Part shown: positions 1 to 37,915 of the stretch, in pieces
How the letters are laid out: every line of letters begins with the position of its first letter
How positions within the stretch are numbered: the first letter of the stretch is position 1
Origin: a virus
Taxonomy: Duplodnaviria > Caudoviricetes
Virus record (IMG/VR): IMGVR_UViG_3300048901_000076
Coordinates: 1 to 37,915 of that record
DNA: 37,915 bases
Reading direction: 5' to 3' (one strand)
Notes under the pieces: model-generated
Told to the model about the DNA's origin: nothing
The model's database searches: none
What the model saw: the letters and a program-made list of their open reading frames with translations, nothing else
Translations under genes and position numbers: made by a program

Positions 1-815
1 TCGAAGTCGAAGTTGTAGAAAACAATCATTCGGGGGTGGGTTTTTAGCAGCGTCGTCACAGCCTCCAGACGCGAGCCATCGCTGTTCACAACTTTCCGCA
101 TTGCAAGGAACATCTCGGCGACGTCCCTTAAAGGCCGTTGTTCGAATGGGTTCCATCTCTTGTCCACCACCTGATTGAATAGTGCTTCATCATACTTGAC
201 CTGTATGTCAACACACTTCCGTACCGTGTGCTTCAAATACGGCATTTCCACCAAGATCTTGTTCCGTTGTCGTACAAGTCTCCCGACATTCACATACCTG
301 TCAACTTTCGGGAATTTGGTGTAGGTGTTGTAGATTACGTGTTCGCGCTTAAACTCTGTGCGATGCTTATAAAACCCGTGCGCGATGAAGACAGGTATGT
401 AATCGAGCCAAGTGTCTCCAGGTGTTGCGCTGAGGAGGATCCAATGATTTTGTCGAGCAATTCGGATAAATTTGTCAACCCATTCTCCGGATCCAACAAG
501 GCGCTGTTCATCAAAGATGAAAAATGCATGTGCCACTTTGCTGTATTTCCCAATGTTGTTCCACGAATCAACAGTGAGTCTTCCGGCAACAGTTGCGCCC
601 AGAACTCCGCCAACCCCGACGTTAGCAAACTCCCGTTCCCAGTCCAGAGAATCTCGTTTTTTTGCGGTTGTAATGACATAGACATCTGCGTCAGCCTCCA
701 CTTTCATGTAGTACGCTGCGGCTACGGCGGATTTGCCACTACCCACACCGCCCCAGAGAATGGATCCGTTTTGCAGGCGTGGTAGTACCTCTTCCTGGTG
801 CGGATAGAGCTTCAT
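1..815 (-). CDS. SF2 DNA helicase, C-terminus truncated by the window edge
   Basis: Not in the ORF track (no stop codon in the window). Manual translation from ATG 815 (SD AAGGGAGG): [29 protein letters not shown]...FFIFDEQR...[12 protein letters not shown], showing Q-motif, Walker A, DExx motif II and SAT motif III. Confidence 0.92.
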
Positions 816-833
816 CGATACCTCCCTTCAGGC

Positions 834-891
834 AAAAACAGAATGCTAAGTATGGAATGGTGAGAGCCCCGTGGAGAACTCTCACCATTCC
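834..891 (-). terminator. Long perfect hairpin upstream of the helicase (terminator/attenuator or processing site)
   Basis: 13-bp inverted repeat GGAATGGTGAGAG (854-866) / CTCTCACCATTCC (879-891); a TTTTT run follows ~14 nt downstream on the minus strand. Confidence 0.55.
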
Positions 892-947
892 TGCGTTGAG
901 GCTGGTCGTATGAATACGTATCTAGTTGAGAATGCTAGTCATAGGCC

Positions 948-1130
948 TCACCTCCTTCGTTGATACACCCAGACATTGTGATCGATGTCGTACTCGTACA
1001 ACCGCCCCTTGAGCATAGACGATTTGGAAACGTCGGTAGCACAACTCATGCAGGCAACGAGTACTGTATCGGTCATCTTGTCAAAAGCAGGGCCTATGAT
1101 GTGGTGCAAGCAAGTAAGTGCATCGGCCAT
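948..1130 (-). CDS. Hypothetical protein (~60 aa, Cys/His-containing)
   Basis: ORF 948..1142; ATG at 1130 is the likelier start; fits the operon packing. Confidence 0.55.
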   Translation of the reverse strand: MADALTCLHHIIGPAFDKMTDTVLVACMSCATDVSKSSMLKGRLYEYDIDHNVWVYQRRR

Positions 1131-1138
1131 AATCTCTC

Positions 1139-1693
1139 TCAATACTGAGTAACGGAGTCGACAACTTTGGTTGAGAACCAGACGATGTTGAAACCTCGCT
1201 CGAGGACGTGTAGGCTCCTGTGGCCCTTCTTCAGATCGCAGCGTCCGTAGTAGCTATGCCCTTCTTTGGGCTCCAGGACGGCCTTACAGCGGTTCCAAGG
1301 GAAGGTTGAGTAGTCCAACCCTGCTCGAACGTCCGGATCCCTCACATCGAACCTCGACCAGTCGTCCAACACCCCGTCCGCCCATTTCGTCGCTGCTATC
1401 TTCGGAGTCACTCCTTGCGGAACAAGATAAAAACCACTGATTCCACCGGACGTGATCTCCGACACGAGTTGATAATTGATTTCATCATTCGTCTCGTTCA
1501 CGAAAGTCACCATTGGCGTACGTGTCATCGGGCTATGTGACGGAGTAATGGTGATCATTCCGTCTTTACACCCCAGCACCAATTTCATGAACTTTTGCAA
1601 CTGTTCGAATACCCAGACTTCTCGTTCGCTTTCCTTAACACCACGAATGGAAATCCAAGGCATTCCATCTCGATGTGGAAATCGATCACTCAT
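1139..1693 (-). CDS. Hypothetical protein (184 aa) with C-terminal C..C/H..H putative zinc site
   Basis: ATG 1693 overlaps the upstream stop (TAATG); C-terminus RCKAV...GRCDLKKGHRSLH. Confidence 0.7.
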   Translation of the reverse strand: MSDRFPHRDGMPWISIRGVKESEREVWVFEQLQKFMKLVLGCKDGMITITPSHSPMTRTPMVTFVNETNDEINYQLVSEITSGGISGFYLVPQGVTPKIAATKWADGVLDDWSRFDVRDPDVRAGLDYSTFPWNRCKAVLEPKEGHSYYGRCDLKKGHRSLHVLERGFNIVWFSTKVVDSVTQY

Positions 1694-1962
1694 TAACCCT
1701 CCACGATCTCCCACGTCGAAGCGAAGTCTTCCTGCCGGAACGGATAGAATTCTCCGAATAAGCCCTCGATCACCCAATCGCCAACTCGTACGGCGGCCCA
1801 GGTGCCGCTACCCATTCGATCGAACACACGAGCCGAAGGATCGTCTTCCTCCTGCTTGAATCCGTCCGTGGCGAAAGCCTTCATCTCCTCGAGGTTCGTA
1901 CCGGTCCACTGCATGGCAAACACGACGTCAGCGCCTTCGCCTCGTCGTACTCTGATCTTCAT
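1693..1962 (-). CDS. Small phage protein of the 'AxQW...GDW...GEFYP...F..T[WY]E' family (paralogue 1 of 4)
   Basis: VFAMQWTGTNLEEM...VRVGDWVIEGLFGEFYPFRQEDFASTWE; SD GGAGG upstream. Confidence 0.85.
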   Translation of the reverse strand: MKIRVRRGEGADVVFAMQWTGTNLEEMKAFATDGFKQEEDDPSARVFDRMGSGTWAAVRVGDWVIEGLFGEFYPFRQEDFASTWEIVEG

Positions 1963-1996
1963 TCAATTCCTCCAGTCAAAATTTAAGAACACGTCG

Positions 1997-2045
1997 AGGA
2001 AGGGAAAAGCGGCCCAGGCTTCCCACCCAGGCCGCTCCCCTTCCT
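1997..2045 (-). terminator. Intergenic long hairpin
   Basis: AGGAAGGG (1997-2004)/CCCTTCCT (2038-2045) plus AGCGGCC (2008-2014)/GGCCGCT (2030-2036). Confidence 0.5.
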
Positions 2046-2117
2046 GTAGACCTCCCGGCTGCACTCAGTTCGTAAATGATAACTATACGCCGAATGCAAT
2101 GCGTAATCTACAGAAAC

Positions 2118-2270
2118 CTAGACGTGGATTCCTCTCGTGTTCGTCGAAACACTCGGTGAGGGTCTCACCGGTGGTGTCTTACGTGGAGTGGTGATTTTCC
2201 CAACCAAGAGCAAGATCAGAACAACGAGAATGATGATCCCCAGAATCTGGAGTCGCTTGTTCAGACTCAC
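2118..2270 (-). CDS. Small membrane protein (50 aa)
   Basis: GTG 2270 overlaps the upstream stop (GTGA); one hydrophobic helix ILGIIILVVLILLLVG followed by a Pro/Ser/Thr tail. Confidence 0.7.
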   Translation of the reverse strand: MSLNKRLQILGIIILVVLILLLVGKITTPRKTPPVRPSPSVSTNTRGIHV

Positions 2271-2413
2271 AGGTCGTTGTCCAGCACGTGGGCGACCGCG
2301 ATCTTGAAGAAGGTCTTCTCCGTGTCGCTCAGGGCGTTCCACTCGTTGCGCAGCTGGGTACTGGTCATGTTGAAGTAGTTCCGGATCTCGACCAGATCTG
2401 CCTGACGACGCAT
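2267..2413 (-). CDS. Hypothetical protein (48 aa)
   Basis: ATG 2413 with SD AAAGGAG; MRRQADLVEIRNYF...EWNALSDTEK. Confidence 0.75.
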   Translation of the reverse strand: MRRQADLVEIRNYFNMTSTQLRNEWNALSDTEKTFFKIAVAHVLDNDL

Positions 2414-2485
2414 TTCGATTCTCCTTTTCGGTTGATGTTTCCAGGGAGAGCACGACTGTGATAGCTCATGCTCAACCTGCACGCA

Positions 2486-2662
2486 TCAGACGTTACTGTT
2501 GACGTATTCCCGGCCGGTAATCAGAACCGACAGGTCGTGTTGACCGACGAGAACGTGATCGATGTTGTCCGGGTAGGTGTGAAGCCATTCCAGACATTCA
2601 TCGCGTGTGGCGTTCTTGATCACTTCGAGTGTGTCCTTGTTGAGGATCGCGTCGTAGTACAT
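2486..2662 (-). CDS. Hypothetical protein (58 aa)
   Basis: Below the ORF-track cutoff; TGATG coupling to the upstream gene; MYYDAILNKDTLEVIKNATRDECLEWLHTY... Confidence 0.7.
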   Translation of the reverse strand: MYYDAILNKDTLEVIKNATRDECLEWLHTYPDNIDHVLVGQHDLSVLITGREYVNSNV

Positions 2663-3363
2663 CAAATGACCGTATCGTCCGGGAACTCGACCTCGGTCTT
2701 GGCGATCTCCTCTTGCATGTCCGGCCGCGGGAGTAAGTTCTTCTTGAACTGCGTGGGGAACTCTTCGATGAGTTTTTTGGCGTAATGACCCGCGTACTTC
2801 GGATCGAGATCGTTCCTGAATCGACTCATCGTCGGGATCTCCACCGTGTCAACACCACCAGCCGGTATATCGAGATTGTCCGTCCAGTTCGGGTCGAGGA
2901 ACGGATTGTCAGGACTCGCCGCGATCATCAACTTCAGGGCGTGACCGCGACCGACTTCCCAACCGTATGCCCGAGCCTGCCGATCGGACTGCTGAGTCGC
3001 TTCCTCCTCACTCGGCGCTAGGAACACCTCCGTCATCTCGTCCATCGGCGGAATGCTGTTCTTCTTCACGAGCCAGGCGTAGCTGTTCGGGTAGTATCGA
3101 CGGGCTCGAGTGTCGTCCTCGTACACGGCGAGGAATGTGACACTGTCGCCGTCGTTCTGCACCCGAGTCACCATACACCAACGGTTCTTCTCGCGTAGCT
3201 CGTACCGTCGCTCCTCACTCATGTCCGAGGGTTCGATGTTCGCTCGTTGTCCCGGTACCGCGATCAGAACGACCATGCCGTTACGCAGGTCCTTGCCGTC
3301 GAAGATGAAATCCTCGGTTTGAGGATCCATCCGGTACCACTTCGATACGAATTGCTCTTCCAC
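2662..3363 (-). CDS. Hypothetical protein (233 aa)
   Basis: Long ORF, GTG start with SD AAGGGAG, downstream of the promoter-motif copy at 3424-3456. Confidence 0.8.
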   Translation of the reverse strand: MEEQFVSKWYRMDPQTEDFIFDGKDLRNGMVVLIAVPGQRANIEPSDMSEERRYELREKNRWCMVTRVQNDGDSVTFLAVYEDDTRARRYYPNSYAWLVKKNSIPPMDEMTEVFLAPSEEEATQQSDRQARAYGWEVGRGHALKLMIAASPDNPFLDPNWTDNLDIPAGGVDTVEIPTMSRFRNDLDPKYAGHYAKKLIEEFPTQFKKNLLPRPDMQEEIAKTEVEFPDDTVI

Positions 3364-3423
3364 TGCTTCTCCCTTGAGTAGGGCAATAATTGAACCCCAT
3401 GTTCTGGGGTGGAGAGTTAGGGA

Positions 3424-3456
3424 TCACTCTCATTATACAGCTTGTTTTTCTCGCGA
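3424..3456 (-). promoter_or_regulatory. Repeated phage promoter motif, copy 5
   Basis: Minus strand TCGCGAGAAAAACAAGCTGTATAATGAGAGTGA. Confidence 0.75.
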
Positions 3457-3460
3457 GGGC

Positions 3461-3561
3461 GTCATCCTCCCCAACCATTCAGGAGGGCGATCGTTGCCTC
3501 CACCGGCCCTACGGCCATGCAGAGCGACCACCACTCCTGAATGATTCCCCACCAGGACCAC
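3461..3561 (-). ncRNA. Candidate structured RNA (long rod hairpin)
   Basis: Perfect 10-bp IR CATTCAGGAG (3476-3485)/CTCCTGAATG (3534-3543), inner stems that extend via G-U pairs on the minus strand, apical GGCC-GTAG-GGCC. Confidence 0.45.
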
Positions 3562-3562
3562 A

Positions 3563-3874
3563 TCAGACCGAGACAGCCTGACTCTGGAAACTCTCTTCGA
3601 AGGCCTTGTGAGTGTAGACTTTGAAGCTCTGACCGGCCCTGACGACCCAGTCACCGGCGTACGCCATCGTCTGACGATCGGTCACCGGACGAACGACGGG
3701 CACCTTGATGAAGAGAACCTGACCGTCCTGAGCCGCTGCGTGCTTCTTGAACTTGGGCGCCGGTCCACGCTTGACTTCACCGCCGCACCAGCCCTCCACG
3801 TCGGAGATGTTCTCATCCGTGACACGAACCGCTTCGACGAAGAACGGCTTGCGAGCGTACTGACCCAATTCCAC
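3563..3874 (-). CDS. Small phage protein, paralogue 2 of 4
   Basis: GTG 3874 with SD GAGGAG; YARKPFFVEAVRVTDENISDVEGWCGG...AYAGDWVVR...FKVYTHKAFEESFQ. Confidence 0.85.
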   Translation of the reverse strand: MELGQYARKPFFVEAVRVTDENISDVEGWCGGEVKRGPAPKFKKHAAAQDGQVLFIKVPVVRPVTDRQTMAYAGDWVVRAGQSFKVYTHKAFEESFQSQAVSV

Positions 3875-3878
3875 AGAC

Positions 3879-4148
3879 TTACTCCTCTTCAATTTTCTCG
3901 AACGTTGCATCGAACACCGAGGCGTGCCACAGCACGACAGTTCCCGGATTCTCCCCTTTCGTGATCCAAGTCCCAACTGGAGCCGCGGAGTATTGCCACA
4001 TCGCGATCTGCACCTCCAGCAGTCCCAAATCACCCGGCATCATACCAGGAATGGCATCAGCTCCGAACGTCTCCTTGAGCTCGGCGACGTTCGTACCATC
4101 GAACAGGATCGCATCGATGACGGCTCTACGACGATACTTACCCATCAC
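3879..4148 (-). CDS. Small phage protein, paralogue 3 of 4
   Basis: KYRRRAVIDAILFDGTNVAEL...APVGTWITKG...VFDATFE. Confidence 0.8.
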   Translation of the reverse strand: MMGKYRRRAVIDAILFDGTNVAELKETFGADAIPGMMPGDLGLLEVQIAMWQYSAAPVGTWITKGENPGTVVLWHASVFDATFEKIEEE

Positions 4149-4699
4149 ACAACCTCCCCATCAATATCGTAGCGCTCACGAGCCGTACCCGCCGGCAGAG
4201 CGCGACCCTCGTCAACACGTCCGCTTCTCGATGGGAGTTGCTCGAGATCTTCATACTTGATCGCGAGCTCGTCTTCCTCCACGATCACGTACAGGGATTT
4301 CAGGTAGGCCTTTATCCCCGTCTTCCCGCTGACCTCCCACTTGTACGGTCGGATGATCAGATCCACACTTCGGATGTCGATCCAGTCGACGACCTCGATC
4401 TCATCTTCACCCAGTGTGGTGCGACCTCGACGGGTCACCAGAACGATCAGTGGCGGTCGGTTCTTGAATCCCACCGAGACCTGTAGATAGGGCTGATCCG
4501 GATCTCCCTCTTCACGGGAACGGAGAGCCTTGACGTTCCAACCGTCCCGATCCAGCTGCTCTGCAGTCTCCGCATCCAGCAGAATGCAGAAGTTCCGATC
4601 GCCTTCTCGATTGTACTTGCCCTCCCGGCCGGCGAAGTTCCGGAAGATGATTCGCGCATCCTCAATAGTGAGGTTGCCTTCATTAACTCGAGGCATCAT
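4145..4699 (-). CDS. Putative single-stranded DNA-binding protein
   Basis: LTIEDARIIFRNFAGREGKYNREGDRNFCILL...KAYLKSLYV with an acidic tail; resembles phage SSBs and lies in the replication region. Confidence 0.7.
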   Translation of the reverse strand: MMPRVNEGNLTIEDARIIFRNFAGREGKYNREGDRNFCILLDAETAEQLDRDGWNVKALRSREEGDPDQPYLQVSVGFKNRPPLIVLVTRRGRTTLGEDEIEVVDWIDIRSVDLIIRPYKWEVSGKTGIKAYLKSLYVIVEEDELAIKYEDLEQLPSRSGRVDEGRALPAGTARERYDIDGEVV

Positions 4700-4937
4700 T
4701 GACCTTTCTGCTTCTCTTAATTGCCATCACAACCAATTCGCAGTCAAGTACATCTGCGTATCTGATTGCGGCGGAGATCCTGGGCGTATTCTTGGCGAAC
4801 TCGAGGGCTGCAAGATTGCCTTGACTTGTCCCGTATCTCTCACAGAACTCTCTCTGTGTGAGTCCTTGCTTCTGTCGTTCCAGACGTAGGTCCCACATAA
4901 TCGCTCGCACAGCATCATCTATTTCGTCAGGTGTCAT
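4683..4937 (-). CDS. XRE/Cro-family HTH DNA-binding protein
   Basis: ATG 4937 (TAATG coupling); LRLERQKQGLTQREFCERYGTSQGNLAALEFAKNTPRISAAIRYADVLD. Confidence 0.85.
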   Translation of the reverse strand: MTPDEIDDAVRAIMWDLRLERQKQGLTQREFCERYGTSQGNLAALEFAKNTPRISAAIRYADVLDCELVVMAIKRSRKVNDASS

Positions 4938-5329
4938 TAATCTCGATGTCCTTTGACGCAGCAGGGACAATCCCTTCTGTTCTCGATCGTCCTTACACTG
5001 CTCTTGCAGAATTTGTCGAAGCACGGCGCGCACAAACCGGAGTCGAAGTCGGGACGCTCGAACACCTTCGTACCGTCGAAAGGCATCGGAATACGCCCCT
5101 CAACCTTAGCCGGCCGCATGCAGGGATATGCGTCGCTGCCGGTAACTCGTTTCTCCGGGGGGAGCCAACCGATGGACAAGTTGGTGAGATCCGGCCGGAG
5201 TTCTTTAACGATCTGCGTGTCGAAGACGTCTGCCGACACGAAGCCGTTTTTCTGTACGACTGCGTCGCCAATGACGATACGCTTGCCATCTCTATAAACC
5301 ACAAGAGGGATTACCTTGATCTCATCCAT
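4937..5329 (-). CDS. Hypothetical protein with Cys-rich C-terminus
   Basis: SD AAGGAGG; CAPC...C...CPCC..H suggests zinc binding. Confidence 0.7.
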   Translation of the reverse strand: MDEIKVIPLVVYRDGKRIVIGDAVVQKNGFVSADVFDTQIVKELRPDLTNLSIGWLPPEKRVTGSDAYPCMRPAKVEGRIPMPFDGTKVFERPDFDSGLCAPCFDKFCKSSVRTIENRRDCPCCVKGHRD

Positions 5330-5344
5330 CGGTTGACTTCCTCC

Positions 5345-5608
5345 TTACGTGTTGAGTTCGTACTTCTCCTCGAAGGATTTCCCGGCCATGATTTGGTAAT
5401 CACCAGGTCGAGTTCTGATGACATACCATCCTTCGAATGCGCGCTGTGTTCCGGTGAGAGTACGGACGTCCAGAGCCGTCACAAACTCTGTGATAATTGC
5501 AGTACCACCGCACCAGTTCGCAATCCACTTGATGTTGTCCCTGGTGATCTGAATAGCAGCGATGGTAACGGGGACTTGCAGACGATAGGTCTGAAGCTTG
5601 ATCCCCAT
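5345..5608 (-). CDS. Small phage protein, paralogue 4 of 4
   Basis: YRLQVPVTIAAIQITRDNIKWIANWCGG...AFEGWYVIRTRPGDYQIMAGKSFEEKYE. Confidence 0.8.
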   Translation of the reverse strand: MGIKLQTYRLQVPVTIAAIQITRDNIKWIANWCGGTAIITEFVTALDVRTLTGTQRAFEGWYVIRTRPGDYQIMAGKSFEEKYELNT

Positions 5609-5617
5609 AATAATCTC

Positions 5618-5908
5618 CTAGTTGTCCTTGACGCAGAGGTTGTCGAACTTGAGGTAGGCGTCCAGATACGTTTCGTTCTCGTCGCCGTTGTGCGTCACTT
5701 CGTAGTACTTACCGTCCGGCAACGTCGTGCTGATCAGAGCCTTCCAGTTCTTCAGAGTCTTGCTGAACCAGACCACGTACACATCGAATTCCGGAACCTC
5801 GGGATCGCTCTTGTCGAGGTGGCTCTCCACGTAGGATCGGACAATCGCCTTGGCTCGACCCTGGAAGCCCTCTGCCTGAGCGATGGCCGCCTTCATCTCG
5901 TTCGTCAT
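5618..5908 (-). CDS. Conserved phage protein (DUF6275-like)
   Basis: DVYVVWFSKTLKNWKALISTTLPDGKYYEVTHNGDENETYLDAY matches my recollection of the DUF6275 signature. Confidence 0.75.
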   Translation of the reverse strand: MTNEMKAAIAQAEGFQGRAKAIVRSYVESHLDKSDPEVPEFDVYVVWFSKTLKNWKALISTTLPDGKYYEVTHNGDENETYLDAYLKFDNLCVKDN

Positions 5909-5917
5909 TTCGTCTCC

Positions 5918-8900
5918 TTAGTCCACCCACGGTGGGTCGTCGTCGTTACAAGGTGGGTCGCTGTACTCGCGTGCCTCCCCGGTGAGTCGTGTGAATTCAC
6001 CGAAGTAATCGATGTCGGCACGAGCTTGATCTGCGAGAGCCTCGAAATATGTCATGTCAACGAGACTCATATCCAAGTCTCCACACATCTCCGCTTCGAG
6101 CCACAGATGACCCTTCGTACCGCTGACGGCGTATTGTTTGTCGTCTTTAACTCGGTAGAGAATTGCACCGCCAGCAGCTGGTAAAACGGGAACAAACAGA
6201 CCGGTTCGTCCAACGTGTTGCATCTTCCCCGAAGCGGTTGCCATCGGACGATCGTGTTCGAAATCAAGGTACATTGTGCCCTGTGTCACCGACTTGGGTT
6301 CACACAGATCGTCGAATGTGATCGGTTCACCACTGAACAGCGTCTTGAACACGTAAGGATGTTGGAACTGTGCGCCTACCGTGGTCCAGTGATGTCCTGT
6401 TTCGTCAGTTTGACGGGCAACGTAAACAGCGTCGTTCGCCAGACAGAGAGCATCGTACGTAGCCTCGTGCTCAAATGTATAACCGTACTTCTCCCCAAAC
6501 GCAACGACCTCTGCGATGATCTCAGGAGTAGCGTCCGGGATCTTAATAGAGTCCGTCTTGATGTGCGCAACCGTAAACCCCCTCTCCTGCACGAACTTCT
6601 TCAGATCGATCATGAAGAGAGCACCCCGTTTGGCTACGATGTTGTCTTTGTTTCGAGGGTCTCGGAAGGGGTTGTCGAACTTGGCACTGGTGAGTCCGTA
6701 GACGATATTGATAACGATCTTAAGAGCGTCGGCCAATCCACCAGCACCAGTAGGATCATCCAAATACTTACCGAGTCGACCTTGCAAGAGGCCTTTGGCC
6801 CGCTCGTAATCTTTAGCCTTAATTGCCAGGCGTGCTTCGAGGAGCTCGGCAAAGTTCCTGGTGTACTCACCAAACGCATTGAGACGGATGATACTTGTCG
6901 GATGCATCGAGGCCACATCCAGAAGAGCCACATTCTCATACATACCTGGCTCGGCATAGACGTAACCGCCTTCACCAACGGTCTCGCCGAGATATGTACT
7001 ACTACCTTTCTCGTAGACATAACCAGGGAACTCCTTGCTCAGGTCAGTATATACGAAACTCTTCTGCGGATTGCGATCATCTCCGAAGACAATTTTCGCA
7101 GTGTGCTTCTGAGTTGTGTCGTTGACTGTAAGGCCACTCAGTTCCGCAAGAATCTGTCGAGCGACGAAGTCTTGCTTGCGCGAGTTGAACGTCACTTCGG
7201 TGCCGTTGACGTCGTTGGTGCAGTACTCTACGACTCTTGGAATATCTTCCTTCTTAACCGGTTTATCCCAGGGGAGATCCAACTCCATGTGATGGATTTT
7301 CAAGAGAATCATGAATTTCTTCAGACTCATCTTGACGGAGCTGAAATCGTAAATATCGGTCCATGAAAGGTTGTAAGCTTCCCCGAACATCGCACCGACA
7401 TTACCATCGATGATCTTCTGAGACAACCGATACAACTGATCGTTGTCATACCCGAGGAATCGAGCCCACAGGATATGGTTGTCATATCGGCGATTGTTGA
7501 ACCCAACGAGCTTGAATTTGAAGAGTCCTTCGATTTCCGTACCCGTGGGATTGATCATGGCAGTGACGTTCGGCGAGCCGGCATACTTCCAACACACTAC
7601 GAACAAATTCGGATACACTTCGACATCGAAGAAGACGATACGCTCTTCCTGGATCTCGACATGTTCCGGTTTTGCAAGTTCTTCCGACTTGAACCGCATC
7701 TTCTGAACGACTTTGAGACACGGCAACGGTTGGTTCGTACTGTTGTTAGCGAAAGCGACGATCTTCGATTTCAGATCAGAAACATCGAATACCATGCCGG
7801 CGTCGTAAGCCTCGTCGAGAATATGCTTGATGAAATCGATCGAAGGTTTCGTTCCGGGATGGATGTCCTTGTTGAGGTTTCTTTTGATCAGGTCTCGAAG
7901 AGCCCTCTCGCTTTTGATTGTACCGACATCGAGCATCTTCTTCTCCTTGAACGGAAGCCCACTGCTTAACGTCGCAATCGGCACATTATTGCACTTTGAC
8001 AGTCTTCTCCGCAAGGAGGCATTCCCTGTGAATACTTTGACTTCAATCCCGTCGCTATATACCGGCGCGAGTTTGTCAGTAGGTCCATCGAAGAAGTAAT
8101 GCAGATGGACTCCGGATCCACTTCGACTGAGTTCTCCGTACGTAGGAGGCCAACTAGAAGCTGCCTCGAGGTTTCGTTCAAGAGACTTTCTTCCATCGTC
8201 ATCCTTAAGATCGAAGTCGATCACAATATGGTGTTCTGGTACCTTGACGTAATGCGTTTGTGCAGTATCGACCATCGAGAGCGTAGTCTTGACCGTAGAC
8301 CACCTCTCGAGTGGTGTCTCATCGTCTTTCGCTCCCTGGGCAGGTTGATCCGCGAACTCCAGATCAAATATGGATGTGGTCTCATCCATGACAAGAGAGA
8401 AAGCGGGGTTATCCTTCGAGACTAGAGACTTGAACGGCTGGGCTGTGAAACCGCTGTAATAACTACGTACAGACTGACCGTCGATAATGATTCGGTCGTG
8501 AAACTCGCTGAAGTAATTTCGCAATTCTTCACGAACCTTATATTGCGGGAGCGAGAATTCCAACCCAGTGTCCTGAACATACACCTTATAAAGCGCGTAA
8601 GCTTGTTTGAGCGTGCACCCATCTTGCTGCTTAAATATGTCAAAGTGCGCCTCCACAAAGTTGAAGAACACATCCGTTTGAAGCATCATCTCCAGCGGGC
8701 GATAGGCGTTGTAATAGTTCTTTCCCATCTCGCGATACACAGTCAAGCAGTGATGAGCGATCGCTCCAAGTTCGAAATCGATCTGCGACATCAAAGCGAA
8801 GTAATGACTAGGTGCCAGACGATTTCCTGTCGGATGCACGTCTATTAATCGACGAATGATTCCCGATTTCGCATCCGAGATCTTCACTGGCTTGTTGGTT

Positions 8901-9715
8901 CCCATGAACAAGAAAGCCATAATTCGAGCTGTGTAACTAGGCTTGTATTTTTCATTCATGGTCATCTCTTCGTGAGAGATGATGGAATTAAGTTTCGTAT
9001 TGTCGTCGATCTTACTGAGATCACCATCGTGTTGAATGGCCACGAGTGGATTATTTCTGAATATCTCGGTCGCGAATGAGTTGTTGTTCCCAACTAATGC
9101 TTTTGCTTCGAACGATGCCGTATATCCCTCGAAGAGTTTTGCAATTATATTGAGAATGGTGGACTTTCCGGTACCACCAGGACCGTAGAGCACAAGAAAT
9201 TTCTGTAGCTTCTTGGAATCTCCCGAAATAACAGCGCCAATTGCCCATTCAATCTTGGCGCGTTCTTCCTCGGAATATAGCTCACTAACGAGTTCATCCC
9301 AAGCACTAATATCTCCAGGAGCCAGTGCGTATGGAAGTCGTCGAGAGACGTAATCATTCTTCTTAACTTCAGTATTTGCAAACGTCAACGATTCGTCTAG
9401 TTGATGACTATTGTCACTGACGTTTTGGAGAAACTTCCGGAACTGTGCCCATGCGTTGCTGGTGAACGAACGGAGGTATTTTACGGTGCATTTGATACCG
9501 AGGGCTTCCTGTTTATCCGCATGCTCTCGAAGAGCCCGATCCACAAGACGTTGAACGTCGTATTCGTCTGTGGACCACAAGTTACGTTCTTCATCCCAAA
9601 TGGCGTAAAATGACCGACCACGAACCATTAAGTCTTTAGAACGTCCGACGAAGAAATCCGGGTAGATCTCAATCCCGCTCTTCGTCTCCTTGGTGCAGAT
9701 GTCAAAGAAATCCAT
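5918..9715 (-). CDS. Fused SF3 helicase - primase (AEP/prim-pol) - 3'-5' exonuclease - family B DNA polymerase
   Basis: Walker A GPGGTGKS; prim-pol motifs IDFDLKD and SRSGSGVHLHY; ExoI FFDVEVY and ExoII GFNNRRYD; PolB motifs LLDVASMHPT, KIVINIVYG, HIKTDS. Confidence 0.9.
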   Translation of the reverse strand: MDFFDICTKETKSGIEIYPDFFVGRSKDLMVRGRSFYAIWDEERNLWSTDEYDVQRLVDRALREHADKQEALGIKCTVKYLRSFTSNAWAQFRKFLQNVSDNSHQLDESLTFANTEVKKNDYVSRRLPYALAPGDISAWDELVSELYSEEERAKIEWAIGAVISGDSKKLQKFLVLYGPGGTGKSTILNIIAKLFEGYTASFEAKALVGNNNSFATEIFRNNPLVAIQHDGDLSKIDDNTKLNSIISHEEMTMNEKYKPSYTARIMAFLFMGTNKPVKISDAKSGIIRRLIDVHPTGNRLAPSHYFALMSQIDFELGAIAHHCLTVYREMGKNYYNAYRPLEMMLQTDVFFNFVEAHFDIFKQQDGCTLKQAYALYKVYVQDTGLEFSLPQYKVREELRNYFSEFHDRIIIDGQSVRSYYSGFTAQPFKSLVSKDNPAFSLVMDETTSIFDLEFADQPAQGAKDDETPLERWSTVKTTLSMVDTAQTHYVKVPEHHIVIDFDLKDDDGRKSLERNLEAASSWPPTYGELSRSGSGVHLHYFFDGPTDKLAPVYSDGIEVKVFTGNASLRRRLSKCNNVPIATLSSGLPFKEKKMLDVGTIKSERALRDLIKRNLNKDIHPGTKPSIDFIKHILDEAYDAGMVFDVSDLKSKIVAFANNSTNQPLPCLKVVQKMRFKSEELAKPEHVEIQEERIVFFDVEVYPNLFVVCWKYAGSPNVTAMINPTGTEIEGLFKFKLVGFNNRRYDNHILWARFLGYDNDQLYRLSQKIIDGNVGAMFGEAYNLSWTDIYDFSSVKMSLKKFMILLKIHHMELDLPWDKPVKKEDIPRVVEYCTNDVNGTEVTFNSRKQDFVARQILAELSGLTVNDTTQKHTAKIVFGDDRNPQKSFVYTDLSKEFPGYVYEKGSSTYLGETVGEGGYVYAEPGMYENVALLDVASMHPTSIIRLNAFGEYTRNFAELLEARLAIKAKDYERAKGLLQGRLGKYLDDPTGAGGLADALKIVINIVYGLTSAKFDNPFRDPRNKDNIVAKRGALFMIDLKKFVQERGFTVAHIKTDSIKIPDATPEIIAEVVAFGEKYGYTFEHEATYDALCLANDAVYVARQTDETGHHWTTVGAQFQHPYVFKTLFSGEPITFDDLCEPKSVTQGTMYLDFEHDRPMATASGKMQHVGRTGLFVPVLPAAGGAILYRVKDDKQYAVSGTKGHLWLEAEMCGDLDMSLVDMTYFEALADQARADIDYFGEFTRLTGEAREYSDPPCNDDDPPWVD

Positions 9716-9731
9716 TCAACCTCCCTTCGCT

Positions 9732-10259
9732 CTAAGTCCTCTCAAGGACATAGGCACTTAGCTGGTACCAGATCTCGACTTTCCTCTGGTCATCATGTGG
9801 TTCCGAGAGAGGAAATAGACCGCCATAACCGTTGTAATCATACGTTCGAAAGATTAAACGGTCTAGAATCTCCTCGACAAGTTCTGTCGGGATTTTAAAG
9901 CGATCGTTGTAACAATCCAACTCCAGATTGCGCATAAGAACCCAGAACCAGTCTCGGGGTTGACCCTCAGCTTCAAAGGCCAACCTCCGAGAAAGTCCTA
10001 TCATCAACTCAAGAACTGAACAACCCATCTCCATCCAGTTGGGATCCACATTCGTGAGCCCTTGTTGGTCGGCGAATTCGAATCTGAGATCCCTTCCATC
10101 TTCTACACGGTTATCGTCATTAGGGACAATCCAGACAAACTCTTTCGTGTAGAGTTGTCTTAGAATATCCCAATAGGTATTCGTTGGATTCGTGACTTCG
10201 ATGTCGGCGACTTGACTGTAGAGCCACTGGAAATGCAACTCGTCAAGTGGTTGGCTCAC
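9732..10259 (-). CDS. Conserved hypothetical phage protein
   Basis: 175-aa ORF coupled to the upstream gene; NDDNRVEDGRDLR...CSVLELMIGLSRR...GGLFPL...VEIWYQL. Confidence 0.8.
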   Translation of the reverse strand: MSQPLDELHFQWLYSQVADIEVTNPTNTYWDILRQLYTKEFVWIVPNDDNRVEDGRDLRFEFADQQGLTNVDPNWMEMGCSVLELMIGLSRRLAFEAEGQPRDWFWVLMRNLELDCYNDRFKIPTELVEEILDRLIFRTYDYNGYGGLFPLSEPHDDQRKVEIWYQLSAYVLERT

Positions 10260-11107
10260 TCATCCGCGTCCCAACCGTTCCGACGACCACGTCGCTTCTC
10301 CGAATGCTCGACGAAGCCGGCGACGTCTCGACCGTAGGAACCTTCGTTGCGAAGAACCTCGAAATCCATGCACATCTTCTCGTTTCGGATGTAAACCGTG
10401 TTCTTGTCGCCGTTGGTGAACATACCGAACTTGTCCATGTTTCCTTCTCCGACCACACCATCGACATCAGGAATCGGCATCTCTCGCTCGTCAACGAGAA
10501 CACCATCCTCCTCGAAGAAGGTCAACGTGCTTTGTCTGAAGCCGACTTCTTCGTGCATGAACATGTCGACGGGAATCAGATATGGTCGATCGCGACCTTG
10601 ACGGAGATTACGCACGTATTCTTCGTAAGTAGGCCAATCGTCCGGAAGCTTCTGAAAGAGATGCCGCTCCTCCAACGCATTTTCCGGACGAAGATCGAGG
10701 AGTGTCTCAACTTCCTCGACCGCTGTTTCCTCATCCGTCGTAAGTTCTTCCGTCCTTGTGTAGTCCACGATCGGAATTCGCTTCAGTCCGTCAAGAACGC
10801 GTATCAAAGTCGGTTCGGAGACTTCACCGTCCTGATACAGTGCCAAAGCACCTGCCGCTTGTTCAGCCGTGACCTCGCCTGCAGGAACCTCTCGCTCAAC
10901 ATCCTCAGTCCTGTCCGCCAACTTCGCGTACGGACCTACCTTGTAGAGCATTTGGTATGTGGTCTTCGTTGCTGCGATCTGCTCGGTTAGTTCCCGTTCG
11001 AAGCCCGCTTCGAGTCGTCTCTTCGCGATCTGGTAACCCGCGACAAGACCCGTCGCCATCGAAGCTACGGAAGTGCTTGCGAGGACCGCGATGATTCGCC
11101 TGTCCAT
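10256..11107 (-). CDS. Hypothetical protein with N-terminal membrane anchor
   Basis: Hydrophobic N-terminus, acidic middle, C-terminal PYLI...TLTFFEEDGVLVDE...VYIRNE domain. Confidence 0.8.
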   Translation of the reverse strand: MDRRIIAVLASTSVASMATGLVAGYQIAKRRLEAGFERELTEQIAATKTTYQMLYKVGPYAKLADRTEDVEREVPAGEVTAEQAAGALALYQDGEVSEPTLIRVLDGLKRIPIVDYTRTEELTTDEETAVEEVETLLDLRPENALEERHLFQKLPDDWPTYEEYVRNLRQGRDRPYLIPVDMFMHEEVGFRQSTLTFFEEDGVLVDEREMPIPDVDGVVGEGNMDKFGMFTNGDKNTVYIRNEKMCMDFEVLRNEGSYGRDVAGFVEHSEKRRGRRNGWDADE

Positions 11108-11113
11108 AATTTC

Positions 11114-12010
11114 TCACTCCTTGATCTTGTCGAAGATGGTGCCCTCGTCGATGTTGAAGTCGATCAGGATCGCGCCTTCCCAGCCGTTTACGAAGGCTCG
11201 CGCCCGCTCGTTACTGCCGTCGAAAATCCCGAAGTCGATGTAGTTCTTGTTGCCCTTGCCGAGGATCCAACCCAATACCGCACCCGCCCTGGACCGTTCC
11301 ATTCCGAGAGCGTCATACACCTCGTTCAGGAACACGTGACCACGCGACTGCAACAGATTGTTGAGGTAATTCTGCTTCGCCTGCAGGAAGAAGCGATTGT
11401 ACTCCCAGGTCCGCTGCCAGTCGGCGCACGTCTCATCGAAGAACCTCGCGTGAACAGACGCGTCCTTGGCCACCTTGACTGCCTTGACGACCACACCTTC
11501 GGGAGTGTCCTCGGCGAACTCACGAAGCTCATAGCCGTAGCGGTATTCGTCGTCCTTGTCCTTGCCGTACTCTGCGATAACTCGGTCGCGGTAGTCGCGG
11601 AAGCCCTTGTCCAGAGCCGCGTATGCCGCCGTCAGAGCCACGTTCCGCCGAGTGAGGATGATGTGCGACCCAGTCAGTGAACAGATCGACAGAAGACCAA
11701 CGGCCACACTCGGCAAATACAGCTTCATGATCTTTCCGGACGTCCTGGCCAACAGAACCATCTTGTCGTGCTTCTGGTCCTTCTCGGAGTAACCCTCGAT
11801 GTTCTCGGCCAGGTTGATCTTCTCCAGAATCTCCTGGTGTTCCTCGAGCACCTCGTCGAGCTTGAGAGTTGCACGGCTCGCCAGAACGGCCGCGGTCACG
11901 ACGCCGACGACGCCAACCCCGAACAACAGCGTGGGTGATGCACCCTGCACTTTGAGGATCTGCCTGCCCGCACGGGAGGTGATCGCATTTCGAATAGTGG
12001 CGAGTTTCAT
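11114..12010 (-). CDS. DUF6353-like membrane-associated protein (paralogue A)
   Basis: SPTLLFGVGVVGVVTAAVLASRATLK...LYLPSVAVG...RRNVALTAAYAALDKGFRDYRDRV. Confidence 0.8.
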   Translation of the reverse strand: MKLATIRNAITSRAGRQILKVQGASPTLLFGVGVVGVVTAAVLASRATLKLDEVLEEHQEILEKINLAENIEGYSEKDQKHDKMVLLARTSGKIMKLYLPSVAVGLLSICSLTGSHIILTRRNVALTAAYAALDKGFRDYRDRVIAEYGKDKDDEYRYGYELREFAEDTPEGVVVKAVKVAKDASVHARFFDETCADWQRTWEYNRFFLQAKQNYLNNLLQSRGHVFLNEVYDALGMERSRAGAVLGWILGKGNKNYIDFGIFDGSNERARAFVNGWEGAILIDFNIDEGTIFDKIKE

Positions 12011-12018
12011 GTTCTCTC

Positions 12019-12144
12019 CTAGATCTTGTTCTGCCGACGCAAACGTAGATACGTCACGTAGACTTGAGCGTCGGACATTTTGTCAACTTTCGCGTACCAC
12101 TTGGGATAGGGATATGCCTGTTTGATTTGCTCTCGAATAGGCAT
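12019..12144 (-). CDS. Small hypothetical protein (41 aa)
   Basis: Below the ORF-track cutoff; fills the gap exactly, SD AAGGA; MPIREQIKQAYPYPKWYAKVDKMSDAQVYVTYLRLRRQNKI. Confidence 0.7.
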   Translation of the reverse strand: MPIREQIKQAYPYPKWYAKVDKMSDAQVYVTYLRLRRQNKI

Positions 12145-12153
12145 GTTAGATCC

Positions 12154-12807
12154 TTACTTGAGTGGCTCCGTCCTTGGCAGATCGAGAAGGTATCCATTCG
12201 TGACGCGAACAACGCCGGCGCCGCGAATATCCCTCCAACCGTGATTCTGATCAGTGAAGTGCGATGTTTCTCCGATGAGATCGTAGAGATCAGCGACCGT
12301 AGCCTGTTCATACTTCGAAACCAGCTCGAACAGACCCTCGATTACTTCTTCCGCTTCTGCCCTTGTCGACAGAACAACCTCATCGAAGTTGTGTACTGCT
12401 CTTGCGCGCTGGCTCAACTGGCTTCGAGGATCTTCGCGACGACCTCGATCACCAGCCTGAGAGAAGCGATTGTAATTCACGAATCCGGATGCTATGCCAG
12501 GACGATTTCCGGTACGACGACTTGACGATCGAGCCTCGCCAAATATCATTCGCTCCACGCCTTGGCTCACGACATCCGCAATCGTATCTTTCAATGATGG
12601 AACTATGACATCCATCACAACGTATTGTGCTACAGATTTTGCATCTCCACCGACGAACGTCTCCATGAAGCGCTTTCCGAGCGGCTTCTTCCGCCGAGTA
12701 ACCTTACCAACGACGACCTTTTTGACTTCTTTGCCATCGTTTGGCGCGTTTTCCTCAGAATCGGTCTTCGGGAGCTTGTTCGTTGGATCGGAAATTGGGT
12801 TAGTCAA
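12154..12807 (-). CDS. Conserved hypothetical phage protein
   Basis: 217-aa ORF; C-terminal domain ATVADLYDLIG...DQNHGW. Confidence 0.8.
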   Translation of the reverse strand: MTNPISDPTNKLPKTDSEENAPNDGKEVKKVVVGKVTRRKKPLGKRFMETFVGGDAKSVAQYVVMDVIVPSLKDTIADVVSQGVERMIFGEARSSSRRTGNRPGIASGFVNYNRFSQAGDRGRREDPRSQLSQRARAVHNFDEVVLSTRAEAEEVIEGLFELVSKYEQATVADLYDLIGETSHFTDQNHGWRDIRGAGVVRVTNGYLLDLPRTEPLK

Positions 12808-12827
12808 AATATCCTCGATCCTGAGAC

Positions 12828-12866
12828 AAAAACTAAAAGACCGTGTTTCTTAGGTCAGTTAGTTTT
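12828..12866 (-). terminator. Intrinsic terminator-like hairpin closing cassette 4
   Basis: AAAACTAA..GACC/GGTC..TTAGTTTT stem, U-rich 3' side on the minus strand. Confidence 0.6.
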
Positions 12867-12883
12867 GAGGTTTACGGCAGTGG

Positions 12884-13123
12884 TTACTTGTCGGTGACGT
12901 TGGTCTTCCACCATTTGACAGCCGAGTCAATCGCGTTGTCGGTGTACTGGCCGGCAGCCTTGGCAACGATCGATCCGATAACGTACGTCGTAACGGGCAT
13001 GGTGATGTTATCCACCAGCCCTTCACGGGTTGTGTTATTCATGACGATCTTACCAACGATGCTTCCAGAACCGATTCCGACGACGATCTTGACTGCCTGC
13101 TTGGCGAGTTCGATCTTGGTCAT
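12884..13123 (-). CDS. Small membrane protein (cassette 4 cargo)
   Basis: 79 aa with two Gly-rich hydrophobic segments; directly after the promoter motif and SD GAAGGA. Confidence 0.8.
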   Translation of the reverse strand: MTKIELAKQAVKIVVGIGSGSIVGKIVMNNTTREGLVDNITMPVTTYVIGSIVAKAAGQYTDNAIDSAVKWWKTNVTDK

Positions 13124-13141
13124 TTCAGTCCTTCTTTCGTA

Positions 13142-13174
13142 GGGGTCTCATTATATGCGGTGTTTTTCTTGCGA
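13142..13174 (-). promoter_or_regulatory. Repeated phage promoter motif, copy 4
   Basis: TCGCAAGAAAAACACCGCATATAATGAGACCCC. Confidence 0.8.
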
Positions 13175-13411
13175 TGCGTGGGCACATTCTCTTCTGGGTT
13201 GGAGAACAGAAGACTACGGCTGTCGTTTAAAGTAAGCGGCCGGAATAAGGGCTTGAATAGACCCCTCAGCGCAAGCCCTTTGCTTACTCCCTTGTTCGCA
13301 TCGTGTTACTTGTGTAGGTGTTTGAGTAACAGATAGGCCAACCAGAGGCCTCCTGTCAACCCGGTGAGAAACAGATCTACCAGGAAGTGACCGAACCCGT
13401 AACGGTTGGTC
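13172..13411 (-). ncRNA. Candidate multi-stem structured ncRNA
   Basis: 240-nt gap with no ORF of 60 aa or more, containing at least seven inverted-repeat stems, including a long-range CGATGCG/CGCATCG closing stem. Confidence 0.6.
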
Positions 13412-13984
13412 TTAGGAGTCTCCTGACGAGCGGGCGAAACCGGCCTGAAGGATCGTCAGAGGGATGTTCTTCCCCTTGAGTGGTCGCATCAACGCCGTCC
13501 ACTCCTCGTTCGACATCGCGACAAGTTCTGCGATCGTGTAGTCCTCAGGCGCCTTCTTCTGCTCTTCGTCCGCACCATCGCCGACGCCCAGGACCACCAC
13601 ATCCGTGCTGGCCGCGATCGCTCCACGCATGTCTTCAGGAACGATGCCAGTGATGAACTCGGTTGCCGCTCCGGAGTTCGTGACCAACTCCATGAACAGA
13701 ACCGAATACGCGTCGGACTGCATGAAGTTGTTCCGGATCGTGTCGGTCTTCTCGAAACGCTTACCGTCTACGGAACGCTCACCGACGGCCATCGAGATGA
13801 TCTTCTTGAACTCAGCCATGATGGTGGCGCCGTCACCCGCCGCGATGATGTTTCGCAGGTAGGTGGCGAAGTCGTTGTGACCGAGGGCGAATTCCGCCAA
13901 CTCGGCCTTGGAGAGGTGGAAGTAGAACGTCTCGACATACTTCTGTCCGTCGAATCCGTCGTACTGGATTTCCTTCTTCAGCAT
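13412..13984 (-). CDS. Conserved hypothetical phage protein (possibly tail-chaperone-like)
   Basis: MLKKEIQYDGFDGQKYVETFYFHLSKAEL...GERSVDGKRFEK...FMQSDAYSVLFMEL. Confidence 0.8.
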   Translation of the reverse strand: MLKKEIQYDGFDGQKYVETFYFHLSKAELAEFALGHNDFATYLRNIIAAGDGATIMAEFKKIISMAVGERSVDGKRFEKTDTIRNNFMQSDAYSVLFMELVTNSGAATEFITGIVPEDMRGAIAASTDVVVLGVGDGADEEQKKAPEDYTIAELVAMSNEEWTALMRPLKGKNIPLTILQAGFARSSGDS

Positions 13985-14199
13985 CAGACGGCGTCCTTAC
14001 CAGTCTCGATCTTGCGGGAGCGGACGGACTTGACGACGGTCTCGATGACCGGGCCGGTGCCGTCGTTGACCTCCAGCGTCTCGTCGGTCTCCTCGGCCGG
14101 CTGCCGATTGACGACCGCCAAAGCCACGCCGGTGAGCAACACGCCGAGGCCAGCGGTGACGAGGTTCTTCTTGGTGAGCAGTTCCAGAATCTTCTTCAT
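13984..14199 (-). CDS. Small membrane protein
   Basis: 71 aa; TM segment LVTAGLGVLLTGVALAVV followed by an acidic tail. Confidence 0.75.
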   Translation of the reverse strand: MKKILELLTKKNLVTAGLGVLLTGVALAVVNRQPAEETDETLEVNDGTGPVIETVVKSVRSRKIETGKDAV

Positions 14200-14218
14200 G
14201 ATTGCGATACCTTCCTGA

Positions 14219-14983
14219 TTAGATGTTGAACCGGTCGAAGTTGTGGATCGGCATTACATGGAAATCGATGACGATACAGGGTTTACCGCTCTCGGTGATG
14301 GTCGCCGAGAAATTGAGCTCAACCTGTTTGTCACTATTCCATCCGACGTTGTCGGAGATGGCCGTTGACGGGAGGCCTACCCGCTCATAGAAGTCCGACA
14401 ATGACGCATAGCTGTCATGAAGGATTCTGTAGTTAATTGTGTTCTGTGCCTGCTTGATCGTCTCGAGATCGCTCAAGAAGTAACGACCAGTATACGAGTC
14501 GAAACACAGAACACTGCCACCGCCTGCGATGATCACTTGAGCAGAGTCGGGAGGATTACGATCGACTCGGTCCTGGGCGATCTCATCTCTGAAACTCTGT
14601 TCTTTTGTGTTACCCAGCTTCTCCACGATCTTTCCACGATATTCAGCGAAGGCCTTCTCTGTGATCGTGTACGCAGCTGCTACGGCTGCAGCGCGTCGAG
14701 ACCCGATCCGATCCGCAAATATGATCGCGACAATTGTGAGAAGACCGGTTCCTGCAGCTGGAATATAGAGTTTCCAGACGAGTTCGAAAGTCTCCTTGTC
14801 AGAAATGGGTTGTTCTCTGTGCATCGCCTCCTCTTCGAGAAGATATACCGCCTTGATAGTCGCCTTGCCCGTCAAGATCGCGGTTGTGACGACACCTGTG
14901 ACACCGATTGCTGTCAGAATAACCGGTGAGTTGTTGGTGACCAACCTACTTGCTCGTTTGGCCAAATCTGCGAATGTCGCCAT
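14219..14983 (-). CDS. DUF6353-like membrane-associated protein (paralogue B)
   Basis: NSPVILTAIGVTGVVTTAILTGKATIKA...WKLYIPAAGTG...RRAAAVAAAYTITEKAFAEYRGKI; start ATG 14983. Confidence 0.8.
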   Translation of the reverse strand: MATFADLAKRASRLVTNNSPVILTAIGVTGVVTTAILTGKATIKAVYLLEEEAMHREQPISDKETFELVWKLYIPAAGTGLLTIVAIIFADRIGSRRAAAVAAAYTITEKAFAEYRGKIVEKLGNTKEQSFRDEIAQDRVDRNPPDSAQVIIAGGGSVLCFDSYTGRYFLSDLETIKQAQNTINYRILHDSYASLSDFYERVGLPSTAISDNVGWNSDKQVELNFSATITESGKPCIVIDFHVMPIHNFDRFNI

Positions 14984-15212
14984 GGAACCCCTTCGCGATC
15001 GCGAATAACTGTCGATCAACCTCGTTCATTCGAGCAGCCTCGCGTTTACTTTCGCGTCTACTCTGAATACGGTTGATCAGGCGAATAAGATCGTCATACG
15101 CGCCTCTGATGACACACCCGGCGACAACGATCAGAAACATCGCGCCCACGATGATGAATACGAACTCGAGAGTGGATAGGGCGAGTTGTTCAGAACAGAC
15201 TGTACCGGGCAT
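14946..15212 (-). CDS. Small membrane protein
   Basis: ATG 15212 with SD AAAGGAG; TM segment FVFIIVGAMFLIVVAGCVI. Confidence 0.7.
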   Translation of the reverse strand: MPGTVCSEQLALSTLEFVFIIVGAMFLIVVAGCVIRGAYDDLIRLINRIQSRRESKREAARMNEVDRQLFAIAKGFHGDIRRFGQTSK

Positions 15213-15226
15213 GATGATCTCCTTTG

Positions 15227-15403
15227 TTAGGCCCGAGTCATTGATGGAATATCTTGATACGGCGCCAGCTCTCTCACGAGCTTGGTAAAGAAACCGTCGT
15301 CGAAGTTGACGCGATTCCTCTGACGCTGGTCTTCGATCCGGTAGGCACGTCGCTCGATCAGGTAGACGTTCCACGCGATGTAGAATTTCTTCCAGAGTCT
15401 CAC
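15227..15403 (-). CDS. Hypothetical protein (58 aa)
   Basis: Below the ORF-track cutoff; GTG 15403 with SD GAAGGA; MRLWKKFYIAWNVYLIERRAYRIEDQRQRNR... Confidence 0.65.
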   Translation of the reverse strand: MRLWKKFYIAWNVYLIERRAYRIEDQRQRNRVNFDDGFFTKLVRELAPYQDIPSMTRA

Positions 15404-15424
15404 TAGATTCCTTCCGTTGAAGCG

Positions 15425-15457
15425 AAAAACCTAGGCCGTGTTAGGGCTTCGGTTTTT
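15425..15457 (-). terminator. Terminator-like hairpin closing cassette 3
   Basis: AAAAACC..GCC/GGC..GGTTTTT stem. Confidence 0.6.
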
Positions 15458-15464
15458 GGTCCGT

Positions 15465-15623
15465 TCAGGATTCGGTGGAGTTCGACTTCTTGATTCGCTC
15501 GACGACGATGCCGCACACGACGCCCGCTCCGACGGCGATCGCGAGGGGCATGAATGCCTTGGCGACGGCCAGCTTGGAGGGCTTGGTGGTGGTCTCGTTG
15601 TCGGGGGTCTCGGTGGTCTTCAC
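15465..15623 (-). CDS. Small membrane protein (cassette 3 cargo, 52 aa)
   Basis: GTG 15623 after SD GAAGGAGA; TM segment AFMPLAIAVGAGVVCGIVV. Confidence 0.75.
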   Translation of the reverse strand: MKTTETPDNETTTKPSKLAVAKAFMPLAIAVGAGVVCGIVVERIKKSNSTES

Positions 15624-15639
15624 TGGGTCTCCTTCTGTT

Positions 15640-15672
15640 GGGGTCTCATTATAGTCCCTGTAATTCCTGCGA
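15640..15672 (-). promoter_or_regulatory. Repeated phage promoter motif, copy 3
   Basis: TCGCAGGAATTACAGGGACTATAATGAGACCCC. Confidence 0.8.
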
Positions 15673-15707
15673 CCTTTCAACAGAATTTCCCCCGCGGTAT
15701 TTTTTGG

Positions 15708-15748
15708 AAAACGAAAACCTAAGCCCTTGTGGGGACGTAGGTCTTTGA
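15708..15748 (-). terminator. Terminator-like hairpin closing cassette 2
   Basis: Minus strand ACCT..CCC-cacaa-GGG..AGGT followed by TTTCGTTTT. Confidence 0.55.
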
Positions 15749-15749
15749 C

Positions 15750-15968
15750 TCATCGATCGGGGACACATCGGACGATGATCTCCAGCGTAGCCTTCCAAGC
15801 CAGCGTAGCTCCGACGCCAACCGCGACTACAACAACTACATCTCGCACGAATTCCTTGACGATTTTAAGCGTTTCGGGATCCAGTGCGGATGTGGTGGTT
15901 GAGGTCGCGTCGTCGTCTTTCTTAACTGACTTGACAAGCTTCACTTGGAGTTCACGTTTTCCAAACAT
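15750..15968 (-). CDS. Small membrane protein (cassette 2 cargo, 72 aa)
   Basis: ATG 15968 after SD GAAGGAGA; TM segment VVVVVAVGVGATLAW. Confidence 0.75.
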   Translation of the reverse strand: MFGKRELQVKLVKSVKKDDDATSTTTSALDPETLKIVKEFVRDVVVVVAVGVGATLAWKATLEIIVRCVPDR

Positions 15969-15984
15969 GGCTTCTCCTTCGTTA

Positions 15985-16017
15985 GGGGTCTCATTATACA
16001 CGATGTTTTCCCCGCGA
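15985..16017 (-). promoter_or_regulatory. Repeated phage promoter motif, copy 2
   Basis: TCGCGGGGAAAACATCGTGTATAATGAGACCCC. Confidence 0.8.
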
Positions 16018-16040
16018 AAGGCAAAAATATAAATCCTCGC

Positions 16041-16083
16041 AAAACACAAAAGGCGTGCAAGCTTTGTGGGCCTACACGCCTTT
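16041..16083 (-). terminator. Intrinsic terminator closing cassette 1
   Basis: AAAGGCGTG (16049-16057)/CACGCCTTT (16075-16083); the minus-strand 3' side reads TTTTGTGTTTT. Confidence 0.7.
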
Positions 16084-16110
16084 AGCGTCGTCCTTCTGTT
16101 GGTACGGATG

Positions 16111-16398
16111 TTACTTCAGCTTGGCGAGGAATCCGAATGCTTTCGTGGTAATGATGTGTGCTCGTTCATGTCCGATGATGATCAGGATTCCGGTGAGATT
16201 TGCCGCGATGAGCGCCAACGTATCTGCGCTAGGCCGCTTGGAAGGTGTGGTTTCCTTCTTCAGCTTGTAGAGCTTGACGAGTTGGTCGGTCATCTTGGAA
16301 TATTCTTCGGAATCTGGATCATAGTGGGACATGGTTTCGAGCAGGCCATCAATCACCGCGTCAAGCGGGTCGGGGTCCTTCTGCGGTCTGGTGAACAT
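16111..16398 (-). CDS. Membrane protein (cassette 1 cargo, 95 aa)
   Basis: SD GAAGGAGA; DPDSEEYSKM...SADTLALIAANLTGILIIIGHERAHIITTKAFGF. Confidence 0.8.
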   Translation of the reverse strand: MFTRPQKDPDPLDAVIDGLLETMSHYDPDSEEYSKMTDQLVKLYKLKKETTPSKRPSADTLALIAANLTGILIIIGHERAHIITTKAFGFLAKLK

Positions 16399-16413
16399 GC
16401 GTTCTCCTTCATA

Positions 16414-16446
16414 GGGGTCTCATTATACGCCTTGTTTTAGGCGCGA
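16414..16446 (-). promoter_or_regulatory. Repeated phage promoter motif, copy 1
   Basis: TCGCGCCTAAAACAAGGCGTATAATGAGACCCC. Confidence 0.8.
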
Positions 16447-16451
16447 GGTCC

Positions 16452-16787
16452 CTATGCGACAGGAGGATCGTTCTTAACCGCGAATACCACGTTCTTCTTT
16501 CCTTCGAGGTCTTCAGGATCAGTGTCCAGCTTGAACGTGAGTGTTTTCTGCCCTTCAGTTCCGACACCCGTAGTGAGCGATCCGTCACCTTCGTACGAAG
16601 TCGAGCTGATATGCAGAACAACACCCAGGAATGTGTCAAGAGCCGTTATCGAACCTACGACTTCACTTCCGGCTGGAAGATGCCACATTTGCGCAAGAGC
16701 GAAATATAGCGTGCCTGCTGCTGGAAGCCAGATCATCGCAAATCGCTTCAGAACGTCATACGCCTTGTTGTCGAGCTTCACTTCCAC
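16452..16787 (-). CDS. Holin (Dp-1-type)
   Basis: NKAYDVLKRFAMIWLPAAGTLYFALAQMWHLP...VVGSITALDTFLGVVLHISS; two TM helices. Confidence 0.8.
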   Translation of the reverse strand: MEVKLDNKAYDVLKRFAMIWLPAAGTLYFALAQMWHLPAGSEVVGSITALDTFLGVVLHISSTSYEGDGSLTTGVGTEGQKTLTFKLDTDPEDLEGKKNVVFAVKNDPPVA

Positions 16788-17100
16788 TGTCCTTTCGATT
16801 ACGCCAGTTCAAATTCCAGACCATTATTGCCAATGCTATGGTTGAGGCCGCAATGAGCGTCAACACAACAACAGAGATCCAGAAAATGAGCAAAATATTG
16901 GTGGGCTTCCAGAATTGAAATAGCAATGTCAGATCCATTGCCATTGCGAAGGCCAAAGACTGAAACATGAACAATCGCCCGAGCAGTCGCTTCCGCCACC
17001 CCGTAAAGAAATATAGAACTGGTACAGCAGTTGAACCAAGAGCTGCGATGACAATAACGACTAACATCCACTCTTGTAACACGGCGATGTCATGAGTCAT
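16756..17100 (-). CDS. Three-TM membrane protein (holin-like)
   Basis: Three hydrophobic helices; adjacent to the holin. Confidence 0.7.
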   Translation of the reverse strand: MTHDIAVLQEWMLVVIVIAALGSTAVPVLYFFTGWRKRLLGRLFMFQSLAFAMAMDLTLLFQFWKPTNILLIFWISVVVLTLIAASTIALAIMVWNLNWRNRKDSGSEARQQGV

Positions 17101-17307
17101 CTAGACGTCCCTCCCGTGTCTGATGATATTTTCCAATTGCTCTCCAAAGTGATTCTCTTCGCGAAGCTCTCTTAAAGCATTGACGATTGAGTTCACTTCT
17201 GATTCACGACCTTGGGCAGTCATAAGATGTTGTTGCGCATCTGCAAGAGCCCTCGACGCTTTCTCGTTCTCGGTTGCGCTTTTGCTTCTACGGTTGAAGA
17301 TTCCCAC
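17101..17307 (-). CDS. Hypothetical protein of the lysis cluster
   Basis: Helical 68-aa ORF ending LREENHFGEQLENII. Confidence 0.65.
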   Translation of the reverse strand: MGIFNRRSKSATENEKASRALADAQQHLMTAQGRESEVNSIVNALRELREENHFGEQLENIIRHGRDV

Positions 17308-17585
17308 AAGTCACCTCCTGCCCTGTTTAACCGCTCTGTCGTGTTGAAGAGGGCAACGAGGACACTATGCGAGGTCTTGGCAAGTTCGAGAAGCTCGGCT
17401 GTTTGTTTATCTGAAATTGCCCGAGCTTTCCGTTCTGCCTCGTATGCAAGTCGATATGTTTCCGATTCTTTCTCTTTTGCTCGATAAACATATCTTGGAA
17501 CTAGCACGCCAAAGAGGATCATGAGGAAGGTAATTCCAAGAAGCACAGGCGCAGATAGCTTATCGATTGGAATACCATTCCACAT
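17220..17585 (-). CDS. Membrane protein with N-terminal TM and coiled coil
   Basis: VLLGITFLMILFGVLVPR followed by a charged helix. Confidence 0.7.
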   Translation of the reverse strand: MWNGIPIDKLSAPVLLGITFLMILFGVLVPRYVYRAKEKESETYRLAYEAERKARAISDKQTAELLELAKTSHSVLVALFNTTERLNRAGGDLWESSTVEAKAQPRTRKRRGLLQMRNNIL

Positions 17586-17588
17586 GAC

Positions 17589-18671
17589 TTATGTCGTCTC
17601 CTTCCAAACTCCACCTGTTCGAGCCCAGGGACGCGCAACCTTCCAAACTCCACCAGTTCTCACGTATGGAATAGCGAACTTCCAAACGGCCCCGACTTTG
17701 ACATAAGCCGCAGCAAGTGTCACGATCGAAGTTGTAACCGACCACGCACTGTTACCAACTGCGTTTCTAGCCCTCACCCAGAAATAGTATCTTGTTCCGG
17801 GTGTAAGACCAGTAATTGCTTTCGGCGAGGAAGATGCGACAACTGTCGTTGGAGTCATCGGATCTGTTCCGTAGCCAACGTCATATCCGGTGATTGGTGA
17901 ACCACCGTTTGGCGGAGCAGTCCACGCCACAGTTACCGAGGTTTGGGTAATATCAGTGACCGTGGGCGCGGACGGTGGCGTTGGCGTACGAAGAGTCGTT
18001 GTTGACGCTACCGGACTCCATGGACTGTATCCCGCTGCGTTGTGAGTTCGAGCCCAGACGTAATACGTAGTCCCCGGAGACAATCCCGTGATACTAGTCG
18101 ACCCGTCGGAGGATATGATCGTCGCTCCGGTAATCGAACTTGTCGTGTGATACGCCAACTGTCGCGAATCAATCGTAGCTCCACCACTACCGTCAGTAAA
18201 TGTGGCAAATAGTGAAGTTGACGTAACACTGGACAAAACGGGCTTTGTGGGTGCTGGAGATGCCCGGGGGAAAGTTGGCAGTGTGACAGTCTGAGATATC
18301 GTTGAAGTGAAATTACTCGGCGTATCCCAGAAAGCACTACCGACGAAACGAATATTACCTGCGCCAGTTGATGGGTTGTGATCAATTCTCGTGGTTCCGG
18401 ATTTAAACGGATGATCTCGATTAGGTCCTGAACCAGAGATTGGCCACCCTGAATTGTAAGTACCTGTCGTTACAGTGAGGCTAGCGGTCGCACCCGAAAC
18501 CGTTGTCGACATGTTTACAATTGCATCGTGGATGTTGAAGTAATATGTTCCCCAATGAACACCAACAGTCCATGATACAAGTGTATAGTTTCCTGCCGTA
18601 TTCGTCGATATGTTGTAATCAACGTAGAGATATGAACCGTTATTACTCGAACCGGTAAGTCGAGTAGTCAT
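17589..18671 (-). CDS. Minor tail / receptor-binding protein with two fibronectin type III domains
   Basis: Two FN3 repeats (ITGLSPGTTYYVWARTHNAAGYSPWS; ITGLTPGTRYYFWVRARNAVGNSAWS); C-terminal G-[AG]-VWK repeats. Confidence 0.85.
   Translation of the reverse strand: MTTRLTGSSNNGSYLYVDYNISTNTAGNYTLVSWTVGVHWGTYYFNIHDAIVNMSTTVSGATASLTVTTGTYNSGWPISGSGPNRDHPFKSGTTRIDHNPSTGAGNIRFVGSAFWDTPSNFTSTISQTVTLPTFPRASPAPTKPVLSSVTSTSLFATFTDGSGGATIDSRQLAYHTTSSITGATIISSDGSTSITGLSPGTTYYVWARTHNAAGYSPWSPVASTTTLRTPTPPSAPTVTDITQTSVTVAWTAPPNGGSPITGYDVGYGTDPMTPTTVVASSSPKAITGLTPGTRYYFWVRARNAVGNSAWSVTTSIVTLAAAYVKVGAVWKFAIPYVRTGGVWKVARPWARTGGVWKETT
17601..17687 (-). repeat. Three 39-bp-period repeats (13-aa GGVWK units)
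   Basis: CTTCCAAAC at 17601, 17640 and 17679. Confidence 0.75.
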
Positions 18672-18682
18672 AGTTCACCGCC

Positions 18683-18922
18683 CTACGGTAGGATCTTGAA
18701 GTAAATATCGCCATCGGTTCCACCGGTAGGGTCAGCGGTTCCGGACGATATCCCTGCTGCTGTGCGATAAGCGGCCTTACTCCCAGGAATTAGAGCCTTG
18801 AGTTGAGCGATGAAGTCACGAGTTCGGTTGATCTCAAGGTAACCGTTGTGAGTCTTTCCTCCATCGCCCGAGTCTGGGACCAGTGGATAACCGGCCGCTG
18901 CCGCATCATCACCGACTGCCAT
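18683..18922 (-). CDS. Small minor tail protein
   Basis: 79 aa; ends SGTADPTGGTDGDIYFKILP. Confidence 0.75.
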   Translation of the reverse strand: MAVGDDAAAAGYPLVPDSGDGGKTHNGYLEINRTRDFIAQLKALIPGSKAAYRTAAGISSGTADPTGGTDGDIYFKILP

Positions 18923-18937
18923 TGCTAACCTCCCTCG

Positions 18938-20110
18938 TTATGTCCAATCGCGCCAGTCCAGATCGGGATCAAGATCGACCCAAACCTGATCGGTTGGTAG
19001 TGCTGCCCACGTTCCAGGCGTGATAAAGCTGTAGAGCGTAAGTGTTGGGTAAGCACGTTCGCCCTGATTGTCCGAGACGTAGATCTGCTCGGTTACCTGC
19101 ATCTGATCGGTTGCTCCGGTGGTGCTTCGAACCTCGATCAAATCTCCGAGATAGTAATCTCTTCCCTCTCTGAATTGACTCTGTTGGCTGAGTTCTCCAT
19201 CGAAAGCCGATACCCGCCGCGCTTTGGCAAGCTCTTGCAGCCCCCGTTGGATCATTTTCGCTGAAGCAACGCCCGAATCAACGTCCGTAATATCATCAGC
19301 CTTGACCAAGAGAACACTACGCTCGAAACCCGCAACAGATGGATCCACGTCTAGTGGATAGACGACTTCGAATCCGACTGGTGAGAGCACATACGCTACG
19401 TTCTTGAACAAAGCAATCGATGTCAATTCAGACGTATTTACCAGATTGTCAAGTCCAGGAGAGAACACCACCGCTGGAAGATCAGTTTGATCGGTTGTTC
19501 TGTCACTACCCATGTAAATATCGAAATAGATCTGCGATGCATCACCATTTCGAAGGATTCTGAAGCCCATGTTGAACTGGGTGCAGATAGTTACAAGAGC
19601 CGCGTAAACCGTTTGTGGCTCGATCTCGTACGTAATGCTATCCACTGGTTCCGGGATTGTGTCAACCGGCATAATGCTTCCCTCGACAATGAACGGGATG
19701 ATGTCACCCGTATCGAGAGTACCTGTAACACAAATATCGTGGAAAATCTGCCTGGCAATATCTCCGGGTGTGCCAGTGAGTATCCACTTCGGTTCGGTTG
19801 TAAGATCTGTCAGAGCTCCTCGAGCTAGGCGATCATCCAGCATCTTCTCGAGTGAACGACCTGTGATTTTCAGGCTTGCCAATCCCTGATCGTCCGTAGA
19901 ATCCTCGACAGTCTCTACGACCATGATTCGATCGGATTCACTCATGGCTAGACGCGTGCCGATTGCGAAGCGACTCTTATCTCGTGTCGAGGTGCTCAAG
20001 ACGAGTTCGAAATCGCCCACTGCTCGCATTCGATCTGTCCAAATCAGAGATACGAACACGTCCACAACATCGATACGACGTAGAAGGCTGTCAAGGATAT
20101 ACACCTCCAT
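18938..20110 (-). CDS. Baseplate hub / minor tail protein (ReqiPepy6 Gp37-like)
   Basis: SLIWTDR...GDFEL...ITGRSLE...DYYLGDLIEV; located after Dit. Confidence 0.8.
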   Translation of the reverse strand: MEVYILDSLLRRIDVVDVFVSLIWTDRMRAVGDFELVLSTSTRDKSRFAIGTRLAMSESDRIMVVETVEDSTDDQGLASLKITGRSLEKMLDDRLARGALTDLTTEPKWILTGTPGDIARQIFHDICVTGTLDTGDIIPFIVEGSIMPVDTIPEPVDSITYEIEPQTVYAALVTICTQFNMGFRILRNGDASQIYFDIYMGSDRTTDQTDLPAVVFSPGLDNLVNTSELTSIALFKNVAYVLSPVGFEVVYPLDVDPSVAGFERSVLLVKADDITDVDSGVASAKMIQRGLQELAKARRVSAFDGELSQQSQFREGRDYYLGDLIEVRSTTGATDQMQVTEQIYVSDNQGERAYPTLTLYSFITPGTWAALPTDQVWVDLDPDLDWRDWT

Positions 20111-20928
20111 TACAGACCTCCGTACCTCGTAGTGTATGTGATGGTGTACGGAATCGCAGCACCTTCAGCAAAGACACGAAGGTAATTGTCGCCTTGTGAG
20201 AGTTGAATCCAATTCGGAGTGGTAACGCCGTAAAGCAGGGAAATATCGGACGTTCCCCGATGAAGCATTGCACCCTTCGACCCTCGGATGGTGGTCAAAG
20301 TCAGAACATCGTCAGCTACGAGAGCAGCGGCGAAATCCAGTTGTTTGACCGACCCATCCGGAGCCGTGTGGTAGATCGTGAAGTCCGAAAGAGATCGGTC
20401 TACACTCAGAACCAATTGGATCCCAGTTTCCGTAGTTCCGTCGTACGTATAAAGCGTTGCCGTGCTGTCCGAGACTGTGAATCCATCAGTCTCAGTCGCT
20501 TCCAACGCGATGAAATCGGGATCGAAACAGATAATCGACAACACAGCCTCGGGTTCAGAAACGAAGAGGGGAGCCTCGAAAGACTCCACCATCCCCGAAG
20601 CGTTGACGATGAGACCGCCATCGTCGTAAAATCTGAGTTCTACTGGAGCCTTCGGCATTAGGAATTGGTACATGCTAGCCCGAAGCATGGCAACGGACGT
20701 TGTGATGTAGTCGGGTTCCAATGCCAATCGCATCGTGATATTGCGTGGATCACGACGAGCCGAGCTGAACTGGGCCCCATCAACTTGCGCGACAGTTTGA
20801 GAAACAAGTGTCGCCTTGACAGGGTCCAGTCCGCCCACATCTTCCACGATGATGCCGCTTGAAGCGTCGTCGAACTGAAGGGTCATCAGGTTGCCTTGCG
20901 GATTACGGATTTCGATCTTGGTAAGCAT
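20110..20928 (-). CDS. Distal tail protein (Dit-like)
   Basis: Immediately after the tape measure gene; GLDPVKA...DGAQFSSARRDPRNI...WIQLSQGDNYL. Confidence 0.8.
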   Translation of the reverse strand: MLTKIEIRNPQGNLMTLQFDDASSGIIVEDVGGLDPVKATLVSQTVAQVDGAQFSSARRDPRNITMRLALEPDYITTSVAMLRASMYQFLMPKAPVELRFYDDGGLIVNASGMVESFEAPLFVSEPEAVLSIICFDPDFIALEATETDGFTVSDSTATLYTYDGTTETGIQLVLSVDRSLSDFTIYHTAPDGSVKQLDFAAALVADDVLTLTTIRGSKGAMLHRGTSDISLLYGVTTPNWIQLSQGDNYLRVFAEGAAIPYTITYTTRYGGL

Positions 20929-23900
20929 TAGACAACCACGACTCCCTTCTGCGTTGTCGGAAGCTGACTCTTAGTTGCGGACAACTGGTTTCTCGTCTGC
21001 CTGTACAACTCAGCACTGGATAGAGCCTTCGGCGAGTTGTTGTATTGGTTGAATATGGTGTTGGCATTGCCGGTAACGGTTGTTCCGGCGTTAACGCTAT
21101 CGACGTTGTCTTGGAATCCAGTACCAGCATTACGAGCACTTACAACTGAGGTACCCATGCTGATCTTTCCTCCAGTCAACATGTTGTTAAGTTGACCGGC
21201 GTCTTTCTTCACTCCACTCAAATCGAGAACCGGAGTGATCGTCGGGTTGAGTGTCATGGAATCTGGAAGAACATCCGGAATAGTCTTGAGAGTCTTACTG
21301 ATGGCGTCTACAGTGCCCGATGCCATATCCACACCCGCAGCAACAGCCACAGGAGCGAATTTGGTTATACCTGTAGAAAGACCCAGAACTGACCATCTTC
21401 CAATCTCGATGAACTTCTTGGATGGTGAGCCAATACCCAACCAATCCAGTGCGGCTTGCCACATACCCTTAACTAATTTAACCGCAGCATCCCAAGCTTT
21501 GTGAGCCAGTTCACCAGTAGCACTTACAAGACCATCGATGATGCCGGAAACCAGATTCCAGGCCGCATCGGCCATCGCTTTACCGTTGTTCTTAACTGTG
21601 TCACCAATGCCCGAGATCAATTTAAGAACCAACGTAACGCCAGCCTGCAGTAATCTCGGCAAACTCTTGGTGATACCTTCGATCAACTTAACGACGATAT
21701 CGACAGCCTTGTCAACCACCTGACCGATATGATTTTGAATACCAGTCAGTAGAGCAAGAAGCATCTTGAAGCCTGCTTCGACTATCTTCGGTGTTTCTTT
21801 AACTAGCAATTGCAAGAAACCCTCAAGCAACACTTCGAGCGTCTGGATAATTTTCGGAGTGAGCTTGATAATTGCGTCCATTAATGATGTTAGAACTGTG
21901 GTGATCGCAGCAGTAAACGCTGGCCCAGCCGTAGCGATAACCTTTGCGAATGCCACAAGACCGAGTGCAAGCTGCGTCAGAATATAAGGGATCAAACCGA
22001 TCAAAGCACTTGCCATAGCGACAATGGCAGCTGTACCTGCAGCACCTGCGATACTTAGTGCCGTTAGTGCAGCTGAGAAGGCGAGAATACCCACGCCTGC
22101 TGCCAAGATGCCTACACCGACAAGCGCTATCGCCGCGCCAAGACCCAATAATGCTGGAATAACAGGTGTCAATGCCAATCCGGCTACGCCGAGAATAAGA
22201 AAGACGCCAGCTAGAGTTGTCAAACCCTTGAGAATCGAGCTCCACGACATTGATGCGAACACCAACAGGATAGGAGCTAGAACTGCTAATGACGCGGACA
22301 TGACTAGCACGGCTGCGGATCCAGAAACAGTTCCTGTCATCACAACGAGAGCGCCAGCGATCAGAATAAGCGAGCCGGCAAGAACCGCCATCGCCTTTCC
22401 AATATCGCCCCATCCCATTTTGCCGAATTTGGCAAGAACGTTAGCAACTTCTGCCAGCGCTAATGCTGTGACCAAAATTCCTGCAGCGCCTAGAGGTGCG
22501 GATGGTGGAATAACGAACAACGCGGCCGCGATGATTGTCAAAGCGCCAAGCATTGACGTCAAACCCTTACCGATGGATCCCCAACCGATAGATCCAAATA
22601 TACTTAGAGCGACAGCAATCTTTCCTAGCGCCAATGAGATTACGAGAATCCCTGCGGCGGCCAAAGGAGCATCTGGTGGAATGATGTGTAGAGCATCGGC
22701 AATGATGGCTAGTGCACCGAGCATTGCTGTCAAACTCTTAGCGATTTCACCCCATCCCATTTTGCCAAGATCTTGCATGGCGCTTGCAAGGATCTTAATG
22801 CCCGCTGCGAGAAGAACAATTCCAGCACCAGATAGAACGCCAGCGGCATCTGCCTTGGCGAACTTGCTGAAGAGAGCCAGAGATACAAGAATTCCTGCAA
22901 CTCCCGCTAGTCCCTTGGATAGTTCGCTCCAGGATAGACCACCTAGATTAGTTACCGCCACTACGAGAATATTGATTGCAATCGCGAGAAGGTTGAGTCC
23001 AACAGCAGAAGCAACCATGCCTTCTTTACTCGGCATTAGCTTCATCGTTACAATCAGCTCGGTTAGGAGAACACCAAGACTAATCAAACCCTCGCGAAGT
23101 TGTTTCAACGGTATCTTACTGATCTTGACAAGCGCGATTGTCAGAACATCGATCGCAACGCCAAGACCTATTAGGGCCGTATTCACGGCATAAAGTTTAA
23201 GCAGATTCTTATCGCTCATCGTCTTCTCGAGTGCAAACAAACCCGAGCCGAGTTGAACGAACATGACTGCCATCGCGGCGAGTGCACGCTTGAGACCGTT
23301 GGAATCGATCTTGGACAGTGCGACGCAAGCTATAGTCATGATCCCGATAGCTGCAGCAATCTCGAGAAGTGTTGCGGCTCTCAGAGTATTCTGCATTGTT
23401 TGGAACGTACTGGTCAGTTCGTCAATCGCTTCTTTGATTCCACTGAAGAGTCCGGACGACGCATCGCCCTTCTTCATCTTGTCAAGGAATCCCTTTAGCA
23501 GAACAAGAAGACCAGCGAACAAACCAGTATTGATTGTTCCGAGAATGTCTTGATAATTGATACCGGCGAATGCGCCACCAATTGCAGCAGCGAGACCACC
23601 GAAGAACTTTCCGAATTTTGCCGCCAGCGGTTCGAATACAGCCCACACCTTCGCAAGGATCGTGAGGATGTTAGACCAAGTAGCAGCGATGATGGTTGAG
23701 AATGCCGTAAACGGTTCAAGTTTCGCAGCGAAGGTAGTAAGACCCTTAGCTGCATTAACAGCATCAAAACCATCAAACAATCCGCCGATGTACCCCCGGA
23801 GCAAATTTAGCAATTTGATTAGTGGAGCCAAGTCATTCTCGATGTTGTGGAACACTATCGAGAGACCTTGACCCGACTTGATTGCTTTATCAAGTGCTAC

Positions 23901-25364
23901 GAAGAAATCACCAATGTTCGCAGTGAATTTGAGGATTCCGCCGTGGCCTTTGTCGATCATTCCAAACAGATCGGAGATCACACCACCGATCTTCTTTACA
24001 ATTTGCCAGCCGATGTCGAATACTGCGAAGACGCCGGCGAATGTGCGTTTGATCTCATCCGCAGTGGTTGCTCCTATTTTGAGCTTCTTAGCGAAGTTCT
24101 CGAAGGAGACAGTGAGATCGAAGAGTTGCTTACCTGTTGTCGGTGGGAAGATAGAGCGAAACGCTTCAGTAACAGGTTTGATGACCGCTATGATTGCATG
24201 GAAGACGTCTGCGATTCCTTGAAGGAGGGCAGTGCGTCCACCGAGAGCTTTCCAATCACCCAAAACTTTGTTACGAGCATTCGCTGAGGTATTGATGAAT
24301 CCACTGATGACATTGTTGATGTTTGTGAAGAGATCCTTAGCTTCGTCGATGTTACCGAAGAGAATCTCGAACGTCTTCGCCCACCCAGTTGCGACGGTTT
24401 CTTTCAACACGTCCATCAACTGCGGGAATGTCTTGACCTTCGTAGCAGCATCTTGTGCTGTTTGAGCCAAGACGTGCAACTGCTTGATCTGTGCAGCTGT
24501 GTACCCTTGAGCTTTGAGCTGTTGGTCGTTGAGATCGCCAGCGAAGTGACTGAGTGTCTCGGCCAGGACTTGGGAGGTTAGCCAACCGTTCTTCAGGGTG
24601 TTTCTGAAGCTTCCCTCTTCTTTCACCATCTTGTCGATGGCTACGCCATGAACACGAGCGGTCTCCATCAATGCTTGCTGGAAAACCTTACCACCTAGAC
24701 CTGCGTTTACGACCGAGTTCCAGTCCTGCAGTTTCACAGTGCCTGACGCCAGGGCTTGTGACAACTGATACATTGCTGTAGATGCTTGATCCGCACTAGA
24801 ACCCGAGATCGCAGCCAAGTTCGCAATACCCTTGATGGCACTGACCGAAGCATCCAACTTCAAACCAGCCGCAGTGAATGTGCCAATGTTTCTGGCCATC
24901 TCACCGAAATTGTAAATCGTTTGGTTGGAATAATCGTTTAGTTGCCCAAGAGCCTTGGTGACATCGTTAAGGTTACTCTCACCTTGGGTATTTGCAAGGA
25001 TCGTTTGGATCGAATTCAACTTGGTCTCGTAGATGCTCAGACCTTGTAGAACTGGATCCAAAGAAAGGGATTTAACGAGCGAGAGGCCAGCAGAAACTGC
25101 TCGTGTAGTTATGTTTGCCAACGCAGAAATGGCAACTACACCCAAGTTCGTAAACTTGGAAGAGATATTCTCCACCCCGCTTGCAATTCCAGCGAGCGAG
25201 AATTTCGAAGTCGCAGCAGCTACGTCGTTTAGTCCCTTGGTGGCCCCCTCAAGCTTCAGGCCTTTGTTCAGCTTGTCGAGTGAATCTAGAGTTCCTTGAA
25301 CGTTCTTCTGGAAGTCTTTGTTATCAAACTTCATCTCGACAACGCGTTCGTCAATACCACTCAC
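20928..25364 (-). CDS. Tape measure protein
   Basis: ~1478 aa, Ala/Gly/Leu-rich; tape-measure domain (NQTIYNFGEM...AMYQLSQALASGTVKLQDWNSV); GTG 25364 coupled to the upstream stop. Confidence 0.93.
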   Translation of the reverse strand: MSGIDERVVEMKFDNKDFQKNVQGTLDSLDKLNKGLKLEGATKGLNDVAAATSKFSLAGIASGVENISSKFTNLGVVAISALANITTRAVSAGLSLVKSLSLDPVLQGLSIYETKLNSIQTILANTQGESNLNDVTKALGQLNDYSNQTIYNFGEMARNIGTFTAAGLKLDASVSAIKGIANLAAISGSSADQASTAMYQLSQALASGTVKLQDWNSVVNAGLGGKVFQQALMETARVHGVAIDKMVKEEGSFRNTLKNGWLTSQVLAETLSHFAGDLNDQQLKAQGYTAAQIKQLHVLAQTAQDAATKVKTFPQLMDVLKETVATGWAKTFEILFGNIDEAKDLFTNINNVISGFINTSANARNKVLGDWKALGGRTALLQGIADVFHAIIAVIKPVTEAFRSIFPPTTGKQLFDLTVSFENFAKKLKIGATTADEIKRTFAGVFAVFDIGWQIVKKIGGVISDLFGMIDKGHGGILKFTANIGDFFVALDKAIKSGQGLSIVFHNIENDLAPLIKLLNLLRGYIGGLFDGFDAVNAAKGLTTFAAKLEPFTAFSTIIAATWSNILTILAKVWAVFEPLAAKFGKFFGGLAAAIGGAFAGINYQDILGTINTGLFAGLLVLLKGFLDKMKKGDASSGLFSGIKEAIDELTSTFQTMQNTLRAATLLEIAAAIGIMTIACVALSKIDSNGLKRALAAMAVMFVQLGSGLFALEKTMSDKNLLKLYAVNTALIGLGVAIDVLTIALVKISKIPLKQLREGLISLGVLLTELIVTMKLMPSKEGMVASAVGLNLLAIAINILVVAVTNLGGLSWSELSKGLAGVAGILVSLALFSKFAKADAAGVLSGAGIVLLAAGIKILASAMQDLGKMGWGEIAKSLTAMLGALAIIADALHIIPPDAPLAAAGILVISLALGKIAVALSIFGSIGWGSIGKGLTSMLGALTIIAAALFVIPPSAPLGAAGILVTALALAEVANVLAKFGKMGWGDIGKAMAVLAGSLILIAGALVVMTGTVSGSAAVLVMSASLAVLAPILLVFASMSWSSILKGLTTLAGVFLILGVAGLALTPVIPALLGLGAAIALVGVGILAAGVGILAFSAALTALSIAGAAGTAAIVAMASALIGLIPYILTQLALGLVAFAKVIATAGPAFTAAITTVLTSLMDAIIKLTPKIIQTLEVLLEGFLQLLVKETPKIVEAGFKMLLALLTGIQNHIGQVVDKAVDIVVKLIEGITKSLPRLLQAGVTLVLKLISGIGDTVKNNGKAMADAAWNLVSGIIDGLVSATGELAHKAWDAAVKLVKGMWQAALDWLGIGSPSKKFIEIGRWSVLGLSTGITKFAPVAVAAGVDMASGTVDAISKTLKTIPDVLPDSMTLNPTITPVLDLSGVKKDAGQLNNMLTGGKISMGTSVVSARNAGTGFQDNVDSVNAGTTVTGNANTIFNQYNNSPKALSSAELYRQTRNQLSATKSQLPTTQKGVVVV

Positions 25365-25738
25365 GAGGAGGTCACCACCTTCCATACCTTTTCGGCGATC
25401 TGATCAAAGACCGGTTGGATTGCTGGATTAATATAGTCACGGCCATGGACATAACCGCCAGTCCCCGTTCCGTAACCGTATTGAAGCATTATGGCCACGG
25501 GGAATCCATTCTCCACGTCAGAGTTAAACCATGTTATGGTATAGAGATCACCTTTACGCTTGACCTCGTAATACCAAGATCGTGCGGCTAGGCCGCTTTC
25601 TCGTGGAGTAGCTCGTTCAAGGGCGTGCACGCCTTCTGCGCCGTATTCGCTCATCAATGCCAAAGGATCGAGTTTCAACATGGCTTTAAGGAAACGAGTC
25701 GAATTGTCGAAGGAGCCCCTGTCAACGATTTCTAACAT
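25361..25738 (-). CDS. Tail completion protein (HK97 gp10-like)
   Basis: GVHALERATPRESGLAARSW...LQYGYGTGTGGYVHGRDYINPA. Confidence 0.7.
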   Translation of the reverse strand: MLEIVDRGSFDNSTRFLKAMLKLDPLALMSEYGAEGVHALERATPRESGLAARSWYYEVKRKGDLYTITWFNSDVENGFPVAIMLQYGYGTGTGGYVHGRDYINPAIQPVFDQIAEKVWKVVTSS

Positions 25739-25752
25739 TAGGCCCCCTCCGG

Positions 25753-26499
25753 CTAGTTCACCGCGATTGAACCGATAGCAACTTCAGCAGAACCATTCCA
25801 GACTTTGTACGTCACTGCCACTTCAGCAGAGCCATTCCAAAGCGTTACGGTTGGGCCTACCGGCGGTGGATTGAACGGATCCCACCAAGTCCCGGTATCT
25901 CGCGCACGAACCGTGTCATAATTCCAATCTTTGGTGAGCGCAGTACTCGACTGCGGACCAAGAACCAATCTAGATATGGTCGCCGATGTAAATGTGAAGG
26001 TGCCCGACAAATCCGGCGTAGATCCGACAAGCGCCTCAGGGTTATAGAACAGTCGCCAGTTAATCGTCGTTCCGGTAACTTGCCAGTCGAATCGAAATTC
26101 AGAATTGTTTGGAATATCGCCAGAAGCACCGGTTCTTACAACCGTGCTAGTTCCAACTCGTATGTTCAATTCTCTAGCGGATCCAGCTCTGAGTGTCGCC
26201 ATGATATTGTTTGACGAATCCACCCAACTTAAGAAACTACAAAAGTTCCCAGAGCTTGTATGTGGCGTGATGTACTTCAAATATATCGATCCGAAGTGAT
26301 TACCGCTAACACCAAGGTCCACCCGGAATCGAGAGTCAGCAGTGTTAGTGGAAGTTCCAGCGTGAACTTGAGCCGCACCATGGAATCCAGTCGCAAACTT
26401 CGGAAGAAGTGTATCAACAGTGCTTTGAATTCCGTTCGAGCCAGCGGCTATGTTGTTACCCACTGTACCACCGTCGAAGGTGGTGGTTACAGAAGTCAT
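25753..26499 (-). CDS. Minor virion protein with a beta-sandwich (lectin-like) domain
   Basis: Ser/Thr/Gly-rich beta protein; C-terminal duplicated WNGSAEVA. Confidence 0.65.
   Translation of the reverse strand: MTSVTTTFDGGTVGNNIAAGSNGIQSTVDTLLPKFATGFHGAAQVHAGTSTNTADSRFRVDLGVSGNHFGSIYLKYITPHTSSGNFCSFLSWVDSSNNIMATLRAGSARELNIRVGTSTVVRTGASGDIPNNSEFRFDWQVTGTTINWRLFYNPEALVGSTPDLSGTFTFTSATISRLVLGPQSSTALTKDWNYDTVRARDTGTWWDPFNPPPVGPTVTLWNGSAEVAVTYKVWNGSAEVAIGSIAVN
25781..25839 (-). repeat. Two 39-bp-period repeats (WNGSAEVA)
   Basis: ACTTCAGCAGA(A/G)CCATTCCA at 25781 and 25820. Confidence 0.75.
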
Positions 26500-27212
26500 T
26501 ATGTTGTCCTAACGATAACCGTGCCTGCTGGAGTACCGGTCGGAATCGTGTCAGAAGGGCCGAGGACAAGAACATAGGCCATGTGAATTAATCCTGCAGC
26601 GATGACAGTAGTTCCATCTGCAAGAATACCCCACACATTGTTTCGATTGTCCTCGTTGTCCATGATTTGCTGAATCGGAACTGTCGAACTATGCGCAGTA
26701 TCTCCAGATGCCCTCTTCGTGAAGCCACGAAGTCCGGTAGTATTAGTCTTCGCTGGAATATAACGCGGTTCGAATCGCTCGTTCAGGGAGAAGACGCGAA
26801 TTGGGTTTCCACCACCGATGGTGTCATCCCAGAAACACGATACACGATCTTCCCAAGTCGTATCAGCATCGACACCGTCGGCAACGACAGTGAATCTTTC
26901 AATCCACTTGTCAGAACCACTGGCGTTGATGCTGATGTCCGCTTCTAGATTCGGACGAGCGTCATCAGCTTTAGTTCCTTGAGCCGGAGTTGCGAAAGCA
27001 CCACGAGAGCCATCAGCCAAAGCGTATTCAGTGTGATCGTCATCGCCAAGACCAACAAGTCCTCCGTGATCGTTGATAACACCGACGTTGATGACACTTC
27101 CATCATGAGTAGTGAAGACGAGCTCGCCACTTCCGTTGATGTCGGCGGTCTCAACTGCACCGGCGATAAGAGCGTTAACTGCGTCCTCGCTGAGGACGAC
27201 GACGGTAGCCAT
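26499..27212 (-). CDS. Minor virion (fibre-adaptor-like) protein
   Basis: ADINGSGELVFTTHDGSVINVG, HGGLVGLGDDDHTEY; ends TIPTGTPAGTVIVRTT. Confidence 0.65.
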   Translation of the reverse strand: MATVVVLSEDAVNALIAGAVETADINGSGELVFTTHDGSVINVGVINDHGGLVGLGDDDHTEYALADGSRGAFATPAQGTKADDARPNLEADISINASGSDKWIERFTVVADGVDADTTWEDRVSCFWDDTIGGGNPIRVFSLNERFEPRYIPAKTNTTGLRGFTKRASGDTAHSSTVPIQQIMDNEDNRNNVWGILADGTTVIAAGLIHMAYVLVLGPSDTIPTGTPAGTVIVRTT

Positions 27213-27227
27213 AACAAGCCTCCTCTA

Positions 27228-28019
27228 CTAACTAGTGATGGTCCAACTATCGGAATCGACAGGAGTAACGCCGTCTTGCGTGATTTGCCAAATGCCTGCG
27301 CCAACATCAAGCTCAGCAACTTCGAAACTTGACCCTGCGATGGAGAATCGGCCAGAACCTAGATCCGTGACTGTGAATTCAGCTACACCTTCAAATATAG
27401 CTGCAACTTCGTCAGGTGTAGGGAGACGAGGGTCCGCAAAATCTGTTCCGTAGAGAATATCTTCGAGTTGAGAGATTGCGAAGTCCGGAGCCGAAGTCGT
27501 ATCGATTACAAGATGTGCACTTCGCATCGCTCCTGGCATGGACACAGGTTTGACAGCGATAAGCCAACTGAGAAGCGATACGTCAGTGTTCTCTTTTAAC
27601 GTACCGTGCTTCCTATCAGCTACCGCAGCAAGTGCGTTGTAAACAATGTGAATCTTGTAACCGTGATCTGTCCCGTCGACGTCGTTACCTATTCTGGTTC
27701 GGTAACTGAAACCGAATGATTTACGACGTTGTTGTGTTGTATACAGACCGGGGTGAATTTCTTTAATTCCTTCGCACGCATCGAATTCTCGAGGGCTGTA
27801 GTACGCACTGATGGTCGCAGAAAACTCTTCGCGAGCGGAATACATCAAGTACATCACACCATCGAGATAGAACGATTTTGGATCGCCGCCCGAAGGAGTT
27901 TCATCGACCGAAGCGAGGCCACTCCAAGCAACTCCGGTATCGTCGACATACAGTACGCCTTTTGAAACACCAGCTTCGTAGAAACGAGTCCCAAAACCAT
28001 CCCATAACAGCTTGGTCAT
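27228..28019 (-). CDS. Major tail protein paralogue 2
   Basis: MTKLLWD...RFYEAGVSKGVLY...AWSGL...GYKIHIVYNALAA aligns with 28599..29474; SD AAAGGAGG before ATG 28019. Confidence 0.85.
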   Translation of the reverse strand: MTKLLWDGFGTRFYEAGVSKGVLYVDDTGVAWSGLASVDETPSGGDPKSFYLDGVMYLMYSAREEFSATISAYYSPREFDACEGIKEIHPGLYTTQQRRKSFGFSYRTRIGNDVDGTDHGYKIHIVYNALAAVADRKHGTLKENTDVSLLSWLIAVKPVSMPGAMRSAHLVIDTTSAPDFAISQLEDILYGTDFADPRLPTPDEVAAIFEGVAEFTVTDLGSGRFSIAGSSFEVAELDVGAGIWQITQDGVTPVDSDSWTITS

Positions 28020-28032
28020 GTTAAACCTCCTT

Positions 28033-28575
28033 TCAGCCACTCGTTCCCAGTGCGGCACGTCGTTCGGCGTTCAAACGTCGCCTATCTGCCGCTGCTTCTG
28101 CTTTCGTCATCTTCTTAGGTGGGGCATTCTTAACGTTGCAGACTTTGATCAATGTGAGCAATCTATTAAGATGCCAATCCTGACATTCGAATGGAATATT
28201 CAGAGCAATCATCCAGTAGTAAATCAATTCTGCTGTGATGACTTCTCTATTCACGCTTCGAACTTCTTGATCACTAAACCACGTTGCGGTCATCTTCGCG
28301 TTGACATACTCGTCAATCGCTTGAACGTTCGCAACAGAGAGTTTATGGAAAACTTCCGGAGGAACATTCTGGGTCATCGTCATGGCACGGATGTACCAGA
28401 GCTTTTCTTCAGAAGTCTTGTCGTCTCCACTCAAGAAAGGTTTCTCAAATTTCGACTCCCATTTTGACAGTGAGACCAGAGAATGCTCTAGCTCCAAGAC
28501 GTACACCTCTGAGTCGACGAACTCTTCGCGGCTTTCGTCGAATCCTTCGGCTATCGGAACATGTATCGTGAGCAT
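28033..28575 (-). CDS. Tail assembly chaperone
   Basis: Follows the major tail gene; [16 protein letters not shown]...[33 protein letters not shown]. Confidence 0.65.
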
Positions 28576-28598
28576 TCTCTGGTCTCCCGTCACTAAAA

Positions 28599-29474
28599 TT
28601 ACGAGAAGTCGGCGAAGAAATCGTCGACGAAGGGGATGTTGAATGCGTAACCGGTCGCCGGACGCATGTGCACGACAGTGTCCTCGGTGATGACGACGGG
28701 TCCAGCAACCTTGTCGACGCCATTGATCGAGTAGATGATTCCCGCGTGCGTCGGGATAGTGATGGTGTGAGTCCCGTTGTCGTACGTCGGCGGGATCACC
28801 GTGACCATCGTGATCGTGCCCGCGAACAGAGCCAGAACGTCATCCGGCAACGGAAGTGACGGATCCGAACCGACCGTGCCGTAGAGCGTGTCTAGAAGCG
28901 TGGCCAGTGCGTCAGCGTCGACCAGCGTTGAGTCGATCACGAGCTCCGACGTGGGCTTGTAACCCGTCACCGCGATCGGTGTGGTAGAGATCGCCCACGA
29001 GAACGCGATGGGTGCCGGAGAGTCGTTGATCGTGCTGTACGCCTTCTCGGAGGGAGCTGCGAGGGCGTTGTAAATCAGGTGAAGCTTGTAGCCCTTCTCC
29101 GTCCCTTCGAGATCGTTGCCCTTGCGCGTGCGGAAGCAGAGCCCAAACGGCTTCCTCGGCTGCTGACCGATGGAGACACCAGGTTCCGGCTGAGAAGTTC
29201 CGTCGCACTCAGCGAACTGATCCGGGTAGGTGTACGCCTCGACCGTACCGCCGAACTGCTCGATGGAAAGCAGGTTCAGGTACATGATGTTGTCGGCGTA
29301 CTGCTTGTTCGACTCCGCTCCCGAAGGAGATTCCGTGACGGTGGTCAGACCGTTCCACGCGAAGCCCGAATCGTACTGGCCGGACGTCTGGTTCAGGAGG
29401 TACAGAACGCCCTGGTCGACACCGGTTTCGAAGAACCGGTCACCAGATGCATCCCAAATCAGCTTGGTCATCAT
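28599..29474 (-). CDS. Major tail protein with C-terminal Ig-like domain
   Basis: [19 protein letters not shown]...[16 protein letters not shown]...YADNIMY; strongly C/G3-biased codons. Confidence 0.88.
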
Positions 29475-29480
29475 TTCCTC

Positions 29481-29786
29481 TCAGTGATAGATGTAGAAGA
29501 CGTCGTGGTTGAGGTTGTCTGCCACGAAGAACCTTTGATATAGGGTCATGGGCAGAGCTGCGATCGTATCTCGAACCGGATTGTCGGGATTCCGATCGAT
29601 GAGAGTCACCTGGTAACGCAAGCAGTCGTGATACGGCTTGTTGTTAGCGAAATTTGTATCCGCATTGTTTCTCATGTAGACGATACACGGATACTGCATC
29701 ACCAGACTGGCCGGCGGCTGGAAATATACATTGTCTGAGCCTAGAGCTTCTTCTAGTATCGTCTGAAGCTCAAGCCGTAGGGCCAT
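29481..29786 (-). CDS. Tail terminator / head-tail joining protein
   Basis: NVYFQPP...MQYPCIVY...YQVTLIDRNPD; synteny. Confidence 0.75.
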   Translation of the reverse strand: MALRLELQTILEEALGSDNVYFQPPASLVMQYPCIVYMRNNADTNFANNKPYHDCLRYQVTLIDRNPDNPVRDTIAALPMTLYQRFFVADNLNHDVFYIYH

Positions 29787-30090
29787 TGTATACTCCTCCC
29801 AGTCGCAACAGTAGGCGGGGGCGATTTACTTCAACGGTGCTAACCGTCCACTTCGCCCCCGCCCAACTGACGTACCGAATGGCAAAGAAATTCTCGCTAG
29901 CATAAGCGTCTGCGACAATGCTGATGGAGTTTTGGACTGTCAGATCGCTGTTAACTTTCTGATCGTCCTGTTCCTGGCGCGTGTTCCGAATAACATCGCC
30001 GTAATAATTCTTCTCGGTGATGGTATCTTCCCAAACGCCAGGAGCAGTCTCCGTCGGCACACCGTATCCGATGCTGCCGAAGAATCTCAT
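29770..30090 (-). CDS. Head closure (stopper) protein
   Basis: ETAPGVWE...YYGDVIR...ISIVADAYA...KWTVSTVEV; synteny. Confidence 0.7.
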   Translation of the reverse strand: MRFFGSIGYGVPTETAPGVWEDTITEKNYYGDVIRNTRQEQDDQKVNSDLTVQNSISIVADAYASENFFAIRYVSWAGAKWTVSTVEVNRPRLLLRLGGVYNGPTA

Positions 30091-30105
30091 GCCGATGACT
30101 CCCTA

Positions 30106-32127
30106 CTACGCCTCGGTGACGAACGTCCAGTCGACCGGGCCATTCTCGAAGTAGTAGCCGGAGGCCGGAGTTGCCTCGACCGTCCACGGAGTGCCCACCG
30201 CAACGGTGTAGGGACTGCCCGCCGCGTTGATCGTGGTGGCGCCGTGCTTGTAGACCACGCCGGTCTGGTTGGTGATCGTCAGAGCACCAGTCACCTCGTC
30301 GAAGGCCGGCATCGCCGGAACCACGAGAACGTTCGTACCGGTCGTCTTCTTCACAACCACTGCAGACTTGATCTTCGTCAGACCACCCGAAACTCGGGTC
30401 TCGATCAGGTACTTCAGCTGGTTGAAGTCGATGTCGAAGAAGTCAAACATGTTGACTTCGCCACCGCGATCCGCGCCGATGTTGTAGTCGACGAGGTTGA
30501 CGATGATACCGAGCGTGCCGTCGGTCAGTCGCTCGATCGTTTCGACGGTGACGATCTCCTTCACCATCATCTCGGCAGCCAGTTCCGCCGAGGTGCGCCA
30601 CATCCGACGACCGAAGCCGTCCTTCGTGAGGAGCATCGCGGTCAGCGTCGGCAGAGTGGTGTAGAAGGTCGGAGTGCCAGTACCCTTGTAGTAGCGCATG
30701 GCCCGAACGATTCCGTCGACGACCTCAACATAGCTTGAAGAGGCGTCGTCGATGTTCACATACTCCGTAGTGACGTAGAGTTCATGATCGTTGAGGATCG
30801 AACGGATACCCGCGCCATCAGTGGCGCCGGCCGGGTCCTTGATCTTGTCCTCGTCGTCCACGGCACGACCATCACTGATGAGGATCGCGGTTGCCAGCTC
30901 CTCCCGAAGCATGACCCGCATCTCTTCCTTCATCCAGCTCACCACGTCGAAGTCCGTGATGTCGATGACGTCGTCCCGGTCGAGCTTCTGCTTCTTGTAG
31001 ACGGTGGTCGGAGTGGTCGACCGACGAGAAACGCTGAAGAACTCCTCCTTCTTCAGGTTCCCCTTGATGTAGCCCTTCGCACGGGCCTCATCGAGGGTGA
31101 TGTCGGCCACCAGCGTCTTGACTCGAGAGAACGGAGTCTTGCTGGTTGCGTTGAGGACGCCGTCCACCCACTCCATGCGGCGAGCGAGGAACTGTGGAGT
31201 CCCGCCGGTGTTCTTGAGCTCCGGGAACAGGGTCTCGATGCTGTCGATGCCGTGCGCCAGGGCGTAGTCCTGGACAGCGCTCTTCAGCGTGTTGCCCTGC
31301 TTCTTGGCTTCGGAGAAGATGGCCTGGATGTCGGCGTGGGAGAGAACAGTCTTCTGGTCGGTCCCGTCGGCGTCGCCAGAGCCATTCTCGAAGACGTTTC
31401 GCTTCGTCACTTCGGTAGATCCTTCCTTGTGTTCGAGGTCGCCCTCGGTGGTGGCGTCGTTGGCGTTGCCGTTACCGGCTTCTCCTGACTTCGTGTCGTC
31501 CTCCTCGGCGGGCTTCTCGCCATCCGAATGAGTTACGGCGGCAGCCTGGGCTTCGAGAGCCTGGGCAACCATGTAATGGAGGCAGTCCTTCTGCTCCGGA
31601 TCCATCGAGTCGTAGACGTCCTGGAGCGTGCCGTGCATGTCGTTCCCCTGCGGGCCTGGCATGTTTTCGAGAGGAAGGCCGGTGTGGATGATGGCCTCAT
31701 CTTCGAGCTGTTCGATTTCTCCGCCGTCATGTTGCACGGCGACGAAGTCGATAAGAGCGCCAGGATTGGCGCCAGCGAGAACCAGACTGACTTCTTTGAT
31801 CATGCCATGTAGAACCTGCTTGGACTTCTCCAGCAGTTGATTGGCGTAGATCGAAAGCGCAGTCAGATCCTTGTGGGCGACAGCGATCTTCGCATTCTGG
31901 CCGGCCTTCGTTTCGTTGAAGTAGCCGTATGCGTAGACGCCGTCGGAGCGAGCTTCGAGAAGTGCGTGGCCCAGCAGGTTTTCTACTGAATTGTGACCGT
32001 GCTGCCAGACCAGTGGAACCAATTTGCCGTCCATGTGCTTGAACGCGTCGGGCGTAATGGTCCTACCGTCGGAGCACTTGAGCCCAGCCTTCGTGGCGTA
32101 TCCGCTGAAATCAGCTTCAGCTCCCAT
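30106..32127 (-). CDS. Fused prohead protease - scaffold - major capsid protein (HK97 fold) with C-terminal Ig-like domain
   Basis: Protease motifs PLVWQH, LSIYA, EVSLVLAGANPGA; acidic linker; capsid region ending FFDIDFNQLKYLIETRVSG. Confidence 0.9.
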   Translation of the reverse strand: MGAEADFSGYATKAGLKCSDGRTITPDAFKHMDGKLVPLVWQHGHNSVENLLGHALLEARSDGVYAYGYFNETKAGQNAKIAVAHKDLTALSIYANQLLEKSKQVLHGMIKEVSLVLAGANPGALIDFVAVQHDGGEIEQLEDEAIIHTGLPLENMPGPQGNDMHGTLQDVYDSMDPEQKDCLHYMVAQALEAQAAAVTHSDGEKPAEEDDTKSGEAGNGNANDATTEGDLEHKEGSTEVTKRNVFENGSGDADGTDQKTVLSHADIQAIFSEAKKQGNTLKSAVQDYALAHGIDSIETLFPELKNTGGTPQFLARRMEWVDGVLNATSKTPFSRVKTLVADITLDEARAKGYIKGNLKKEEFFSVSRRSTTPTTVYKKQKLDRDDVIDITDFDVVSWMKEEMRVMLREELATAILISDGRAVDDEDKIKDPAGATDGAGIRSILNDHELYVTTEYVNIDDASSSYVEVVDGIVRAMRYYKGTGTPTFYTTLPTLTAMLLTKDGFGRRMWRTSAELAAEMMVKEIVTVETIERLTDGTLGIIVNLVDYNIGADRGGEVNMFDFFDIDFNQLKYLIETRVSGGLTKIKSAVVVKKTTGTNVLVVPAMPAFDEVTGALTITNQTGVVYKHGATTINAAGSPYTVAVGTPWTVEATPASGYYFENGPVDWTFVTEA

Positions 32128-33388
32128 TTTGACTGTTCCCTCCGTTCCCCTTGACTAGTTGTAACTGAGTTGGCCCCGACGGTGCCGGGTTGTCTTGCGG
32201 TGGCGGTGGCATGCTTGGATTCTGCAGTTTGTTAGCCACTGGATCTGTAGATGGGATCCAACCGATAGCTGATCGAATGTCGTTCGGGGCAGCGATCTGT
32301 CCGCGAATGAAGACATCTGCAACTTTCGCCAGAACCTCCATTGGAACAAGCTTGAACGGATCACGGAAGTAGGAAACGCGTTGTCTCTGAGTTCGAGCGG
32401 TCTTGGTTAGGAACGTTCGCGTCATTGCTTCCGTGATAGCTTCAACCAACGGCTCGATAGTACGGTTGAAATAGTTCAACATGGTCTTGTCATCAGCCGT
32501 GCCGTTCATGACATCTTCCGTAAGCCCTAGTTGGTTGTAGAGCAAAGATGTCAAATACTGAACTTGAGCTAAGAGGTTGTTCTCAGCCGGTCGATTCAGT
32601 TGTGTGATCTTCTCTGTCGCGTCGGTATAGGCAATGCCATACTGACTGTCTTTCAATTGGAATTGAATGTCAGCACGACGTTGTTTGGCTTGATCGCGAC
32701 GAGCTTCAGACTTGATCACGTATGGTAATTGGATGATTAGATCAAGTTTACCAGAACTGGATTGCTCATCGACAACATCCAGAAGGTTCAACTTCCGAAT
32801 CAGACGCTGGAGAGTGGTGATTCTCTCGTTCATTACCGCATAGAGAGGATTTTCCACAATCGCAACAAGACTTTTCGGAAGCGTGATGTCTTGACGCATC
32901 CCACGAACTTCATTGTACACCCGAACACGTACGTGATATGGGAACCACGCAACAACTTCGCCAACGCGCATCGTTTGGATGTCATATGCGCCAGTCGCTG
33001 CTGGATCAGCAGTAGTATCGACTGGAACTATGGCTGCAACGCCTTTGTCCAACATCGTCATTACGATGTCTTGGCGGAAAGCGCGGGCACCTTGATCTAT
33101 GTTCGCTTCGATAGTAAGACAGTTGTTCAATCCACTATCAATCGTTCCTGTGTACCGACCTTGCTCGTCAACACGAACATGTTTCATGTCTAGACCAGCG
33201 CAGTCCATACCCAATCTTGTAAATATCGATGAAATGATCGATTGTTCATTAGAGAAGGTTAGACGGGTTCTGTCAATCCGTCCACCATAACTCACCATGC
33301 CGCCAGCGACAGTCGGAGGTTCCTTACTGGATTCCTTATTGGTAAAAGCATTCCACGCATGTGCCAAACGTGAAATGAATGATGCCAT
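32117..33388 (-). CDS. Portal protein
   Basis: 423 aa between terminase and capsid; ends APNDIRSAIGWIP. Confidence 0.88.
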   Translation of the reverse strand: MASFISRLAHAWNAFTNKESSKEPPTVAGGMVSYGGRIDRTRLTFSNEQSIISSIFTRLGMDCAGLDMKHVRVDEQGRYTGTIDSGLNNCLTIEANIDQGARAFRQDIVMTMLDKGVAAIVPVDTTADPAATGAYDIQTMRVGEVVAWFPYHVRVRVYNEVRGMRQDITLPKSLVAIVENPLYAVMNERITTLQRLIRKLNLLDVVDEQSSSGKLDLIIQLPYVIKSEARRDQAKQRRADIQFQLKDSQYGIAYTDATEKITQLNRPAENNLLAQVQYLTSLLYNQLGLTEDVMNGTADDKTMLNYFNRTIEPLVEAITEAMTRTFLTKTARTQRQRVSYFRDPFKLVPMEVLAKVADVFIRGQIAAPNDIRSAIGWIPSTDPVANKLQNPSMPPPPQDNPAPSGPTQLQLVKGNGGNSQNGS

Positions 33389-33405
33389 GAGTCACCTCCT
33401 TCTGG

Positions 33406-35151
33406 CTACTCAAAGGCTTCTTTGTTGGCCTTGTAAGCAACGAACGCATCCAACAGAGCGGCCACATTGTCGATTTTCTCTTCTTGCCTCTTCTTCAACA
33501 GCTTTCGGTTGCCGTTTGTGTCTTCCAAGGTAATCGAGTTACCCATGGCAAATTGCATAAGAAGCTGATCGAAGATGAGTAGACGTTCTTCGCTGAGTTT
33601 CTTCAATTCACCAAGTGGAACCGACTCGGTTCGGGCACCTTGAATGACTTTCTCGATTCCGAAAGGTCCGTTCTCAGCTTCCCATCGTGCAACAAACTCC
33701 TTGGCGTTGTACGGGTCGAAGCCTAGAGCTCGAACATCGTACTCTTCCGATTGGATGAACGCATCGAGATCATCATACACATCCATCATGTCCAGAATCG
33801 TTCCTGGAAGGACGTGAAGACTACCCTCGTTAATAAACTCGTCGTACTTCGATCGCATAGCACCAGGGAGCTTCATCAAAGTTAGTTCAGTGATGTAGCT
33901 CCGAGTTTTTATACCGAAGCCGCCACGGGACAATGGGAATAAGAACGTGAATGCACAGAAGTCATCTCCTTGCGAGAGATCGGCGCCCATAGCACAGGGC
34001 ATCTTCCAGAACTTCCGTGCGCGATGCGGGAGAGTTTCTTCGTATGTGAAGAAATACGTGTAACCCTCCATTGGAATGCCGAAACGCTTGGCAAGAATAT
34101 CATTTCTTGAAGCTGGAGCTTTCTCTGCTCGCTCGACATCGAGTTGATAGGTTTCATACGTAACCGTTTTGCCCAGATTTGGGTTTGCTTTCAACCACAT
34201 CGCAGGATCGCCGACTTCTTGTATCTCATCCAGCTTGTAATGCCAGATAGAGACATGGGGCGCATAATACTCGCCTTTGAGAATGTCCGCCAACTCCATT
34301 TTGATTGTGTCACCGGAGCCGTTACGTACAGTGCCCTCGGAACTGATAGCGACGATTAGATAATCATCCAACTTCGATGCACCTTGTTCAATTGCGCCGA
34401 CTACATCTTCTCGAATATCGCCAGAAAGCCACTCATCGACTGTTGATACTTTCGGTCGAAGACCCTGAAGTTTGTTGATCGCCATCGGACGAACCTCAAG
34501 AAGAGATCCAGTCAGAAAGTTCTCAACGCCCTTCTTAGTCGAAGCCAACTTCACACGAGTCGCCCTAGAACCAGTCGTGTTTTGTAACGAACCTTCAGTT
34601 AAGAATTTGAACAGAGGTCCACGGCTTCGCGTTACGGCAGTTCTGAACGGCGACATAACTTCGTCGGCTTGTTTCATTGTCGGCGCTGTTGTGATCTGGT
34701 GAGTCGTTGCCGTGTCGACATTTAGGAAATATGCCTGAATGCATTCCGCGTACATCGACTTAGCAGCACCTCGAGCAACGATCAAATATTGTTTAGTAGT
34801 CAACCTTTTCTTGATTACCTTCGTGACGTATCGACCGCCACGATTGTCTTCTCCAGGTTCGTAAACACTTCTTTCAACAAAGTAATACCACCCGAAGATC
34901 TGTTCAGCCCACACCTTGAACGACGGAAGCAAATGAAGATCACTACCATCCGTGAGAGTTAATTCGTTCTCGCAATAAAGTATGAAACCTTCAACAGCCT
35001 TGTCGTCGTAATAGATGTTTGGGTTGGCGATGAGCGCGTCGACACGATTCATCTCCATGGTGATTTCCCGGTTGACTGGGATTTCGCCACGAAGTACTGC
35101 AGCGCGGAACTCGCCGTAATAGATCGGCGTCGCAGTGTTCGACAAACTCAT
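33406..35151 (-). CDS. terL: Terminase large subunit
   Basis: Walker A-like VARGAAKS, Walker B STVDEW, nuclease motifs GADLSQGDD and KIDNVAALLDA. Confidence 0.93.
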   Translation of the reverse strand: MSLSNTATPIYYGEFRAAVLRGEIPVNREITMEMNRVDALIANPNIYYDDKAVEGFILYCENELTLTDGSDLHLLPSFKVWAEQIFGWYYFVERSVYEPGEDNRGGRYVTKVIKKRLTTKQYLIVARGAAKSMYAECIQAYFLNVDTATTHQITTAPTMKQADEVMSPFRTAVTRSRGPLFKFLTEGSLQNTTGSRATRVKLASTKKGVENFLTGSLLEVRPMAINKLQGLRPKVSTVDEWLSGDIREDVVGAIEQGASKLDDYLIVAISSEGTVRNGSGDTIKMELADILKGEYYAPHVSIWHYKLDEIQEVGDPAMWLKANPNLGKTVTYETYQLDVERAEKAPASRNDILAKRFGIPMEGYTYFFTYEETLPHRARKFWKMPCAMGADLSQGDDFCAFTFLFPLSRGGFGIKTRSYITELTLMKLPGAMRSKYDEFINEGSLHVLPGTILDMMDVYDDLDAFIQSEEYDVRALGFDPYNAKEFVARWEAENGPFGIEKVIQGARTESVPLGELKKLSEERLLIFDQLLMQFAMGNSITLEDTNGNRKLLKKRQEEKIDNVAALLDAFVAYKANKEAFE

Positions 35152-35169
35152 CGCTACCCTCCCGTCGAC

Positions 35170-35451
35170 TTACGCGTAGAACCACTGCCAGGTCGGAGCG
35201 ACGCTGTAGGTGATGGCGATGGTACTTCCATTGCGAACACGGAACGCACCACTGGTACGAGCACCGACAGTGACGTTGTCGACCTTGACGACGGTCACCG
35301 TGCCGGCTGCGATCTCGACGATCATGGTGTGACCGGAGGTGTTCGTGGCCGCCACGGTTGAAGCCGGAACAGCAGGCTTACCAGTCCAGTCACCACGCGG
35401 TAGATCACCATCCTGGACATTCTGGAGAGTCTGGAGCTGTGCAACATCCAT
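35170..35451 (-). CDS. Small beta-rich protein, possibly a virion component
   Basis: 93 aa, Thr/Val/Ala-rich; SD GAAAGG. Confidence 0.7.
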   Translation of the reverse strand: MDVAQLQTLQNVQDGDLPRGDWTGKPAVPASTVAATNTSGHTMIVEIAAGTVTVVKVDNVTVGARTSGAFRVRNGSTIAITYSVAPTWQWFYA

Positions 35452-35478
35452 CTTCGTTTACTACCTTTCTTGTGTTGG

Positions 35479-35955
35479 TTACGCCACGGCTTCCTTGACT
35501 GCCGCCTTGGCGCCTTTCTTGAGTAGTTCTTCGATCTGCTTCGTCGCGAAGTCCGATGCGAACTTGGTTGCTTGTTGCTTGCCGACGTTGACCAAGATCT
35601 CCGTGACGAACTTCATCGCTTGCTGCTTCTTCGACGGCGGTTGAAGTCGAGCAAGCTGCTGTTGCAGATTCATTCGCGTCACAAGTTCTTGTAAATCTTT
35701 GGTCGACAAAGCATCAGTAGAGCTCTTCTTTGCAGTCTGCTTCGACGTCGCTACTTTGATCGCGTCCGGGTGCGCGGGCGCGTGCGAGCCCCCGGAGGTT
35801 TTGACACGTTGGCCAGGAACGTGATGCACCTCAACCGGCTGATGAGCTCCACCGCCGCCTCCGCCTCCAGAGCGATTTCGAATGACGCCCCACTTCATGC
35901 CTTTGACTCCGAAGTGAGCCAGAACTTGCTCTAGACTGAGACCGGCGGTGTCCAC
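35479..35955 (-). CDS. 'LAH(Y/F)GVKGMKWG' motif protein
   Basis: VLAHFGVKGMKWGV near the N-terminus, a motif common in head-region genes of this phage type. Confidence 0.8.
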   Translation of the reverse strand: MDTAGLSLEQVLAHFGVKGMKWGVIRNRSGGGGGGGAHQPVEVHHVPGQRVKTSGGSHAPAHPDAIKVATSKQTAKKSSTDALSTKDLQELVTRMNLQQQLARLQPPSKKQQAMKFVTEILVNVGKQQATKFASDFATKQIEELLKKGAKAAVKEAVA

Positions 35956-36290
35956 GAATCACCCTCCCTCACTACGTTTAGACGCCATTCCAATTCTTGG
36001 ACTTGATTCTTCATTGCTTCGATCGCGTACGATGTTGTTGGGGGGTCGAACAAGAGACGCACTCGAAGGACAACGTATGTCTTCACGCCGTTCATGCGAA
36101 CGTCGGTCTGGAAGTCATCCCACGTGGGCGTGTCGTCCTCAATCTCGAACCCATCAGTAGGTCCGATCCCCAATTGATTGAGAGTGCCGAAGGCCGTATT
36201 GATGTGCATCAGAATATCGGGATCGAAGGCAGTGTAAGATTCGTCAATCCCGAGGAGCTTCTTGACGCTAGTCAAGATACTATCGGCCAC
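35931..36290 (-). CDS. Head-tail adaptor/connector
   Basis: DSILTSVKKLLGI...FDPDILMHIN...VRLLFDPP...ELEWRL; GTG 36290 has the better SD spacing. Confidence 0.75.
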   Translation of the reverse strand: MADSILTSVKKLLGIDESYTAFDPDILMHINTAFGTLNQLGIGPTDGFEIEDDTPTWDDFQTDVRMNGVKTYVVLRVRLLFDPPTTSYAIEAMKNQVQELEWRLNVVREGDSWTPPVSV

Positions 36291-36312
36291 GTGGAACACC
36301 TCCCTCTAGTGG

Positions 36313-37062
36313 CTAATACTTGTAGCCCTGCTTCTTCAGTTCTGTGTGCGTGTTCGGACCGACGATGCCATCCTCCGTGAGATCCGTACGCTTCTGGAAC
36401 TCCTTGACCCAGGCCTCGGTCTGATCGCCGAAGTTGCCATCGACGCCGATGAGAACACCAGGCTTGATAGTAACGGAATCCTTGTACGCCGGGAAGACGT
36501 CGTGAAGGAACTGCTGAAGATGCGTGACATCTTCGCCGTCGTCGCCCTTCTTGATGGTGTGGAAAGTCGGCTTCGGCGGAACTGGCGCCGGTGTTGGAGT
36601 GGCTGCGTGGATCTTGGCGGCAAGACGAGCAACCGCAGCCGCTCCGGCATTGATCTCGAAGTGCATCTCGTCGACACGACCCGAATAGTCGCCACCCCAG
36701 CGAACTACACCGCCACAGAACTGGAGAATCTTTCGGATTGCCAGAACCTTCGCCGGAGAGAAGGTGCCGCCGCGGCCCATCGGGTGATGATCGGCGTTCA
36801 GATCGATCGCCGTCCCCGAGGCATGGTTGCTGACTGTGGCGCTGCCTTCGATCTCCTTGTAGTCGTAACCCCAGCAGGTTCCATCGACGAGCGGTTCGAC
36901 TGTCTCGTCGAACTTCTGCGCGACATACAGAAGAACTGTCGCCACGTCACCACTCTTGACACCTTGGGGCAGATCGACCTTCGTGCCGGGAACCGTAGGA
37001 TTCGTGACACCGATTGCTGTCTTGTCTCGATTGGCTGGCCAACCGTTCTGGCTGACAGTCAT
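36313..37062 (-). CDS. Endolysin: M15-family Zn peptidase plus peptidoglycan-binding domain
   Basis: SNHASGTAIDLN...WGGDY...DEMHFE; C-terminal VDGNFGDQTEAWVKEFQ...DGIVGPNT. Confidence 0.9.
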   Translation of the reverse strand: MTVSQNGWPANRDKTAIGVTNPTVPGTKVDLPQGVKSGDVATVLLYVAQKFDETVEPLVDGTCWGYDYKEIEGSATVSNHASGTAIDLNADHHPMGRGGTFSPAKVLAIRKILQFCGGVVRWGGDYSGRVDEMHFEINAGAAAVARLAAKIHAATPTPAPVPPKPTFHTIKKGDDGEDVTHLQQFLHDVFPAYKDSVTIKPGVLIGVDGNFGDQTEAWVKEFQKRTDLTEDGIVGPNTHTELKKQGYKY

Positions 37063-37078
37063 GTGTATTCTCCTTTCA

Positions 37079-37486
37079 TTACCACATCTTTGTGTCGCCG
37101 GCTCTACGAGCGATAAGAGGTCGTACTAACAATCTCTCGTCACCGTAATGAATGGCGTTGTGTGTTCGATGTGTTGTTGTGATGAGATAGTTGGGGTCGA
37201 GTATCGCTTCGTCCGAATCACGAATGTTAATCGCAACGATTGGGTTCATATGATGAATATAGAGATGAGTATGAATCTCGTATCCCTCAATTCCCAAATC
37301 GCATCCGTTATCACGAACGATTACGTGGTCTCGAACCTGTTTCCATTCGCGTGAGTGATAGAACGCTTGATTCATCCATCGATCGAAGCCGAAGGTTGAT
37401 TCTCCAACGACTCCTTTCAATTCCAAGTATCGATAACGCTCAGAAAACGTTCTCAAGCTTCGAAGTTCCGAATAAGATCTATTCAT
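37079..37486 (-). CDS. HNH endonuclease (packaging-associated)
   Basis: WKQVRDHVIVRDNGCDLG...IHHMNP...NYLITTTHRTHNAIH; ATG 37486 overlaps the end of the upstream gene. Confidence 0.85.
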   Translation of the reverse strand: MNRSYSELRSLRTFSERYRYLELKGVVGESTFGFDRWMNQAFYHSREWKQVRDHVIVRDNGCDLGIEGYEIHTHLYIHHMNPIVAINIRDSDEAILDPNYLITTTHRTHNAIHYGDERLLVRPLIARRAGDTKMW

Positions 37487-37832
37487 CGTAGTCTTCTTCA
37501 CGATGTTCAGGTTCTCTTCCGGAATAACGGCCCATTGCACGAATGGCTTCTGCGTAAAGCTCTTCCATCCGGCCTTGAGCCGCCATCGCTTCGACTTTGG
37601 CTTCGAGAAGTTTGTTCTCAGCTTTGTACTTCTCTTGTTCGAGCTTTTCTCGTGATGAACCGAGCTTCAAAAAATGACTGATGACTTGTGCTGATGCAGT
37701 TCCTGCTCGAATCTGCTTCTCGGCGAGATCAAAAGCCGCAGCGACCAGCTGGTTTTCTCTTCCCTCAGGAGTTGTTGCCGGCCGATGGGGTGTTTGGCTC
37801 TCATCCCTATGACTTGCACGACGAGGCGGCAC
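37479..37832 (-). CDS. Probable first gene of the genome, possible terminase small subunit
   Basis: Helical 117-aa protein with strong SD GAAAGGAG, upstream of HNH and terminase; function inferred from position. Confidence 0.6.
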   Translation of the reverse strand: MPPRRASHRDESQTPHRPATTPEGRENQLVAAAFDLAEKQIRAGTASAQVISHFLKLGSSREKLEQEKYKAENKLLEAKVEAMAAQGRMEELYAEAIRAMGRYSGREPEHREEDYDE

Positions 37833-37915
37833 GGTTTCAACTCCTTTCTAGAATAGATTCCCCGTGCTTTACTGGGAGACTTCCTGCCAAATATCCCCCC
37901 GGAGCTTTTTTTAGG

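Follow-up and report, generated by a model that had tools for sequence, protein, structure and literature searches.

Results and Discussion

Genomic context of the element

The window analysed here spans the whole of a linear virus record (37,915 bases) whose completeness is about 64%. Its family-matched genes (terminase, portal, capsid-protease, two major-tail proteins, tape measure, holin and primase-polymerase) all lie on the minus strand. It is related to phages of Streptomyces (BI), Gordonia (DJ), Rhodococcus (CC), Arthrobacter and Microbacterium. The gene that concerns us encodes a tail assembly chaperone (Table 1). A structure model of its product (pLDDT 89) gave no match at E<=0.001 in a PDB fold search. 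This gene is located about 13 kb away from the major-tail genes (27228-29474), among small genes; in FP_oengus the chaperone gene comes after the major tail gene (L041:2233-4144). The two major-tail genes of the window are paralogues (27228-28058 and 28599-29474), and DUF6353 paralogues are found on both sides of the locus (11114-12010 and 14219-15019).

Table 1. Coordinates of features at the chaperone locus and of the shared promoter sites in the window.
Feature	Position	Strand	Remarks
Tail assembly chaperone gene	13412..13984	-	Pfam Phage_TAC_17, PF23803, E 2.5e-40; fixed upstream neighbour
Small membrane-peptide gene homologue (TGGLW family), frame	13306..13413	-	phmmer; contains the 5' hairpins of the sequence-only reading
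Conserved structured RNA, 132 nt	13172..13303	-	Three-way junction P1/P2/P4, with P3 arm and candidate antisense loop
P1, 5' strand (outer CGAUGCG, bulge, inner GGG)	13289..13303	-	Extension duplex median -12.9 kcal/mol across members
P1, 3' strand (CCC, then CGCAUCG)	13172..13182	-	Overlaps the TCGC box of the next promoter
P2/P3 arm	13231..13288	-	P2, 13282-13288 with 13231-13237; P3, 13272-13280 with 13247-13255
Internal loop AUUCCGG of P2/P3 arm	13240-13246	-
Candidate antisense loop core, AGGGGUCU	13259..13266	-	Complementary to the post-TATAAT motif; 8-bp match to 3/5 window promoter sites, 7-bp to a fourth
UUAAA junction and P4a, CG(A)CA/UGUG	within 13183..13230	-	UUAAA, 13226-13230; P4a, 13221-13225 with 13183-13186
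GCCG contact strand and variable P4b hairpin	within 13183..13230	-	P4b, 13190-13213
Promoter TCGC-N15-TATAAT with leader GAGACCCCTACG	13138..13173	-	G at 13149; before gene 12884-13123
Promoter and leader copy	15636..15672	-	G at 15647; nearest listed promoter upstream of chaperone gene and RNA
Promoter and leader copy	15981..16017	-	G at 15992; candidate target
Promoter and leader copy	16410..16446	-	G at 16421; candidate target
Fifth promoter site	at 3431

A sequence-only reading of this DNA had described the gap downstream of the chaperone gene as the largest non-coding gap of the window and as the source of a candidate novel RNA of ~240 nt beginning at the upstream stop codon. All the complementary stretches that it named exist where it placed them, and comparison with relatives divides the gap into two parts. 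Positions 13413-13306 read as a frame of 35 codons with homology to a family of small membrane peptides, and the translation, a hydrophobic peptide of 35 residues, resembles short frames from related phages (E 2e-7 to 9e-6; phmmer search of 43,146 frames). Because the 5' ~108 nt thus read as the homologue of a peptide gene, a 240-nt RNA is unsupported; the conserved element covers the 3' 132 nt (13303-13172) and in this genome does not start at the chaperone stop. The four stems proposed within 13304-13411 are not conserved and fall in the peptide frame. This stretch folded alone has a z-score of -3.44, and one of its proposed stems, TGTTACT/AGTAACA, is absent from the predicted minus-strand fold. 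Members of the same TGGLW family also lie between the chaperone gene and the RNA in four other loci (L037, L076, L017 and L178). The window frame, in the +1 frame just behind the chaperone stop, is preceded by an SD-like AGGAG and has no ATG, GTG or TTG at its start; it may be a pseudogene, have an unusual or other start, depend on a frameshift or reflect an assembly error.

The 3' 132-nt element is almost certainly a real RNA. As the sequence-only reading had it, this RNA is novel and structured: it is conserved and covaries in the syntenic gap of relatives, ARAGORN calls no tRNA or tmRNA, and in a comparison of the window with Rfam 15 no family reached the gathering score and the sole row at E<=10 was a chance lncRNA. 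The same comparison with 20 member loci returned only a tRNA elsewhere in L351.

A three-way junction supported by covariation

The sense strand is the minus strand, whose fold is more stable than those of shuffled sequences (z -3.08); that of the plus strand is not (z -1.15). Relatives conserve the long-range stem CGATGCG/CGCATCG (13297-13303/13172-13178), whose overlap with the TCGC box of the next promoter is confirmed, as well as the stems AGTAAGC/GCTTACT (13282-13288/13231-13237) and AAGGGCTTG/CAAGCCCTT (13272-13280/13247-13255); they also confirm the hairpin at 13190-13213, which is variable. The UUAAACGACAG linker, first described as unpaired, is so only in part, its CG(A)CA pairing with UGUG.

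In alignment A1 (MAFFT, 34 members, made without reference to the structure), 95.6% of 743 cells are paired, compared with 29-43% in slid controls. Both sides change in 11 of the 22 pairs, including 7/8 in P2 and 4/4 in P3. About 20 core bases are nearly fixed; their invariance, like that of the inner P1 pairs, P4a and the GG/CC contact in A1, is partly imposed by the search pattern. Members recovered by other search routes vary at these places: Mudcat and the first of two L192 copies change P4a from A-U to C-G and from G-U to G-C, ReqiPepy6 also has the G-C change but has lost the adjacent C-G, and in Scarif the GG/CC contact survives as G-U. Next to P4a is a pair that reads G-A in 59 of the 62 G-type members and A-G in 8 of the 13 A-type members. 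Given the compensatory variants of P4a, the G-U form of the contact and the G-A/A-G swap, comparison of the sequences indicates that the molecule folds as a three-way junction, GGG-P2-UUAAA-P4-CCC, in which one A is bulged and a long-range GG/CC contact is probable. Single-sequence folds of the members vary widely (z -0.8 to -3.8), so that the evidence for this fold is comparative rather than thermodynamic.

Distribution among phages

The final collection contains 75 non-redundant members, kept from 81 non-redundant rows after six that were weak, incomplete or, in the case of L024, distant had been dropped. In addition, 72 cultured-phage records (Streptomyces BI, Gordonia DJ and Rhodococcus CC) contain a match to the Bilo copy, at a single place in each. 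The RNA lies directly 3' of a stop codon, and the fixed upstream gene is that of the chaperone, which is found in 65/75 members; the loci of the other ten hold at most about 400 nt upstream. One copy per record was found in all 26 records that were searched whole. In L192 a diverged second copy lies in tandem about 130 nt upstream of the main one, with compensatory changes in P4a.

Several searches converge on this arrangement. The exact core pattern occurs in 32 IMG/VR loci, 30 of them directly behind a same-strand chaperone homologue, and blastn with the gap finds RosaAsantewaa (E 1e-12) independently of our covariance model R1. With R1, 64 of 120 pattern loci from metagenomes score above 30 bits; the window copy scores 102 bits, a circular value as the window is included in the model. 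A looser pattern of 14 bases gave mostly chance matches, the chaperone being present in 4 of 120 loci, two of them new. No cellular copy was found in GTDB, where the 43 loci scored 24 bits at most and none had a chaperone next to it, and a locus search with the chaperone protein alone yielded no confirmed loci.

Within the fetched regions, R1 detects no copy near the gene in Teacup, StarLord, Qui, AddiRose, Camille, Damascus, contig89 and oengus, and detects only a degenerate core near the gene in Mudcat and Kardesai. In Microbacterium phages the chaperone region is followed, in place of the RNA, by a multi-hairpin array and a degenerate tRNA-like element (L356:6670-7200; L044:4950-5210).

Stimulation of readthrough or frameshifting at the chaperone stop was considered and rejected, the spacing being variable and a small gene being able to intervene. 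A riboswitch or other cis-acting 5' leader was likewise rejected: the next gene's own promoter overlaps or follows the 3' end of the RNA in 44/75 members, and the fixed neighbour is the upstream gene.

A look-alike junction behind tail-tube genes

The distant row L024 led to an unrelated siphophage family, represented by 80 loci, with an uncatalogued three-way junction of 50-80 nt that contains UUAAA (L357-L436; for example L357:1420-1483, L362 and L375). Among 65 distinct readable gaps after the major-tail gene, 50 parse as a minimal GGG-P2-UUAAA-P3-CCC junction under a loose rule that makes a few parses wrong; the remaining 15 include plain terminator-like hairpins. Two kissing loops of this junction co-vary (32 members, p 5e-5, uncorrected). 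RNAalifold gave no consensus on alignment A3, in which a hand-set structure of two helices pairs 79% of the cells, and 20 of the loci had no relevant Rfam match at E<=1.

Among 57 look-alike loci, R1 picks out L357 (24 bits, a circular value) and L425 (13 bits). Model R3, built without L357, gives it 42 bits, followed by elements of Mudcat, Kardesai and L336 (E 0.6-1.5), and does not find the window copy. From these sequence comparisons, homology of the look-alike junction to the 132-nt RNA family is suggestive only. The look-alike supports the idea that the junction core would be a compact scaffold for a 3' boundary or for stability, onto which an antisense arm would have been added.

Phage promoters and the start of their transcripts

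The promoter shared by these phages reads TCGC-N14/15-TATAAT and is followed by GAGACCCCTA and then by the SD sequence; four of the five sites in the window have this leader. The form found family-wide is TCGC-N14/15-TATAAT-GA. With 14-15 nt between TCGC and TATAAT, the spacing is shorter than is usual for sigma-70-type promoters. Just upstream of 31 out of 166 promoters is an inverted GGG(G)TC half-site.

Two observations bear on the start site. In the pre-tRNA leader of ReqiPepy6, the bases directly after TATAAT pair with the tRNA trailer. Among 137 promoters, the closing stems of promoter-fed non-coding units begin at -3 to +2 in 15/21 cases, in a search that is biased since stems were forced through G+3 and that includes some chance rows. 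These pairings suggest that +1 is near the G directly after TATAAT, and not 7 nt downstream. If instead the usual sigma-A -10 arrangement applied, +1 would fall about 7 nt downstream and half of the target discussed below would lie outside the mRNA. The promoter-fed units themselves are hairpins, 75-300 nt long, in which direct repeats occur internally and the opening bases pair with the closing ones (L008:3220-3480, L351:12456-12760, L331 around 10830-10940 and L333 around 17785-17890).

The apical loop is complementary to the leaders

The apical loop of P3 is the reverse complement of GAGACCCCUA, the motif that lies behind the phage promoter and directly against the ribosome-binding site. 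This complementarity had been missed in the sequence-only reading and points to an antisense or decoy role. Watson-Crick matches of at least 7 nt to the consensus leader are present in 62/75 members, compared with 2.7% of shuffles. They reach 13 nt with the consensus and 14 nt with the phages' own leaders, and are centred at +3 to +9. The match is shorter than 7 nt in 13/75 members, which counts against an antisense role. In phages that carry the RNA, the motif is found in 82/112 coding leaders versus 8/38 non-coding starts, by a coding rule that misfiles some; in phages without the full RNA, the figures are 4/39 and 0/16. The candidate targets are 4-11 leaders of one promoter class.

Own leaders fit the loop better than do those of other phages (21 phages, permutation p 1.5e-4 to 1e-3, with kinship ignored), and specific loop-leader swaps are seen in L347, L346, L343 and L333. 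Tree-aware tests were not significant: 28 of 32 phages were concordant, with only one independent pair on supported branches. On the chaperone tree, which holds 32 of the 47 usable members (those with two or more leaders), disjoint pairs gave eight with, two against and six tied. Taken from sequence comparison, co-evolution of loop and leader is suggested.

Other observations concern the loop itself. The loop core is predicted to be only 0.37 unpaired on average over 43 members, which counts against an antisense role; in the window copy a weak helix partly closes the loop, and AGGG is predicted to be 0.07-0.3 unpaired. Also counting against this role, L016 and L235 lack the loop and have kept C-rich leaders. 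Thiqqums has lost the core and retains P1 and the loop as a plain hairpin. Because a downstream promoter or leader is absent in 29 of the 66 loop-bearing members, action in trans is indicated rather than action on the next gene. Pairing of the loop with GAC or with the C-run of P4 was rejected as the sole reason for loop conservation; an internal kiss is unnecessary, since P4 is without a CCCC run in 34/62 members. The fixation of the ~20 core bases is left unexplained by an antisense role.

Comparison with known RNAs

The closest known systems are the c4 antisense RNA of phages P1 and P7 and the CI RNA of P4. According to PMC5320573, c4 is a small multi-stem RNA cut from a longer transcript, and its loops pair with phage mRNA near the ribosome-binding site. 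RNase P processes c4 to about 77 nt. The 132-nt RNA would work like P1 c4 without belonging to that family, whose Rfam covariance model gave no match. Both are multi-stem, with a loop complementary (here by prediction) to phage mRNA near the ribosome-binding site. However, c4 has two loops, a' and b', and targets a single immunity operon, whereas the RNA described here has one candidate antisense loop, sits at the 3' end of a gene and has the leaders of a whole promoter class as candidate targets.

The drum, skipping-rope, DUF3800-I and FuFi-1 motifs are conserved structured RNAs with one neighbouring protein gene and a place at a 3' boundary, as described in PMC5737381. The 132-nt RNA resembles them in being highly conserved and tied to one neighbour gene at such a boundary; in their case the neighbour is of DUF3800 type, in ours it is the tail assembly chaperone (PF23803), and again Rfam gives no match. 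Like 6S and other promoter-mimic RNAs, the 132-nt RNA contains the template-strand sequence of a promoter start region, but unlike 6S it has no long hairpin with a central bubble, no match to 6S in Rfam and a motif specific to coding leaders.

Family-C three-way junctions with loop-loop contacts include the purine riboswitch aptamer, the L11-binding domain of 23S rRNA (with a UUAAA turn) and the pistol ribozyme. They share with the 132-nt RNA three helices, a short A-rich UUAAA junction and the probable GG/CC contact. Unlike them, it has no Rfam match and no expression platform, its 3' end often being overlapped by a promoter of the next gene, and their ligand-binding or catalytic residues were not recognised in it.

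A literature search found no paper that describes this RNA. The core motifs are absent from seven supplementary files of PMC10690425 (files 1-2, with ~10,000 candidates that may include the RNA, lie outside that search), no relevant term occurs in the covered main text of 10.64898/2026.09.15.751765, and the RNA is not mentioned in part 1 of 2 of PMC9671017.

A possible trans-acting regulator of the phage's own genes

We propose, tentatively and with the odds slightly against it, that the 132-nt RNA pairs in trans with the leaders of many phage genes and damps their translation. Pairing of the loop with leader RNA, whether to repress or to protect, is somewhat more probable than its absence, and repression is the least certain step. 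The RNA would be transcribed from the TCGC-TATAAT promoters as the 3' part of the chaperone message, and the compactness of the GGG-P2-UUAAA-P4-CCC junction, with its GG/CC tertiary contact, would let it persist as a stable 3' fragment. Transcripts of the target class would start at or just before the G after TATAAT, so that GAGACCCCUACG would be their 5' end, directly ahead of the SD; their 5' ends should not lie downstream of GAGACCCC. The loop would seed a duplex of 8-14 bp at the leader and hinder 30S loading. As it accumulated, the RNA would feed back negatively, with a delay, on the early and replication regulon from which it comes. Known phage antisense RNAs target one operon or host genes, and here one RNA appears to find a common landing site ahead of a whole class of the phage's own genes; if true, this would be an RNA-based timing control of the lytic programme. 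The RNA occurs in 72 cultured-phage records, among them phages of harmless laboratory hosts, and is missing near the gene in sister clusters, which makes a direct test with natural controls feasible.

The same pairing could have the opposite sign, the loop capping phage mRNA 5' ends, blocking 5'-end-dependent decay and boosting the regulon. FasX and RoxS shield mRNA 5' ends in this way, and the target would consist of the transcript's first ~12 nt, with the SD left unpaired. We consider this unlikely, as a 130-nt RNA bound beside the SD would be expected to crowd the 30S footprint and one RNA copy per operon transcript would limit stoichiometric protection. An unlikely but somewhat stronger competitor is a purely cis-acting 3'-end element, in which the junction ends or protects the chaperone message as a terminator or as a barrier to 3' exonucleases. 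The loop match would then be incidental, and might represent a phage protein's half-site on the DNA or a fragment copied from a promoter; the inverted half-sites upstream of promoters fit such a DNA-binding protein. The constant place of the RNA directly behind a stop codon also agrees with a cis role, as do the core-only versions in L016, L235, Mudcat and Kardesai and the other phage family, where the look-alike alternates with plain hairpins and has a U-rich tail. Against it, the complementary stretch occupies the apex of a covarying arm in most members and outlives the core in Thiqqums, and the leader motif is specific to coding leaders. A cis role at the 3' end and an antisense role are compatible with each other.

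Action at the promoter itself seems improbable. The loop, which carries template-strand sequence, would invade the melted promoter and pair with the non-template strand at the start site, capture every nascent 5' end of the class or act as a 6S-like polymerase decoy. If true, a whole regulon would be under an RNA-guided switch, built on a junction scaffold that is found repeatedly in tailed phages unrelated to one another. The complementarity reaches the last T of TATAAT in 18/62 members, and with a sigma-A start at +7 the match would span the start site. Against it, non-coding units with the same promoter begin with GAGAAG or GAAAGG, so CCCCUA is not a requirement of the polymerase. The supercluster of these phages encodes a putative YonO-like RNA polymerase, according to 10.1101/842583, which would favour action at this level; YonO, however, strongly prefers DNA over RNA templates (PMC5467207). 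Slightly less probable again is a novel ribozyme whose self-cleavage would sever the polycistronic message and to which the antisense arm would be an addition. It would account for the ~20 fixed core bases, the bulged A, the G-A/A-G pair and the likely tertiary contact, but no Rfam ribozyme matches the RNA, and in the look-alike family, where the topology is retained, hardly any sequence other than UUAAA is fixed. On the plus strand, 13424-13440 resembles a hammerhead; these positions fall within the chaperone gene, and the resemblance was dismissed on visual inspection. The sequence-only reading had also offered a replication-origin DNA structure, which is hardly credible: several stems do lie upstream of the primase-polymerase operon, but GC skew shows no inflection at the element, the covariation is of RNA type, with G-U and G-A/A-G pairing that works on the sense strand, and the element is missing near the gene in several related phage groups.

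The flanks of the RNA contain a further short motif, ATAT(T/C)(T/C), located 5' of it in 21 and 3' of it in 21 of the 75 members. The motif is commoner where no promoter follows (14/31 versus 7/44) and is a possible end or processing signal.
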